In this document: positions 1 to 64,000 of the stretch, in pieces | Position numbering within the stretch: the stretch's first letter is position 1 | Layout: each line of letters starts with the position of its first letter | Virus record (IMG/VR): IMGVR_UViG_3300045988_115450 | Location: 43,582 to 107,581 of that record | Source of the DNA: a virus | Length of the DNA stretch: 64,000 nucleotides | Strand: one strand, 5' to 3' | Made by a program: the position numbers and the translations under genes | The notes under the pieces: model-generated | The model's input: the letters and a program-made list of their open reading frames with translations, nothing else | What the model was told of the DNA's origin: nothing | Databases searched by the model: none

Positions 1-125
1 TTCTCAAGCCCAGCTCTTGCCAACAATTCGGCTACAGTGGAACCGGACGCACCACAACCGATGATATGTACTCTTTCTTTAACCTTCGTGGGATTAAAGA
101 ACTCAATACTCTTCGATAAATTCAT
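1..125 (-). CDS. ThiF/MoeB-type E1-like adenylyltransferase, N-terminal fragment (gene runs off window start)
   Basis: Reverse-strand ATG at 125-123 preceded by GGAGG. Translation MNLSKSIEFFNPTKVKERVHIIGCGASGSTVAELLARAGLE contains the Rossmann GxGxxG loop (GCGASG) typical of ThiF/E1 enzymes. Confidence 0.6.
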   Translation of the reverse strand, partial: MNLSKSIEFFNPTKVKERVHIIGCGASGSTVAELLARAGLE

Positions 126-137
126 CTTTATACCTCC

Positions 138-416
138 TTATAGCATTAAACAATTCAAAAATACATCACTATCGACTTTACTTTCAATCGGCTCAAACAT
201 CCAAGAAGCCCAAGCAACAAATCTTAATTTGCCTCTTTCTTCAATGCAAATACGTTCAACTTGAATGCCGTTAATCAAGGATGTCAATGAGCGCACTGTT
301 ATGATCTTACCGCAATAGCGCGTTTTATCCCCTTCAAATATCCCGTGATCATTTTTAGAAAGAATCGCCGTTCCACTACCTGTATCTACGGAAAACAGAT
401 CAGGGTCAGACATCAT
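138..416 (-). CDS. NCL(L/M)L-tail small protein paralogue 1. An in-frame TAG at 423-425 separates it from a 16-codon N-terminal piece at 426-473.
   Basis: ORF track 92 aa ending DVFLNCLML. Upstream in the same frame MKLEDMYVGQKVRVRS-TAG resembles the N-termini of paralogues 2-4. Confidence 0.5.
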   Translation of the reverse strand: MMSDPDLFSVDTGSGTAILSKNDHGIFEGDKTRYCGKIITVRSLTSLINGIQVERICIEERGKLRFVAWASWMFEPIESKVDSDVFLNCLML

Positions 417-480
417 GTCTTCCTAACTCCTCACCCTGACCTTCTGCCCAACATACATATCTTCAAGTTTCATACGTCAC

Positions 481-813
481 CTACAACAACAAACAGTTCA
501 TAAAAACCTGCTCATCAATAGATTGCTTTAACCGCAACACACTTTTATAGAAAGACATCTCTTTTTTGCTAACCCTTACCCTGTACCAACCGCCAAGTTC
601 ATACTCAACGATCTCGCCGCCGTCTCTTATAAACTCTCTGAGGCAAGGATCGCCCTCCGCGTACATCACATCGTCGGCGTATATAAATCTTTCGTTTGTG
701 ATGATGTCTACGCTCTGCGACACAGCCCCATTCGGAAATACCGCCCGTAAGTTATCATTAAATTCATCCCACGTTTTTGGAATAAACTCAACCCGCTGCC
801 CAGGTCTAAACAT
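481..813 (-). CDS. NCLLL-tail small protein paralogue 2
   Basis: 110 aa ORF with RBS GAGGTGA before the ATG. N-terminus MFRPGQRVEFIPKTWDEF, C-terminus EQVFMNCLLL, both shared with neighbours. Confidence 0.75.
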   Translation of the reverse strand: MFRPGQRVEFIPKTWDEFNDNLRAVFPNGAVSQSVDIITNERFIYADDVMYAEGDPCLREFIRDGGEIVEYELGGWYRVRVSKKEMSFYKSVLRLKQSIDEQVFMNCLLL

Positions 814-822
814 TATATCACC

Positions 823-1164
823 TCACAATAATAAGCAATTTATGAACAATTTTTCATCAATTGACCTCATGTCTTCTTTCAGACACAACACGCTTTCGTG
901 AAATTTCAGTTTTACTCCATTTATATTCACCATATACCAACCAGTAGCATAGTACTTGATAATCTCACCTCCATTTATTAGAAGCTCGTTAAACCAAGAA
1001 TCGCCTTCCCCATAAAGCACCCCTGCAACCAATATCATTTCTCTATGAGTAGTTGAGAATTCATCTAATATCATATCTCTCGCAAACAACTCCATTAAAG
1101 CATCCCGAAATTCATCCCATGACTTTGGGGCAAGCGTAACTTTCTGTCCAAGTTCAAACATCAT
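823..1164 (-). CDS. NCLLL-tail small protein paralogue 3
   Basis: 113 aa ORF. MMFELGQKVTLAPKSWDEF ... GWYMV ... EKLFINCLLL. RBS AGAGGTAA. Confidence 0.75.
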   Translation of the reverse strand: MMFELGQKVTLAPKSWDEFRDALMELFARDMILDEFSTTHREMILVAGVLYGEGDSWFNELLINGGEIIKYYATGWYMVNINGVKLKFHESVLCLKEDMRSIDEKLFINCLLL

Positions 1165-1171
1165 ATTACCT

Positions 1172-1501
1172 CTATAGCAGCAAACAATTCATAAGTACCT
1201 CTTCGTCAACATATGCTTCTTCCATCGACCGTAGCATCGTCTCATAGAACCACGCTCTTTCTCCGCCAAAGTCTACAATGTACCAACCACACTCGAAGTC
1301 TAATTCAATCACGCCACTCATCCTGCGTAACTTATAAAAATCGGGAGCGCTATATCCTGCTGCACTAGCTGCAAGATACCCAGTGGTATCACAGCTCGTA
1401 AACCTTTTTGCGCTGCGAGGAAGATGCTTTAGGTAAGCGCTGCAAAACTCATCCCAGCTCCTCAATGCTATCCTGACTCGTTGTCCGATCTCGAACATCA
1501 T
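1172..1501 (-). CDS. NCLLL-tail small protein paralogue 4
   Basis: Start moved to MMFEIGQRV (RBS AGAGGAG 6 nt upstream). Ends EEVLMNCLLL. Confidence 0.7.
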   Translation of the reverse strand: MMFEIGQRVRIALRSWDEFCSAYLKHLPRSAKRFTSCDTTGYLAASAAGYSAPDFYKLRRMSGVIELDFECGWYIVDFGGERAWFYETMLRSMEEAYVDEEVLMNCLLL

Positions 1502-1511
1502 ATCAACTCCT

Positions 1512-1856
1512 CTATAACAGCAGGCAATCCATAAGTGTCTTTTCGTCAACACTTTTTTCTTTTAATTGACACGGCGCTGTTTCGCCCGGCCCACCCACCA
1601 AACACTCATCTCTTACTTCGCCAAAGTCAACGCGCCAAATCCAATAGTCATCCGGTTCCAGATAAATTGTCGCTCCGTATTTATCTGGAGCATTAAAATT
1701 GTCACCTTCAATCATTTCGCATCCATCATCGACGCATTCTTGAAACACTGAATGAAACCTACGTTTCACGTGTTCCACCGCACTCTCCAAATTCCAATAA
1801 ACACCGGATAAATCAATACCCTGGTCTGTTTCTGTTATCACACAATATACCTTCAT
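1512..1856 (-). CDS. NCLLL-tail small protein paralogue 5 (divergent N-terminus)
   Basis: Start at MKVYCV with RBS AAAGGAGAAG (an alternative upstream ATG lies at 1961). Ends EKTLMDCLLL. YWIWRVDFGE aligns with GWYIVDFGGE of paralogue 4. Confidence 0.6.
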   Translation of the reverse strand: MKVYCVITETDQGIDLSGVYWNLESAVEHVKRRFHSVFQECVDDGCEMIEGDNFNAPDKYGATIYLEPDDYWIWRVDFGEVRDECLVGGPGETAPCQLKEKSVDEKTLMDCLLL

Positions 1857-2030
1857 ACCGGTCTTCTCCTTTCTTATGTACCTCTGAACAGCTAACCAGC
1901 TGTTTAAGTTCAAAAGTTTTCTGCTCTGGGAGTAGGAAAACTTTTGAAGCGACACAGCCATTTGTTACTCCCTCGTTCCGACAAGAGTGATATGTAATTT
2001 AACATATCTGTACAGGCACATATGTTTTTT

Positions 2031-2717
2031 TTACTTAATTAACATCTTACCGTCACGCCAATCGGGCCGCTCATCAATAATTTTATCTGCGTCCTCCATG
2101 AATTCTTCAAGCTCAACCGCGGCGTTCATAATCCACTCGATGCCATCCTGTACATCACGCACGTCCACCTTCTCAAACCGGTCAATGTTATCGAAAAACC
2201 ATCTGCACAAATCATATACAGCGGGGTTCCATCGTTCCACTGCGAGTTCCACATTGTCGCTTTCGTATAGGATGCCTTCTCTAACATCATAAACCTGTGA
2301 AGATATGTAGCCTTTCTTATTGAAAATCTGAAAGACGTAGAAATCATCAACGTCTGTCAGCAAATCTGCTCTATACTTTATATCCGTAGAAGATGGACTG
2401 ACACCCATGTTCACATGAGAATGCCCGTACAACCGAACCTTATTGAATATCTCCGTGTTAAGAGAATCCTGCCAGTTCACATAGTCCGCATCTTCAGGTT
2501 CGGTGCTTGCCGACGTGACCTTCTGAGGGAATACCAAGACGTCCTCCACGATAAACTCAGCTGGATTTTCCAACCTTCTTACAACTCCGTGCCATCCAAC
2601 CTCCAGATTCCTATTCATAACAAGCAAACACGTCTTCATCCATGCCTTCTTACTGTATACGATTTTGCACGGATTTGTCGCGGCCAACAAATCCGTTGCA
2701 TTAGTTGCCTTATTCAT
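2031..2717 (-). CDS. JAB/MPN (JAMM) metallopeptidase-domain protein
   Basis: 228 aa. Contains EVGWHG ... HSHVNMGVSPSSTD, which fits E-x(n)-HxH-x7-S-xx-D. RBS AAGGAGAA. The start overlaps the upstream stop. Confidence 0.8.
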   Translation of the reverse strand: MNKATNATDLLAATNPCKIVYSKKAWMKTCLLVMNRNLEVGWHGVVRRLENPAEFIVEDVLVFPQKVTSASTEPEDADYVNWQDSLNTEIFNKVRLYGHSHVNMGVSPSSTDIKYRADLLTDVDDFYVFQIFNKKGYISSQVYDVREGILYESDNVELAVERWNPAVYDLCRWFFDNIDRFEKVDVRDVQDGIEWIMNAAVELEEFMEDADKIIDERPDWRDGKMLIK

Positions 2718-4125
2718 TGCTCTTATTCTCCTTTATCCATTTAATTGCGTCGATGTAATTAACTACTCGCCCATCCGGCAACTCCAATACTACAGCGCCT
2801 TTTCTCAACAACTCTTCAAGGAATGATCTCAATACGACAGTATCACTAAGATTCAGATTCCCGCTTTCGGCGCACGTCGTGTCTACCGTATAAACGTAGT
2901 CACATTTGTCGCAAGATTTCTCTAGCGCCTGTTGCCAGCTCCCCATGCAACCATATTTATCAAGGTGTGTGTTGGGGAGATAGCTGTTGTATTCACAGCC
3001 ATACCCATATGCCTTGATGGGTAGTACCATTCCTCCGAAAGAAAGTCTCCATGCGGAACACATTCTTACTTTGATATTAGAGTCAATGAAAATCCCTGTC
3101 ATTAACTTTTTAGTATCACTTTCTGTCAGGCCCACATACGAAGACCGCGTATAAAAAATCGACGACCGATTGTTGATGTACTCTCTCGCAATCTCTGGAT
3201 CAAACAGTGTCATATAACCAGTTACAACATATACGATATTCCCATCTTTGTCACCGCTCTCAACGGACACATTTTTGTTCGACAAAAAATAATCCATTAA
3301 CTCGTTCTTGCTTTCAACATTACTGTTGTCAATTGCTTCCACCAACAAAGACCAACCTTCGTATTCTCTATACCAATCTCTCAAATCGGACATCAATTTA
3401 TTGATCTGACTTCTTGCACTCTCCATCTTCTTTGCGTATCTTTCCCTCTGTACGTTCCTTAGCTTTCCCTCATAGCCATAAAGGTAATATCTCTTTTTAG
3501 CTGAGGCCACGTCCACAGCAGCGGCAACCATATCGTTCATCGCTTTACAGATTACACTCATGCCGGAGTCTTCTTTAGACAGAATCTTAATAAACTTTGA
3601 CTCCGCTTCAGTCCTGTCTTTAATGTACCATGGGCAGAATACATTGAAAAGACACACTAGGTAATGCCACGAGCCATAGTTATCCACGTTGGTAAGGACA
3701 ACCGTACTCTTCCTCTCTTCATTACTGAAAATTCTCAGTATGATACCGAGTCGTTCTTTCATTAGATTCAGCTCTCTTGCCGTCTTCTCTTTCCAACTGC
3801 TCGCACATTTCATATTACTGACTAAAGTTTCTACGGCCTTAACCTTATCACACACGCAAAATGTAATCGTGTTGTCTTGAGAAGTTACCTCCGAAAAACG
3901 CTCTTTGTCTTTTATCCACGTAATCCAATCAGCACAATTAGGATCTACCACTCTAACCATGATACGCACGTCCGCCGGAACTCTTGGCTTCAAAAACAAC
4001 CGAGCCATTGCCAACGCAAAGTCATCGCCTTTGAACGTCCCGTCACCAGCAATATTAGAAAACTCAGACTCCAGCTCTGGGGCCAGCACTAAAACTTCAC
4101 TGCGTTTCAAACAATTTGAAAACAT
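2710..4125 (-). CDS. Large cassette protein, function unknown (C-terminal Cys-rich region with an LPNTHLDKYGC motif)
   Basis: Long ORF. Start set at MFSNCLKR with RBS AAAGGAGAAG. Translationally coupled to the JAB gene. Confidence 0.7.
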   Translation of the reverse strand: MFSNCLKRSEVLVLAPELESEFSNIAGDGTFKGDDFALAMARLFLKPRVPADVRIMVRVVDPNCADWITWIKDKERFSEVTSQDNTITFCVCDKVKAVETLVSNMKCASSWKEKTARELNLMKERLGIILRIFSNEERKSTVVLTNVDNYGSWHYLVCLFNVFCPWYIKDRTEAESKFIKILSKEDSGMSVICKAMNDMVAAAVDVASAKKRYYLYGYEGKLRNVQRERYAKKMESARSQINKLMSDLRDWYREYEGWSLLVEAIDNSNVESKNELMDYFLSNKNVSVESGDKDGNIVYVVTGYMTLFDPEIAREYINNRSSIFYTRSSYVGLTESDTKKLMTGIFIDSNIKVRMCSAWRLSFGGMVLPIKAYGYGCEYNSYLPNTHLDKYGCMGSWQQALEKSCDKCDYVYTVDTTCAESGNLNLSDTVVLRSFLEELLRKGAVVLELPDGRVVNYIDAIKWIKENKSNE

Positions 4126-4207
4126 ATATCTTCTCCTTTCTTTATGAACTCTTGGCAGGCCATCCGACGTAACCGAATGCCCTCCCAGCAACTCACTGTG
4201 TTATGTA

Positions 4208-4232
4208 CGAGGCCGGACAATGTCCGGCCTCG
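4208..4232 (-). promoter_or_regulatory. Strong intercistronic hairpin (11 bp stem, no U tract)
   Basis: CGAGGCCGGAC-aat-GTCCGGCCTCG, lying between the stop of the 79 aa gene and the start of the 471 aa gene. Confidence 0.5.
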
Positions 4233-4251
4233 TAGATTGTGCTAACTCAAA

Positions 4252-4491
4252 TCAGATCGCGTTACCTTGCGCCTTAACAATAGCACTCAGAGTACAAATA
4301 CCAGCGGCACCAAGTTCGGCAAAAGTGCAATCCATATCATCAGGCGTCAGAATCGTGCCGGAAAGAGAATTGACGCTACGGCTGCACTCAATTCCGATCT
4401 TCTCGAACAGAGAACGAGGGGTCTCTACATGTTCATCTACGGCCTGGCTATCAAAACGGCGGGTGGTACTTCTAACATTCACAATAATCAT
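4252..4491 (-). CDS. Small ubiquitin-like (beta-grasp-like) protein candidate
   Basis: 79 aa. The alternating hydrophobic pattern MIIVNVRS...SLFEKIGIE...LSGTIL...FAELGAAGICTLSAIVKAQG-NAI is compatible with a ThiS/MoaD/Ub fold. There is a Gly at residue 76 followed by 3 residues. The gene sits in the cassette with JAB and ThiF. Confidence 0.45.
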   Translation of the reverse strand: MIIVNVRSTTRRFDSQAVDEHVETPRSLFEKIGIECSRSVNSLSGTILTPDDMDCTFAELGAAGICTLSAIVKAQGNAI

Positions 4492-4532
4492 AATATACTT
4501 CCTTTCTGTTATTACATCTATGCTTATTTGTT

Positions 4533-4922
4533 TTAGCCAGCTACTACGATCTTGGAACTGACCCGTGCCATCATAACGTCGATCTCTTCCAGCGCTTCGC
4601 GCACCTGGGCTTCAATCTTTTCTACCTTCTCGATAACAGAAGCATATCTCTCGGCAACAACCTCACGTACGGAACGGTCAGCTTCGGTAATAAGACTCAC
4701 AGTTACGACCGCACGACCAGAGCCATCACAAGACTCAGCCTCATAGATAATACCGGTCGGTGCTACTACGCCTCTCTCGCCAGCGAGAGTGTAAAACAGT
4801 GCGTTGCCATCTTCGTCCAGCAGTTGCACAGACTTAGGCCGGTACAGAGCTGCGCGATTGATTTCTTCAAGAGTGAAAGCACTCTTGAGTGTTACTGCGT
4901 TACCACACACAATAATTTCCAT
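4533..4922 (-). CDS. Cassette protein, unknown function (ends ...VVAG)
   Basis: 129 aa ORF with RBS AAAGGAGAAG. Confidence 0.7.
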   Translation of the reverse strand: MEIIVCGNAVTLKSAFTLEEINRAALYRPKSVQLLDEDGNALFYTLAGERGVVAPTGIIYEAESCDGSGRAVVTVSLITEADRSVREVVAERYASVIEKVEKIEAQVREALEEIDVMMARVSSKIVVAG

Positions 4923-5363
4923 ATTCTTCTCCTTTTCATATGTCTAATTATGTATTATAAAGTGATTCTATATATGGAATGATAGACCTAACCCGTGCGT
5001 TAGTACGCTGACGGGCTTGGTTATCTGAGGTACTGTGTGATCGACGTCGCTCCAACTCCGCATCGCTTTGGCGTTTGATGCCTTACGCTGTAACGGTGGT
5101 AGGCAAGTTGTGCGGCTTTCTTTATATGCTTCGCTTAGTAATCTTAGCCTTCTTGTCGCATCCATGACGCCGAGAGGTTTCTGGTCGAGAGCCATCGAGG
5201 TTGGTGCAACCTTTGCGATGCTTCCCACACCTTCGGACGATATGTTACTCTCCCATTCTGGCAAGAGCCTCTGTGAATTTCAGAGTTTGCAATCACTTTA
5301 TAAATACATTTCTAATACGGTTAAAAAAATCAGATAAAAGAATTATTTGGACTAAATGCTCAC

Positions 5364-6218
5364 TTAGTTTTCCTGCTGTCCACTCCAAACAACCAGACAA
5401 TCAGGATTGGGGACACCTCTGGTTTCCTTACCATCTAGCCATCTAGCCAGTACATAAGAGGTCGTCAAGAACACACGGTGGCGGTAATGCTTGCACCGGC
5501 CATCAATAGCAGAATCCTTAATCCAATCTCTCAAGCGGACAATCTGCCTATCCAAACTAGACTCAGCATAACCAGTCTGAAGAACATTCCAGAAATATTC
5601 GAGCCTAACATCGCTCGCCCCGGCTTCTTTCGCCAGATACATGGCAGCTGTGATCGGAGCCGTGCCAAGCTTTCTCTGTCTCACCTTCAAGAAACTATTA
5701 ACCCAGGAGAATTCAGCGATGTGCTTCGAAATCATGTCCGCTCTCTTAGCTTCATTCTCCAAGTGCCTCGCACTAAATTCATTCAGCACCATGCAGATTG
5801 CAACCGAGCGCTTGTAAGAAGAAATCTTTCCTCTGTTTCCGCCCTCGGCCATACACAAAGCGTCGGCTTCACTTCTCGCCCTACCCCGGTCAATGTACGG
5901 ACTGCGTTCCATATTGAACAGGAAGAACATCTTTACTGTCTTACCGCAGCGCTTCACCGCTTCGAGCCGGTGATGCCCGTCAATAAGAACACCAGCCTTA
6001 TCAAACATAATAAAGCCGGTCGGAGTATTTTCATCCCATGTGCCATTCATCATATGGGACTTGTACTTATTCACAGTGCTCTTACTGATCGGACGATTGC
6101 CGCCGGACATAGCCAACAAACCCGTCGCCATTTCCGGAGACACGTAAGCATACGCCAACTGTCCACCGTTCCGTTCTTCTAGCAACAAGTTGCTCAACAA
6201 TTCTTCATAAGCTGTCAT
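5364..6218 (-). CDS. ParB/Srx N-terminal domain-like protein
   Basis: Start moved to MTAYEELL (RBS AGGAGG) because the ORF-track start overlaps a tRNA. Motifs NRPISKSTVNKYKSHMMNGTW and IDGHHRLEA match the ParB-like nuclease/CTPase fold. Confidence 0.7.
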   Translation of the reverse strand: MTAYEELLSNLLLEERNGGQLAYAYVSPEMATGLLAMSGGNRPISKSTVNKYKSHMMNGTWDENTPTGFIMFDKAGVLIDGHHRLEAVKRCGKTVKMFFLFNMERSPYIDRGRARSEADALCMAEGGNRGKISSYKRSVAICMVLNEFSARHLENEAKRADMISKHIAEFSWVNSFLKVRQRKLGTAPITAAMYLAKEAGASDVRLEYFWNVLQTGYAESSLDRQIVRLRDWIKDSAIDGRCKHYRHRVFLTTSYVLARWLDGKETRGVPNPDCLVVWSGQQEN

Positions 6219-6244
6219 TTGTATGTACCTCCTAAAAATTTTGC

Positions 6245-6321
6245 TGGTGGTTCCTGCCCGGCTCGAACGGGCGACCATCCAGTTATGAGCTGGACGCGCT
6301 AACCAACTGCGCTAAGGAACC
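6245..6321 (-). tRNA. tRNA-Met or Ile2 (anticodon CAU), CCA encoded
   Basis: Manual cloverleaf GGTTCCT/AGGAACC acceptor, loop CTCATAA, T arm GCCCG-TTCGAGC-CGGGC. Confidence 0.85.
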
Positions 6322-6397
6322 AGGTACGTTTAAAGCCGCTGAATTTATCAGCGGCTTTAAACTGTTAATGAAAGCAAGTGTCCGTATAAAACGAACG

Positions 6398-6472
6398 TGG
6401 CAGCGCCGGACTGAGATCGAACAGTCTTCCACGGAGTCAAAGTCCGTTGCATTACCGTTATGCTACGGCGCT
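6398..6472 (-). tRNA. tRNA-Gln (UUG), CCA encoded
   Basis: Acceptor AGCGCCG/CGGCGCT, anticodon arm ACGGA-CTTTGAC-TCCGT. The T loop is slightly irregular. Confidence 0.7.
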
Positions 6473-6583
6473 ATATAAATCAAGCAGAGCAGAGCAGAGT
6501 TTAAAGCCATTCCAGGCTATGTAAAGAAAGGAGGTGGTTTATCAACAATAACAGGTAGGAGAATCATTTTCTGTTGCTTGATA

Positions 6584-6658
6584 TGGGGTAGGCGACGAGT
6601 GCCGATCTCGCGTTTCCGGTTTGGAAGACCGGTGTTCTAGCCGTTGAACTACGCCTAC
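6584..6658 (-). tRNA. tRNA-Gly (UCC), CCA encoded
   Basis: Acceptor GTAGGCG/CGCCTAC, anticodon arm CCGGT-CTTCCAA-ACCGG. Confidence 0.75.
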
Positions 6659-6688
6659 ATTTTTGCGGTTCCGCAAACCGCATTTTTT

Positions 6689-7318
6689 TTAATTCATATA
6701 TAAATCATAATAACTTTGTTTTCTTCTTGGTTTCAAATCTGGATTTTTTAAACGCCTTTTGATGAACTCAACTGTATTATCCAGCCCATAGTTCCTGACG
6801 TATGTATTGATCCTGTTTGCTCCCAAACCTAAAGTTTTAGCCCAGTCCTTCCCAGTATGTATCGTTCCGTCAACATCAATAAGCGAAGTTGTAGACTTGT
6901 ATTTCGAATTATCTGCCAATGTTACCCATCTGCAATTATCAGGAGAATAATCCCCGTCCCAATCAATTCTATCAATAGTCAAACCATCATCGTACCCGTT
7001 AGTTAATGACCAACTCTCAAATAATTCTGGATTGCGCATCCAATCATCACAAACCTTAACACCCTTAGCGCCATACCATCTGTAGCTCTTATTACTCTTA
7101 TCATAGCACCTAGCTTTCATATCGCTAAAAATTCTCCGGAGCTTGTCGTCACTCCATGAAGCATCATAATTTATATAACCCCCGCTTCTTCCGATATGTC
7201 TACAAGCTTTCGCCTGCTCAATATGCCTTTTCTGTTTGTTCGTTTCAAACCCACACTCAGCACATCTCACATGGTATAATCTATGCCCGTCCCTATGCCT
7301 GAAATCACACTCATACAA
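6689..7318 (-). CDS. HNH/homing-endonuclease-like protein inserted in the tRNA array
   Basis: 209 aa. N-terminal CxxC..CRH zinc-like motif. YRWYGAKGVKVCDDW ... LTIDRIDWDGDYSPDNCRWVTLADN resembles the IDRIDNxGxYxxxNCRW signature of phage HNH-type proteins (from memory). Confidence 0.55.
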   Translation of the reverse strand: MYECDFRHRDGHRLYHVRCAECGFETNKQKRHIEQAKACRHIGRSGGYINYDASWSDDKLRRIFSDMKARCYDKSNKSYRWYGAKGVKVCDDWMRNPELFESWSLTNGYDDGLTIDRIDWDGDYSPDNCRWVTLADNSKYKSTTSLIDVDGTIHTGKDWAKTLGLGANRINTYVRNYGLDNTVEFIKRRLKNPDLKPRRKQSYYDLYMN

Positions 7319-7466
7319 GACATCGAAAATACCTATCCTAGTACCAACAATATTCTCTTTTTCCAGAATATCACCATCTTTCTGCGTGTTGCTAAATAAT
7401 AATCCGATGAGAGTGCTGCCCTCTCGCCTGCGTTGTTCACTGTACTACTGTTATACTAATCGGATG

Positions 7467-7547
7467 TACGGGCGACAAGATTTGAACTTGCAAGCCTTAC
7501 GGCACCGGGGCCTAAACCCGGCGTGTATACCGTTCCACCACGCCCGC
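7467..7547 (-). tRNA. tRNA-Leu (UAG), class II, no CCA
   Basis: Anticodon arm CCGGG-TTTAGGC-CCCGG, long variable arm, T arm GCAAG-TTCAAAT-CTTGT. Confidence 0.75.
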
Positions 7548-7629
7548 ATGGCACCACTAAGTCATGGTCGGCTGCGCATTTATCCTTTTTTGAATCGTGG
7601 TAGATGATTTTGCTTCGTACAACCACGCA

Positions 7630-7704
7630 TGGACTGAGTGGAGAATTTTGAAATCTCGACCTCTGGTTCCCAAAACCAGCGTTCTGCCTCTGAACTACAC
7701 CCAG
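7630..7704 (-). tRNA. tRNA-Pro (UGG), CCA encoded
   Basis: C1-G72 acceptor CTGGGTG/CACTCAG, anticodon arm CTGGT-TTTGGGA-ACCAG. Confidence 0.7.
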
Positions 7705-7707
7705 ATA

Positions 7708-7782
7708 TGGAGGCCGATGCGAGTTCGAACTCAGCGTCTGTGGGTTACAAAGCCACTGTTTTACCACTTAAACTAATCGGCC
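7708..7782 (-). tRNA. tRNA-Thr (UGU), CCA encoded
   Basis: Acceptor GGCCGAT/ATCGGCC, loop TTTGTAA, with a 31-39 mismatch. Confidence 0.7.
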
Positions 7783-7932
7783 ACGCACCCCGTTTTGCGG
7801 GGTGGCTATGTAAGGGAATCAAAAAGGGGAACTCCTGTCTCTTCCAGGATGCCAACACACTACTACGGACTGCCAGAGGCAAACCGCCACTTTTCAGGTG
7901 TCATAGTCCGCAAACTATGGGCTTTTCTTTAG

Positions 7933-8014
7933 TGCGGGATAAGAGACTTGAACTCTTACGTCTATCGACATCGAGACTTAAACACGAGGTGTCTACCGAT
8001 TCCACCAATCCCGC
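7933..8014 (-). tRNA. tRNA-Leu (UAA), class II, no CCA
   Basis: Acceptor GCGGGAT/ATCCCGC, loop TTTAAGT, long variable arm, T arm AAGAG-TTCAAGT-CTCTT. Confidence 0.8.
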
Positions 8015-8367
8015 ATATTGAACTTGCTACAACCCAGCCTGGTGGTTGACCCGTGGGCGTTGATAACTGACCCAAACCATTAACCCAGGATTTTGTAAAA
8101 CTTTAACCGTTAACCTTTGATTCTTGAACTTTAATCTTCTGAAGATCTTTGAGCCTTGAATTTTGAAATTTTAACTTTGAAGTTTGAGCTTTACAGCAAC
8201 ATTTCTTCTATAAGAAATTAGATTAACAGTCCAATCTTTTTGTAAGCGCAAAATTTCAAGTTTTGCTTTGTAGTTGGCACATATTTGTTCATTTTTACAT
8301 CGAACCAAGTGCCGTCAGCACGATGGGTTACCGTTTTAGGTTTTCGGGTTGCAGCAAGTTGCTTATT

Positions 8368-9021
8368 TTAGTATTCTACGGTGATTGTAGTGGTCGCATT
8401 GGACACAGATAGCTGAGAATCTACATCCGCAGTAAACGTGTCAATCCAATCGCTCAAAACCTTGATTTCATTACCAATGTCAAGCGGATCAACGAGTTCA
8501 TACGTATTGTTGGCAATATACTCTTCTCTCAACCGCTTAACGACCTCAGAATCCTTGGTTGTCTTGGCCTCTTTAGGCTGGCACTGGAGGAAATTCATGA
8601 TATACTGTTCAGCTTTCGCTTCAATCCACTCGCCTTCATGTTTGGAAACCTCAGCACGGGCTCTTTCGTACTGCCGGACCATTACATCAAGCAAATCTTT
8701 CTTAGCCATGATTCCATGGCTTTTCATTTCGATGGCTTCGGCTACGGTGTAAGGTTCGCCGCCAATTACCACCGGGGTTTTGGCATTGGAGAGCACAACT
8801 GCTCTCTTAATAGCCGTCCGACGAGCAATCAAGTCCGTAACAGACTGATAATCAGACTTCATATCCTTCTTGAGGGTTTCGACCAGCACACCGCCGATCT
8901 TTTTGTCGCTCACTTTCTTACTGGCAACGAAGGTTTTACCAGAAGTAGCATTGAAAATTCTAGCGTCCAAAATTTTCAGCTCTGCAAGAGCTTTATGGAC
9001 GGTCATAGTTTCTTTGTTCAT
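8368..9021 (-). CDS. Hypothetical protein embedded in the tRNA array
   Basis: 217 aa ORF with an ATG start. No motif recognised. Confidence 0.7.
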   Translation of the reverse strand: MNKETMTVHKALAELKILDARIFNATSGKTFVASKKVSDKKIGGVLVETLKKDMKSDYQSVTDLIARRTAIKRAVVLSNAKTPVVIGGEPYTVAEAIEMKSHGIMAKKDLLDVMVRQYERARAEVSKHEGEWIEAKAEQYIMNFLQCQPKEAKTTKDSEVVKRLREEYIANNTYELVDPLDIGNEIKVLSDWIDTFTADVDSQLSVSNATTTITVEY

Positions 9022-9072
9022 ATTAGTTCCTCACTTTCTTATTTATGGAATTAGATTTTTATCGTGGTATCG

Positions 9073-9163
9073 TGGTCTCCCTGGGTGAATTCGAATCACC
9101 ATATACCTTATGAGGGCCTTCCAATTATAAGTTGGAAGCTATAACCAATTTAGCTACAGGGAG
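9073..9163 (-). tRNA. Atypical 91 nt tRNA, anticodon UAU (Ile-AUA reading) with a class II-like 19 nt variable arm, CCA encoded
   Basis: Acceptor CTCCCTG/CAGGGAG, D arm GCTA..TAGC, anticodon arm (CT)TCCAA-CTTATAA-TTGGA(AG), T arm GGTGA-TTCGAAT-TCACC. Confidence 0.6.
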
Positions 9164-9443
9164 ATATTTGTTCAGCAACCACAACCGCCCTATCAATCAG
9201 TCGGCCTAACCAAAAGATAGGGCTGGATTGTGTTGCCCAACCGTGCCTGAGAGCTTTCTTGCCTAGCCTGTACTTAACCAGGTGTCTGCAATCAATGTTT
9301 AGGTTGCTGGTTTTGACCCTCGCTCTAGAACCAGTTAACTAGAGCGATTGAGAGCTACTAGACGGAATTGCACCGCCTTGAAGTCATAAGTGAGGCGCGA
9401 GAGGAGTTACGCCCACCTCTTCACCTGCTTGGAGTAGCATATG

Positions 9444-9519
9444 TGGCACCAGCACTAAGATTCGAACTTAGAACTACGGTTTTGGAGACCGCCGTTTTTC
9501 CACTTAAAACTATGCTGGT
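9444..9519 (-). tRNA. tRNA-Trp (CCA), CCA end encoded
   Basis: Acceptor ACCAGCA/TGCTGGT, loop CTCCAAA, T arm CTAAG-TTCGAAT-CTTAG. Confidence 0.85.
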
Positions 9520-9663
9520 AAGTAAAAGCACCGTCAGCACCCGGTGCTTTTGGAGATAGCACAGACAGTACATTTTTTTAACAAAGGAGGACATTTTTTT
9601 GAGAAAGGAAGTGAACAAAACCATGCCTGGTTTGACCTATCAAAGTGCTGTTTGATGGTCTTG

Positions 9664-9755
9664 TGGCGAGGAGCTGAGGTGTCGATCCCCATACGGTTAC
9701 TAGCCGTACCAGCTGTTTTCAAGACAGCGCTGCGAGCCGTCGCAGGTAACTCCCC
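9664..9755 (-). tRNA. tRNA-Ser (UGA)-like, class II, non-canonical D and T arms
   Basis: Anticodon arm GCTGT-CTTGAAA-ACAGC, variable arm TACGG..CCGTA, acceptor GGGGAGT/GCTCCTC with two wobble pairs, CCA encoded. Confidence 0.55.
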
Positions 9756-9807
9756 ATGCACCCCATGCAATTTAATCTTGTGTTTTTTAACCGCTCACCG
9801 TGGTTAT

Positions 9808-9836
9808 ATTATATAAGATTATTTTTCAAACGTCAA
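9808..9836 (-). promoter_or_regulatory. Sigma70-type promoter driving the tRNA array
   Basis: Minus sense TTGACG-17 nt-TATAAT (-35 at 9836-9831, -10 at 9813-9808), about 50 nt upstream of tRNA-Ser. Confidence 0.65.
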
Positions 9837-9910
9837 CCCTTTTCCGCGAAACTCGTCTGACGAGTTTCGCGGTTTAAATTTTTACCCTGGGCAGCTTGCG
9901 ACTACCCAGG

Positions 9911-9950
9911 GCAAAGAAACAACCGCAGCGGAAAAAGGCAAGGCTGCGGT
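9911..9950 (-). terminator. Rho-independent terminator
   Basis: ACCGCAGC..GCTGCGGT stem followed, in minus sense, by TGTTTCTTTG. Confidence 0.55.
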
Positions 9951-9951
9951 G

Positions 9952-10113
9952 TCATTCTTCGTCTTCGATATGTAATCTGTAACCACTCTTCCATAGGGCG
10001 ATCAAAGAAATTGCAAGCGCCGTGTCAGCCAGGGATGCCAAACCCATAAGTTGCAACGGGATAGCCGCTACCATAAAGGGTAGGGATAGCAAAGCGCACA
10101 TTTCACGTTTCAT
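9952..10113 (-). CDS. Small membrane protein (53 aa)
   Basis: ATGA start/stop overlap with the upstream gene. MKREMCALLSLPFMVAAIPLQLMGLASLADTALAISLIALW is hydrophobic. The ORF is below the track size cutoff. Confidence 0.45.
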   Translation of the reverse strand: MKREMCALLSLPFMVAAIPLQLMGLASLADTALAISLIALWKSGYRLHIEDEE

Positions 10114-10376
10114 TTGATCAGCATCTCCCTCAGATAGTTGCGGATACGAACCCTAACCTCCTTCAGTTTCCCAAGGATATGAACCTGGTCTTCCAGCATA
10201 TTTTTTACCTTCTTCCGATCATCAAGAGCGGCCTGGGTGTCACACAGCGTGTTGCGGGACTCGAGTTCTTCGGCGCGTTTCTTTCTAAACTGAATATCGT
10301 ATTCTAGTTCGTTAAGCTGTTTGACTAAGGTCTTCTCGTCATTCAGCAAATCCAACAAAGCAAATTCCATTTTCAT
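10110..10376 (-). CDS. Hypothetical coiled-coil protein
   Basis: 88 aa ORF. Confidence 0.65.
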   Translation of the reverse strand: MKMEFALLDLLNDEKTLVKQLNELEYDIQFRKKRAEELESRNTLCDTQAALDDRKKVKNMLEDQVHILGKLKEVRVRIRNYLREMLIK

Positions 10377-10388
10377 TTTTATTCCTCC

Positions 10389-10721
10389 TTAATCTACGGC
10401 ATTGACTTCCCCTGTTTTCATCATTGAGACAATACCGTTCAGCTCGTTACATACGAACCGGTAGCAGGTTCTTAATACAGCATCTAGTTTCTTCTTGCTT
10501 GCCTTGATATTAACCAGCTTCATGTAATCAGCCCATGGAGAGAAGTCTGGTTCAAAAAGGCAGCATCCAGTTTTCTCTTCGCAAAATTCAAACACCCGCT
10601 TTACCTCGAAGCATTTAGATGTGTGTTCGATTCCTTTATTGACAGACCACTTCGTGGATTTTACTAAGTCTGCGCATTCGGCTAATGCGCTGTAACTATA
10701 GGTTGCTACTTCAAATTCCAT
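10389..10721 (-). CDS. Hypothetical protein
   Basis: Start set at MEFEVATY with RBS GAGGT. Confidence 0.6.
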   Translation of the reverse strand: MEFEVATYSYSALAECADLVKSTKWSVNKGIEHTSKCFEVKRVFEFCEEKTGCCLFEPDFSPWADYMKLVNIKASKKKLDAVLRTCYRFVCNELNGIVSMMKTGEVNAVD

Positions 10722-10728
10722 CTTATTA

Positions 10729-10821
10729 TTACCTCGCTTGTGCAACCACTGCAAACACACATACCCAGAAAGGCACCGCTATAGCGGTTACAATATACAT
10801 GAGGTTTCCTCTCACTTTCAT
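10729..10821 (-). CDS. Possible 30 aa single-TM peptide
   Basis: GAGGAGGA RBS, ATGA overlap with the ardA stop. MKVRGNLMYIVTAIAVPFWVCVFAVVAQAR. Confidence 0.3.
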   Translation of the reverse strand: MKVRGNLMYIVTAIAVPFWVCVFAVVAQAR

Positions 10822-11477
10822 TCCTCCTCAAAATTCAACACTCGATATTCATCGGGGATATCCTCGACACCCTCGTAGTACTCCGTAAAGCTCGACCCAT
10901 CATGCAAGACATATCCGGCGGAAGTGAAGCACCCTTCTTCTTCAGACCGGACGTCTCGACCAAAACTTTCATAGTCGATATACCTGGCCAGCGTGCCGAG
11001 CTTGTCCGTGTCGTAACAACCACTCTCCTCGATGTAGTAATAACCAAGGTCATAGTCGTTAGTTACATTAGAGAAGACCATGTAGTTATCCAAGTTATCT
11101 ATGAGGTTAATAAGGTCTTTCACAGAGTCGCCGTGATTCCCTACCTCAATAGCCGCTTCGAACAATTTAAAGTCATAATCACTCATCTCGTCCAATCTTG
11201 CCGCTAGGTAATTCAGCTCGTCCAGATTTTCGTACTCGCCGAATCCCCGACAAAGCCCAGTTACATAACAGTCATAGTCCGTAATGAACCATTCCTCATA
11301 TAGGCAACCAAAATCATCCTTCTGGCCGATCCCAATACGCTTGAACACATCCTTCATTTCTTTGGTCGTTGTGGGAAGGTGAACCCACTCACCAACCAAC
11401 ATACCCTCGTTGTACTTACCAAGATTCGTGACGTAGACAGCAAAAGGATAATCTTTGTTGTATTCAAATTTAGCCAT
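10818..11477 (-). CDS. ardA: Antirestriction protein ArdA
   Basis: YVTNLGKYNEGMLVGEWVHLP, DYDLGYYYIEESG and YIDYESFGRDV closely parallel Tn916 Orf18/ArdA as recalled. The protein is acidic. Confidence 0.85.
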   Translation of the reverse strand: MAKFEYNKDYPFAVYVTNLGKYNEGMLVGEWVHLPTTTKEMKDVFKRIGIGQKDDFGCLYEEWFITDYDCYVTGLCRGFGEYENLDELNYLAARLDEMSDYDFKLFEAAIEVGNHGDSVKDLINLIDNLDNYMVFSNVTNDYDLGYYYIEESGCYDTDKLGTLARYIDYESFGRDVRSEEEGCFTSAGYVLHDGSSFTEYYEGVEDIPDEYRVLNFEEE

Positions 11478-11489
11478 GGCGAGACCTCC

Positions 11490-11900
11490 TTACCGCACTT
11501 CAACCAACCGACCACCAATGTAATCAAACCGGGCTAGGACTTCATATTCGTGCTTGTTGTCAAGCACGAAGTAGGACGTGACAACCATTCCAGCAGGAAT
11601 GTTCCCACGATATGCAATGTAATCATGACCGCAGTCACAATCTTCCACATACCCTTCGCCATTTCCACCGGCAATCCAATCCTCTTTTACGATATAGATT
11701 GCGTTGGGGTCCAGAGCGTCATTGACGTACTGCTGGTGGGTAATCAGCTTAACCTTGTCGTCGTTAAATCTGGGCTGTTCCTGCTCAATTACCGTAGTAG
11801 CATCATCACCAGCACACTTCACCGTTACGACGATCCCCCACACTGCCATAGCTGCGATGACGATTGCCAGGATAGCGACACACTTTTTCTTGACGTTCAT
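11490..11900 (-). CDS. Membrane-anchored/secreted hypothetical protein
   Basis: 136 aa with an N-terminal hydrophobic helix KKKCVAILAIVIAAMAVWGIVV. Confidence 0.65.
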   Translation of the reverse strand: MNVKKKCVAILAIVIAAMAVWGIVVTVKCAGDDATTVIEQEQPRFNDDKVKLITHQQYVNDALDPNAIYIVKEDWIAGGNGEGYVEDCDCGHDYIAYRGNIPAGMVVTSYFVLDNKHEYEVLARFDYIGGRLVEVR

Positions 11901-11953
11901 TTTAAATTCCTCCTACCTGTTTCTTTCATTGTTACTTCCATAGGTATACCTCC

Positions 11954-12331
11954 TTACAAAACCCTGCATTCAATAACGGGGATGCCATTCTCTTCGAGCT
12001 TCTTATATGCTTCGGCTTGTTCTACCCATACCTTCTTGTCGTCTTCAAAACCATCGTGTTCCATAATGGCCTCCCTGTATTTATCCGAGTTCGTGCTACG
12101 GATGGCATACAGGAAACCATCCTTAACGAAGAAGCATTTTGCTCCGAGTGTGTTATACACGCCAATCTTTTTCAGCGTGTGCCAGAACTCAAGACTCTGG
12201 CTAAGTTGAACATCCCCTAGCTTAGTGACTCCTCTCACAATTCCGCGAGTCTTACTGTCGTCGTCTTTAATCGTGATGGTAGACTTGCCGATTTTGACGT
12301 TTCGACCGACCAAATCCATCATGCTTGCCAT
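11954..12331 (-). CDS. Hypothetical protein
   Basis: Start set at MASMMDLVG with RBS AAAGGAGAA. Confidence 0.6.
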   Translation of the reverse strand: MASMMDLVGRNVKIGKSTITIKDDDSKTRGIVRGVTKLGDVQLSQSLEFWHTLKKIGVYNTLGAKCFFVKDGFLYAIRSTNSDKYREAIMEHDGFEDDKKVWVEQAEAYKKLEENGIPVIECRVL

Positions 12332-12352
12332 GGCTATTCTCCTTTCTACCCA

Positions 12353-12384
12353 TAAGAAAAGACCGTGCTGATTAGCACGGTCTT
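12353..12384 (-). terminator. Rho-independent terminator
   Basis: AAGACCGTGC..GCACGGTCTT followed by TTTCTT in minus sense. Confidence 0.65.
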
Positions 12385-12417
12385 GCAATGGATTTATTAA
12401 CTTAAGAGTCATGGGTG

Positions 12418-12834
12418 TCAAACCCGCGCCTCTGTTCCATACAAGTGCTTTACCTTCCTGCACCCGTCTGGGACCATATCGCTTACAACGATGTTCCACC
12501 TGATACTATAGGTCTTTGTTCTGCAATATGCCTGTGTGTCTTCCGCCCATGCTTCCAAAACTGATGTGCTACTTTCTTCCGCAGCACATCTATAGCTATT
12601 CAGCATATGCGAGTGACACCCATCAAGGCCGTCATATACTTCCACGATTCCGCACTCCACTTCGTCGCCTATCTTAGTGTAAGCAAGGACATAGACGTAT
12701 GGGATTTCCTTTTCTATTATATCCCAACTCTCGCCCTGTAGCTCAGCGACTTCCATAGCGTACTCACGAGAGACATAACCTTTATCGTAGGTTGTGCCTT
12801 TGTTGGTCTTCGTGCGGATCGTGTATAGTTTCAT
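12418..12834 (-). CDS. Hypothetical protein
   Basis: 138 aa ORF. Confidence 0.65.
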   Translation of the reverse strand: MKLYTIRTKTNKGTTYDKGYVSREYAMEVAELQGESWDIIEKEIPYVYVLAYTKIGDEVECGIVEVYDGLDGCHSHMLNSYRCAAEESSTSVLEAWAEDTQAYCRTKTYSIRWNIVVSDMVPDGCRKVKHLYGTEARV

Positions 12835-12865
12835 GTCTGGCCTCCTGTCGTGTAAGTGCTACCAT

Positions 12866-12894
12866 ATTATAACACCTACACCACCAGAGGTCAA
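12866..12894 (-). promoter_or_regulatory. Sigma70-type promoter
   Basis: Minus sense TTGACC-17 nt-TATAAT. Confidence 0.6.
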
Positions 12895-12897
12895 ACG

Positions 12898-13350
12898 TTA
12901 GAAGCACTCTCTATCCCGCTCTCTTTGCTCTTTGTATTCCATGAGATACTGGGCAGCCTCTCGACACACATCACCGCCTAATTCCTGGAGGAGCTTTGAT
13001 ACCTCCGTAATCCGCGCGTCCTTTCTCTCTTCTTCTGCGAGGCACTTGTTATACACCTCATCATCACTCATCATGCCCATAGCATGATAGAGGTCACTTC
13101 TGGATTTTATACCGGACAGCCATTCCTGACCATCCTTGGACTGCAATGCTTCCGCCATCTGAACGAGAGCCTGGTTGCGACATTCACTCGTAAAAGAGCA
13201 AGCAACCCATCTCAGTAGGCAGTCCTCGCAATCAGTATGGCAACAGTACCTAGTTACCCTCTCAATAGCTTTATACCAGCTCTCGCAGGTACAGCCACAG
13301 CAACCATCCACGCGATAGCTCTCGCAATTTTTGCATACGTTCACTTCCAT
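12898..13350 (-). CDS. Cys-rich hypothetical protein
   Basis: Start at MEVNVCKNCESY with RBS GGAGGAA. Several CxxC pairs. Confidence 0.6.
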   Translation of the reverse strand: MEVNVCKNCESYRVDGCCGCTCESWYKAIERVTRYCCHTDCEDCLLRWVACSFTSECRNQALVQMAEALQSKDGQEWLSGIKSRSDLYHAMGMMSDDEVYNKCLAEEERKDARITEVSKLLQELGGDVCREAAQYLMEYKEQRERDRECF

Positions 13351-13394
13351 ATTTGTTCCTCCATTTCTAATCAAAACCACTAGTAAACTAGTGG

Positions 13395-14105
13395 TTTGCA
13401 CAGACCCTAGAAGGGTCATTACAGGCAGAGCCCCTAAAGGGGCATTGAAAAGTTTGACACCGCATTACCATTACAGGCCGCCGCTAAAGCGGCCTGTTTT
13501 TATGCCTTCCTATTCTTGCTACCCGTAAACGGGTCAATGTATTCTTTCATCGTAATCTGATCCATCATTTCATCTTCAATCAACTGATTGCGGATATACT
13601 CTTCGATCACCCGCTTGTTCTTCCCTACCGTATCTACATAATAACCACGGCACCAGAAATGTCGGCTGCCATACTTGTATTTCAGATTTGCGTGGCGATC
13701 AAAAATCATCAGTGTGCTTTTTCCCTTGAGAAACCCCATAAACTGTGATACACTCAAATGCGGAGGCATACTCACCAACATATGCACATGGTCAATGCAC
13801 GTTTCTGCTTCAATAATCTCCACTTTCTTTTCGTCGCACAACTTCCTCAAAATCTTCCCAATATCCGCCCGCAATTCTCCATAGATTGCCTTACGACGAA
13901 ATTTCGGTGCAAATACCAGATGATACTGACATCTCCATGTCGTGTGTGCTCCATGGTGCAAGTCATTCTTTCCCATATCTATAACCTCCTTTTTGTTTCT
14001 TGGTAATGCGGTCGCCAAACCTTTACCATCTTACACTAGGAGGTTATTCTTTTCTACTTTTACTGAAGTTTTTCCCACCCCCAGTAGAACTGGGGGTTTT
14101 TTCAT
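13395..14105 (-). mobile_element. IS200/IS605-family insertion sequence (IS200 type, tnpA only); ends approximate
   Basis: Y1/HUH transposase gene flanked by subterminal hairpins: GACCCT..AGGGTC, GCCCCT..AGGGGC and AGGCCGC..GCGGCCT on one side, CCCCCAGT..ACTGGGGG on the other. Confidence 0.6.
13500..13976 (-). CDS. tnpA: IS200-family Y1 (HUH) transposase TnpA
   Basis: WRCQYHLVFAPKFRRK, DHVHMLVS (HUH) and WCRGYYVDTVG (catalytic Tyr). Start at MGKNDL with RBS AGGAGG. Confidence 0.85.
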   Translation of the reverse strand: MGKNDLHHGAHTTWRCQYHLVFAPKFRRKAIYGELRADIGKILRKLCDEKKVEIIEAETCIDHVHMLVSMPPHLSVSQFMGFLKGKSTLMIFDRHANLKYKYGSRHFWCRGYYVDTVGKNKRVIEEYIRNQLIEDEMMDQITMKEYIDPFTGSKNRKA

Positions 14106-14121
14106 GCTAAAGCGCCAACGA

Positions 14122-14154
14122 CAATAAAAACGCCCGCTAAGTAATAGCGGGCGT
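14122..14154 (-). terminator. Rho-independent terminator
   Basis: ACGCCCGCT..AGCGGGCGT followed by TTTTTATT in minus sense. Confidence 0.65.
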
Positions 14155-14225
14155 TGAAGACTTATTAAACCACCGTCATGGTAAAAAGAAAGCCGTACTT
14201 AGTACGGTGGTAAGACAGGTATGTA

Positions 14226-14537
14226 TTAGTTGAACCATTCCAGTTCGTGCGGTTCCAGGGTTACGTCAAAGCAGACACAATCCCAAAACCAATTTGCGCT
14301 ATCTCCATTTTCAGCGCGGTCAATGACAAGTGCGAACTCGTTTTCCCAACTGACGTCCTTCACCAAGGTCAATCGCTCGATGTCAAAACACGGCGGAAGC
14401 TCATAATAGATATTCTCTTCTCCATAGGTAACATTCACCTCCACCTCATCTACCGAAATTTTGACCGGGACAACACCGACCCGCGCAAAACCATGAGCGC
14501 TATTTACTACTTCTGTTTTTATGTACAATTTTATCAC
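14226..14537 (-). CDS. Hypothetical protein
   Basis: 103 aa ORF. Confidence 0.65.
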   Translation of the reverse strand: MIKLYIKTEVVNSAHGFARVGVVPVKISVDEVEVNVTYGEENIYYELPPCFDIERLTLVKDVSWENEFALVIDRAENGDSANWFWDCVCFDVTLEPHELEWFN

Positions 14538-14683
14538 CCTATCCCTTTCTCTTATTGTATAATATACCGTTAGAGGAAAAAATTCCAGAGGTAAAATATT
14601 CCTCTGTTGATAGAGTGGATTGCCTAGCGCTCACCGTGCCCCTCTATTTTTATAGAGGGGTGCCGTCAACGTTAGGTATACCA

Positions 14684-15103
14684 TCAAATTCCCAGGGCAT
14701 GAACCTTCGCCTTGATGCTCTTGATAGAGCTGGCGTGGCAAGTAAAGACCACTTTCACTACCCCTTTACCACGCATGGCGGTATAAGGAATCATGATTGT
14801 CCGGAGGTAGCGCATGAACTCCATAGCAGGCTCGCCTTTCAAAACCACGTAGCACTTCTTCATATCGGGGACTCGCTGGGTCGCTGCTTCCAGCTTATTG
14901 ATGTGGTTGATACCTTCCATAGCGTCCAGAGCGCCATTCCGCGCCATGAGTTCTACGTGGGCGCGAACCAAGTTTCTGAACCGCTCCGGGTAACTATACC
15001 AGGAGAGGCCGGTCATCTTACATTCTACCACTGCGGCGATGGCTTTCTTGCCTTCTTCTTTCCAGATAAGGTTAAAGGTCTTTTCTCTTTTTTCTCCGTA
15101 TTT
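14684..15103 (-). CDS. Hypothetical protein
   Basis: Start at MKYGEKREK with RBS AGGAGGG. Confidence 0.6.
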   Translation of the reverse strand, partial: KYGEKREKTFNLIWKEEGKKAIAAVVECKMTGLSWYSYPERFRNLVRAHVELMARNGALDAMEGINHINKLEAATQRVPDMKKCYVVLKGEPAMEFMRYLRTIMIPYTAMRGKGVVKVVFTCHASSIKSIKAKVHALGI

Positions 15104-15157
15104 CATAGTTACCCTCCTAAAGTAAAACCATCCTAGCAAAACTAGGATGGTTGGTAA

Positions 15158-16144
15158 TTACAGATTAAACGCTTCTTTGTAAACCTTATACATCTTTATA
15201 GCGTTGTAATACCCTTTTTTCTGACGGAATACATCTTCCACCAGCGACTGATTCGTGTGATCAAAAACATCTACACCAGACTGTTCAATTCTGTACAGCT
15301 CGTGATACCGCCCAGACCGCCAAACATTTTGATACGTATGGCGGCGTGGGTAGCCTAGCGCTTGGTATTTTTTAGCCATTCTGCTGCATTGGTTGTTGAC
15401 TGCTGCTAGAGAATATTCTTTCCCAAACTCCTCTATTCCAACCAAAACCATTCGCTTTAAGAACGAGCCTACAGATGTGTCTTTTACCGCTTGGACCGTT
15501 CCAGAACCTTTCGTTCTAACAGAGTACTTACACGCACAATATCTTTTCAAAGTATCACAGACAGTATCAGAAAACCCGCTTGTGAGGATAGAACCATCTT
15601 GACCGTAGATAATCCTATCGTCTAAATCCACATCGTTATCTCTTAGGGCGATAATTTCTACATTATTCAATCCAATCCAGTTCAAGCAAAAAACAGGATA
15701 CTCTATATACCCTGCATCAATAGGAAGCACTTTTTTAATAGACTCCACTAAGTCAATATCGTCTTTGAATAGAGACTGCTCTAGCGGTTCTATTAACCGG
15801 ATGTCTTCTGGAGACACTTCGAAGATCCCGTCTGACACATTTACAAAAACCTTGTTTTTCTTGCACCATTTTGAATACTGTCTTAACATGCTAATAGCAC
15901 TTTTTACGGTCGCAGATTCTGCTATTCCCATAGCATGAACAGCTGCGACGCAATGGCCTTGATCCATCTGCGCAATATCTAACCTGCATTCTTCTTCATA
16001 ACTAGCTATTTTGTTAAAAACCCACGTGATAGAAGATTTCTTAGTATACCCCATCTCCTTGCAAAATCCCATTTTAACATCCTCGTTATACAAGATACCA
16101 CCACCTTTTAGGCAATGATACCATGTATAATCAAAATCCGTCAA
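15158..16144 (-). CDS. Hypothetical protein (possibly a degenerate recombinase-like fold)
   Basis: 328 aa ORF. No intact catalytic motif seen. Confidence 0.6.
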   Translation of the reverse strand: MTDFDYTWYHCLKGGGILYNEDVKMGFCKEMGYTKKSSITWVFNKIASYEEECRLDIAQMDQGHCVAAVHAMGIAESATVKSAISMLRQYSKWCKKNKVFVNVSDGIFEVSPEDIRLIEPLEQSLFKDDIDLVESIKKVLPIDAGYIEYPVFCLNWIGLNNVEIIALRDNDVDLDDRIIYGQDGSILTSGFSDTVCDTLKRYCACKYSVRTKGSGTVQAVKDTSVGSFLKRMVLVGIEEFGKEYSLAAVNNQCSRMAKKYQALGYPRRHTYQNVWRSGRYHELYRIEQSGVDVFDHTNQSLVEDVFRQKKGYYNAIKMYKVYKEAFNL

Positions 16145-16246
16145 GCGGAAGTTATTACAACAATAGCGCCGTTGCGCACCACCTCCATTTGTGATATGAT
16201 TAGTGTACCCTTCCAGGGAGGGTCGAAGCCCTCCCCTTTAGGGCGG

Positions 16247-16357
16247 TCAGGCCGCTCCTGCTTCCATGGCTTCGTCGATGGTAGCATATTCTACCCCATC
16301 GGAACCCATGTAGCCGTAATCGGTATAGTCACCGGTTACATATGTATGGTTGCTCAT
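16247..16357 (-). CDS. Possible 36 aa acidic peptide
   Basis: ATG with a weak GGAAAGG RBS. Below the track cutoff. Confidence 0.25.
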   Translation of the reverse strand: MSNHTYVTGDYTDYGYMGSDGVEYATIDEAMEAGAA

Positions 16358-16526
16358 ACAGCGTCCTACCTTTCCGCTACCCTAGCAAGCTGCTGCTAGG
16401 GTAGCTTTTTTTTGCAGGCATAGACAGAATCCACCTATGTTATCCCTGCGACCTCGCAGGCCAGGGCGATCCCAGCCTACGAACGCTCCCGGCCTAACGC
16501 CTGTTTATAGTCGCCGGGACGACTCT

Positions 16527-16847
16527 TTAAACCGGAATGAACGGCTCGATTCCAAACTTCACGAGATGGCTACATCTATCCCCCTTGCCCATAACGTCAA
16601 AACTTTTCGCCTCGTCTAACACCTGGATAAGCATTCCTGCACGGGTGGCGAAATCAGGGCTATCCCACCCCGCCATAGTCTCAATACTACCTAACAGATC
16701 TACGAGATGATTCCACTCGTTCCACATCATAGTATCAATGAGGTCATAGGTGTGCATGGCCTTATACATGTCACGAATACCTTCTTTCTGCCCGTAGTTA
16801 ATGTAGGTCAGCAGCATGTCAGACATAGTGACCTTGTTCATTTCCAT
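16527..16847 (-). CDS. Hypothetical protein
   Basis: Start at MEMNKVTM with RBS AAAGGGGAA. Confidence 0.6.
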   Translation of the reverse strand: MEMNKVTMSDMLLTYINYGQKEGIRDMYKAMHTYDLIDTMMWNEWNHLVDLLGSIETMAGWDSPDFATRAGMLIQVLDEAKSFDVMGKGDRCSHLVKFGIEPFIPV

Positions 16848-16972
16848 AGTAATTCCCCTTTCTGGGTGCTGTTTAGCACTCACCGCGTTTTTCTACAGGG
16901 TAGAAAAATCCCGTCAATGCTAATCCTGCTCCGGTTATAACCCCGCCAATGGCGGGGTTATAACCTTTGCTA

Positions 16973-17743
16973 TTACTTCTCCTTTTTGGCGCGGATTTCA
17001 TAGTTTGCACCGTTCTTTCTGGTGCGATAGCACCGGAAAACGAGATTGATTAACCCCTTGTCATTCTTCTGGGCATAGTGTCCGTTTTCCCCCGCCTTGT
17101 CCACAGCAGGCAGGGAGGCAGTACGGAAGAACACAACGTCCTTCCAAACCATCTTGACGCCGCCATCAGGATCTACCCAACGCTGAACCAGTTCGGTGAA
17201 CTGATCCTGAAGCGCGTCACGACCCGTCTTAGTCCATCCCAGTTCGTCCCTTTTTAGGGAATCCTCCGGGGACAGAGTGAACGCTTTATCCCCATTATCC
17301 CGCGCCCATTTGAGCGCGGTATTGTACAGGAACACACGACAGGCCGCCTTTAACCCGTCCGCGCTCTGCCCTTGGCACTGGGACACCATATCCCAGAAGT
17401 AGATACGGGTATCAGTGCCCGTCTTAACCTCATAGGTGCCGTTAGTATCCGTCACAGAGACGGACGGCGCACATTCGTTTTCTGCAAAGTGTGCAAGGGC
17501 TTCCGGGTATGTCATCTGGGTATATCCCCAGATAGCACGATACCGACTACAGTCATTGTAACGCTGGACAGCGGCTGCCACGTTTGCTTCTGCCTGGATA
17601 ATTTCGCCAGGCATGACTTCCACGCCCTTGTTCAGGGCATTGCGTGCCGCAACGGCGTCACGGACGGACTGAAGCAGTTCAGTTTCAGTAACACCCTTGT
17701 TTTCCCGCAGCACCTTTTCCATCTTGCTTTCATTCTTTGCCAT
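16973..17743 (-). CDS. Hypothetical protein
   Basis: Start at MAKNESKM with RBS AGGAGGAA. 256 aa. Confidence 0.65.
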   Translation of the reverse strand: MAKNESKMEKVLRENKGVTETELLQSVRDAVAARNALNKGVEVMPGEIIQAEANVAAAVQRYNDCSRYRAIWGYTQMTYPEALAHFAENECAPSVSVTDTNGTYEVKTGTDTRIYFWDMVSQCQGQSADGLKAACRVFLYNTALKWARDNGDKAFTLSPEDSLKRDELGWTKTGRDALQDQFTELVQRWVDPDGGVKMVWKDVVFFRTASLPAVDKAGENGHYAQKNDKGLINLVFRCYRTRKNGANYEIRAKKEK

Positions 17744-17833
17744 GATATTTTCCTCCTGTGTAGTTATGTAAATGTGTTTCAAAAACAAATCAGAGCGGCG
17801 GGTAAGGTATCGGCTCTTCATCAAGCTGGCTTC

Positions 17834-18097
17834 TCACATATCGGCGGCACAGGAGCACACATTTTCATCATGGACATACAGCCAGAGTTCGTAGCCATTC
17901 AACTCCCAGCCTTCTACCACATACGTATACGGGTCAATACTGATATATGGCGCGATATACTCCGGACTACCACTTTCAACGTCTTTCAACTTCCCGGCCA
18001 TGTAAATTTCGCCTGTTAACGATTCCATAACAAGAATGTTCATTTCGCCGTCACGACGATTAGCTGCACAAAATTGTCCCACGTTCATCTCTTTCAT
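17834..18097 (-). CDS. Hypothetical protein
   Basis: Start at MKEMNVGQF with RBS AAAGGA. Confidence 0.55.
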   Translation of the reverse strand: MKEMNVGQFCAANRRDGEMNILVMESLTGEIYMAGKLKDVESGSPEYIAPYISIDPYTYVVEGWELNGYELWLYVHDENVCSCAADM

Positions 18098-19558
18098 GTT
18101 TCCACGTCCTTTTCTTGATATTGGCGTTCCCGCCGGTCTGATTTGTTTTTGATTTTTTAGCTTTATCGCTACCATAGAAAAATAAACGTATCCCGTTGCC
18201 TGGAATGTCGTTTACAATGCAAACGCACCATAACAACGGGATACGTGAAATTTCCATTGATACATTTTTCCGTTTCAACCTTCAAGTCAACCTAGCAATG
18301 GTTTTTCACGTGGCGAGCCACGCAACCTTGAAGAATTTTTGGGGACATCTTTCCGCTCCGGATAACAACAGAATCGCTACTTCTGTTATATCCATCATAA
18401 CATAGCGTGACACGGCACTTCCTGGAACGCCCCATCCACCGGTTCCCGGCGCTATCACACAAAAATAGCGCTCCCTTCGGACGTTTGACAAGTCACGATT
18501 GAAAGATAGTTACTACCCTATCCTTTGCTATCAAATCGAGCTTGCCAGGCCAGTCAACTATCACAGAATGTAAAAAACTGTGTAGTACCACGTGTTCCCA
18601 CGTGGGGTTTGCACCCTAGACACGACTACCCCTATTCGCTATCATACATACGCTTTTTTGACTTTTGGGCGACACTCACTCTAGCGATAGAGCGTCGTCA
18701 TAGCTTTTGTACAAATCACCTATCGGCATTTTGTACCAGCAGTCAATCAACGCAGTGTGTAGACTGTCATTGTAACGCTGTTTTCTCGGTAACACCTGGC
18801 TTGTGTCCCAGGGAGGTTTCCGATTGTCCAGCTACTTCCATGGAGTTTCGGTTTTTTAGCTTTATCGCTACTACCCAAAACTTTCCGCCCTTTCGAGCTG
18901 TCCCTATCCTATCACATCGACCCGCCCTTGTCAAGGGGTTTTTGCGATTTTCTAGGGATTTTTTTTGCCTGGCTTTCGCTACTGGAGCAAGGCCGCCGGG
19001 CTGGCCTGGTTTACGTCATACAATCAGGTTAGGACATAACCGGCGACTGTCACTTTTCGCCGTCCGTCCGGTTTGTGCCCGTCCCTTGACTGTGCCTTGA
19101 GTATACCATACATGGACATGGTTTGTCAACCCCTTTTTTGCATTTTTTTATTTTTTGGGTAGAAGGTGTTATTGAGACTCATTCCTATTATTGATTCGGG
19201 CCAGGCAAGCTAATGACCATTAGCTGTTTTAGACTGCGTTCTAGACTGTAGTCTATTATAATACCTAACACTGTTAATTACTAACGTCCCATTTCCCGCC
19301 TATGAGGTGTACAGGGGGGCAATTTCCATATTTTCAGATTGATTTTTATATATAATATGGAATTAGTTACTCCACCATTTCACAACTTTTTCTCGCCAAA
19401 ACTCACCGCCTCCATCCATAACACATTGATTATCAGAACTTTTTATTTCACTTTATTTGGTTAAAGTTTCCTCTTCGTTTCTCCAGTCTCTGATTTTGGG
19501 ACGTAATCAGTAGCTCATAAATTTTGGAAAATTTCTTGGAATCTGCCGTCCAAAAATC

Positions 19559-19587
19559 TTGACATTTGAAAACATTTTCGCTATAAT
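19559..19587 (+). promoter_or_regulatory. Consensus sigma70 promoter for the rightward arm
   Basis: TTGACA (19559-19564), 17 nt spacer, TATAAT (19582-19587). Confidence 0.75.
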
Positions 19588-19637
19588 AGTAACATAATCA
19601 ATAGAAAACATTTCAAATTTAAAAGGAGGTTTTGCCA

Positions 19638-20528
19638 ATGAGCAACCTAATTTCTTTCCCCAACGGTACTGTCAATCCCGCCAGCAAAACTGTCAACCCC
19701 GCGTCCATCGACGTCAACTCTGTCCGCCGCTCACGGACTGCCGACAGTAGCCGTTCACGGGTACTCAAGCAGTCCGCTGCCAGCCGGATCACCGCTCAGA
19801 GCGACCAGCCGGTAGAGGTCATCACCGCACCTGACCGAGCGGCTGACCCTATTAAGAGTGTTGACGACATTCGTAAAGCGTGTTCCTACCTACTGGACAG
19901 CCATCGCTACAGAGACCACATGCTGCTGGTTATGGGTATCAATTTCGGCCTGCGAGTCAGTGACCTGCAGCGTCTCCGGTTCACCCACATCCTGAACGAG
20001 GACTTCTCCTTTAAAGAATCCTTTGAGATCCTGGAAAAGAAAACTGCCTCCACCCGTAAAAGAAAAAAGAACCGCTACGTTGTCATCAACGACGCGGTCA
20101 TGGACGCTGTGGAACTCTACCTGGAACACGCTCCCTACCCCGTCAGCCTGTCTGACCTCGTGTTCCGTTCTGAGAGCAATAACCGTGGTGCTTACGAGCC
20201 TGGTCCTCTCAACAGAAGATCCGTCAATCGTATCCTAGAAGATATCGCCGACCACTGCAATTTCGATTTCCGGTTCTCCTCTCATTCCCTCCGCAAGACA
20301 TTCGGCTACCACCAAATGATGATGTCCGGCAACGATCCTCGCAAGCTGGTACTCCTCCAGAAGATGTTCGGCCACTCCTCCATGAACGAGACCCTCTGCT
20401 ATATCGGCCTCACCAAGGAAGAGATGACCGAAGCCTACGCCAATCTGAACCTGGGTGGCAACGGATACGACTACCAGCTCGCTGCTCTGTACGAAGCACC
20501 TGCTGATTCAACCCCCGCCGCCATTTGA
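19638..20528 (+). CDS. Tyrosine recombinase/integrase 1
   Basis: GLRVSDL (Arg), HSLRKTF (HxxR), GHSSMNETLCY (His..Tyr). ATG at 19638 lies 8 nt after AGGAGG. The N-terminus is low-complexity. Confidence 0.8.
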   Translation: MSNLISFPNGTVNPASKTVNPASIDVNSVRRSRTADSSRSRVLKQSAASRITAQSDQPVEVITAPDRAADPIKSVDDIRKACSYLLDSHRYRDHMLLVMGINFGLRVSDLQRLRFTHILNEDFSFKESFEILEKKTASTRKRKKNRYVVINDAVMDAVELYLEHAPYPVSLSDLVFRSESNNRGAYEPGPLNRRSVNRILEDIADHCNFDFRFSSHSLRKTFGYHQMMMSGNDPRKLVLLQKMFGHSSMNETLCYIGLTKEEMTEAYANLNLGGNGYDYQLAALYEAPADSTPAAI

Positions 20529-20690
20529 CTTCTAAGGTCTATTTTCTCCCTGTAGTCCCACGAAAAATCAGAGAGATAATCTGTTGGGTATGTAGGTATA
20601 TACCCCTGACCGTTCCGTTCTATTTTCTCTGCGTAGTGTGGGAGAAAACATGATAGGTAAGTTCAACCGTCTAGTTTCCCTCTTACGGAA

Positions 20691-20729
20691 GGCCGCTGCA
20701 GCGGCATCTTGTAGGTCGCTGCGCTCCCG
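20691..20729. repeat. Inverted repeat A, left arm
   Basis: TAGGTCGCTGCGCTCCCG (20712-20729) is the perfect reverse complement of 21222-21239. The adjacent GGCCGCTGCAGCGGC palindrome is also shared. Confidence 0.8.
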
Positions 20730-20858
20730 GAATCGCTCCCGCTCTTTCCGTAGAGAGAAAAGGTGGTGTTCCATCCACCAGCACTACTTGACCCTAAACG
20801 TTCTATTCCCTGCCCGATAGTTCTTCTACGCTATTTCTTTTTTTTTAATTTAAATATC

Positions 20859-20875
20859 GTAAGGTAGTCCGTGGC
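20859..20875. repeat. Inverted repeat B, left arm
   Basis: GTAAGGTAGTCCGTGGC is the perfect reverse complement of 21622-21638. Confidence 0.8.
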
Positions 20876-21221
20876 TACACGGCTTCCCACCCTAGCTACT
20901 CCCGTAACCAACACCCCTTCTCATTCCATTTCTTTCTACGGGCTAAAAAAAATGAATCCTCACGCGAAGCGTTACAAGTCCCGCCTCCTGTCGCAGAACA
21001 GCTCTTCCCCTCAACCATCCACATCGGCTCCGTCCTGCCAACCCTCTTCGCTGATCTCCCACTCCTGCCGCCCTCACGCTTTCTTTTGTAGAAAGCTCCA
21101 ATCTTTCCTGCGAGAAGGTCATGGCCGGGAAGCCTGACCATCATTCCGTTACGCCGTCCCCACCAACAGGAAAAGTTCTTCTACTCCATTTTTCTTGTAC
21201 GGGCTAAAGATAAAAAATCTT

Positions 21222-21261
21222 CGGGAGCGCAGCGACCTAACAAGCCGCCGCTGCAGCGGCC
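21222..21261. repeat. Inverted repeat A, right arm
   Basis: CGGGAGCGCAGCGACCTA plus the GCCGCTGCAGCGGC palindrome. Confidence 0.8.
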
Positions 21262-21621
21262 ATACACAGGATGGAGATATGACGGTCTGCTACCTTCCGA
21301 AACCTAGCTCACCTCTGGCGAACAACATAGCGCTCCCCACATCCACCATGCACCACGCCCTTACCCACTCTTCCCTCTACGGATCACTTTTCCTTCTACC
21401 TGCTAACCTACATTCTTTCGCCCCCTACCATCTCGCGTTCATCCCGGCGCAGCCCTACCCACCACCAGCGTTACAGAACTACTACCCACACAAGCAAGAC
21501 AGCTCATCTCACTTTTCTCTCTACGGACTACGCCGCAGGCGTACCTTTCCTTTTCCCTTCTACGGACTTACCTACTTCTCCAGGCCGGGGCGAAGAGATA
21601 GGACGGCTGATCTACTGACAC

Positions 21622-21638
21622 GCCACGGACTACCTTAC
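21622..21638. repeat. Inverted repeat B, right arm
   Basis: GCCACGGACTACCTTAC. Confidence 0.8.
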
Positions 21639-22070
21639 AAGAGATAGAGGTGTGACGGAGAGAATTACTATATATATGTATATATAGATATAAGATATAA
21701 TACAAGTGTCTCAACAGCTAAAAAGTGTTGATATACCAACACAAAATCACAATCCGCTCTTTCTGTCTAAGTACGCCTATTTTTCTGCCAAAGTACGCCT
21801 ACCTGGTAAAGTGAACGTATTTTGTTAATAGTTTGTTCACAATTAAATATTGAGCTTCAGGCCACAGGCATCTAAAGAAGCGCAGAATTTCAAGGATATG
21901 GAAGTGGCATAGCGTATCGCGGACAAGATAGCAGAGTGTGTCCGAAAATCTATTTGTTAACAATTCGTTCATGTATGTTCATAATTTATTCACAATTGTT
22001 CATAGTCGCCCAGTATATTTTTTATCAGAATATTTCGAGTTGGATTTCGCACGAGTTCCACTCTATCCCC

Positions 22071-22099
22071 TTGACGTTTGAAAGAAAAACTTGTATATT
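22071..22099 (+). promoter_or_regulatory. Sigma70-type promoter
   Basis: TTGACG-17 nt-TATATT. It shares the extended TTGACRTTTGAAA motif with the promoters at 19559 and 9836. Confidence 0.65.
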
Positions 22100-22345
22100 A
22101 TAATCAGGCGGCAAGGCCGCGGCAACAAAATTTTTATAAGGAGGTAGCACACTATAGATAAACGCTACGAATCAATTGAACGAGGTCCAGACAACACCTT
22201 CGGTATTTTTAGACGCGGGCATGGCTTTCGCCCTCTACGCCCAGACGAAGAAATCAAAGTAGTCCAGAGGCGGGGAGAGCGAGGCGTTGATGTCTTTAGA
22301 GCGAATGCTCGTGTCCGATCTGACGAACAGTTCATATTTTTAAGG

Positions 22346-23056
22346 TTGCCGAAACAAGCTGGGGAATGTTTCTGCCCGGACATCACCTTGGTAAACTTAG
22401 CTAGGGTCGCTATGCTGGCGACGCACATGCAGTATTCAGAGAACCCGATGCAAGATGGAAGTGTGGTGATGGCTGGCCGCACGAGAGCGCAGCACCCAAT
22501 GTCAAAGAGTGAGGCCCAAGATATCTTACAGATTGGGAAAGACGCCTTTTACAAATTTTTAGACGATATGGAACGGGCGCGTCTGGTGGACGAAAGCGCC
22601 CAGGGAGGCTTAATCTTGAGTAACTGGTTGTTCGCTAAGGGCAGGCTACCGAGGCAGAAAAGGTACGCTGCCCCAACCGCACGACTGTCTGTGCCAAAAT
22701 ATCAAAGACTATATACGGACAACGTGAAGAGCGCAAAAGAGATCGGCACCGTACTTCGACTGATCCCATTTATACATAAGAGCGAGCACGTGTTGTGCTG
22801 GAATCCGTACGAAGAAAATCTAGACTTGATCGCGCCGCTCACATTTACGGATGTCTGCCGAGTGCTGGGCAGAAGCACCAATAATGTTGATAAGTACAGG
22901 AAGCGATTTGAAAAAAATATGTCTAGCATGGCGGTTCGGGACGGACAATCGACACAATCTCTGTGTACGGTAGACAACTATCATGAAGGGCGGTATGCCA
23001 TTTTTATAAACGCGGGACTTGTCTACTTCAAAGAGTTGATGCCCCTATGTCAGTAA
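22346..23056 (+). CDS. Winged-helix DNA-binding protein, candidate replication initiator/regulator (paralogue A). The frame is open back to 22148.
   Basis: C-terminal region VLRLIPFIHKSEHVLCWNPYEENLDLIAPLTFTDVCRVLGRS aligns with the next gene. The first canonical start is TTG at 22346. Confidence 0.6.
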   Translation: MPKQAGECFCPDITLVNLARVAMLATHMQYSENPMQDGSVVMAGRTRAQHPMSKSEAQDILQIGKDAFYKFLDDMERARLVDESAQGGLILSNWLFAKGRLPRQKRYAAPTARLSVPKYQRLYTDNVKSAKEIGTVLRLIPFIHKSEHVLCWNPYEENLDLIAPLTFTDVCRVLGRSTNNVDKYRKRFEKNMSSMAVRDGQSTQSLCTVDNYHEGRYAIFINAGLVYFKELMPLCQ

Positions 23057-24081
23057 CTAAAATAGTAGCAATGCTGTCCGGCTGTGATACGTCTGATATT
23101 CAGTATGGCGAGGACGTACTGTCCAGCAACTTGGTGTTTCCTCCTAGCGCCGCTTATGACCTCCAGGGCTTCTGCGCTGGCGTTAGGCTGGATACCCTGC
23201 CCAGGCTTGTGGCTTTGTCACTCCACACTATCCCGGTGATAGAAATAGATTTCAGTAAGGGTGACAGCGGCGATAGTAGTCCTGATGGCGATAGCGACAT
23301 AGACGGCAGCGACAGCGACGACAGCTTTGATCTAGACGCTTTTGACACGACCGAGACCGAAGATAATCATTGGCATGTGATTCTTTCTAGTAGCACGCAC
23401 TCTCCTCAGATGGCTACTAGAACCGAGATCGGAGAGATTGCTATGCTTGATAAGAGTAGTTTAGATAATTTATTTTTAAAATGTGTTCCCTTAAATATAC
23501 TTCGACCAGACTGGTTTGGTCATTGGTATATAAACGATAATTTCTTTCTACGTGGAACTAAGCCAACAAGCGGGTCGTGGCAATATGTTAAGGTTCGAAA
23601 AGTTAAAAAAGACACCTTCCTCCAGCTTTATAAAAAAGGAACCGGCAATTTAAAATACATAGGAGCTGTGCTGAGGCTAACACCAAACCTTAATTGTGAA
23701 CACAACTACCTCTGTTACAACCCAGATGAAACACGTAGCGATGAGATTGTCCCCTTAGCCGCCCAAGATATCTGCAGGGTGTTAGGTTACGAGCCGCGCC
23801 GGGCTTCCTACTACATAGACAAACTCAAGGAAAAATTTTTAGGGATCACTTTTAAGCACGATGGCATAGAGCAACAGCTCTGCCGAATTGACAAAGATGG
23901 GAGCGACTACATAATGATGGTAAACCCCAACGTCATCTACGCCGACGGCCCGCCAGAGTACAAACGGATCTGCCTGGAGCTGTACTGGGGTTACCCGGAC
24001 CCGTTCGGCTCTCCGTTCCGACGGTATCCCTATCATCATATAAAAGGCCCGACACTAGACTACGTAAATAGAGTAAACTGA
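23047..24081 (+). CDS. Winged-helix protein paralogue B with an Asp/Ser-rich acidic linker
   Basis: AVLRLTPNLNCEHNYLCYNPDETRSDEIVPLAAQDICRVLGYE parallels paralogue A. Contains GDSGDSSPDGDSDIDGSDSDDS. Confidence 0.7.
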   Translation: MSVTKIVAMLSGCDTSDIQYGEDVLSSNLVFPPSAAYDLQGFCAGVRLDTLPRLVALSLHTIPVIEIDFSKGDSGDSSPDGDSDIDGSDSDDSFDLDAFDTTETEDNHWHVILSSSTHSPQMATRTEIGEIAMLDKSSLDNLFLKCVPLNILRPDWFGHWYINDNFFLRGTKPTSGSWQYVKVRKVKKDTFLQLYKKGTGNLKYIGAVLRLTPNLNCEHNYLCYNPDETRSDEIVPLAAQDICRVLGYEPRRASYYIDKLKEKFLGITFKHDGIEQQLCRIDKDGSDYIMMVNPNVIYADGPPEYKRICLELYWGYPDPFGSPFRRYPYHHIKGPTLDYVNRVN

Positions 24082-24174
24082 ACGGGTATATGTCTATATA
24101 CCCTACGGATTGTCTCCCTCGTTTTCCTACAGCCACACAGGGGCTTTTACACTAAACTGACCACTTGATAGGAG

Positions 24175-24438
24175 GTGATAGACATCAGCGCACACAACAC
24201 CTGCGTCAATCTATGCAAGTGCTGCGTGTGGTACGACGACTGTAACTCGTTTCAGGAAAATAAGAGAACCGACACTACCCCAGAAAAAAATAGTGTATAC
24301 TTGTATTATGAGCTGGACAGCCAGTGCGAATTTTTTGACCCAACCGTCGATTCGGAAGACCTTGGGTTAGTCGAGCTGGACGGGCGGTGGGTCGAAGCAT
24401 CTGAGGCTCTGATAATAAATGTCATGACAGAGATTTGA
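24175..24438 (+). CDS. Small Cys-rich hypothetical protein
   Basis: 87 aa ORF after AGGAGG. The exact start is uncertain. Confidence 0.5.
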   Translation: MIDISAHNTCVNLCKCCVWYDDCNSFQENKRTDTTPEKNSVYLYYELDSQCEFFDPTVDSEDLGLVELDGRWVEASEALIINVMTEI

Positions 24439-24454
24439 AATGGAGGAATGTAAA

Positions 24455-24775
24455 ATGGGTTTATTTGACAAGATGAAGAAGCGCAACGAAAAACAGTATG
24501 TACCGCACGTACACTACCCGGACGAATGGCCGTCCGACATGAAGATCGAACCGGGCGTCACCCCGACCGTAGTGATCTGTGAACCCGGCGCTAACCGCTA
24601 CAGAATCATCGCTACGGAGTATTGGAGTCAGCGGATGATCGGTGAGTTGGCCACCACCTCTCCCCGTGTCCACGTCATGCGAGAAGACGACAAGGTGATT
24701 GAAGCAACCTTCCCCGGCGAGTGGTTCAAGATCGAGTCCCCGCAAATGGCGGAGCTACGGAATAAGAAGAAATAA
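24455..24775 (+). CDS. Hypothetical protein
   Basis: Start at MGLFDKMKK with RBS GGAGGAA. Confidence 0.6.
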   Translation: MGLFDKMKKRNEKQYVPHVHYPDEWPSDMKIEPGVTPTVVICEPGANRYRIIATEYWSQRMIGELATTSPRVHVMREDDKVIEATFPGEWFKIESPQMAELRNKKK

Positions 24776-25025
24776 AAGAAAGAGTAAACTTTAAGCTGGG
24801 CGGCGACGCCGCCCAGCGCCAACAAACGATTCAAGGAGATGATCGCTTTTATGATAAGAGAGGTGCTTTTGACTGTTCGCACCTAAGTTATATACGACAT
24901 ATAAGATAGCTTTCAAGCTATTAAAAGAGAACAAATTTTCTTTACGGGTAGACCTGCGCCCCTACGAGATAAGGCAGGCGGACAATTTATTATTCTACCA
25001 GATACGGCGTATCACAGGCGAAGAT

Positions 25026-26432
25026 GTGACCTGTGCGCGGCGTATTTGTTTTGTCGATTGTAAGGGTAGCTCTTCTGATACGGACGCTATGACGGAGCTA
25101 ATTATGAATGGGTTCTGGTTAAACGGCACTCACTTTGTACTGTGCGAACGATCGGCGAGCATGACCCGCAACTCTATCTTGAGCTTTATCGACGCGACTA
25201 TATCAGATCCGGTGTACGAGACAATCACTATGGGGGCTGACCCCGGCCCGACAGTTATAAGTAAGCTAATGGCTTATAGAGGCTTGTGCCTTTCCTCTTG
25301 TCATTGCTTGAATGGCTTTCGCCCTAAAGTGATTGTTGTGCCGGACTACGAGTGCGTGTTGCCGCAACAGCATATCAAATACATATACGATGAAAAGACA
25401 TCCTTCATCAACGCTGACGGCAAAGAGATCCCCTGGACACAAAAGAATGTGGCGGACGGATATAGAGACATCAACGTCACGCCCTTTGACGGCTGCGGCA
25501 TACACCATCCAGCTATTACGGACGAGGTTCAGTTCCGGCTGTCGTCTGCTGATAGCCCGACGACGATACTTTGGCGAGCGCCGTATATCAAAGGTCTCAC
25601 CTGCGAGGTTGATTACCCAACCTTCTACGCCGAGCGGGGTGTAACATCCATCAAGGATATATGGGGCGTGTCGCATGATGTTACCCCGGACGCCGAGCCG
25701 ATGATTATCTTGAGCAAGAGTATGTATAAGGGCTTCAAATATTTTCAGACGAACAAAGATGCAACAGACTGGGAATATTATTGGGAGCAATTCGAAAAGT
25801 ATGGTTATTGCTTAGGTGTTGCTAAATGGAACTTCAATAAAGATATCGAGCCAGTTTATACGAGATGCAACTACCAGGTTCTTCAGACGCTCAACCTTCC
25901 TTATCAAGAATTTGTTGAGCTTGCTACGGACTCTATTGAGTGGGCAGAAAAGATTATTGACGGCGATCCTTTTTACTCTATGTGCTTCCTAGGGTTGACA
26001 GCAGATAAGTGTAACCCCTTGAACGATTATGCAAAATCAGTAATGAAGAACCCAACCATGCTTAAACAATATGAAGTGCGGAGTTACTTAATCAGTCTAC
26101 TGGCTAAATACATAGACGAGATGTGCTGCGGCAAGATATGGATCAAGAGCTGCTTCAAATTTCTGATACCCGACCTAATCGCATTTATGGAAGCGGCGGC
26201 GGGTCTAGTCCCGTCCGGCTGTCTCGGCGACAATGAATTTTACTGTATAACAAAAGAAGGTCCGATGTGTGGCGACAAGCTGATTACGCGTAACCCCCAC
26301 ATTTGTGATAGTGAGAATGTCGTGTTGTACGCTATCAATAATGAATTAACAAGCAAGTACCTCAGTCATTTGGTTAATACGTGTATCATCAATTCTAAAT
26401 CAATAATCCCACAAAGATTGAATGGAGCAGAT
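25026..26432 (+). CDS. RdRP/YonO-like two-barrel RNA polymerase, exon 1 (5' end of the gene unresolved)
   Basis: Ends KLITRNPHICDSENVVLYAI...RLNGAD. RNPxxxx[GD/SE] and the interrupted GAD|FDGD match the eukaryotic-type RdRP / SPbeta YonO signature. Confidence 0.7.
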
Positions 26433-26710
26433 TACTCCTAAACAAAGTCCTTCCCTGCGGTAACGTAGGTGTAAGCCCGGTGTGAACCGTTTATCAGCGG
26501 GTGTTGAACAAACGTCAGGAGCAGCAGGAAATGGCTGCTAGTTGTTCAGCTAACAGGGAAGCCGGAAGGTAATCCTGTGCAAGCCTTTAAGGAATGTGCA
26601 ACGACTATGGGTGATGAGTGTAGCCCAGTAGGAGTCCTATTGATACGGACTTCCAAGCGCACCGCTGCCGCTACGCGGTAGATGATATAGTCTTTCTACG
26701 AGAGTAGAAG
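26433..26710 (+). ncRNA. Group I intron 1 (ORF-less, phage IA2-like core)
   Basis: R element AACGACTAT (~26600) and S element GATATAGTCT (26684-26693). Terminal hairpin TTTCTAC-GAGA-GTAGAAG ends in G26710. There is an in-frame stop 2 codons into the intron. Confidence 0.7.
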
Positions 26711-27010
26711 TTTGACGGAGATTTAGTTTTAGTATTTAATGATGACAGGCTATTAAATGGCGTAGATAAAAACGCTATACCTGTTATAGACGTAGATGAT
26801 AAGATCACGACAGAGCCGGAGGAATTTACGCCAGAGAACAGGTTGAAAGTAATTCTACGAACAATGAAGAACCTGATTGGCGAGTATAGTAACTACGCAA
26901 CAGCATACAGAAACAGATGTGGTAAAACAGAGGAACAACGAGATAAGTACGAGAAGTATATTGACATTATAAGTGTCTTGACAGGTAAATCCATCAACGA
27001 TCGGTGGCCT
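26711..27010 (+). CDS. RdRP/YonO-like RNA polymerase, exon 2 (3' boundary uncertain, 27001-27019)
   Basis: Begins FDGDLVLVFNDDRLL. The frame is open 26708-27025. Confidence 0.6.
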
Positions 27011-27296
27011 ATGTTGGTAACAGCGTAGCGCAAAGTCAGTGAACCTACATATGTAGGGTGTCGGTTAATGACCGGCTAACGGAGAAAATCTAAGCGACTT
27101 ATCGTATGACAATTCCGTGCCAAGCCTTTGAAAAGGAAGGTGTAACGACTATCCCCTGGCGGTGAGATTCCGCAATAGGAGTACGGCTGAGTGAAATTCT
27201 CAGTGGGTGAGATTCCCTTAAATGGAAGCGCTGACTACCCGTAACTTACGGGTAATGATATAGTCTATTCCCTAACAAATATCCGGAAACGGAGGG
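27011..27296 (+). ncRNA. Group I intron 2 (ORF-less); boundaries approximate
   Basis: TAACGACTATCCC (27143-27155) and GATATAGTCT (27257-27266). Terminal hairpin CCCT..TCCG-GAAA-CGGA-GGG ends at G27296. The core is paralogous to intron 1. Confidence 0.65.
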
Positions 27297-27947
27297 TGTA
27301 AAAGAGATTACGCAAAGACCGGAGTCCTATACCCCATGCCACGTACTATTTCAAAATACGGACGCCCACTCCCCTACTTTATGAAGTACGCGTCACCATA
27401 TTATAAACGGCTGAAGCTTTCCCGCTCACTGTCTAATATGAATAAGCTGTGTTGGGAAATTGAGCATTGGAAGAGAAGCATCAGGTATAAAAGAGCCGAC
27501 CAAGAGTTCGACTATAACATCATGATTAACGATGAAATCCCTGTTTCGGACGAACTCTACAAGGAAATGGAGCAAGTCTATCGCTCGTTCTGCACAGAGG
27601 TAAAAGAGCTGTCGCACAAGTTGAAACAGCTCGATGGAGAGGACGCGGAAGCGGAACGCAAGAAAGCATACGCCCTACTGTACGAGCGGTATAGGAATCG
27701 ATGCTACTCTATTTGTAACGGCAACGCCTCGCTGGTTGCTAACGCCGCCGTTATGTTGTGCCATGACCACAGGACGTGGAATCAGCGGTTTAAGTGGGTT
27801 GTTGGCGGCGCTGGCATTGTTAGCAATATCGAGCAGGCAGACATCAAACTGCCAAAGCAGGATGATACAGGAGAACTCGAATACCTAGGAAAGAGATACA
27901 CGATGATTAAGATAAAGAAGGAGGATGTTCCCTCATTTGATAGATGA
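27297..27947 (+). CDS. RdRP/YonO-like RNA polymerase, exon 3
   Basis: The frame is open from 27276, upstream of the ORF-track ATG at 27336, with no RBS at that ATG. It continues to the stop at 27945-27947. Confidence 0.55.
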   Translation, partial: CKRDYAKTGVLYPMPRTISKYGRPLPYFMKYASPYYKRLKLSRSLSNMNKLCWEIEHWKRSIRYKRADQEFDYNIMINDEIPVSDELYKEMEQVYRSFCTEVKELSHKLKQLDGEDAEAERKKAYALLYERYRNRCYSICNGNASLVANAAVMLCHDHRTWNQRFKWVVGGAGIVSNIEQADIKLPKQDDTGELEYLGKRYTMIKIKKEDVPSFDR

Positions 27948-28611
27948 AGTATATGAAGTAAAAGAGTATTTGGGTGGAAAGAAGATAACAGAGCGCGGTC
28001 GTTATCGCGCCGCCTATATGATCGCTCGGTGGTACACCCAGGAAGGGTGTACCTTCCGGGAGACGCGGGACAAGATTTTTGAATGGGCAAAGAGAACGGA
28101 TAACTTTTTAAAGTACAATGTGAATGACATTATTGAATCGGCGCGTAATTGTGATGATAGATTAAAAGATAATGTGACTTTATACATAAGCGAAACAGAC
28201 ATCAACAGAATCGTCAATTTGTTTGACGGAAAGAATACACGCAAACTTGCTCTAGCTCTGCTATGCTATGCGAAGGTGTACGCAAATAAGAATAGAGAAT
28301 TTAACATTTCCCTATCCGCTTTATCTGAGTGGTGCGGTATCACCAGACAGCATATTAGCCACAGCTACTTACCGGAGCTTATTAAGCTTGGGTACATCAC
28401 GAAGCTGGACTCTAGCGCCACTACAGTGTGGCATCGAGCTAAGAAAACAACCACTAGTAAATATGCTCAGACTAGATTGCGTATAGAGGTTCCGCTTTAT
28501 AACGCTGGAAAGTTTCAGCTTGTACGCAATGACTTTAAAAAGTTACATAATGAAATATTTGAAAAGACACAGCGAAATCGGTTTTATATAGAGGGAGAGA
28601 ACTATGGTTAA
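27925..28611 (+). CDS. HTH/winged-helix protein
   Basis: 228 aa. LSALSEWCGITRQHISHSYLPELIKLGYI is HTH-like. The start overlaps the end of the RNAP gene. Confidence 0.6.
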   Translation: MFPHLIDEVYEVKEYLGGKKITERGRYRAAYMIARWYTQEGCTFRETRDKIFEWAKRTDNFLKYNVNDIIESARNCDDRLKDNVTLYISETDINRIVNLFDGKNTRKLALALLCYAKVYANKNREFNISLSALSEWCGITRQHISHSYLPELIKLGYITKLDSSATTVWHRAKKTTTSKYAQTRLRIEVPLYNAGKFQLVRNDFKKLHNEIFEKTQRNRFYIEGENYG

Positions 28612-28882
28612 CTTATCAAAAGAAGAAAGAGAAACAATCATCCTTTATACGGAAGTAGATGACCGCGCCGAAGTATATACACACAACAAGCGGTTAATCA
28701 ATCGCCTATCTAAGTTCTGCAAAGACAGGCCAGACGAAATACAGAAGATCAGAGAATCAGAAACGGGAGCCGTGACATACACGGTTCCCCGTGACTGGGT
28801 AAGAGTATCCCCAAAGCGCAAAATGTCTGATGCGCAAAAGGCTGCGGCAGCTGAACGCCTGGCGGCGATTAGATCGATGTAG
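28604..28882 (+). CDS. Hypothetical protein
   Basis: 92 aa ORF with an overlapping start. Confidence 0.6.
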   Translation: MVNLSKEERETIILYTEVDDRAEVYTHNKRLINRLSKFCKDRPDEIQKIRESETGAVTYTVPRDWVRVSPKRKMSDAQKAAAAERLAAIRSM

Positions 28883-28959
28883 TGGTGGTGCATATATTGA
28901 CGAACGATGTAATATGTGGTAAAATAATTCTAACGCTAAATTAGTGGAGGGAAAAGTAT

Positions 28960-29718
28960 ATGAGAAAAATACTAGGTGTTTTGTTTGCAATATGCGTGGC
29001 CACATCACTGGCTGGTTGCGGCGGCGGAAGTTCTTTCACAGTTGGAGAATTCTGTGACACATATAATAAAAGTCTCGAAGCCTGGAGCGAGACTTTCTCT
29101 ATCGATTATGGGTCGATGACGCGTCTAAACAAGACTAATAGTAGCGGTTCATTTTCGCTGATTGATGGGTCTAAAATTAAAATCTCCACAGGGAGAGATT
29201 CTGTTGGCGAAAATGATTCTGTACAAGAAGTCGCGTTTATTTGCAATTTTAAAACGACCGATCAAAGTACGGATAACGCATTCAATTCGGAGCTTTTTTC
29301 CTTTCTCGAAGCCGCCCTACCAAACGCCACCCCTGATGATAGGAATCAGGTGATGAAGTGTTATGCAAATGGTGCTGGATTTTTGCCAGAGTTGAGTGAT
29401 GGAAAAGTAGTCGATCACGGCTACAGTTCTTTTGTGATCAACTATAGTGGCAAGGAAACACCAGATTATACTGGTAAATATCGTAGCGTTGAAGATAATA
29501 GTAATATTGAAATTGAGCTAGATGTAAAGAGCTTTGGCGTTGGCAATATTAATGTTACTGTTAATGGTAATTCCACTGGCCCGACCAGTATAAGGTGGGG
29601 AGTTTCTGATAACAATTTTAATATTATTTCTCAATCTGAAAGCAACGTCTTGAGCGGGAAAATTGATGGTAACACAATTACGCTTAACACTGGCTCCGTA
29701 TTGGAGAAGCAGGAGTAA
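28960..29718 (+). CDS. Lipoprotein
   Basis: Signal peptide plus lipobox MRKILGVLFAICVATSLAGC. RBS GGAGGG. Confidence 0.75.
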   Translation: MRKILGVLFAICVATSLAGCGGGSSFTVGEFCDTYNKSLEAWSETFSIDYGSMTRLNKTNSSGSFSLIDGSKIKISTGRDSVGENDSVQEVAFICNFKTTDQSTDNAFNSELFSFLEAALPNATPDDRNQVMKCYANGAGFLPELSDGKVVDHGYSSFVINYSGKETPDYTGKYRSVEDNSNIEIELDVKSFGVGNINVTVNGNSTGPTSIRWGVSDNNFNIISQSESNVLSGKIDGNTITLNTGSVLEKQE

Positions 29719-29725
29719 AAATTTT

Positions 29726-29752
29726 AGCGGCCTTCTGGCCGCTATTTTTTTT
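29726..29752 (+). terminator. Rho-independent terminator
   Basis: AGCGGCC-ttct-GGCCGCT followed by ATTTTTTTT. Confidence 0.8.
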
Positions 29753-29827
29753 GCAAAAATTTATCTTCCAAAAAATTCTACTATTATATGAGATTAAAAT
29801 AATGAACAGGTTCATGGAACATTTTAA

Positions 29828-30064
29828 ATGAACAATATGGTTCTTTATTTAATCTCAAATAGAATAAAAGGAGCAAAGAAATTGATTCAAATTTCAAGAG
29901 CAGAAGCTACAGCAATCCGTAAGAAAGTACGGAACGCAAACATCAGAAAGACGCGACATAAGTTTTATCTAGAAGAAAGTCGTACAGTTATGAGATTCCT
30001 AAATCGGCTGCGAACAGAAGGCGTGGTTGCTACCTATGGTGAAACGGGGTGTCGTCGTCAGTGA
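29828..30064 (+). CDS. Small basic hypothetical protein
   Basis: 78 aa ORF. The start is uncertain. Confidence 0.45.
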   Translation: MNNMVLYLISNRIKGAKKLIQISRAEATAIRKKVRNANIRKTRHKFYLEESRTVMRFLNRLRTEGVVATYGETGCRRQ

Positions 30065-31248
30065 TCTCTTACGACCGCTTGCGATATCTTGTCGATAGCA
30101 AACTTGTTACCCGCACCCTCCCAGATAGCTTTGAAGATATCAGCGAAGAGATTTTTGGTGAGGGTAACGCCTACAGTTCGTCCGAGGTTCGCCGACGAAT
30201 GTACGGCATGAAACGGTTATTTGAAGTAATCGACAATGAGGGGTTGCTCATCCATAAGGTCAATGCAAAAGATCCGTTATACAACCAGACAAAAATGATC
30301 GAACACGAGCGCAAAGCGCTACTCGATCAGCAGAGAGTCCTGGATGCGAAGCTGTCTCATGCAGGCAGGCTGGAGGCGTTAGGTGACAGGTTGTTCGAGG
30401 CTGCGCTCACTTTAACCCCTAAGCTGCATAATCTTTATCAAGAAGAACTACATACGATTCGTGGGAATAATGAGGCTGTATTGGTGTTGGCGGACTGGCA
30501 TTACGGGATGAAGACCTATAATGTTTGGAACGAGTACAGCACCGATATCTGTATTAACCGCGTCAGAAAATTGATTGACGGTACGGTCGAGCGGATGAAG
30601 TTACACAAGCCTAGCAAACTGCACATACTTGTGCTAGGTGACATGATTAGCGGTGCCATTCATACAACCTCTAGGATTGAGTCGGAACAACTGGTGTGCG
30701 ATCAGATTATGCAGGTGTCAGAGCTTATTGCTGAAACGGTTGCTGAACTATCACAGTATGTGCCGGAACTGAATTTGTATTGCACCTACGGTAATCACTC
30801 ACGTACAGTGCAGAATAAGAAAGATAGTATCCACACAGATAATATAGAGCGGCTAATCCCCTGGTGGCTTGAGCTAAGGCTGGCTGGATTTAATCACGTT
30901 CATATTATTAACTCTGAGTATCCGGAGTTCGCTACAATGAACGTCTGTGGCTATCACATTTGTGCGACACACGGCGACCTAGAGAAGAAAGTCAACACAG
31001 CGGGGAAGAGTCTTTACGCACTTTTCTCGCAACGATTTGACCAAAAGATTGACTATATTATCTTAGCGCACCGTCATCACTTAGAAGAGTTTGAAGAGCT
31101 TGCAATTGAAACAATTTCTGTTCGAGCGCTGTGCGGCACAGATAACTTTGCTAATACAAAAAGGCTGTATAGCATTCCTGGTCAGACGCTACTGTTCTTC
31201 AATCCTGAGTGCGGACGAGACGCGTCATACAACATAAGACTAGACTAA
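30049..31248 (+). CDS. Calcineurin-like metallophosphoesterase
   Basis: Motifs ADWHYG, GDMISG, GNH, THGD and AHRHH. Confidence 0.75.
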   Translation: MSSSVISYDRLRYLVDSKLVTRTLPDSFEDISEEIFGEGNAYSSSEVRRRMYGMKRLFEVIDNEGLLIHKVNAKDPLYNQTKMIEHERKALLDQQRVLDAKLSHAGRLEALGDRLFEAALTLTPKLHNLYQEELHTIRGNNEAVLVLADWHYGMKTYNVWNEYSTDICINRVRKLIDGTVERMKLHKPSKLHILVLGDMISGAIHTTSRIESEQLVCDQIMQVSELIAETVAELSQYVPELNLYCTYGNHSRTVQNKKDSIHTDNIERLIPWWLELRLAGFNHVHIINSEYPEFATMNVCGYHICATHGDLEKKVNTAGKSLYALFSQRFDQKIDYIILAHRHHLEEFEELAIETISVRALCGTDNFANTKRLYSIPGQTLLFFNPECGRDASYNIRLD

Positions 31249-31282
31249 AATTGAATGCTGCTAGAAAGCGAGGTGGGCGTAT

Positions 31283-32308
31283 ATGCCACGTAAGACAAAG
31301 TATAACAATATCACTAGCCCTGCGCTTTTAGAGCAGGTTAACCCAGAAAATAAAAGATTGAAGAACGATTTCCTTACTTATCTAAAATCAGTACAAAGAA
31401 GTAATGGAACAATTGATGGGTACTCCCACGACCTCGACATCTTCTTTGTATGGAATCTGCAGAACAACAATAATAAATTCTTTGTTGACTTATCAAAGCG
31501 TGACCTGATCTCATATCAGAACTGGCTTATCTACGAGAACGAAAACTCCCCCGCAAGAGTCAGACGTCTAAAGGCCGCCCTTTCTTCCCTATCCAATTAC
31601 GTAGAGAATATTTTGGACGACGAGTATGAAGGATATCGTCCAATCGTGAGGAAGATCGAGTCCCCAATCAATCAGCCGGTTAGAGAGAAAACAGTGTTCT
31701 CTGATGAGCAGTTGCAGTCGCTGCTAGATATTCTGGTTAAAGAAGAGAGGTTTACTCAAGCGTGCGCACTGTCACTTGCTATGTGCAGCGGAAGAAGAAA
31801 GTCGGAGCTGTTACGTTTTAAGGTAGACTGGTTCACAAGCGACAACATTATTTACGGGTCGCTATATAAGACTCCGGAGAAGGTAAAAACAAAAGGTGCT
31901 GGCAACGGTAAATATCTTTATTGTTACACCCTCTCAAAAGAGTTCGACCCTTACTTAGACCTCTATATGAATTGGAGAAAAGAAAATAACGTGGAGAGCG
32001 AATGGTTGTTTTATGACAAAGCAGATCCCACGAAACAAATGAATATTTCTACGCTGAACAGCTGGGCTGTTCGGTTTAGCAAAATATTGGGCGTGCCGTT
32101 CTATTGGCACGCCTTACGTCATTTCTTCACCACAAAGTTAGCACGGCTTGGTCTGCCGGATAGTGTTGTGCAGACTGTTATCGGCTGGAGTTCCGCCGAT
32201 ATGGTTCGGCTGTATGACGACACTCCTGATGACGAACAGTTGGAAAAGTATTTTGGTGAAGATGGAATTAAAACAGATGTTAAGGCAACTGGACTAGCTG
32301 ACCTGTAA
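31283..32308 (+). CDS. Tyrosine recombinase 2 (XerC/D-like)
   Basis: SGRRKSEL (Arg), WHALRHFF (HxxR), GWSSADMVRLY (Tyr), with a SAM-like N-terminal domain. Confidence 0.8.
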   Translation: MPRKTKYNNITSPALLEQVNPENKRLKNDFLTYLKSVQRSNGTIDGYSHDLDIFFVWNLQNNNNKFFVDLSKRDLISYQNWLIYENENSPARVRRLKAALSSLSNYVENILDDEYEGYRPIVRKIESPINQPVREKTVFSDEQLQSLLDILVKEERFTQACALSLAMCSGRRKSELLRFKVDWFTSDNIIYGSLYKTPEKVKTKGAGNGKYLYCYTLSKEFDPYLDLYMNWRKENNVESEWLFYDKADPTKQMNISTLNSWAVRFSKILGVPFYWHALRHFFTTKLARLGLPDSVVQTVIGWSSADMVRLYDDTPDDEQLEKYFGEDGIKTDVKATGLADL

Positions 32309-32334
32309 CATGAACGAATGAAAGGTTGAATGAA

Positions 32335-32649
32335 ATGATTAACAATAAGCAATTTGTAAGACGAGTATTGGAAATGGCGGAGCATCTGTCTGGCGTTAAG
32401 TATAGAGTAAAGGATGGCGAACTGATGGTAGATGCTGTGAAGTTCGCTATTGAAAAGGCACTGGCCGAAGGCGAAGACATCTCTCTGCACGGTTTTGGTG
32501 CCTTTAAGGTACATGAATATCCTGAACGCCAGGCAACGATCAACGGGCAAACTTACAATGTTCCTCCCCGTAAGGGTGTAAAATTCAGCCCCGGCAAGCG
32601 GCTCCGTGATGAAGTTGCGCACGGTCGTTTCCAGACTATTGACCTGTAA
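32335..32649 (+). CDS. HU/IHF-family DNA-binding protein
   Basis: ISLHGFGAFKVHEYPERQATINGQTYNVPPRKGVKFSPGKRLRD matches the HU arm signature. Confidence 0.75.
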   Translation: MINNKQFVRRVLEMAEHLSGVKYRVKDGELMVDAVKFAIEKALAEGEDISLHGFGAFKVHEYPERQATINGQTYNVPPRKGVKFSPGKRLRDEVAHGRFQTIDL

Positions 32650-33623
32650 TGGCTAGGCAGAAATTAGGGGCGACGGAACCCACAAGAGTCAAAGGTCAGT
32701 TCAAATGTGTTGGTTGCGGCACTGTCTATCCTACACAAGCCCGTAATTTCAAGACTGTTCAGAGCACGCTGTATAAAGGAAATAATAACTACCTGTGCTG
32801 GTGTAACAGGTGTGTTGACGCCCTATATATCAAGTATAGGGATAGCGGTCTATCTGAGGCGGACGCAGCTAAAAAGGTATGCTCGAAGTTTGATATCTAT
32901 TGGGAAAAAGACGTTTGGGATAAGGTCTCTACGGCGAACAAAAGCGAGAGTTCAACATTGATCAGAACTTACCTTGACCGAATGAACCTCAACCAGCATA
33001 TTAAAAAGACATATGACAACACTGTCGTCGAAGAAGCCCGGCGACAAATGCTACTGGGGAAGCAGGCTTCTATTGGTATGAACGCTGAAGAAGATCCTGA
33101 AGTCCCCCCTGAGCTAGAAGAGTTCTGGGGTAAGGGCAGAGAGCCGTGGTGCTACAACGAGCTTCAACATACATACGACATGCTGACTAATGGATATACC
33201 GTTGATACTCCCGCCAAGGCTCTCCTGGTTAAACAGGCTTGTCTGTCTGTGTTTGAGATTGATGAACTTCAGAAGAATGGTAAACCTTTCGAAAAACAAC
33301 AAGCCTCTCTGGTCAATACGCTAGGTTCATTGAATCTGAAGCCCAGCCAGATCAAAGAGGACGAGCGGAACTCTGGGTTGGACGATATGCCATTTGGTGT
33401 AGCGATTCAAAAGTGGGAGCAGACACGCCCTATTCCGGAGCCGCAATCGGACTGGGTTGACGTTGATAATATTAGAAAGTACAACATGACTTGGTTCCTA
33501 GGCCCGCTGTGCAATATGGTCGGAGTAGATAACAAGTACAATGAAATGTATGAAGAGGCAATGAGTGAGTACAGGGTTAATCGTCCGGATTACTCAGAAG
33601 ATGAGGATGTGGTCGATGAATGA
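32649..33623 (+). CDS. Putative terminase small subunit / DNA-recognition protein (Zn-ribbon N-terminus)
   Basis: Position immediately upstream of, and overlapping, the terminase large subunit. CVGC...CWCNRC. Confidence 0.4.
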   Translation: MARQKLGATEPTRVKGQFKCVGCGTVYPTQARNFKTVQSTLYKGNNNYLCWCNRCVDALYIKYRDSGLSEADAAKKVCSKFDIYWEKDVWDKVSTANKSESSTLIRTYLDRMNLNQHIKKTYDNTVVEEARRQMLLGKQASIGMNAEEDPEVPPELEEFWGKGREPWCYNELQHTYDMLTNGYTVDTPAKALLVKQACLSVFEIDELQKNGKPFEKQQASLVNTLGSLNLKPSQIKEDERNSGLDDMPFGVAIQKWEQTRPIPEPQSDWVDVDNIRKYNMTWFLGPLCNMVGVDNKYNEMYEEAMSEYRVNRPDYSEDEDVVDE

Positions 33624-35395
33624 CAGAGTACACAAAGACACGACAAATAAGACTTGACTCTACTAAGTCAAGAGAGGAACGCGTCTTCGAAGGTGTTGCT
33701 GCCTGGGCGGCTTTCTACCGAGCTAACCCACACAGATTCGCAAAAGACTACCTGGGTATTAGCCTGAAGCCATTTCAACAAATACTTATGGTCGAGATGG
33801 ATCAATGTAACTATACTGCCTATATTGCAGCGAGAGGGCAAGGCAAGAGTTTTCTTATTTCTCTTTACTGCTGTGTGCGGTGTATCTTGTACCCCGGCAC
33901 AAAAGTCTGCGTTGCTGCTGGGCGTAGATCTCAGAGTATCAATATTCTGGAGTACATTCAGAATCAGTTTATGGTAAACTCGCCAGGGCTGAAACGCGAG
34001 ATTAAGACTATCACGACAGCTCCTAACAACCCTATTTGTATCTTTGAAAACGGGTCAACGATTAAGGTTGTAACTGCTAGTGATACAGCTCGTGGCAACA
34101 GAGCGAACATTATTATCTGTGATGAGTTTAGAATGATCCCTGAATCAGCCATCAATGAGGTGCTAAGGAGATTTCTTTCTGACGAACGTCATCCACCGTA
34201 TATTGATAATCCAAAGTATGCTCATATTAAAGAAAGAAATAAAGAAATCTATTTGACTTCTGCCTGGTTTAAAGATCATTGGTCATACAAGAAGGTCGAA
34301 GATTTTTACGCTAAGATGGTACAAGCTGGGCCGTACTTTGTATGTGGTCTTCCCTATCAGCTTTCAATTAAAGAGGGGTTGTATAGCGCAGAACAGGCGA
34401 TAGAAGAAATGTCCGAAGCGACATTTAATGAATCCCAATGGGCGAGGGAAATGGAATGTTGCTGGACGGGCGACGTTGAAGGTTCGTTCTTCAACTATGA
34501 GGCAATCAATCGCACGCGACGTCTGAAGTTCCCGATGCTGCCATCCTATGCCTTGCCTGGAAAACTGGCTGCCAAGGATATGGGGATCGTGAACAAACAG
34601 GTAGATGAGATAAGAATAATATCTGTTGACGTCGCTTTGATGAGTTCTACGAAAAAGTCAGAGAACGACGCGACGGCGATCTTTGTGAATCGAATGACGC
34701 CCAATACGCATGGTCGTTACTATAGCAATATCGTTTATACGGAGTCGCATGAAGGCGAGACGACGCAAAGACAGGCGTTACGTATTCGGAGATTGTACGA
34801 AGAATACTCAGCAGACTATATTGTGATTGACGGCAAAGGCGTCGGCGCTGGTGTGGTTGACTTGTTGCTGGACGATATATATGATCCTGACACAGGCGAA
34901 ACATATGGTGCTCTGTCCTGCTATAACAATCCTGACCTTGCTGCTAGGTGTACCGACATGGATGCACCAAAAGCTCTGTGGGTAATAAATAATCAGACTG
35001 CACGCTTCAATTCGGAGTGTGCTTTTTCTTTGAGAGAAGGGTTCCGGTCTGGTAAAATTCGCTTGCTTGCAAACGAATATGATGCGGAAGATTATCTCTC
35101 TGAAGTACGTGGTTGGGGGTCCATCAACCCGGTCGAGAAGACTGCGGTTCGACTTCCGTATGTGGACACTACGTACCTGGTTGACGAAATTATTAACTTG
35201 AAATACGAAGACACTCAATCAGGTGTAAAGGTATACGAAAAATCCGGTTATCGAAAAGACCGGTACTCATCCCTTTCATATAACTACTGGGTTGCGTGTC
35301 AATTAGAAGATAAGTCGCGTATAAAGAGAAAGTCCAATATAGACATCTCTGAATTGTTGCGATGCCAAAGAGCACCTAGACTCAGAAGGAGGTGA
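33620..35395 (+). CDS. terL: Terminase large subunit
   Basis: Walker A-like ARGQGKS, Walker B IIICDEF, C-terminal nuclease-size domain. Located next to the portal gene. Confidence 0.85.
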   Translation: MTEYTKTRQIRLDSTKSREERVFEGVAAWAAFYRANPHRFAKDYLGISLKPFQQILMVEMDQCNYTAYIAARGQGKSFLISLYCCVRCILYPGTKVCVAAGRRSQSINILEYIQNQFMVNSPGLKREIKTITTAPNNPICIFENGSTIKVVTASDTARGNRANIIICDEFRMIPESAINEVLRRFLSDERHPPYIDNPKYAHIKERNKEIYLTSAWFKDHWSYKKVEDFYAKMVQAGPYFVCGLPYQLSIKEGLYSAEQAIEEMSEATFNESQWAREMECCWTGDVEGSFFNYEAINRTRRLKFPMLPSYALPGKLAAKDMGIVNKQVDEIRIISVDVALMSSTKKSENDATAIFVNRMTPNTHGRYYSNIVYTESHEGETTQRQALRIRRLYEEYSADYIVIDGKGVGAGVVDLLLDDIYDPDTGETYGALSCYNNPDLAARCTDMDAPKALWVINNQTARFNSECAFSLREGFRSGKIRLLANEYDAEDYLSEVRGWGSINPVEKTAVRLPYVDTTYLVDEIINLKYEDTQSGVKVYEKSGYRKDRYSSLSYNYWVACQLEDKSRIKRKSNIDISELLRCQRAPRLRRR

Positions 35396-35401
35396 GTTGT
35401 T

Positions 35402-36901
35402 ATGGGCGAAAAGTTTGTACTAGATAGTACACCAGACGAGAAATCTAAACAGGAGTTTGCTCTCAAAGATACATTCAGAATGCCAGAACGGTTTAAAGTC
35501 TTGAATCGGTTGGTTATGCGAGATTTGAATCGGCGAGATTATAGACCCACATTTAAGAAATACACCAAGGAACAGATTCTAGACTTCTTAGAAGATCCTT
35601 ATACTCATGAGAAGCAGCTGCGGGATGCCTGCATCAATATGTATGGCGTTAGTTCTTACTTCCGTCGTCTCATTCAATACTTTACTATGTTGAACGACTT
35701 GGCTTATGTTGTGTCGCCGTTTGGTATGGATATATCAAAAGAAAATAAGACAAGTGTGAAGCGTAACTTCAATAAGGTTCTTAAAGTAATGGAAGCGTTC
35801 AATGTAAAGTCGCAGTTTAGAAAGATCCTTACAGTGTGCTTTAGAGAAGATGTTTATTATGGTACGCTATGGGTTACGCAAGACAACATCACAATTCAAA
35901 GGCTACCGTCTGATTACTGTCGAATTTCTTCAATAGAAGGCAACGTCTATAATGTAAGTTTCGACTTTACGTATTTTGCGACATACCCGGACAGGCTTCA
36001 ATTCTTCCCAGAAGAGTTTCGTGTAAAATACGACGAGTACAAGAAGCGTTCTCTCGATAGATGGATTGATCTGGATTGCCCAACGTCTTTTGCTATCAAA
36101 TGCACAAATGATATTGACTCTTATGCCCTCCCCCCATTCATTGGTATTATGCCTGAGATATATGACCTGGAGAGTTATAAAGAACTTAAGCTCACTAAGA
36201 CGGAGCTAGAGAATTATGCAATCTTGGTTATGAAGCTTGGCCTTACCTCTGATGGTCAATGGCAGATGGATTTTGATAAGGCGAGAGAGTTCTGGATGAA
36301 CCTTGACGACGTTCTGCCTGATGCAGTTGGTTCGGTCTTAACTCCGATGACAGTTGACAAGATTTCCTTTGAAAAATCTTCTAGTACAGATTCAAATGCT
36401 GTAGCTGATGCAATCAGCTCGCTGTTTGATTCCGCAGGCGTCTCTTCCCTGCTGTTTAATAACAGTAGCAAGTCATCTAGTAATGCCCTGCTGCTCTCTA
36501 TCAAAGCCGACCAAGGTATTACTTATGGCGTTGTGAAGAGTATTGAGGATATGGTCAACCGGTACATCCAGTCATTGAATTTTGGTAAGAAGTTTAGAAT
36601 TACGTTCCTAGATTCTTCTCCGTTTAACAGAGACGAACTGGGTAATCAGTATCTCAAGATGTGCCAGGTTGGTATGCCTATGGTGTCTTATCTAGCCGCA
36701 ACGTATGGTATGCCACAAGCAGACATGAACTGTCTCAACTATCTTGAGGATGATATCTTGGATATTAAGAATCGCTTTATGCCTCTTCGCTCTACAAACA
36801 CTATGAGTTCTGATTCGTTGGCGGAAGCCGGTCGTCCGGAAGCGTCCGCACAAGAACTTAGCGACAGCGGAGAAATCTCGCAAGAGAGAGACGAAGATTA
36901 A
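35402..36901 (+). CDS. Portal protein
   Basis: 499 aa directly after terL, with an acidic C-terminus. Confidence 0.7.
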   Translation: MGEKFVLDSTPDEKSKQEFALKDTFRMPERFKVLNRLVMRDLNRRDYRPTFKKYTKEQILDFLEDPYTHEKQLRDACINMYGVSSYFRRLIQYFTMLNDLAYVVSPFGMDISKENKTSVKRNFNKVLKVMEAFNVKSQFRKILTVCFREDVYYGTLWVTQDNITIQRLPSDYCRISSIEGNVYNVSFDFTYFATYPDRLQFFPEEFRVKYDEYKKRSLDRWIDLDCPTSFAIKCTNDIDSYALPPFIGIMPEIYDLESYKELKLTKTELENYAILVMKLGLTSDGQWQMDFDKAREFWMNLDDVLPDAVGSVLTPMTVDKISFEKSSSTDSNAVADAISSLFDSAGVSSLLFNNSSKSSSNALLLSIKADQGITYGVVKSIEDMVNRYIQSLNFGKKFRITFLDSSPFNRDELGNQYLKMCQVGMPMVSYLAATYGMPQADMNCLNYLEDDILDIKNRFMPLRSTNTMSSDSLAEAGRPEASAQELSDSGEISQERDED

Positions 36902-37119
36902 AAAATGAAATATATTTATGTGTTCGCCGAGGCCGACAGGGACAAGCTGTTGGATCTCGGTTTTTTGCTATTAGGGCAAAAAGACAATGCGTCATCATGG
37001 GCGTTTGTAGATAAGACGGGAATAAGCATTGATTTAGATAGTGTACTTTCTTCTTATGTGACGTCCAATGTTTTGATGTTTTAATATACAACACCTAGCA
37101 GCAAGGAGGTGAGAAAAGA

Positions 37120-38535
37120 ATGAATGACAAGAATGTAAGACTTGTTTTCAACTCTGCACTAAAGAACATCATGTCATGCAATGAATCGTTTGACCAGGGT
37201 GTCCTGCGCATTGCTTACCACGGGGAAAACCGCAATGGTTCCTATATCAGCAAAGAAGTGTTTGAGAAGTGCTTGCCGTCTATGTACAATGTTCCGGTTG
37301 TCGCTAACTACATGCGAGACGACGACATGATTGGCGGGCATGATATTGAAATTGTTCGTAAAGATAATTTCCCAAAGATGGTAAACATCACTCACCCCGT
37401 TGGTGTTGTCCCTGAGTCGGCAAGTAATTGGTGGGAGTTGGTCACAGAAGAAGATGGAGCTATCCACGAATATTTGTGTACCGATGTTCTGCTTTGGAAG
37501 CGGCAAGAGGCGTATGAAAAGATTGTTAGTGACGGCATTGTGTATGAGTCTATGGAGATCAAAGTAAAAGAAGATCACCTAGATAATGGCATGTACGTAA
37601 TTGACGACTTTGAGTTTTTAGCGTTTTGCCTGCTTGGAAATTGCGAGCCTTGTTTTGAATCTGCGTCCCTTGCTACTTTCAGCTCTGACGCGTTCACATC
37701 CGAGCTATATGCAATGCTCGAAGAAGTGCCTATGGCAACTAGAAATTATTTAGAAGGGGTGACAAACAAGTTGGTTAATAAAAAGCTAAAGCTGGTCGAG
37801 AAGTACGGACTAACCCTGGATGATTTGGATTTTGAGCTGGCCGCTTACACCATTGATGAAGTAGAAGATAAGCTGGCTGCAATCAGAGAACGCCTTGGTG
37901 TATCTCAAATTGATGAAGAAGATCCTGTCGTGACTCCTCCGGAAGAAGAGAATCCTGACACTCCTGCTCCTCCCTCCTCAAATACTCCAGCTGAAGAAAA
38001 CCCGACTGAACCTGGCACTGGCCCTGACGCAGACGAATCTCAAGACTCTGGGCAGGACGACAATCAGGAAGACGTCGAGGAACATTCTTTGGAAGAAGAT
38101 CGGACGGGTCACGCAAAGGATGATCCAGAGGATAAGGAAGATAAGAAGCCTCAAGACAATGACGATGAGTTTGCTTGCGGCGAAGACGAAAAGAAAACGT
38201 CTTGCGCTATTTCTGAAGAAGACTTTGCTCTGTTAAAGAAAGAGCTTAAAGAACTTAGAGAATTCAAAAATCAGATTCTATCAGAAAAGAAAGCAGAATT
38301 GTTCAGTATGTTCTCTGACCTTGAATCAAATGAAGATTTCAAGGATCTAAAAAATAATGCGGACAAGTATGACCTTACCGCAATTGAAGAGAAGTGTTTC
38401 GCCATTCGTGGCCGAACTGCGACTTTCTCTATGAATCAAACCTACAAAAAGGCACCTGTGCTACCGGTGCTCGATCATGAACCCACCTATGAACCTTACG
38501 GTGGTGTTGTAAAGAAATACCTACATAACAAATAA
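37120..38535 (+). CDS. Scaffolding / prohead-protease-like protein
   Basis: Sits between the portal and capsid genes. Has an acidic low-complexity centre and a coiled-coil C-terminus. Confidence 0.5.
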   Translation: MNDKNVRLVFNSALKNIMSCNESFDQGVLRIAYHGENRNGSYISKEVFEKCLPSMYNVPVVANYMRDDDMIGGHDIEIVRKDNFPKMVNITHPVGVVPESASNWWELVTEEDGAIHEYLCTDVLLWKRQEAYEKIVSDGIVYESMEIKVKEDHLDNGMYVIDDFEFLAFCLLGNCEPCFESASLATFSSDAFTSELYAMLEEVPMATRNYLEGVTNKLVNKKLKLVEKYGLTLDDLDFELAAYTIDEVEDKLAAIRERLGVSQIDEEDPVVTPPEEENPDTPAPPSSNTPAEENPTEPGTGPDADESQDSGQDDNQEDVEEHSLEEDRTGHAKDDPEDKEDKKPQDNDDEFACGEDEKKTSCAISEEDFALLKKELKELREFKNQILSEKKAELFSMFSDLESNEDFKDLKNNADKYDLTAIEEKCFAIRGRTATFSMNQTYKKAPVLPVLDHEPTYEPYGGVVKKYLHNK

Positions 38536-38549
38536 GGAGGTAGACGAAA

Positions 38550-39050
38550 TTGGCCTACACTGTATTCCGCTGTGATAATATGCCCGGCACCGATCAGCGC
38601 ACAATGGTTACTTCTGTTCTGGTGCGGGATGGCGATGGCAAGAACATCGCTGTTGAAAATGGTACTATCGTTGAGATTGGTGCTCTTGTTCCTGGTGAAC
38701 ATGACCTGTATTATGCAACTCTGGCAACCGCGACTTCTGATTTGAAGAAGTGTGCTGTGCTTGGCACTCCGGAAGTAATTTACGATGAGTGTACCTATAA
38801 GAACCTGGATGAATTTATTAACGAAGCTGGTAAGCCCGCCACCGCCTATAGACTAGGCTGTCCGGGCGTTTTTTCTGTCACCGCTGAAGGTTTTGTCGGC
38901 GGCACTGCTCCTACTGCTACAGCAGTCGCTGTGTCTCTGGGTGCTAATGGCAAGATTACCGCTCCCGCAGCTACCAGTGCAACTGCGCTTGGCAAGGTGA
39001 TTGCTATTGACAAGACTGCTCGTTATACATTCTACGCGATTGAAATGTAA
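38550..39050 (+). CDS. Head decoration-like / capsid accessory protein
   Basis: 166 aa. TTG start 8 nt after AGGAGG. Immediately precedes the major capsid gene. Confidence 0.45.
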   Translation: MAYTVFRCDNMPGTDQRTMVTSVLVRDGDGKNIAVENGTIVEIGALVPGEHDLYYATLATATSDLKKCAVLGTPEVIYDECTYKNLDEFINEAGKPATAYRLGCPGVFSVTAEGFVGGTAPTATAVAVSLGANGKITAPAATSATALGKVIAIDKTARYTFYAIEM

Positions 39051-39067
39051 GAAAGGAGGGTTCGAAA

Positions 39068-40072
39068 ATGAATGTTGATATGAACCTGGTTCAGTTGGCT
39101 GTTGAAACCTACAAGGGCCAGCCTCAAAAGTATTCCAAGGAACAGGGCTTGGAAGCTATGCGTAATGCCCTGATTGAAATTAACGGCGGTACTACTCTGG
39201 GCTATAAGCAGATGAGAGACGGTGCTCACAATGGTCTGTTTGCTCTGATTGAAGAAATTATTCCCCGTACTGTTGTTGAAGGTCTGCAGGGCGACGAGAT
39301 GTTTACCTCTCTGGTTGACTTCCGTAACGTCGCCGAGGGCGACGAGCCTACTTTTGTAGTAGAAGATGTAAACTGGTACGATGTTTCCACTGTGGCTCCT
39401 GGTGTCCGTGGCCTGCGTCGTCAGAGACTGGGCGGCGCTACTACTAAGACTATCCACACCGAAATGCACGGCGTCCGCATTTACGAGCCTCTGCGTAGAC
39501 TACTGGCTGGTCGCGTTGACTTTAACGAATTTATCAATAGAGTCGGCGAGTCTTATCGTCAGAAGGTCCTGAACGATATCTACACTTGCTGGGCTGGTCT
39601 GACTTCTGACGACCTGGACGGTACTGCCTTCTTCCCCGCTGCTGGCTCCTATGATGAGGGCACTGTGCTAGACGTTATTCAGCATGTTGAAGCTGCCTCC
39701 GGTAAGCAGGCGATCATCATGGGTACTATGAAGGCTCTGCGTAATCTTGCTCCCTCTATTCAGGGTCTGGAGTACAAGTCTGATATGTACAACATGGGCT
39801 ACGCTGGTAAGTTCTTTGGTACTCCTGTTATCAAGACTCCTCAGCGTCATAAGATCGGCACCCATGACTTCATCTTCCCCGACGACACTCTGCATATCAT
39901 TGCTACTGACTCTAAACCTATCAAGATGGTCTATGAAGGCAACAGCATTATCAAGCTGACTGACGCTCTGGATAATGCAGATATGACTCAGGAGTATGAG
40001 TTCTACGATATGTACGGCATGGGCGTTGTGACTTCTTGCAACGACGGCATTGGCCGTATTCAGTTCTCCTAA
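39068..40072 (+). CDS. Major capsid protein
   Basis: 334 aa with highly expressed-type codon usage, a strong RBS and a strong downstream terminator. Position within the head module. Confidence 0.7.
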   Translation: MNVDMNLVQLAVETYKGQPQKYSKEQGLEAMRNALIEINGGTTLGYKQMRDGAHNGLFALIEEIIPRTVVEGLQGDEMFTSLVDFRNVAEGDEPTFVVEDVNWYDVSTVAPGVRGLRRQRLGGATTKTIHTEMHGVRIYEPLRRLLAGRVDFNEFINRVGESYRQKVLNDIYTCWAGLTSDDLDGTAFFPAAGSYDEGTVLDVIQHVEAASGKQAIIMGTMKALRNLAPSIQGLEYKSDMYNMGYAGKFFGTPVIKTPQRHKIGTHDFIFPDDTLHIIATDSKPIKMVYEGNSIIKLTDALDNADMTQEYEFYDMYGMGVVTSCNDGIGRIQFS

Positions 40073-40087
40073 TTGGTAACTATTTTT

Positions 40088-40114
40088 AGCCGCCCCTTTT
40101 CAGGGGCGGCTTTT
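40088..40114 (+). terminator. Rho-independent terminator
   Basis: AGCCGCCCC-ttttc-AGGGGCGGCT followed by TTT. Confidence 0.8.
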
Positions 40115-40134
40115 AGGAAAGAAAGGATTTTAAA

Positions 40135-40716
40135 ATGGCAGCAAGCAAAACAAGTGTAAAGAAGGGTGCGCTAACCGGAACTCCCGTGGCCAGCGCAAAA
40201 GCGCCGGAAGAAACTACGGCAGCTACCGAAATAGCGACCGGAAAAAAGAAGCCTTCAAAGCCGAAGGTTCGAAAGGCGATCGACCCGAATCTTTACGTGA
40301 GCGTTAAAAATGGTTTTCACGGATCTTTGTTTTACAAAGACACAACGACCGGCGAGGAACATAGATGGTCTGAGTTCGGTGACGAAATCGAAATGACCTT
40401 CGGTTCACTGCAAAGAGCGAGAAGTGCTCAGCGTAAGTTCTTTACGGAAAACTGGTGGTTGATTGACGACCAAGAAGTGCTGGAGGCTCTGAACGCTACA
40501 CAGTATTACAAGAACGCTTTGACCTATGAAGACTTTGAGGATCTGTTTTCTCTGAAAGCAAATGAGGTCAAAGACAAAGTGTCTGGTCTGTCTCGCGGTC
40601 AGAAGCGCGGGGTCGTCTATGTCGCAAAGCAAAAGATTGAAGATGGTGAACTAGCAGACCTTAATGTTATTAGAGCTTTGGAAGAAGCACTAGGCACCGA
40701 ACTGATTTATAAGTGA
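40135..40716 (+). CDS. Hypothetical head-associated protein
   Basis: 193 aa ORF with a basic N-terminus. Confidence 0.6.
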   Translation: MAASKTSVKKGALTGTPVASAKAPEETTAATEIATGKKKPSKPKVRKAIDPNLYVSVKNGFHGSLFYKDTTTGEEHRWSEFGDEIEMTFGSLQRARSAQRKFFTENWWLIDDQEVLEALNATQYYKNALTYEDFEDLFSLKANEVKDKVSGLSRGQKRGVVYVAKQKIEDGELADLNVIRALEEALGTELIYK

Positions 40717-40725
40717 GGTTAACTT

Positions 40726-41229
40726 ATGGCTACTTCATTCGATGTGTTTACCGGGGCGTTCTTGAACAAAATCACATCGTATGATTATGTTAACATGGAA
40801 GAAGAAGTGTTCAACGAACAAGCTGACCAATTTCTTTTTTCAGCCTGCTCCGAGTTTGAAAATATTTTTCGGCGACGCACCGGTCTGTCATTCTCTGACA
40901 AGGATTTGGAGGCCCGGCAATTCAACTGGGATCTCCCGGTGTGTATCACTGAATATCATGATAAACGTCTTGATGATTATATCACCTCTGATGAGGTGGT
41001 TGATATTATTTCCGAAGGAATGCTGCTCAAATGGTTGAGTGGCTTTTTGTTTAGCGGGGATCACTTTGTCTTAGGCAACTTCCTAAAGACAAAAGACTTC
41101 TCTCCGTATTCTCCTTCTAACTTCATCAGTAATATGCAAGGTCTTTACTCCACAACAAAGTCAAATTATAAGAACATGATTAACGAGTTTTCTTATAATC
41201 ATGGTGCGCTGCACAAACTGCATATGTGA
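40726..41229 (+). CDS. Head-tail connector candidate
   Basis: Assigned by position only. Confidence 0.45.
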   Translation: MATSFDVFTGAFLNKITSYDYVNMEEEVFNEQADQFLFSACSEFENIFRRRTGLSFSDKDLEARQFNWDLPVCITEYHDKRLDDYITSDEVVDIISEGMLLKWLSGFLFSGDHFVLGNFLKTKDFSPYSPSNFISNMQGLYSTTKSNYKNMINEFSYNHGALHKLHM

Positions 41230-41242
41230 GCGGGGGTGTTTT

Positions 41243-41560
41243 ATGATACCGGATGCTATGATGCAGAAATATTTTGAACGAACTGTAGGGAAGCTGTATA
41301 AGATCTTGCCGCTAAAAGAATGTGAGGAGGAAACTCTAAAAGAATACTTAGATACCTTGTTGACAGAACTTGTCGGTGTTGAATTGCTAGACAATCTGTC
41401 TTCACAGCCATACTACATGAGTATTATTGGAATCGTGTCTTACCTGTCTGACAATATATCAGACTGCTCAGTAAAGAAAGTAAAGAAGAATGTTTTTCGA
41501 GCGATTGACCTGTGCAAGAAGCTAGAGGCGTCGTATAAGGGTGGTGGTGTTATTGAGTAG
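41243..41560 (+). CDS. Head-tail adaptor candidate
   Basis: Start at MIPDAMMQKYF. Assigned by position. Confidence 0.45.
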   Translation: MIPDAMMQKYFERTVGKLYKILPLKECEEETLKEYLDTLLTELVGVELLDNLSSQPYYMSIIGIVSYLSDNISDCSVKKVKKNVFRAIDLCKKLEASYKGGGVIE

Positions 41561-42545
41561 TTTAAGCAATTACAAGCGCCGTCTATCCTATTTAAAAGAC
41601 CCTCCAAGAGAGCGTTGGTTAAAGAATACGCAGAGCTGGATTAACAGTAAACTGCCAAACTCGTTGTCATTTCAGACTGCGGTTATTGATGGAGAAGAAC
41701 GTAAGTGCGCTATTACCAGCACACAAAAGCTCAGGGAAAAAAACATTCATACTATGCCTGGCGAGACAATCTTTGCTGGTACATATGTAGAGTGGGCTAA
41801 CAGTGTCTGGCTTATTACGTCCGTTGATGAATACAGCGAAGTGTATCAGACAGGGTTAATGGTACAGTGTAACTATAACCTGAAATGGGTTAACCCAAGC
41901 GGCGAAGTAGTATCTCGTATGGTCATCGCTATCGACGGCACGAAGTATCTGACCGGCGAATACTCCCAGCAGTTTGTCACTGTTGGTGACGCCAGAATGC
42001 AGGTCACGATGCCGAGAGATGACGAGACTGCTTTGATAGATCGCGATGACAGGTTCTTGATTGATGACCCGAAAGCGGAAGATATTCAGGCGTTTGAAGT
42101 TACTAAGCTAAATAGAGCTAGTAGCGTTTATAACGGACATGGTATCTATGTTCATATGCTGGTTGAGAGTCCGCGTAATGACGAAGTTGATAATTACGAT
42201 CTAATGATTGCTAATTATTACGACCGAATTAAAAAGCCTGACGCACCTAAGCCGGATCCGACAAAAGACCATATTGAGATTATTGGTCTTAATAATGAGT
42301 TTGTTTATACTGGTTCCAAGAACTCTTTTGTTGCTTACGTTTATATTGACGGAGAGATTGTAAATGAACAGGTTACGTATTCTGTTAATTGCGAGTCAAA
42401 TGTTGCGTCGGTAGCGCTAACAGGTGATCAATCTATCCTGTCTGTTGGTAAGAATAGAAGTAATATAGGTAAGAAGTTTGTTCTGACTATCACATATGGT
42501 GAGTTAGAAACAAAGAAAGAATTTACAGTAAAGGGGTGGTCATAA
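41541..42545 (+). CDS. Structural protein, unknown role
   Basis: 334 aa ORF. The start is uncertain. Confidence 0.55.
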   Translation: MVVLLSSLSNYKRRLSYLKDPPRERWLKNTQSWINSKLPNSLSFQTAVIDGEERKCAITSTQKLREKNIHTMPGETIFAGTYVEWANSVWLITSVDEYSEVYQTGLMVQCNYNLKWVNPSGEVVSRMVIAIDGTKYLTGEYSQQFVTVGDARMQVTMPRDDETALIDRDDRFLIDDPKAEDIQAFEVTKLNRASSVYNGHGIYVHMLVESPRNDEVDNYDLMIANYYDRIKKPDAPKPDPTKDHIEIIGLNNEFVYTGSKNSFVAYVYIDGEIVNEQVTYSVNCESNVASVALTGDQSILSVGKNRSNIGKKFVLTITYGELETKKEFTVKGWS

Positions 42546-43033
42546 TGGGTTTATTGTATCCAGCACGTGTGTGCAAAGACAAAGCGATTGAGTGTATCCT
42601 GTCTTCTCAAAAGATTGTTGACCTGCTTGGCGACGATGAATTTAAGACTGCCCCAGCTCCTGGCCTTCTGTACAAGAAGGTCTTTCCTTTTGCTCGTATT
42701 CCTGAGACGATCGATATCGCGGCTCCATACATTTGCTGCGAGACGAACATCACAAATATCAGCAGCGACACTGTGTGTGACGTCGAACTTATGATTTTTG
42801 TTACCTGCCATACAAGCATGATACAAGGTGAATTTGGAACTCTTGTCGATATGATTGCTGATGAGATTGACAACGAGATCAATCATAAACACGGGTTTGG
42901 TATCGGGAAGGTAACACCTTCAGAGCGATACCCAGTCGGATATGTTCTGCCGAACTACAACTATATCACGAGAAAGGTAGTGTACCTGTTTAAAGATTTC
43001 AACTTTAGACACGGGGCAAAAAATTATGGTTGA
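42545..43033 (+). CDS. Tail-completion/neck candidate
   Basis: ATG after AAGGGGTGG. Confidence 0.5.
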   Translation: MGLLYPARVCKDKAIECILSSQKIVDLLGDDEFKTAPAPGLLYKKVFPFARIPETIDIAAPYICCETNITNISSDTVCDVELMIFVTCHTSMIQGEFGTLVDMIADEIDNEINHKHGFGIGKVTPSERYPVGYVLPNYNYITRKVVYLFKDFNFRHGAKNYG

Positions 43034-43775
43034 TTCCTTTACAAAACTGGAGCTGAACTATACAGGATCTTTGCCGGTAAAAGGGGTTGGTCACATACGC
43101 TGCCCTACTACCAATGAGATCGTGGAGGCTGGCGGTGAGGACGTATACAACTGGCGAATCGGTATGCTTTTATATACGAAGTCTCAACTAGCAGATAACT
43201 TAAACATAGAGTTAACACCGGATGTCGTAGAAGAGTTAAACTCCACTCCCCTCTTTTTGTTCTTAGTTGCGCAACAAGATTTTCGTAATGCAATTACAGA
43301 AGCGTTGTCATTCTTTCTAGATGAACGTCTTGTGTTTGATGAGCCGTCGGCGTCTTTTCTGACGTTACGTCCAGGCGTAGATGATATTGTCGGGAATATC
43401 AATTGCAGCAACTATGAGCAGGTGCGAGATTTAATTTTGCAACGTAATTATATGTCTCCTCCAAAAGAAGGGGTTGTTAAAAAGAAGAGTAAGAAAGAGC
43501 TAGAACGTGAAGCAAAGATAGCGGCAGGTAGAAAGAGATCCAAGAAATATAAGGACAGGCAGGATGCTATGCGGCTAGACAACGTTACATCTAAGTTAGC
43601 AGCAAGATCACACTCGATGAACATTCAAGACGTTTACAACTTAACAGTGTATCAACTGTACGATCAATTTAATGAAATCAACATGTCCCTACAGATTGAC
43701 ACCATCCTTACGCGCTGGAGCGTATGGGGCAAAGATGACTTTGACTTCTCTGTTTGGTGTCGCCCGAATGAGTGA
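43026..43775 (+). CDS. Structural protein, unknown role
   Basis: 249 aa ORF. Confidence 0.55.
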   Translation: MVDSFTKLELNYTGSLPVKGVGHIRCPTTNEIVEAGGEDVYNWRIGMLLYTKSQLADNLNIELTPDVVEELNSTPLFLFLVAQQDFRNAITEALSFFLDERLVFDEPSASFLTLRPGVDDIVGNINCSNYEQVRDLILQRNYMSPPKEGVVKKKSKKELEREAKIAAGRKRSKKYKDRQDAMRLDNVTSKLAARSHSMNIQDVYNLTVYQLYDQFNEINMSLQIDTILTRWSVWGKDDFDFSVWCRPNE

Positions 43776-43833
43776 CATTTGCTAACCGCCATAATGGCGG
43801 TTTTATTTTTATATTTAATAGGAGGAATAAAAC

Positions 43834-44574
43834 ATGGGCGTTCCTAAGATGGCGAACCGTGAGGTTTGCAACGTGCTTTTTTGTGAATATAAGACTAAGA
43901 AGCCTTTTCTGAATATGGACTATGCGAACGTGTCCACCGCCGAAATGACTGGTGAATCCGTTTATGCTTATGGTGGCTGGGGCCATCCCAAGCGTGTCAC
44001 TTTCTTCGGTGAACGTGGCGGCACTATCAGCTTTGAAACTCAGATCACTCCGTTCGATCTGTATTCTCTGATGACTGGTGGGGACATTGAGTCCGGCGCA
44101 AACTGGCTGAAGCGCGAAGTGGTTGCTGCAACTGAAGCTGGTAAGCTGACTGTTACCAGCAAGACTGCAACTACCGCAACTGTGTTTAAGGCTGATGATG
44201 ATTGTGGCACTGCAATCAGCGGCGCTCTGTCAAATGGCACCTTTACTGCTAGCGAGACTAGCGGCATTGCTATTGGCGATAAGTGCGTTGTTTATTACAT
44301 GGAAGAGCTGACTTCTGCACAAAAGATCTCTATCAAGTCTACCACCTTCCCCAAGTATTTCACTGCTTACATGGAAACTAAGGATAAGACTGAGGCCGGT
44401 GAAGATGTCTGGCTCCGTATGATTGCTTGGAAGTGCGCACCTCAGACTGACTTTACTCTGGAGATGTCTAACAACGGCGATCCCGCAAGCGTTACCATTA
44501 CCTGTGACCTGATGGTCGATACCGAAAACGATAACAACATCCTGGATATGATCATGCTGGACGAGAACGAATAA
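43834..44574 (+). CDS. Major tail (tube) protein candidate
   Basis: Strong RBS, terminator downstream, and position upstream of the chaperone/tape-measure genes. Confidence 0.55.
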   Translation: MGVPKMANREVCNVLFCEYKTKKPFLNMDYANVSTAEMTGESVYAYGGWGHPKRVTFFGERGGTISFETQITPFDLYSLMTGGDIESGANWLKREVVAATEAGKLTVTSKTATTATVFKADDDCGTAISGALSNGTFTASETSGIAIGDKCVVYYMEELTSAQKISIKSTTFPKYFTAYMETKDKTEAGEDVWLRMIAWKCAPQTDFTLEMSNNGDPASVTITCDLMVDTENDNNILDMIMLDENE

Positions 44575-44599
44575 TCGGATTCTATCCATACCTATTCTA

Positions 44600-44630
44600 G
44601 GGGTACGGAATACTCCGTACCCCTATTTTT
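44600..44630 (+). terminator. Rho-independent terminator
   Basis: GGGGTACGGA-atac-TCCGTACCCC followed by TATTTTT. Confidence 0.8.
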
Positions 44631-44645
44631 AACCTAGGAGGAAAT

Positions 44646-45119
44646 ATGCGTATACTCGCGTTAGATCAGGCGACTGCTATTAGCGGGTACGCCGTATTGG
44701 AAGATGGCGTCTATATTGAGTCGGGCGTTATTGATTTGAGCAAAGACAAGGATTCTGAAAGACGGATTGGATATATGATGACTAGTCTTTGCTACATTAT
44801 AACGACTTCAAATACAGACCTAGTGGTGTTTGAGGACATACAAAAACAAGTAAACGTAATCACATACAAATCTTTAGCTCGGATACAAGGAGCAATTATG
44901 GCGTGGTGCTATTACCACGACGTCGAGTTCTATTGCACCTTGCCGACGGCCTGGAGAAAGAAATTAGGTTTTCATCAAGGAAAGGGCGTCAAGAGCAAAG
45001 AGTTAAAACAGCAGGCGATTGCCTACGTAAAGGACAAATTAGATAAAGATGTTGGGCCGGACGAAGCAGACGCGATTTGTATCGGGTTGTCACATTTTGC
45101 TACGCCGTCTAACGAATGA
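44646..45119 (+). CDS. ruvC: RuvC-like Holliday junction resolvase
   Basis: MRILALDQATAISGYAV (Asp), VVFEDIQ (Glu), PDEADAICIG (Asp). Confidence 0.75.
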   Translation: MRILALDQATAISGYAVLEDGVYIESGVIDLSKDKDSERRIGYMMTSLCYIITTSNTDLVVFEDIQKQVNVITYKSLARIQGAIMAWCYYHDVEFYCTLPTAWRKKLGFHQGKGVKSKELKQQAIAYVKDKLDKDVGPDEADAICIGLSHFATPSNE

Positions 45120-45129
45120 AAGGGTAATT

Positions 45130-45768
45130 ATGAGTAAAAAAGAAAACAAGCGCATCAGTGTTGATGCTTTAAATAAATACTTTAAAGGGCAAGATAATTC
45201 AGCTAACGAGACGGCTATTGAGATTGGCGATGAGGTTGTGTTCCATGTTAAAAAGAATATTACTGCGAATCAGTTTGTTGCAGCCGTAGCGGCTGGCGTT
45301 GATTCTTGTTTTGATGACGATGAATATCTCCCATGGCTTAAAGATATTGCGTACATGCACGCTGTACTAGTCGCGTTTACCGATATTGACCTTGATGATG
45401 CGGACGCAGAATCAGAATTTTTTCTTGTCACCGTAACAGATGTTTATGACAAAGTGCTTGATAATGTAAGTGAGAATCAGCTATTCATTTTTGAGAATGC
45501 GTTTGAGGAGCAGCTGCAAGCGCGGATTAACAAGATCAATAGCACAAGAGAAAGAGAGCTAAATGAAGCTCTATCAATGCTAAAGTTCGTTACTCAGAAA
45601 TACAACGAGGTGTCCCTTGTGTTTAAGGAGGTTATGGGCAGCGATCTGTCTGAAATCATTTCTGTCTTTTCAAAGAACGCTGAGTCTTTAAAGGCAAGTG
45701 TTGGTGCGCTAGCAGAAAATTTTAGCAAGTATGTAGCTGAACAAGGTGATAATGGTGATAGTGTTTGA
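45130..45768 (+). CDS. Tail assembly chaperone candidate
   Basis: Start at MSKKENKR. Acidic protein, upstream of the tape measure gene. Confidence 0.45.
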   Translation: MSKKENKRISVDALNKYFKGQDNSANETAIEIGDEVVFHVKKNITANQFVAAVAAGVDSCFDDDEYLPWLKDIAYMHAVLVAFTDIDLDDADAESEFFLVTVTDVYDKVLDNVSENQLFIFENAFEEQLQARINKINSTRERELNEALSMLKFVTQKYNEVSLVFKEVMGSDLSEIISVFSKNAESLKASVGALAENFSKYVAEQGDNGDSV

Positions 45769-46174
45769 TAGCATTGCAGCCCTTGAAGCACACATAATGG
45801 AAGAGCTTAGAGACGTCGTACATAACGAAATCCCAACTATGGTGGATGATATTATAAAGGAACATATCAACTCGGACGTCTATTCGTACAATCCTGAATG
45901 GTATACACGCAGAGGTATGATGCAGTCCGGAGCGAACCTAAAACATTACGAAGGGGATCTGTCTCTCTTAGTAACAGATGAGACTCCAGGTAACACGCCA
46001 GTGTTCCCCGGCTATCAACCGTCTGGCACAGACCTAAGCTTCATTATAAATACAGGCGCACAAGGAAATGGGAATGGTATGTGGAGAAGAGCGTTTGCCA
46101 GACCTTACATAGATAATGCACAAAAGGACGTCGATGCTAAAGTCATCGACGTCCTTCATTCTAAATTTGGATAA
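45746..46174 (+). CDS. Hypothetical structural/assembly protein
   Basis: 142 aa ORF overlapping the previous gene. Confidence 0.5.
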   Translation: MIMVIVFDSIAALEAHIMEELRDVVHNEIPTMVDDIIKEHINSDVYSYNPEWYTRRGMMQSGANLKHYEGDLSLLVTDETPGNTPVFPGYQPSGTDLSFIINTGAQGNGNGMWRRAFARPYIDNAQKDVDAKVIDVLHSKFG

Positions 46175-46192
46175 TATCAAGGTGGTGAGATC

Positions 46193-49100
46193 GTGGCGGA
46201 AGAATTTGGCGTAAAGGTAAAACTTATACCTGAGTTTGATAGTAATGCTTTAAAGACTGCTGCCAGTGCGGCTGCTGGAAAGAATAGTATGCAGGTAAAT
46301 CTCCTGCCCGTAATTGATACTAAGGGACTACAGAATGCCGTCAACGCCGCAGCAAAAAATCTAGTTCTGAACATAGATGATGTAAAGATCAACGGCAAGA
46401 ATAGTCGAGGCGGCGGAGGAGGTTCTGGCAGCAGTGGTAATTCCGGAAGAAAGAAGTCATCCGCTACTAGTATCGAGCCTCTTGTCAAGTATTATAAAAA
46501 TCTTGTAGATTACATTCGGAAGAACCCCTCCATACAGAGCGACAGTGACCTTTCTCAGAGGCTTTCTACTCAGAAAGAGGAATTAGCTAAATTAGTCCGC
46601 TCTGTGATTCAGGATGGAGTTTATAACGGAAAGGAATTCTCTAAAAGAAAAAATAGCGTTGCCGCCATTCAAAACGAGGCTCGTGAATCTGGTCTAGAAG
46701 ATACATCTGTGGCGAATAGAGAAGCGGACAGGCTGCAGAAACAAATTGACTCAATGCGGAACTCCTTGTCTAAGCTTGGGGCTTCGCCGTCAGATACGGC
46801 GAATATTAGTTCACAATTGGCAGCGGCAGAGGATAAGGTTAGCCAGCTAAGAGACCTTGGCACCGAGTCGGCTGAGTCTTTTGGAAAAATTAAGGCTGAA
46901 GCAGAAAGTTCTATTGCCGCCGCTAAAGGGGCAATGGATGGACTCTCCGCCTCAGTTAAAGATACGTCTAGCGATTTAGTTCCCGTATATAACCTTTTAA
47001 AAAAAATATCCAGCATGGATCAACCGAAGAAGCTGTCGTTGCTGGATGATGCTGATGTTAATGACCTAAAATCTTATAAGGCGCAGCTTGAGTCAATCAT
47101 TGAAGCTGGGTCGTACAATAAGTCGGATTTGAAGAAAATCATCTCTGGCATTGCGGGGATAGACTATAGGCAGAGCAACGCCGGGACCGGCTTCAAATCA
47201 GAAGTCCTTTCTATAGCGCAAGGCGTGACGGCTTCTGAAGCAATTCAGGGTGCTTTTAATAAGGCGAAACAAGTTGCCACGGAGATGGTTGGCGCTGTCA
47301 AAGACATCAACGACGCGCTAACTCAGCTTACCATTGTCACCGGAAAGAGTGGCTCAGAACTCGACTCGTTCTTCCAGAGGGCGGCAGACTCAGCATATAA
47401 TATGGGGCACAGTGTCACAGAAGTTCTTGGGTCTGTCGAAACATTCACCCGTCTTGGCTATGGATTAGAAGACGCCTCTACTCTTGCTGATGCTGCAACT
47501 ATCATGTCAAATGTTGCCGACACGACAGTGAGTGCGTCAACGACTGGTTTAACTTCTATTATTAAGGGCTACGGTCTTGAAGCTTCTGATGCCACTCGTG
47601 TTTCTGACGTTTTGGCTAAAGTCGGTAAAGATTATGCTATTAGCGCAGAAGAACTAATGACTGCTCTGGAGCGTGGTGGTGCGGCTCTTAACGTAGCTAA
47701 CACATCCTTCGAAGAATCTGTTGCCCTCGCGGCAGCCGGAAACGCCGCAATTCAGGACCCAATTAAAACGGGCACAGCTTTAAAAACAATGTCCGCAAGA
47801 ATCCGCACATCTAAGCCTGAACTCGAAGAACTCGGTGAAGACTACGACGACGTTGCGACATCCGCTGCAAAATATCGCGCAGAAATTAAAGCGTTGTCTG
47901 GCGTTGATATTATGGAAAACGCCACTACCTATAAGTCGATTTACGATATCATGGTAGAGATTGCAAGCGTTTGGGATAAGATGTCTGATACAGACCAGGC
48001 AGCATTGCTTGAGCGCATCGCTGGTAAGAATCAGTCCAACGTTGTTGCTGGCATTATCACTAACCTAAAGGACTTGACTGGCGCTTATGACGAAGCGCTG
48101 AGTGCTTCCGGAGAAACTGAAGCAGCTAATGAGGTCGTTATGGACTCAATCTCCGGTAAGGTTGGTCAGTTTAAAGAGCAGTTTGAAGAGCTATCTTACA
48201 ACACTATAAATTCTGATCTCGTAAAAGGCGTAGTGTCTGGTGGCACTGGTGTTTTAGGATTTCTGAATAAAGCGATTGAATTATTCCATCAATTAGGCCC
48301 GGCTGCAACGGGCGTTGAAACTATACTGGCCGGAATTGCTGGCGTGAAGCTATTTAAAGGCGGCGCAGATATTCTAAAGCAATTAGCTACCGGAGCTGCA
48401 AAAGACTCCTTCTCAGGTATCGTCGCAGGAAAAACATTAGATAGTGTTAACAAAGCTAAGAGTGCGATCAGTGGTTTGTGGGGCGTCATATCTGCTCATC
48501 CAGTGGCCGCCGCTGCTACTGCTGTTGGTGCGTTGGCCGCAGCTTTCGGTGTTGCCGCTATGAAGGCAGAATCCCTTGGTGGTAAGATCGAGCAATTCAA
48601 AGCGGACTCTGAAGCGTATAAATCCGCTCAAAATAATGTTGATAATGTACGAACTCAGATAGAAGCGAATCAAAAAATCATTGATAATATTAGAAGTCAA
48701 GGGTATGTAAATCTCACAGACGAAGGTACAGTTGCTAAACTCCAGAGAGAAAACGAAGAGCTAGAAAGAACGCTCATTCTGAAGCAGGAGATCGCTAATC
48801 GGCAAAAAGCTACTCTGTACAGCGATAGTGTGAACGCACTCACGACTGAGAGCAATTTCTTTGATTTCGTTAAAGGCGACGGATTATATCAAGGTACTCT
48901 GACAGAGCAACTCCAGCAGGCAACAAAAGCATACGAGGATACCTTAAAAGTAAAAGAAAAATACGAGTCTGAACTGGCTGACCCCGACTTAGGTAGTTAT
49001 GAGAAAAAACAAATTGAGGGAAAACTCGAAGGAGTTAATGAGGCACTTGGTACTACCAGCGAAACTATTTCTGAAAAATACGCTTCCCTCTTCGATATAA

Positions 49101-52100
49101 TTTCTAATTTTGAACCTAAGACGGCGTATGACAAACAGCTTGTGGCGGATGCAGAAAAGGCTCTCAATGAAACGACACAGATGTTTGACCGCACCGCTGG
49201 GAAAACGATTCCGGAAATTATAGGCGAAGGTTTTTCTTCTGGCGGCGCTTTGGAATCACTTGTTGACGAATTCTACAACCTTGGTGATGCTGGAGATGTA
49301 ACATCGCAATCTATACAAGCTCTAGCAAATGAATTTCCTGAGTTAAACACGTTCATGCAAGCGCATGGTATTACAATTCAAGATCTCTGCAAGTATTACA
49401 ACAATCTAACAGAAGCGACAGACCGTGCCTTGTCCTCTGAAGAACAGTACGGGTATGTACTACAGGACGTAATCTCATTCGGAAAGAGTATGCAGAATTA
49501 TCAGAATATGCCGAAGTCATATTCTCCATATGACGAAACTGTAAAAGCATACGACAATGTAATGCAATACCAAAAGACTGGTATGACGGGGCTTGGTAAC
49601 GATATGTACTGGGGCTTCATGAAGGAAAATTTTGCAGGGTTCGATGATGTTAATATAAACAATATTGCGGAGAAAAGAAAAGAAGCCCAAAAGTTACTCA
49701 AAGAATTCGACTCAGTATACAGAAATAGAGATGCGGATGGTAATTTAACTGCGTCCGGCGTACAAGCATTCTTCGACAAAATGAGTTCTGACAAAGATGT
49801 ACAAAGCGTCTTGCAGAAGTACGGCGACTCTTTCACAAAAGATGAAAACGGAAATTATGACTGGAATATCCCGGTCAGCCATTTTAAAGAAGTAGCTGAA
49901 GCTATTGGCCTATCGACGGATGGTTTCGAGTCTTTACTTGCCGCCGCAGGAAACTATATTGATATAGACTGGTCTGATGACGCTGGGATGACCTACCTGG
50001 AGCGAATCGCAAAATATTCCCAACAACTCGGAACCTCTATGCAGGATGGTTCAAAATACACGGTTGCTTCTTATGAGGCTGTAGCTAAAGCAGCAGAAGT
50101 TGCTGGGATGTCCGTCGAGGATTTTGCCAAGAAATATCAAGAATCCTATAACAAAATTCTTTATACAGATATAGGTGGAGGATATTTACAGGTAGATGAA
50201 TCCGCTGTCAAAAGTGCCGCAAAATCAGAGAATAAAAGCGTAAATGATTATATCGCTCAGGTTGAAAAAGATAGCGGCAAGAAAATAGTCCTATCAGTAG
50301 GTGTTGACACTATAGATGCCGAAACGGGTATTGGAACTTTTGTTTCTGACGAGACTGGAAAGGTAATTTTTGTTTCTCCGGAAGTGGAACCTGGTGCAGT
50401 CGAGCGGATAAGAAAAGAATTCGAAGGACAAAATGTTACTGTGCAAGTTCGGACTGAAACAGGTAGCGGGAAGATATATGCACCATCTTCTGATACGTCG
50501 AAACAAGGTGATGGATCGAAAGAAAACACTGTTAATACTAAAGTAACCGTCACCGGCGCAGAAGAAGCTACCCAAAAGGTTCATAATTACAATTCAGCGA
50601 TAGACACAGCTAGTCGAAAGCCGAATGTAACTAAGACTATCACCACAAATTATGTCGAGAATCACACTGTTAACACCATCAGGAAGACAGCAGGGCCTAG
50701 CACGGGTAATTCGAATAGATATAATGGGGCCTCTACTAGTATAAATAGAGCTAAATACTATATGGGTGCATCTCAGAGATTGAGAAGCAATGGCTCTAAA
50801 GCTAATGGCACTGCTTTTGCTCAAGGCACATCTGGTTTTTGGGGCGCTGGAGGCTCCGGTACTGCTTTAGGTGGTGAGGTCGGCCCAGAGTTGCTGGTAA
50901 GAGATGGTTCATTTTATGTGATCGGGCAGGACGGAGCAGAGTTCTTTGACTATCGTTCTCACGATATAATCTTTAACGCTGCGCAAACAGAGGAACTTTT
51001 TAAGAAAGGTCAGCTACGCGGCTCTGACACACGCGGCAAGACAGCTATGGCGGACGGTACTGCTTTTGCTGGCAGTACCACTGGCGGAAAGAAGAACTTT
51101 GGTAACCCGAACCCTGGTGTCCGTGGTAATAGCAGTTTGAAGTCAGGAGGCTCCTCTGGTTCCAGCAAGAAGTCAGGCGGGGGTAAAAAAAAGACTGGCG
51201 GCGGGAAGAAAAAAGGCGGAGGTAAAAAGAGAGGATCTGGCTCAAAGTCAGATGCCGAATTTTTCGATTGGGTCGAGGTTAAGCTTCAGCGGATTGAAGA
51301 AGCTATTGAGAAGATTGGTATTGCAGCTGATAGCGTCTATGGTACAACAAAGACTCGAAATGACGCTTTAAGAGAGAGTATCAAAAAGCTCAATAGTGAA
51401 ATCTCTTTGCAGGGTAAGGCGTATAATTACTACATTAAGAAGGCAAATTCTGTTGGCTTGAAAAAAGAGTATAAGAACAAAGTCCAGAATGGCGCGATTG
51501 ATATTGATAAGATCTCCAATAAGAAATTAAAAGAGAAAATCAGTCAGTATCAAGAGTGGTACAACAAAGCTCAGGATTGTAAGAAGCAAGTAGAGGAGCT
51601 TAAAGTTAGTGTCGGGGATGCTTATAAAGAAATCTTTGACAATTACTCTAAGCGAGCACAGGAGACTCTTGACAGGCTTGAGGATCATCGTGACTCTATA
51701 CAGGCGTTTATTGATCTTGCAGAAGAAGCTGGTTACAAAGCAAGTTCGAAGTATTATGAGGTTATGGTTGAGAGTGAAAGGAAGACTAGTGCGCGCCTCA
51801 TCGAAAAGAGAAAAGGACTTGTAGAAAAACTGAATAAGGCAGTCGATTCAGGGTTCGTGCAGACTGGTTCTGAAGCATGGTACGAAATGCGTCACGAGAT
51901 TGACCAGCTCACCACCTCTATCATCGAGGCGGATGAAGCCATAAAGAAGTACCAGAACGAATTGAGACAACTGAGCTGGGATAAGTTTGACGACATGCAA
52001 GATGGTTTTTCAAAGCTAACCGATGAAGCAGAATTCCTAATTGATTTAATGGGTGAGAAGGACTTGTTTGATGATAACGGCGCTATCACTAACGAGGGTA

Positions 52101-53686
52101 TTGCTACACGGGCACTGCACGCTCAAAATTATAATGTGTACATGGCTCAAGCTGATCAGTACGCCGAGGCTATTACTGAAATCAATAAGTCCATTGCAAA
52201 CGACCCGTACAACACAAAGTTGTTAGAGCGTCGTGAAGATTTGATTAAGTCACATAGAGACGCTATTCTTGCAGCCAATGACGAAAAGGATGCGTTAAAA
52301 GACTTAGCCAAAGATGGTTTTGATGCTCTGCTGGACTCTTTAAAGGATACTATTGATGAGTATGAAAAAGCGTTAGATAGTGCAAAGGATTTGTATGACT
52401 ACCAGAAAAATATTGACGAGCAGGTAAAGAACATATCGAAGCTAGAGAAGCAGCTAACTGCTTATTCCGGAGATACCTCAGAAGAATCTAAGAAAACTGT
52501 CCAACAGCTGAAAAATGATTTGAAGGAAGCCAAGGATGATTTAGCTGATAGTCAGTATGACAAATACGTGTCTGACACAAATGAGCTTCTTGACGACCTT
52601 GTTGATAATTTCGAAGAGTTTATAAACGAGCGCCTTGACGATGTGGACAAATTGTTGTCTGACGCAATCGAGTCAGCAAATAAAAACGCGGACACAATTG
52701 CAAGCACAATTAACAACGCGACTAAAGAGGTAGGGTCTTCCCTGTCCGACTCAATGCAGTCTATATGGGACGCAAATAGTTCTAAAGATATTCTGTCTAA
52801 CTATACCGAGGATTTTAGCGAAGAGTGTACGACTTTGAACGGTATACTAAGTGAGATCAAAGGGTATGTCGCGCGGCTGTATTCTACTGGGGACTCAGAG
52901 GCGTCTAGCAACATTAAGGATATAAAGGGCCAGACCAATGAAGGTAAGGGAACTCCGAAGCCGAGCGATGATGTATTTAACAGTGTGAAGGACGCGGCTA
53001 TAAAAGCTGCGAAAAATGCCGCTGGAAATAAGCCGACCAAAAAGAAGGATGGTATCTTCTATAAGAAGACGTATACTGGTGATAAGAAAAAACTACAGCC
53101 TAATAAATACTTCATTCATAGACTGAAGTATAAAGACTACGACTGGTCAATGAAAGCGAGAGATGAGTATTTTAAGAAGATGGGGTTCCAAGCCAAGTAT
53201 GGCGTGTACCATAAAGTTGGTGGAAAGTATAACAAGCAGCTGATTGCTTGGATGAAGAAACGCGGTTATGCTTCCGGCGTACAAAGTGTCCCTCGTGACG
53301 AGCTTGCGTGGACTCAGGAGAACGGCCCGGAGACTATCATCCGTAAATCTGACGGTGCTTTGCTCACCCAGCTCAAAAAGGGCGATAGTGTTTTGAATCG
53401 AGATGCTACATCCAACATCTGGGATATGGCGAACAACCCCCGTAACTTCATCGCCCGTGCTATGAACTTCGGTGTTAATTGGCCGGTTGCTAAAGTTCCT
53501 GGTAACACTGGTGGCGATATCAAGAATTCTATCGACATGGAGATCGTTCTTCCGAATGTGTCAAATTATAATGACTTCATGAACTCGGCACGGTCTGATC
53601 CTAAGTTTGAAAAGCTGGTTCAGGCGATGACTGTAGACAGGCTAGTGGGCAAAAACGCAAAAGGAAAAAATAATATTAAATGGTAA
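46193..53686 (+). CDS. Tape measure protein (2497 aa)
   Basis: Giant ORF rich in coiled coil, with hydrophobic segments and a position before Dit/Tal. Contains a Gly/Lys-rich tract around 51090-51250. Confidence 0.8.
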   Translation: MAEEFGVKVKLIPEFDSNALKTAASAAAGKNSMQVNLLPVIDTKGLQNAVNAAAKNLVLNIDDVKINGKNSRGGGGGSGSSGNSGRKKSSATSIEPLVKYYKNLVDYIRKNPSIQSDSDLSQRLSTQKEELAKLVRSVIQDGVYNGKEFSKRKNSVAAIQNEARESGLEDTSVANREADRLQKQIDSMRNSLSKLGASPSDTANISSQLAAAEDKVSQLRDLGTESAESFGKIKAEAESSIAAAKGAMDGLSASVKDTSSDLVPVYNLLKKISSMDQPKKLSLLDDADVNDLKSYKAQLESIIEAGSYNKSDLKKIISGIAGIDYRQSNAGTGFKSEVLSIAQGVTASEAIQGAFNKAKQVATEMVGAVKDINDALTQLTIVTGKSGSELDSFFQRAADSAYNMGHSVTEVLGSVETFTRLGYGLEDASTLADAATIMSNVADTTVSASTTGLTSIIKGYGLEASDATRVSDVLAKVGKDYAISAEELMTALERGGAALNVANTSFEESVALAAAGNAAIQDPIKTGTALKTMSARIRTSKPELEELGEDYDDVATSAAKYRAEIKALSGVDIMENATTYKSIYDIMVEIASVWDKMSDTDQAALLERIAGKNQSNVVAGIITNLKDLTGAYDEALSASGETEAANEVVMDSISGKVGQFKEQFEELSYNTINSDLVKGVVSGGTGVLGFLNKAIELFHQLGPAATGVETILAGIAGVKLFKGGADILKQLATGAAKDSFSGIVAGKTLDSVNKAKSAISGLWGVISAHPVAAAATAVGALAAAFGVAAMKAESLGGKIEQFKADSEAYKSAQNNVDNVRTQIEANQKIIDNIRSQGYVNLTDEGTVAKLQRENEELERTLILKQEIANRQKATLYSDSVNALTTESNFFDFVKGDGLYQGTLTEQLQQATKAYEDTLKVKEKYESELADPDLGSYEKKQIEGKLEGVNEALGTTSETISEKYASLFDIISNFEPKTAYDKQLVADAEKALNETTQMFDRTAGKTIPEIIGEGFSSGGALESLVDEFYNLGDAGDVTSQSIQALANEFPELNTFMQAHGITIQDLCKYYNNLTEATDRALSSEEQYGYVLQDVISFGKSMQNYQNMPKSYSPYDETVKAYDNVMQYQKTGMTGLGNDMYWGFMKENFAGFDDVNINNIAEKRKEAQKLLKEFDSVYRNRDADGNLTASGVQAFFDKMSSDKDVQSVLQKYGDSFTKDENGNYDWNIPVSHFKEVAEAIGLSTDGFESLLAAAGNYIDIDWSDDAGMTYLERIAKYSQQLGTSMQDGSKYTVASYEAVAKAAEVAGMSVEDFAKKYQESYNKILYTDIGGGYLQVDESAVKSAAKSENKSVNDYIAQVEKDSGKKIVLSVGVDTIDAETGIGTFVSDETGKVIFVSPEVEPGAVERIRKEFEGQNVTVQVRTETGSGKIYAPSSDTSKQGDGSKENTVNTKVTVTGAEEATQKVHNYNSAIDTASRKPNVTKTITTNYVENHTVNTIRKTAGPSTGNSNRYNGASTSINRAKYYMGASQRLRSNGSKANGTAFAQGTSGFWGAGGSGTALGGEVGPELLVRDGSFYVIGQDGAEFFDYRSHDIIFNAAQTEELFKKGQLRGSDTRGKTAMADGTAFAGSTTGGKKNFGNPNPGVRGNSSLKSGGSSGSSKKSGGGKKKTGGGKKKGGGKKRGSGSKSDAEFFDWVEVKLQRIEEAIEKIGIAADSVYGTTKTRNDALRESIKKLNSEISLQGKAYNYYIKKANSVGLKKEYKNKVQNGAIDIDKISNKKLKEKISQYQEWYNKAQDCKKQVEELKVSVGDAYKEIFDNYSKRAQETLDRLEDHRDSIQAFIDLAEEAGYKASSKYYEVMVESERKTSARLIEKRKGLVEKLNKAVDSGFVQTGSEAWYEMRHEIDQLTTSIIEADEAIKKYQNELRQLSWDKFDDMQDGFSKLTDEAEFLIDLMGEKDLFDDNGAITNEGIATRALHAQNYNVYMAQADQYAEAITEINKSIANDPYNTKLLERREDLIKSHRDAILAANDEKDALKDLAKDGFDALLDSLKDTIDEYEKALDSAKDLYDYQKNIDEQVKNISKLEKQLTAYSGDTSEESKKTVQQLKNDLKEAKDDLADSQYDKYVSDTNELLDDLVDNFEEFINERLDDVDKLLSDAIESANKNADTIASTINNATKEVGSSLSDSMQSIWDANSSKDILSNYTEDFSEECTTLNGILSEIKGYVARLYSTGDSEASSNIKDIKGQTNEGKGTPKPSDDVFNSVKDAAIKAAKNAAGNKPTKKKDGIFYKKTYTGDKKKLQPNKYFIHRLKYKDYDWSMKARDEYFKKMGFQAKYGVYHKVGGKYNKQLIAWMKKRGYASGVQSVPRDELAWTQENGPETIIRKSDGALLTQLKKGDSVLNRDATSNIWDMANNPRNFIARAMNFGVNWPVAKVPGNTGGDIKNSIDMEIVLPNVSNYNDFMNSARSDPKFEKLVQAMTVDRLVGKNAKGKNNIKW

Positions 53687-53705
53687 TAGAAAACGGGAGC
53701 GGCAT

Positions 53706-54035
53706 ATGTCGCTCCCGTCTATTATTATTGGAGGAAATGGTTTGGATTACAAGAGAAGATATCAATCTCAGAAGAACAAGTACGAGCGGTTAAGAGAAAA
53801 ATATGACAACATGCTGGCCGAAAAAGAATTGTTCGAGGCACGATATTCTGACTCGCTGAATGAGATTGATTCGTTGAACGAAGAGGTTTCTAATTTAAAG
53901 GCAGAACTAGCCAAGGCAATCCTTGATGCAACAGCACAGAGCGACAAATGCGCCGCTCTGAATAAGAAAATGGCTAGGCTGCTTAAAGAGATTGAACGAG
54001 AGTTTCATAGACGCTACCAGACAGTAGCAGAATAA
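53706..54035 (+). CDS. Coiled-coil hypothetical protein
   Basis: 109 aa ORF. Confidence 0.55.
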   Translation: MSLPSIIIGGNGLDYKRRYQSQKNKYERLREKYDNMLAEKELFEARYSDSLNEIDSLNEEVSNLKAELAKAILDATAQSDKCAALNKKMARLLKEIEREFHRRYQTVAE

Positions 54036-54054
54036 AAGAACAGGAGGTTACTAT

Positions 54055-54870
54055 ATGAGAGCAACAGATTTCATATATGATGGCGTGCAACTTAGTAGCC
54101 TCGGCTACATCGTATGCACGTTTGATAGCGGTGGCACGGACAGTAGCTCCGCAGGGTCTGAGATTACTTTTAACTCTGTCAAGCAACATGGCGGGGTTTA
54201 TTATGCTCAAACAGGCACGGAGTACGAGCAGTGTTTTTCTACCACATTTAGCATCTGTAAGAATACCACAGATGGGCCTGGCCAGGAGATTTCCTTGGAT
54301 GAGTACCGCAAGTTGATGCGTTGGCTAAACCGCAGACGGTTTTATGACTTTGCTTTGCTTGACCCAAAAGAAAACGGGTGGAAGGATATAACCTTCCAGG
54401 GAAGTTTCAACGTGGAGAAGATTGAGTTTGCCGGAAATATTATTGGGTTGAACCTTACCTTTAATACTAACCGTCCGTTTGGTGTTGGCAAAGTTACGAC
54501 TGTTGCGTTCTCTATAGAAGCCGCCAATGGAACTTATAATATAACAAACGATTCGGACGAGATTGGGGTGCTTTATCCTGACCTCTTAGAAGTCACTTGT
54601 AAGCAGGACGGGGATCTCTCTATTACTAATAATCTGGAAGGGCGGGTTACATTTATAACCGGCTGCACTGCTGGAGAAAAGATAACAATGGACTGCGTAG
54701 ACAAGATTGTCACCTCTTCCCTAGCCTCCCACAAAAAGATTTATAACGATTTCAATTTCACATTCTTCCGGCTCTATAACTCTTATTCGGATCGCGTAAA
54801 CACTATTACCTTCTCCATACCGTGTGACGTAAAAATTATTTACAGGCCGATACGGAAGGTGGTGTTCTAA
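54055..54870 (+). CDS. Distal tail protein (Dit) candidate
   Basis: 271 aa directly after the tape measure gene. Confidence 0.55.
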   Translation: MRATDFIYDGVQLSSLGYIVCTFDSGGTDSSSAGSEITFNSVKQHGGVYYAQTGTEYEQCFSTTFSICKNTTDGPGQEISLDEYRKLMRWLNRRRFYDFALLDPKENGWKDITFQGSFNVEKIEFAGNIIGLNLTFNTNRPFGVGKVTTVAFSIEAANGTYNITNDSDEIGVLYPDLLEVTCKQDGDLSITNNLEGRVTFITGCTAGEKITMDCVDKIVTSSLASHKKIYNDFNFTFFRLYNSYSDRVNTITFSIPCDVKIIYRPIRKVVF

Positions 54871-57800
54871 TGGCTATTCGCATTCAGTTTGATGGAACTG
54901 GGTCGCCAGAGTGCCCAACTCTAGTGTTAGCAAAGCGCGGTGGAGAAAAGCTTGGCGTTTTAAATACGGCTGATAATATCAGCTTGTCAGATAGATTGAG
55001 TGATTCATGCGAACTATCTTTTGATATATATAAAGAATTCGACGGTAGGGTCTGTCCTATATGGGATAAGGTAGTTGACTTTAAGTTAGTCTGGTGTAAA
55101 GAGTGGGATAAGTGGTTTTCTATCTCTGTTAACACACAGGAGTCTTCTAGTATTATGAAGAGTATAACCGCAACAAGCTTGGGTGAAGCCGAGCTGTCTC
55201 AAATTTTACTACACGACATTGAGATTAACACGGAAGATGACATCGACAGGGATGACTACGATGAAAACTTCCCTACTATTCTCTATCGCCCGGACAAACC
55301 TGACGCGTCCCTCCTCCATCGTCTAATGGAGAAAGCGCCTCACTATTCTATTGGCCATGTAGATTCGACGATAGCAAAACTGCAGCGGACATTTTCTTTT
55401 GATGGCGATTCTATCAAAGATGCTTTCGACGCCGTTGCAGAAGAAATCGGCTGTCTGTTTGTTTATCCTTCCGGGTCTACTGATAAAGGAACTCCGTCCC
55501 GAACGGTAGAAGTGTATGACTTGGAGCGGACCTGCCTAGACTGCGGTTATAGAGGTGAATTTGACGGCAACTGCCCGGAATGTAACAGTTCTAATATTAA
55601 CGAGGGGTATGGTCAGGACACAACAATCTTTGTTTCTACTGAGAATCTCACCGACGAGGTGTCCTACGAAACAGACACTGGTTCCGTGAAAAATTGTTTT
55701 CGACTAACTGCTGGCGATGACCTGATGACGGCGACGGTTCGCCTATGCAATCCAAGTGGCGGCGGATACATTTGGTGTATCACGGATGATACCAAAGAGG
55801 ATATGTCGGATGAGCTGGTAGCAAAATTAAACAGCTACGATGAGTTGTGTCAGCACTACAATGAAGAAGCTGGCAGCTCAATCGACGCCACCATTCTAGT
55901 TTCCTACAACGAGCTTGTAGATAAGTACAAGTCGATGAACGAAAACTTAGAGAAGATCACCTCTCCTATCGCTGGCTACTCTAATCTGGTCAAGGCTTAC
56001 TTTAGCGCGATAGAGTTCGGCAGCTACTTACAGACATCCATGATGCCAACCTACGAGCACCAGGAAACGAATGCTGCGGCACAAGCTGCCTTACTGACAG
56101 CGGATAACCTCTCCCCTATCGCTGTGTCTAAGCTGACCTCTGGGACATCAAAAGCTACGGTTGAGAGTGCGCTAAAGGCAATGGCGAAAGTGTTTATTGA
56201 TACAAGCAGATTCAAGTTCTCCATTAACACAACTTCATGGGTGAATACAGAAGGAAGCACTCCAACGTGGACAGGCAATTTTACTGTTACTAGCTACACC
56301 GAAGAAGAAGACGTGGCAACGTCGAGTACAATTTCTGTTGTCGTAACAGACAATTATGCCGACTACGTAAAGCAACTTGTAGAAAAGAAGATTGCCATTT
56401 CAGACACTGAGGATGTTAGTATTACTGGTTTATTCAAGCTGGAGCTGGAGCAGTTCACAAATAATCTAAAGAAGTACAGCATGGATTGTTTGGATGAATT
56501 TGAGGATTGCTGCCAAGACGTTCTAAATATCTTGACGGAATCCGGTGGCGGCGAAGCAACCTCCATTATGTATAGCCAATACTATTTGCCATACTACAAC
56601 AAGCTTTTAGCAATACAGGCAGAGAAGGATGTTCGCAGTTCAGAGCTTATGATTATCCTGGGAGACGAGGAGTCGGAGACGGCTTCGGATGAACCGGTAC
56701 TTGGGGTAAAGCAGTATATCGAAAGGGCGCAGGAAGAGATTCGGGGCGCTCTCGATTTGGAGACATACCTAGGTCACGATTTGTGGGTTGAGTTTTCTTC
56801 TTACCGGAGAGAGGATGAATATTCTAACGACAACTTCATCTCTGATGGACTGACTGACTCAGAGCTTGTTGACCAGGCTTTTCAGTTTATCGACAAGGCT
56901 AAGAAAGAAATCTACAAGTCTGCGAACCTGCAGCATACTATTACAGCTACATTAAAGAATCTTTTGGTCATCCCAGCGTTCGCGCCGATAGTTGACTACT
57001 TCTCTGTAGGGAATTGGATTCGGGTTAAGGTTGATGGCGCAGTATACAGACTAAGGCTTGTTAGTTATGATCTTGACTATTCAGATATGGATAGCCTGTC
57101 TGTCGAGTTCTCCGACGTAACTAAGACGCTTAGTGGTACAGCTGATGTGGCGGATATTCTATCCCGCGCATCGTCTATGGCGTCTACCTTTGACTACGTA
57201 ACAAAGCAGGCAGTCAAGGGTTCCGACGCGTCTGGGATCCTTTCTAACTGGACGGAAAATGGTCTATCCACAACACACACAAAGATTATAGACAGTGCCG
57301 ACAATCAGAACATGGTTGTTGACCAGCACGGGACGCTTTACAGAAAGTTCGATCCGATGACTGAGAAGTACGAAGACATCCAGATGAAGATCATCAACTC
57401 GACTATCGCTATTACAGATGACAACTGGAAGTCTACCCGCGCAGCTCTTGGTCGGTTCTTCTATGTCAATCCAAAAACCAAAAAGTACACTGAGGGGTAC
57501 GGCATCAATGGTGAAGTCCTTTGCGGCAAACTGTTGCTAGGTGAGTCGCTGGGAATCTACAACTCTGATAACAGTATGCGGTTTGACGCCGACGGTCTGA
57601 CCGTAACAAATGGTACGAACACAGTTACTATTGACCCCAAGGAGGGAGACTCGGTATTGTCGATAGTCAGTGAGAATGGAACTGTGATTTCGTTTAACAA
57701 GGATGGCACAGCAAACTTCACAGGCAACGTTAACGCTACTTCCCTATCCACTGGTGGCAAAGGGTCTATTGAATCTACAAACGACGGAATCTATATTGCA

Positions 57801-58670
57801 GCGGATGGCTCTATTTATATTGGCAAATACAACGAGAGTGTACAAAGATGTGTTAGCGAGATAAAATCGGACGGAACATTTAATTTAGGTGATGGCTCAG
57901 TTATCTGGAACAATGAGAATAGTCTGATAAAATCTAAGAACTACAAAGAAGCAGTTAATAGCAACCCAGGTAGCGGTTCAGCACTAAACTTGGAGAATGG
58001 TAAGTTTAGTTTCGGTGGCGGGGCGTTAGTGTACGATGGCTCTGATTTAATTATTAAGGGAAAGATGAGGGGTAGTGCTATTGATATCCAGGCAGAGACC
58101 GGGAATGAGCGGCTGCGGCTGGGTACTTCGGTGAATGCGGAGACCAATGCGTCTGCCATCAGCATGTCCGTGAAAGATACTCAGTCCAACGCCAGCGCAG
58201 AGGTGACCGTCAACGCCGTGGGCGTCACCATGGATGGGGTCCAGCTGGATCTGCTGGGAGAGTGGATCGCCATCGGGGACGCAAATGTCGCGTCAGAGAC
58301 CGAATTTTATGGGCATGTGGTCCTGCCGGGTGGAAATTTGGAGGACAAAGACTACAGCAGCACCACATATACCAGCTTTTCCGGCGGATTTCTGTCGTCC
58401 GGGTCGGTGACGGTGACCAAAAAGCTGGGGGTATGCTACATCAGCGGCACAGTGACCTTGTCCAAGAGCATCAGCGCCTGGACTACCATCCTGTCCAGCT
58501 CCAAGATCCCGGCACCGCAGCACGGAGAGTTGGTTCCGTTTGAGGCATCCCAGTGGGGAACGAGCTATGCTCGGCCCCTGCGCGGGAAGATTACGCCCAG
58601 CGGCGGGCTGCAGCTGGTCTATGGCGCTGCGGGAAATTATGTATTTACAATTGCTTACCCAATCGACTGA
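54870..58670 (+). CDS. Tail-associated (Tal-like) baseplate/fibre protein, 1266 aa
   Basis: Assigned by position and size. The C-terminal ~190 aa have a different base composition. Confidence 0.65.
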   Translation: MAIRIQFDGTGSPECPTLVLAKRGGEKLGVLNTADNISLSDRLSDSCELSFDIYKEFDGRVCPIWDKVVDFKLVWCKEWDKWFSISVNTQESSSIMKSITATSLGEAELSQILLHDIEINTEDDIDRDDYDENFPTILYRPDKPDASLLHRLMEKAPHYSIGHVDSTIAKLQRTFSFDGDSIKDAFDAVAEEIGCLFVYPSGSTDKGTPSRTVEVYDLERTCLDCGYRGEFDGNCPECNSSNINEGYGQDTTIFVSTENLTDEVSYETDTGSVKNCFRLTAGDDLMTATVRLCNPSGGGYIWCITDDTKEDMSDELVAKLNSYDELCQHYNEEAGSSIDATILVSYNELVDKYKSMNENLEKITSPIAGYSNLVKAYFSAIEFGSYLQTSMMPTYEHQETNAAAQAALLTADNLSPIAVSKLTSGTSKATVESALKAMAKVFIDTSRFKFSINTTSWVNTEGSTPTWTGNFTVTSYTEEEDVATSSTISVVVTDNYADYVKQLVEKKIAISDTEDVSITGLFKLELEQFTNNLKKYSMDCLDEFEDCCQDVLNILTESGGGEATSIMYSQYYLPYYNKLLAIQAEKDVRSSELMIILGDEESETASDEPVLGVKQYIERAQEEIRGALDLETYLGHDLWVEFSSYRREDEYSNDNFISDGLTDSELVDQAFQFIDKAKKEIYKSANLQHTITATLKNLLVIPAFAPIVDYFSVGNWIRVKVDGAVYRLRLVSYDLDYSDMDSLSVEFSDVTKTLSGTADVADILSRASSMASTFDYVTKQAVKGSDASGILSNWTENGLSTTHTKIIDSADNQNMVVDQHGTLYRKFDPMTEKYEDIQMKIINSTIAITDDNWKSTRAALGRFFYVNPKTKKYTEGYGINGEVLCGKLLLGESLGIYNSDNSMRFDADGLTVTNGTNTVTIDPKEGDSVLSIVSENGTVISFNKDGTANFTGNVNATSLSTGGKGSIESTNDGIYIAADGSIYIGKYNESVQRCVSEIKSDGTFNLGDGSVIWNNENSLIKSKNYKEAVNSNPGSGSALNLENGKFSFGGGALVYDGSDLIIKGKMRGSAIDIQAETGNERLRLGTSVNAETNASAISMSVKDTQSNASAEVTVNAVGVTMDGVQLDLLGEWIAIGDANVASETEFYGHVVLPGGNLEDKDYSSTTYTSFSGGFLSSGSVTVTKKLGVCYISGTVTLSKSISAWTTILSSSKIPAPQHGELVPFEASQWGTSYARPLRGKITPSGGLQLVYGAAGNYVFTIAYPID

Positions 58671-58712
58671 TCTAGCATAGTTATAAAGCAGCTAACAGTT
58701 CGTTTAAAAGAG

Positions 58713-59033
58713 GTGGACAAATTGATTGAGTATATACCTCAAGTAATTATCCCTGTGCTTGTTTCTTTTTTTACAGGTGCGTGGGCAATTCTATATAAGA
58801 AACAGCAAACACTTTTTCAGCGTTATCATGCGGTTAACGACGGAATGAAGTGTTTGCTGCGGGCAGAAATCATCAGAGATCATTCGCATTATGTAAATAT
58901 GGGTTACATCCCTATGTATGCAATGCAGAATGTATTGGAAAGTTATTGTGCGTACCACTCACTAGGTGGGAATGGTACGATTACAAAAATGGTAGAGGAG
59001 CTTAAACAGCTCCCCACCAAGAATGAAGAATAA
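58713..59033 (+). CDS. Membrane protein (N-terminal TM), lysis-module associated
   Basis: IPQVIIPVLVSFFTGAWAILY. Confidence 0.5.
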   Translation: MDKLIEYIPQVIIPVLVSFFTGAWAILYKKQQTLFQRYHAVNDGMKCLLRAEIIRDHSHYVNMGYIPMYAMQNVLESYCAYHSLGGNGTITKMVEELKQLPTKNEE

Positions 59034-59059
59034 CTGTACTAACGGAAGGAGTAATAGTT

Positions 59060-59269
59060 ATGAAACAAAGAGAATGGCTCCATAGAGCACTACGTACCGC
59101 ACTGCAGGCTGCCGCCGGTGCTATCGCCGCGAACCTGGTAGCATGGGTTAATGGCGTCACCGATGTGGCAAGCGCAAAGACTGTAGCGATCAGTGCTGGG
59201 GCGGTTGTCGTCAGCGCTGTGCTGGCAGCTTTGATGAATATGGATAAGAAAGAAGACCTGGAGGAATAA
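59060..59269 (+). CDS. Holin candidate
   Basis: 69 aa with two hydrophobic helices and a charged C-terminus KKEDLEE. Confidence 0.5.
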   Translation: MKQREWLHRALRTALQAAAGAIAANLVAWVNGVTDVASAKTVAISAGAVVVSAVLAALMNMDKKEDLEE

Positions 59270-59313
59270 CCTCCAGGTCTTCTAACATTGATGATGAAAG
59301 GATGTGACCTAAC

Positions 59314-59634
59314 ATGGTGTCCTTGATTAAATATGGCGGCCATCAGAATAAAAATGATATGAACTTTGTTGGCAAATCTACCGATACAAAGCCAATCAAA
59401 ACTTTTGATGGAATGCCGATTTCAAATGGCAGTACGTTCTATGAAATGGATACGGAAACAGAGTATATGTATGATGAAGAACTCCATGAATGGACGTATA
59501 AAAATTCGGGAGGAGCTTCCGCGTTAGTAGCGGATGATACAGTAGCTAGTCTAATGGATGCGAATATGTTGGCAGCTGTTAGCAATAATGGGGAGCTGCT
59601 GACTGATGAAGACGGGAAAATTATTTTGATGTGA
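59314..59634 (+). CDS. Hypothetical protein sharing an N-terminal domain with 61399..62451
   Basis: FVGKSTDTKPIKTFDGMPISNGSTFYEMDTETEYMYDE versus FVCKSTDIKPTRQYNGLIIPNGSTLKEIDTDTNFVYDE. Confidence 0.6.
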   Translation: MVSLIKYGGHQNKNDMNFVGKSTDTKPIKTFDGMPISNGSTFYEMDTETEYMYDEELHEWTYKNSGGASALVADDTVASLMDANMLAAVSNNGELLTDEDGKIILM

Positions 59635-59637
59635 GGA

Positions 59638-59832
59638 GTGAATTACATGAGCGAACCTTTGACTTTGCGAAGCGTAACGGATCTCGAAGAGTTGCAAGTT
59701 CTTCCCGACAACGCAAAGATTCTGATTATTGATGCGGGAACAGCAAAGCAGATCTCCAAGCCTAACGCTAAGTTCGGCGGCGGTAGTGTAACAATTTTCG
59801 ATATAGTTCAGAATGGGAGTGAGCTTAATTGA
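59638..59832 (+). CDS. Hypothetical protein
   Basis: 64 aa ORF. Confidence 0.45.
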   Translation: MNYMSEPLTLRSVTDLEELQVLPDNAKILIIDAGTAKQISKPNAKFGGGSVTIFDIVQNGSELN

Positions 59833-60074
59833 CATTTACTTTATATAATCAAGATGGCGTGGTTGCGACCGCACAGGAAGTATATGACGCATACACGTCA
59901 GGCGTCGTACTGTTGCGTTCTAACAGAACGTATTATTCAGCAACAAGATTAGAGTGGGCTGATTCTAGTGGCGGGGCATCTGATGAAACAGATGTGGTTG
60001 GTGTGGTGATATACACTTATGGTAGCGATATTGGTATTGCAGTGGGGACAGTGCCAGAGGAAGCGTCTCAATAA
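59829..60074 (+). CDS. Hypothetical protein
   Basis: 81 aa ORF with an overlapping start. Confidence 0.45.
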   Translation: MTFTLYNQDGVVATAQEVYDAYTSGVVLLRSNRTYYSATRLEWADSSGGASDETDVVGVVIYTYGSDIGIAVGTVPEEASQ

Positions 60075-60086
60075 GGTGGTGCTGCC

Positions 60087-61376
60087 ATGAATAAACTGAA
60101 TATCAAGAATTTGCTTACCGCAATTCAGAATATGATAATGCGGAATAGAGTTGCGTACAAGGATTACCTTGGGAAGGAAACGGTAGTTAAGTCCGTATTG
60201 CTTGCGAGTGGATTGGCCAACGGAGATAATGTTGGGTTTAACCTAACTGAAGGCCAGTCATACGATATCGACTTCGGCGACGAAAGGATTACTCTTACTG
60301 CAAAATGCCGGGAGTGTGATGATAGTTTCCCGAAATGGGCTAGCACGACTCCTTTTCTTGATAATTTCCAAGATAACTATGTGTTGTCGGGCGACATATC
60401 TACATGGCCAACCAACTCGTTTTGTGTCTGTGTGCATAGCGGTACGATATATGTGATATGTACTGGCGAATACGTAAACAAGACTCTCTCTATATATCGC
60501 AATGATCAGACGACTAAAAATAAGTATGATATTAAGCTGTTGCCGGAAGATTTGCTACCTAAGGGTGTTGCTAATAAGAAGGATATTGATCGGGTTAGTA
60601 CAGCATTTAACGCTCAGATGAATAGCGTCAATAATCGCATTAACAGTCTTGGTGATAGATATGTCTACGCTTGGTCTAGTCAAAATTTTTCTGACGTTGA
60701 AAAAGCTCAGGCGCGGGAAAATATCGGCGCGTCAGATTTCTCTGGAAATTTTGGTGACTTAGTGGACGCGCCTTGCTTGTACAAGCTAACAAGAACTAAG
60801 GCGACGACGCCGATCGGGCATCATGGGAATGTAAGGAACGGCAACAGTGCCCCATGGAATTTTATCATGGCAGATAAGGAACACCTCCCGTTTCTTACTG
60901 AGGGAACTAAGATCCAAATTCAAAATGGCTACAGTGCTAATCAAATGAATTTCATATCTCCTCCAGCTGCCGTAAAGACAATAGAAGAAGATGGTGTGCC
61001 TTTCCAGTATGTTGGGAATTTGTACATGCTGGGGCTTATGAGCTTTGTATATGGTAGCGCGGGCGGCTGGTCGTCGTTAAATTTTCCGACTGGATATCCA
61101 AAAGATCGAACCAACACCGGTGAAAAATATATTTTAATCACCTCCGAAGATAAGGCGTCGTATTTCTACACTTACGAATCGGATGGGCAAGTGTTGCCAG
61201 ACATATATACGGTTGTGGAAGAGATAGAACCGCTAGACGACAGGCTCCTCGCTAACAACATCCAGAGAGTTGGTTCCGATCTTATCATTAACTCTTCCAC
61301 AGAGGGAAGCACTAAAAAGTTTAAGCTAGTCGTTAATGATAGCGGCGAAGTATCTGCGACAGAAATTACTGGCTGA
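60087..61376 (+). CDS. Fibre/receptor-binding-like structural protein
   Basis: 429 aa. Assigned by position. Confidence 0.5.
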   Translation: MNKLNIKNLLTAIQNMIMRNRVAYKDYLGKETVVKSVLLASGLANGDNVGFNLTEGQSYDIDFGDERITLTAKCRECDDSFPKWASTTPFLDNFQDNYVLSGDISTWPTNSFCVCVHSGTIYVICTGEYVNKTLSIYRNDQTTKNKYDIKLLPEDLLPKGVANKKDIDRVSTAFNAQMNSVNNRINSLGDRYVYAWSSQNFSDVEKAQARENIGASDFSGNFGDLVDAPCLYKLTRTKATTPIGHHGNVRNGNSAPWNFIMADKEHLPFLTEGTKIQIQNGYSANQMNFISPPAAVKTIEEDGVPFQYVGNLYMLGLMSFVYGSAGGWSSLNFPTGYPKDRTNTGEKYILITSEDKASYFYTYESDGQVLPDIYTVVEEIEPLDDRLLANNIQRVGSDLIINSSTEGSTKKFKLVVNDSGEVSATEITG

Positions 61377-61398
61377 TGGGAAGGGGTGAAGTTAAATC

Positions 61399-62451
61399 AT
61401 GATAACACTAGTTAAGGAAGGCGAAAGACAGGTTGCAAATTGTATGGAGTTTGTGTGTAAATCTACAGATATAAAGCCTACTCGCCAGTATAACGGACTT
61501 ATAATCCCTAATGGTAGCACCCTAAAAGAGATTGACACGGATACAAATTTTGTTTATGACGAGAGTACTAAGTCTTGGATTGGGGAAAGAGTACAACCCG
61601 ATTGGTCGCAAAATGATCCTAGCGCAGCGGACTACATCAGAAACAGGCCGATGTACAAGGAAACGAAAATAAAGACCTTCGATTTGTCAGAGAACGAATT
61701 TTATAATTCAAAATTGCCGGGTTTTGACCTCCCGGCAGTTGGCGAAAAAGTAATAGTAAATGTTGATGGGTCTGACGTAGAGTACGCTGTGAAAAGTTGG
61801 GCTGGCATGGGCGAGGAAGTTCTTTATATCGGGGACAATCCGGAAGGTGTATTGTCCGGTGAGGCTGAAAACACTTGGTGCATTTTTGAATACGAGGGTT
61901 TGTGCGCATGTAAATCTAACAGCATTCTGAGGCTGCCTATTGTAGAAACAACTAAAATCCCAAATGATTATCTTGATACTACTATTGTAGCACTAGACTC
62001 TTTTCAGGATGATAACGTTGAGCAAGACGTATTGGATAATATAAAGATAACTATACCGGTATCAAGACATTTTTCGTCAACAGACATGTCTGTATCAAGT
62101 ACGTATGAAGGTAGGCTTGTCGTAAAACAAAACAAACCTATTGAACAGAGAATAGAGATAAACTCAACCACCCTCGACTCTAAAACATTTGAAATCACTT
62201 ATGACTATAAGTATACCGAAATACTGTTGTTGATACTTGATTTTGATACAAAAACGATGAGTTACGTATCTCTCCCGATTCCAGGCAAGTTTGATACAAT
62301 TGTTTCTGGGAAACTCTTCGAGAATACGTATTCACAAACTGTCGCGTATATAAACGATATACTATTTGCGTTTAAAACCTCTGTAGCTGTGAACAACTCT
62401 AACACGCTAACATTGACTATTAAAAGGATTTGGCCGGAAGTTTCAAGTTGA
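61399..62451 (+). CDS. Fibre-like protein (paralogous N-terminal domain)
   Basis: 350 aa. The N-terminal motif is shared with 59314..59634. Confidence 0.55.
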   Translation: MITLVKEGERQVANCMEFVCKSTDIKPTRQYNGLIIPNGSTLKEIDTDTNFVYDESTKSWIGERVQPDWSQNDPSAADYIRNRPMYKETKIKTFDLSENEFYNSKLPGFDLPAVGEKVIVNVDGSDVEYAVKSWAGMGEEVLYIGDNPEGVLSGEAENTWCIFEYEGLCACKSNSILRLPIVETTKIPNDYLDTTIVALDSFQDDNVEQDVLDNIKITIPVSRHFSSTDMSVSSTYEGRLVVKQNKPIEQRIEINSTTLDSKTFEITYDYKYTEILLLILDFDTKTMSYVSLPIPGKFDTIVSGKLFENTYSQTVAYINDILFAFKTSVAVNNSNTLTLTIKRIWPEVSS

Positions 62452-62533
62452 TAGATTAACCACAAAGGTCAATTTTCACCATCGCGTTATAGTGAAAAAT
62501 AACAAGATATCTTCACATATTAGGAGTGATAAT

Positions 62534-63847
62534 ATGGCATTAAAGGGTATTGATGTGTCTGTACATCAGGGAGTAATCGACTGGAAGAAGGTCGCGAAGG
62601 ATGGCGTAAAATTCGCCATCCTTCGCGCTGGTTATGGTCGAGAGATCTCCCAGAAAGATAAATATTTTGAAGTAAATTATGCCGGGGCTAGAGCCGCCGG
62701 TATCAAGGTTGGGGCCTATTGGTATAGCTATGCTAACAGTGTGGCTCGCGGTGAACAGGAAGCGAAGACCTTCCTAAAAGCAATTGAGGGTAAGACGTTT
62801 GACCTTCCCCTCTTCTTCGATCAGGAATATGAAACGGCCATTTTGAAACTGTCCGACGCTACTAGAACAGACATTGTTCTAAGGTTCGTAAAGACGGTAA
62901 AGGACGCAGGTTATGAGTGCGGATTGTATAGTTCGACCGATTTTCTGAAGAATAAGCTGGTCACCTCCAGAGTTGCTGACCTAAAAATTTGGCTGGCTGA
63001 GTATGGCCCCAAACTCCATTACACCGGCAAGGTTTGGGCTTGGCAGTATAGTAGCAAGGGTCGCGTGTCCGGTATCAAAGGTAATGTTGATATGAACCAT
63101 GGATACTTTGAAATTGCCGCTCCTGCAAAAACCCAGACTCAAAATAGCACTGGCTTGCTGATGAAGAATGACACCGGCGATAAGGTTAAGTTGCTACAGC
63201 ATCGACTAAATATTCTAGGCAATCAGCTCGCCGAGGACGGCATCTGGGGCGTCAAGACCGACCAAGCTGTTCGTAATTTTCAGTACAATTATGGTCTGAC
63301 CGTGGACGGTATTGTGGGACCGAAGACACAGGAGAAGCTTATCTCAGAAGCAGTTGTCGCGTCTGCAAAGACAATCAGTGGCTACATGCTAAAGAACAAG
63401 TGGCATTACAAAGGCGACGGTTATACGGCGAAGACTACGTTCGCCGCAACTAAGAAACTGTCTAAACCTGGTTCAAGCTGTGCGCACTTTGTCTCTTGGG
63501 TACTGCAGGATGTTGGTCTGCTGCAGGCTGGAAAGATCCTGAGTCACAGCAAGGCTGGCTATGGCGTCGGCGAAAAGTCTATTGTTAATGCGGACAAGCT
63601 GATCGACTGTAAGGTCGTGTACCCGAATAAAAGTATTGACTTTTATAAGAATGAGCTGAAGCCTGGTGACGTGGTTGTCCATGACTCCAGTATTGCTATC
63701 TACCTGCTGAAAGACAAGAAACCTGCTGTACTAACGGGCCGAAACGGATCATGTATCAATAGCAAGGGTCAGTATGTAAAAATGCTTGTTACGTCTGGAT
63801 ATGAGTGGCGGCATAATGTCCTAGCAGTTGTAAGAGCGAAGGTGTAA
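62534..63847 (+). CDS. Endolysin: GH25 muramidase + PG_binding_1 repeat + C-terminal Cys-peptidase-like domain
   Basis: GIDVSVHQGVIDWKKVAKDGVKFAILRAGYG (GH25), GIWGVKTDQAVRNFQ..GLTVDGIVGPKT (peptidoglycan-binding), SSCAHFVSW. Start at MALKG after AGGAGTGA. Confidence 0.85.
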   Translation: MALKGIDVSVHQGVIDWKKVAKDGVKFAILRAGYGREISQKDKYFEVNYAGARAAGIKVGAYWYSYANSVARGEQEAKTFLKAIEGKTFDLPLFFDQEYETAILKLSDATRTDIVLRFVKTVKDAGYECGLYSSTDFLKNKLVTSRVADLKIWLAEYGPKLHYTGKVWAWQYSSKGRVSGIKGNVDMNHGYFEIAAPAKTQTQNSTGLLMKNDTGDKVKLLQHRLNILGNQLAEDGIWGVKTDQAVRNFQYNYGLTVDGIVGPKTQEKLISEAVVASAKTISGYMLKNKWHYKGDGYTAKTTFAATKKLSKPGSSCAHFVSWVLQDVGLLQAGKILSHSKAGYGVGEKSIVNADKLIDCKVVYPNKSIDFYKNELKPGDVVVHDSSIAIYLLKDKKPAVLTGRNGSCINSKGQYVKMLVTSGYEWRHNVLAVVRAKV

Positions 63848-63851
63848 AATG

Positions 63852-63886
63852 AAAGAGGACGCTTTTTAGGCGTCCTCTTTTTTTTT
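63852..63886 (+). terminator. Rho-independent terminator
   Basis: AAAGAGGACGC..GCGTCCTCTTT followed by a T run. Confidence 0.85.
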
Positions 63887-63955
63887 AACTGTTTGTGCCT
63901 TCAAATCAATGATTTTAGATAGGTGTTATAAAACTAACAGTCCGCTTATCCTTTA

Positions 63956-63996
63956 AAAATAAGAGGGTCGCCCTGCAGGGCGACCCTCTTATTTTT
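63956..63996 (+). terminator. Second strong hairpin terminator
   Basis: AAGAGGGTCGCCC-tgca-GGGCGACCCTCTT followed by ATTTTT. Confidence 0.7.
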
Positions 63997-64000
63997 AAAG

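Follow-up and report, generated by a model that had tools for sequence, protein, structure and literature searches.

A YonO-like RNA polymerase gene with two predicted ORF-less group I introns in a temperate phage of gut Clostridia

The window, that is, the whole 64,000-nucleotide stretch of viral DNA that was analysed, carries what is in all likelihood (we put the probability at about 0.9) a single gene that encodes a YonO-like single-subunit two-barrel RNA polymerase (RNAP) of a temperate phage of gut Clostridia, interrupted by two group I introns of the IA type. The gene occupies positions 24873-27947 of the + strand as three exons (24873-26432, 26711-26994 and 27305-27947), which after the predicted splicing specify a protein of 828 aa, not the ~785 aa of the original prediction. 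An integrase gene is found upstream, and the packaging and structural genes, terminase and portal among them, follow just downstream.

The polymerase gene, its start and its exons

The original prediction described three co-directional open segments. They are present, and each of the sequence features that it cited is found where it was placed. Its GTG start at 25026 has to be replaced by 24873, which aligns with the starts of all homologs and has a ribosome-binding site (RBS; GAGAGGTG, 24860-24867, + strand, read from the sequence) 7 nt on its 5' side. The start codon is CTG, abutting the preceding TGA stop, and it aligns with a Met, Val or Leu start in all homologs, MFAPKLY beginning at residue 1. 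A sequencing error is ruled out by the occurrence of the same CTG in six contigs, the RBS being conserved with it (GAGAGGTG is kept in loci L001, L007, L008, L009 and L029). A third intron, between the ORF at 24440-24775 and the gene, was considered because the match of exon 1 to phrog_8308 covers only profile positions 121-551; it is ruled out by the homologs, which begin with the MFAPKLY that corresponds to 24873.

Exon 1 (24873-26432, + strand) has 520 codons, ending ...QRLNGAD with U26432 as its last base. Homolog alignment sets the limits of the other two. Exon 2 (26711-26994, + strand; 284 nt) opens with FDGDLVLV and ends ...LTGKS plus AT, with which an Ile codon begins; exon 3 (27305-27947, + strand; 643 nt including the stop) supplies the third base of that codon before continuing with DYAKTGVLYPMPR to the C-terminus. 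This three-exon architecture is seen again in at least five independent contigs.

Separate ORFs are what gene callers predict, and split two-barrel RNAP genes are known from jumbo phages (PMC7598289). Both points would suit a naturally split enzyme, with three polypeptides assembling without RNA splicing in the manner of the split beta/beta' subunits of jumbo phages and cyanobacteria, but the chance of this is very slim. Exon 2 begins directly with FDGD, and neither a start codon nor an RBS was found at its 5' end, the first in-frame ATG, GTG or TTG being at 26843, 44 codons in. The first ATG of exon 3 (27336) lies downstream of its conserved DYAKTGVLYP. The breaks would, moreover, part the first Asp from its triad and cut an Ile codon, and the spacers are conserved, covarying ribozyme folds, as described below.

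The encoded protein

When the single interrupted gene is conceptually spliced, its product matches the RdRP family PF05183 at 56 bits (cut-off 23.8) over residues 74-650, whereas the unspliced pieces fail, so that the polymerase is invisible until spliced. With exon 1 as the sole query, sequence searches of Pfam and the PDB returned nothing beyond chance-level matches to EF1G and an aminoglycoside kinase. The original prediction had expected that ORF callers would miss the gene, and it is indeed broken into fragments: the protein database holds many exon-1-only or exon-1-plus-2 'proteins' (P0004-6, P0016, P0023, P0034, P0049, P0051 and P0082), and the split yonO genes of SPbeta-like phages in GenBank are annotated as yonO_1/yonO_2 or as hypothetical proteins.

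A blastp search recovers YonO of SPbeta (E 5e-27, 658 aa aligned), and tblastn its gene (E 1e-20). The two proteins, of 839 aa (YonO) and 828 aa, are colinear over 658 residues with 24 % identity; they share the DxDGD triad and an ID(F/Y)AKT motif, and both adjoin late genes. They differ in that SPbeta yonO is uninterrupted and that its host is a Bacillus, as against Clostridia for the window phage. The homologs recovered number 378, and almost all contain PF05183. GADFDGD occupies residues 518-524 after splicing, and D520, D522, G523 and D524 are invariant in 28 sequences.

An AF2 model of the spliced protein (pLDDT 89.4, pTM 0.86) was compared with the PDB by Foldseek. The top 21 matches are RDR2 and QDE-1 (E 1e-16 to 2.5e-21, TM 0.50-0.57), and those that follow are solely the largest subunits of multisubunit RNAPs. 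QDE-1 and RDR2, which belong to PF05183 and are the best structural matches in spite of 12-16 % identity, share the NP...(D/E), DxDGD and D(F/Y)AKTG motifs with the window protein. The PF05183, YonO and Foldseek matches support the assignment of the joined protein as a YonO-like, RdRP-like two-barrel polymerase, as originally proposed, the presence of the two barrels being judged from whole-model matches. QDE-1 and RDR2 are eukaryotic cellular enzymes; the window gene, in contrast, belongs to a phage, and its product, to judge from YonO, is probably DNA-dependent. YonO itself transcribes the late genes of SPbeta as a DNA-dependent RNAP and requires its Asp triad (PMC5467207). The analogy with YonO, together with the site of the gene upstream of packaging and structural genes, makes transcription of the phage late genes the most likely function.

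Splice junctions

Joining U26432 to the bases that follow G26710 yields GAT-TTT GAC GGA GAT, that is, D-FDGD in frame, and places intron 1 between D and FDGD, inside the DxDGD motif. Both this junction and its position in the motif had been proposed originally, and they are borne out in two ways. At NGAD-FDGD the spliced product aligns without gaps with 12 uninterrupted homologs of 810-850 aa. Locus L007, the exons of which are 95 % identical to those of the window in DNA and 97 % in protein, has an empty site 1 with a sequence identical to the predicted ligation, including 90/90 nt upstream. Site 1 is also empty in L002 and L003, and 88 loci are uninterrupted.

At the second junction, naive read-through of the open segments would give exactly 20 residues more than are present in the same 12 homologs. 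Because the homologs lack those 20 residues, the seemingly open codons that end at 27028 and those that begin at 27276 belong to the intron. The limits originally drawn thus hold for spacer 1, but intron 2 is 26995-27304 instead of ~27029-27275, and exon 2 ends at U26994. The site 2 position, AT-N GAT, is common to five loci, in which the third codon base is A, A, T, C and A, all synonymous. With both junctions so placed, the motifs QRLNGAD-FDGDLVLV and GKSI-DYAKTG are restored, both of them invariant. In-frame stops follow 2 codons past 5' splice site 1 and 11 codons past site 2; the expectation of a stop within a few codons of each is correct for the first site only.

These stops exclude intein read-through. 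More generally, that the insertions are of some other type (intein, group II intron, IS or MITE) has a negligible probability: it could draw on the sub-threshold Rfam scores that are taken up below, and on nothing more. Against it, the group I family RF00028 is the sole significant RNA family (the group II domain match has E 5.1), terminal inverted repeats and target duplications are absent, and the U.G pair, the terminal G and the P1/P10 pairings of a group I intron are all in place.

Group I identity of the introns

The core elements R and S are exact in both introns: AACGACTAT lies at 26600-26608 and 27144-27152, and GATATAGTCT at 26684-26693 and 27257-27266. The T4 td intron has the same elements, AACGACTAT and GATATAGTCT, and the td strings given in the original prediction are exact (td has GCCTAACGACTATCCC and GAGATATAGTCTGC). 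A motif scan of the window found the group I cores of introns 1 and 2 and none other.

A permissive search of the region with RF00028 matched both introns beyond chance, intron 2 at 34.7 bits (E 6e-7) and intron 1 at 24.0 bits (E 9.5e-4), with the latter match ending exactly at G26710. Both scores of this originally suggested check are below the curated gathering score of 50 bits, which is an operational threshold and not a structural definition. When the whole 64-kb window was searched, intron 2 was recovered at E 3.9e-5, intron 1 was not recovered at E <= 0.05, and at the gathering threshold there was no intron match. The model mis-aligns P3 because of two extra hairpins between P3 and P4. 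In L001, the intron-2 ortholog (83 % identical) scores 50.5 bits.

Intron 1 (26433-26710, + strand; 278 nt, no ORF) folds as follows. P1 pairs 26424-26432 with 26447-26453, with the wobble U26432.G26447, and P10 pairs 26443-26446 with 26711-26714 (CAAA/UUUG, 97 % paired). P2 is at 26454-26469, P3 pairs 26478-26482 with 26660-26664, and the extra hairpins are at 26487-26500 and 26505-26548. P4 (26553-26557 with 26574-26578), P5 (26561-26570) and P6 (26579-26597) come next, then P7 (26603-26608 with 26687-26692), P7.1 (26609-26626), P7.2 (26631-26653), P8 (26667-26679) and P9 (26695-26708), ahead of the terminal G26710. Over 9 sequences 97.6 % of positions in this fold are paired and 30 of its 80 pairs have compensatory changes (slid controls: ~40 % and 5-8 pairs). 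The U.G pair is invariant in 9/9, with two compensatory pairs in P3 and one in P7.

Intron 2 (26995-27304, + strand; 310 nt, also without an ORF) follows the second base of the Ile codon in GKSI-DYAKTG. Its P1 (26991-26995 with 27003-27007) contains U26994.G27004, and its P10 (26999-27002 with 27306-27309; GAUC/GAUU) is 84 % paired. P2 (27009-27028) and P3 (27035-27039 with 27231-27235) precede the extra hairpins (27044-27057 and 27062-27074), P4 (27079-27083 with 27114-27118), P6 (27119-27141), P7 (27147-27152 with 27260-27265), three P7.x hairpins (27159-27217), P8 (27238-27252) and P9 (27270-27296); the intron ends in G27304. Pairing over 11 sequences is 94.3 %, with compensatory changes at 39 of 73 pairs (slid controls 7-17), a count from which P5 (AGCGA/TCGTA) and P7.1a at the base of P7.1 (CCCCT/AGGAG) were left out because they contained non-pairs. 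The U.G pair is invariant in 11/11, P3 has four compensatory pairs and P7 one, and P1 covaries with the exon at three pairs (CCAU/GUGG, GCAU/GUGC, GCGAU/GUCGC). The site-2 intron of L004, which is 42 % identical to the intron-2 family and unalignable with it, was also left out; it has no RF00028 match at E <= 0.01 and appears to be another lineage that occupies this position.

Both helices of the P3/P7 pseudoknot thus have compensatory pairs in both introns, and G26710 and G27304 are the intron ends in every ortholog. Covariance-model match, splice-site rules, guide pairings and covariation together confirm both spacers, at the level of sequence, as group I introns. Their overall identity to each other is only ~40 %: they are of the same type but not close paralogs, and the term paralogous was too strong.

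That the gene is instead a decaying pseudogene with dead intron remnants, no splicing and no full-length polymerase is very unlikely. It might seem favoured by the Rfam scores under the gathering cut-off, by the absence of endonuclease genes and by the unusual CTG start. However, among intron-bearing alleles dN/dS is 0.04 in exon 1, 0.01-0.03 in exon 2 and 0.06 in exon 3, at pS 0.4-0.7, which means strong purifying selection on every exon. The intron helices are kept by the compensatory changes just described (30 and 39 pairs), the recurrence of the architecture in independent contigs argues the same way, and the CTG start is conserved along with its RBS.

Relatives, mobility and known systems

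In common with phage IA introns (T4 td and nrdB; SPbeta bnrdE/F; AR9/PBS1), the introns of the window polymerase gene have P7.1/P7.2-type hairpins after P7 and sit where an essential gene is most conserved, which is the typical location of group I introns in phages (PMC2504315). They differ in their YonO-type host gene, in having no ORF and in their sub-gathering Rfam scores. The td intron lacks the two covariation-supported hairpins between P3 and J3/4 that are present in both; the names P3.1/P3.2 for these hairpins were not found in two papers on Bacillus introns.

The td intron carries I-TevI, and relatives of the window introns likewise have GIY-YIG or HNH genes in peripheral loops: HNH_3 ORFs in the P6 loop of the site-1 introns of L124 and L125, and GIY-YIG/NUMOD3 ORFs in the P5 loop of the site-2 introns of L002, L007, L009 and L054. 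An endonuclease gene was found neither in introns 1 and 2 nor elsewhere in the window, and present-day mobility is therefore unsupported. We propose that the introns are selfish homing elements aimed at the two most conserved nucleotide stretches of the gene family.

Over its 3' half, intron 2 shares 76 % identity with introns found in phi3T/SPbeta-like phages and in AR9/PBS1 (for AR9, in the RNAP beta gene). A close parallel is the split yonO (yonO_1/GIY-YIG ORF/yonO_2) of phi3T-type phages such as vB_BsuS-Goe11 (MT601272), in which the same ID(F/Y)AKT motif is interrupted by an intron with a core homologous to that of intron 2 (GUCAGUGAACCUA...UAGGGUGU and GAAGCGCUGAC, with the last ~45 nt shared). 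That intron sits 4 nt downstream of the intron 2 site (GAT-TTC as against AT-A GAT), uses the guide CGAU/GUCG and contains a 300-aa GIY-YIG/NUMOD3 ORF; DFDGD in these genes is without an intron. One intron family has stayed with this motif of the protein in phages of both Bacilli and Clostridia, its insertion point moving by a few nucleotides and its guide sequence being re-tuned.

AR9 already provides a case of introns in a phage two-barrel RNAP gene: its virion RNAP beta gene is a join of six pieces with homing endonuclease genes. The AR9 enzyme is multisubunit and beta/beta'-like, unlike the single-chain, RdRP-like window protein, and belongs to another phage lineage with another host. A literature search found no published account of introns in the YonO-type single-subunit RNAP family. 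All the same, to call the arrangement unusual, as the original prediction did, was to overstate the case: conserved sites in essential genes are typical, and yonO_1/yonO_2 are already split in GenBank.

Predicted splicing, possible regulation and significance

Both introns are inferred to be self-splicing. The gene would be transcribed as a precursor containing both introns, each of which would fold to a P1-P10 ribozyme and remove itself in two reactions. In the first, free guanosine would attack after the U of the P1 U.G wobble (U26432, U26994); in the second, with P10 as the guide, the freed 5' exon would attack just past the terminal G (G26710, G27304). The ligated exons would again contain the codons of the Mg-binding loop, GAD-FDGD, and of SI-DYAKTG, and so yield the 828-aa enzyme.

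Whether the introns, beyond being mere passengers, also gate production of the late-gene polymerase is a question to which a positive answer is, for now, doubtful. Unspliced mRNA, with its stop 2 codons into intron 1, would give a 522-aa fragment without the Asp triad. In a conserved hairpin at 26424-26438 the last exon codons pair with the first bases of intron 1, in competition with P1; with the conserved weak CTG start, this hairpin could tie splicing to translation or to the state of the host. If there is such gating, the switch to late transcription depends on translation or host state. On a separate, similarly tentative reading, the two motifs of the YonO family would be a hot spot for intron homing across bacterial classes, with four or more positions of insertion, two or more intron lineages and two endonuclease families, in Bacillus as well as Clostridia hosts.

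The finding is a fresh example of a well-known phage intron habit and does not reveal a new mechanism. Being small and free of ORFs, the two ribozymes (278 and 310 nt) are, with the natural empty-site alleles, handy material for experiments on splicing and homing. Homing introns are known to target catalytic motifs, and this rule now reaches the YonO-type single-subunit RNAPs.

Gene structure and predicted spliced product

A homolog search with a provisional spliced translation as the query retrieved 378 proteins, the majority of them uninterrupted, 810-850 aa long and carrying Pfam PF05183 (RdRP); the closest is 70% identical, over the full length. Alignment of 11 of these homologs sets both junctions and the start of the polymerase gene, which therefore extends over window positions 24873-27947 (+) and encodes 828 aa after splicing. 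The three open segments of the original prediction are present and run in the same direction, and the ligation that it proposed, after U26432 and G26710, yields GAT|TTT GAC GGA GAT, that is, D|FDGD. This junction is seamless in the alignment, in which QRLNGAD|FDGDLVLV is invariant, and the joining sites of the first ORF-free spacer stand. The second spacer, in contrast, had been drawn too short: reading through it adds 20 residues that are absent from every aligned homolog, and the sole option that obeys group I rules and restores GKSIDYAKTG places the junction after U26994 and after G27304 (TCC AT|A GAT TAC), so that intron 2 comprises 26995-27304 (310 nt). At the other end of the gene, the N-terminus of the homologs, MFAPKLY, aligns with a CTG at 24873, and the gene appears to begin with that codon (within 24860-24875, +), which directly follows an in-frame TGA and lies 7 nt 3' of GAGAGGTG. 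The identical CTG start is found in five related contigs, and more distant relatives have GTG, TTG, ATG, ATC or ATT at the position. With a CTG start, ORF lists based on ATG, GTG and TTG place the beginning of the gene 51 codons too late.

Taken separately, the exon pieces match no Pfam family; the spliced protein matches PF05183 with 56 bits (cut-off 23.8) in one stretch, residues 74-650, that runs across both junctions. The proposed similarity to YonO and QDE-1 was borne out for the spliced protein. Its alignment with SPbeta YonO (E 5e-27, 24% identity, 658 residues) includes DxDGD and ID(F/Y)AKT, and an AlphaFold2 model made from 28 input sequences is confident (pLDDT 89.4, pTM 0.86), with RDR2 or QDE-1 as all of its top 21 PDB matches (E 1e-16 to 2.5e-21, TM 0.50-0.57), after which multisubunit RNAPs appear as weak matches, through their largest subunits. 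Among viruses, the matches are to phage 'RNA-dependent RNA polymerases'. YonO is, by experiment, a DNA-dependent RNAP that transcribes the SPbeta late genes and requires its Asp triad (PMC5467207). For the window polymerase, we infer enzyme activity and template specificity from such comparisons.

An interrupted gene might be a pseudogene, but between intron-bearing alleles dN/dS is 0.01-0.06 in every exon, with pS at 0.4-0.7, which argues against that reading. The same ratios count against three independent polypeptides, as do the lack of start signals at the conserved 5' ends of exons 2 and 3 and the placement of the breaks, which divide the Asp triad and one codon.

Fold and covariation of the introns

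The predicted core motifs are where they had been placed, AACGACTAT at 26600 and 27144 and GATATAGTCT at 26684 and 27257, and the noted likeness to the T4 td intron is correct, since td has GCCTAACGACTATCCC and GAGATATAGTCTGC. At Rfam gathering thresholds the whole window gives no intron match, only tRNAs and one Pistol ribozyme. When 26380-27360 is searched with permissive filters, RF00028 (Intron_gpI) is the sole significant family and, as had been expected, it matches both spacers: the second with 34.7 bits (E 6e-7) and the first with 24.0 bits (E 9.5e-4), the latter match ending exactly at G26710. These low scores are probably due to the Rfam model, which mis-aligns the P3-J3/4 hairpin region of both introns; the ortholog of intron 2 in a related locus, L001, attains the gathering score (50.5 vs 50).

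Helices P1-P10 were derived by hand on the window sequence and then projected onto MAFFT alignments of orthologs from which endonuclease ORFs had been taken out before alignment and pair counting. Since the sequences are related, the tallies are of cells, not of independent events: in intron 1 (9 sequences) 97.6% of cells form standard pairs and 30 of 80 pairs are changed on both sides, compared with about 37-47% and 5-8 pairs in slid controls; in intron 2 (11 sequences, P5 and part of P7.1 being left out of the count) the values are 94.3% and 39 of 73, compared with about 36-44% and 7-17. For each intron, none of 500 shuffles reached the observed values. Both introns show support for the P3/P7 pseudoknot: in P3 of intron 1 three relatives have CGACG/CGUCG where the window has CGGUG/CACCG, and in P3 of intron 2 GUCAG/CUGAC stands against GUUGG/CCAAC. 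P1 of intron 2 co-varies with the exon (CCAU/GUGG, GCAU/GUGC, GCGAU/GUCGC), and all sequences keep the U.G wobble at the cleavage site. Unlike td, each intron has two hairpins, both backed by covariation, between P3 and J3/4. The introns are about 40% identical overall; what they have in common is core blocks and architecture, not a recent ancestor. Both presumably remove themselves by splicing.

The last codons of exon 1 (GGAG) pair with the first bases of intron 1 (CUCC) in an additional hairpin (26424-26438), whose loop contains the 5' splice site and which therefore competes with P1. It covaries in related loci (GGGG/CCCC in L004, L124 and L126), with a shifted register, GAGC/GCUC, in L125. 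Within intron 2, 27159-27217 forms three hairpins in a row with near-identical loops (UGAGAUU, UGAAAUU, UGAGAUU); the match of this segment to Gut-1 RNA is weak and at chance level (17.6 bits, E 1.6).

Distribution and insertion sites

Interruptions were located by tblastn in 126 related loci, 88 of which are uninterrupted. Both introns are ORF-less, like those of the window, in L001, L008 and L029. L009 combines intron 1 with a GIY-YIG-bearing intron 2, L007 has the latter with site 1 empty, and L002 and L054 have only the site-2 intron, with GIY-YIG; the ORF of these site-2 introns is located in the P5 loop. In L124 and L125 the P6 loop of the site-1 intron contains an HNH_3 ORF, and L126 has only a short site-1 intron. 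The L007 exons share 95% DNA identity with those of the window, and its empty site 1 reads AATGGAGCAGAT|TTTGACGGAG, exactly the sequence that the predicted ligation would give.

In five loci (the window, L001, L002, L004 and L103) the site-2 intron follows the second base of an Ile codon, the third base of which is A, A, T, C and A, respectively. Both sites are filled in L004, and its site-2 intron (L004 6045-6306, 262 nt), at exactly the window's position (AT|C GAT), is only 42% identical to intron 2 and has no RF00028 match at E <= 0.01; apparently, a different intron lineage occupies the site. The first intron of L103 (6079-6362; Faecalibacillus sp. CAVAGP010000002, polymerase 52% identical to the window protein), a group I intron, lies at DFD|GD, 6 nt downstream of window site 1 (D|FDGD), a second insertion point within the same metal-binding loop. 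In L080 and in Bacillus phage vB_BsuS-Goe11 an intron-2 homolog is inserted 4 nt downstream of window site 2, at GAT|T(A/T)C, with a guide sequence that fits the shifted position. The P7.1/P7.2 region of the L080 site-2 intron (L080 7130-7356; ACGACUAACCGUGAUGAGUGUAGCGG...UAUUGGUACG) resembles window intron 1 (26598-26710), not intron 2, which suggests that modules have been exchanged between the two families of introns. The introns are better conserved than their flanking exons (97.8% identity for intron 1 and 89.0% for exon 1 relative to L029), an excess for which structural constraint or recent spread would each account.

Genomic setting and relation to known introns

The phage is temperate, with an integrase (19632-20528), a large terminase (33620-35395) and a portal protein (35402-36901). 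The polymerase gene has the early/lysogeny region on one side and the structural genes on the other, a position that a role in late transcription would fit. Upstream of it, at 22346-24081, two ORFs of 236 and 344 aa stand next to each other; they are paralogs, since both match phrog_9501 (function not assigned); their counterparts in relatives are Bro-N or AntA/ANT antirepressor-like. The Pistol ribozyme (16447-16524, -) is a full-length match (63.9 bits, E 2.6e-9; gathering score 34.5), and about 10 tRNA genes are clustered at 6248-9519 (-), the member at 6248-6321 being seen in the permissive search only.

Group I introns in conserved portions of essential phage genes are textbook matter (PMC2504315). 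In AR9, the gene for the virion RNAP beta subunit is joined from six pieces, and one of its introns is 76% identical to part of window intron 2. Split yonO genes are already present in GenBank: that of Goe11 (MT601272; L005 4001-5290) has a ~1.3-kb group I intron at GAT|TTC that encodes a GIY-YIG/NUMOD3 endonuclease, and the same intron is found in yonO of the other phi3T-type SPbeta-like phages phi3T, SPR and SPbetaL3-L7. Such records are annotated as yonO_1/yonO_2 or hypothetical proteins (yonO_1/hypothetical/yonO_2 in Goe11), not as containing an intron. Our literature search found no paper describing introns in yonO or YonO-like genes, which is weak evidence, most subscription journals lying outside its reach. 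The mechanism is not new and the evolution of the homing sites is of moderate interest; the finding itself is well supported and of use for annotation.
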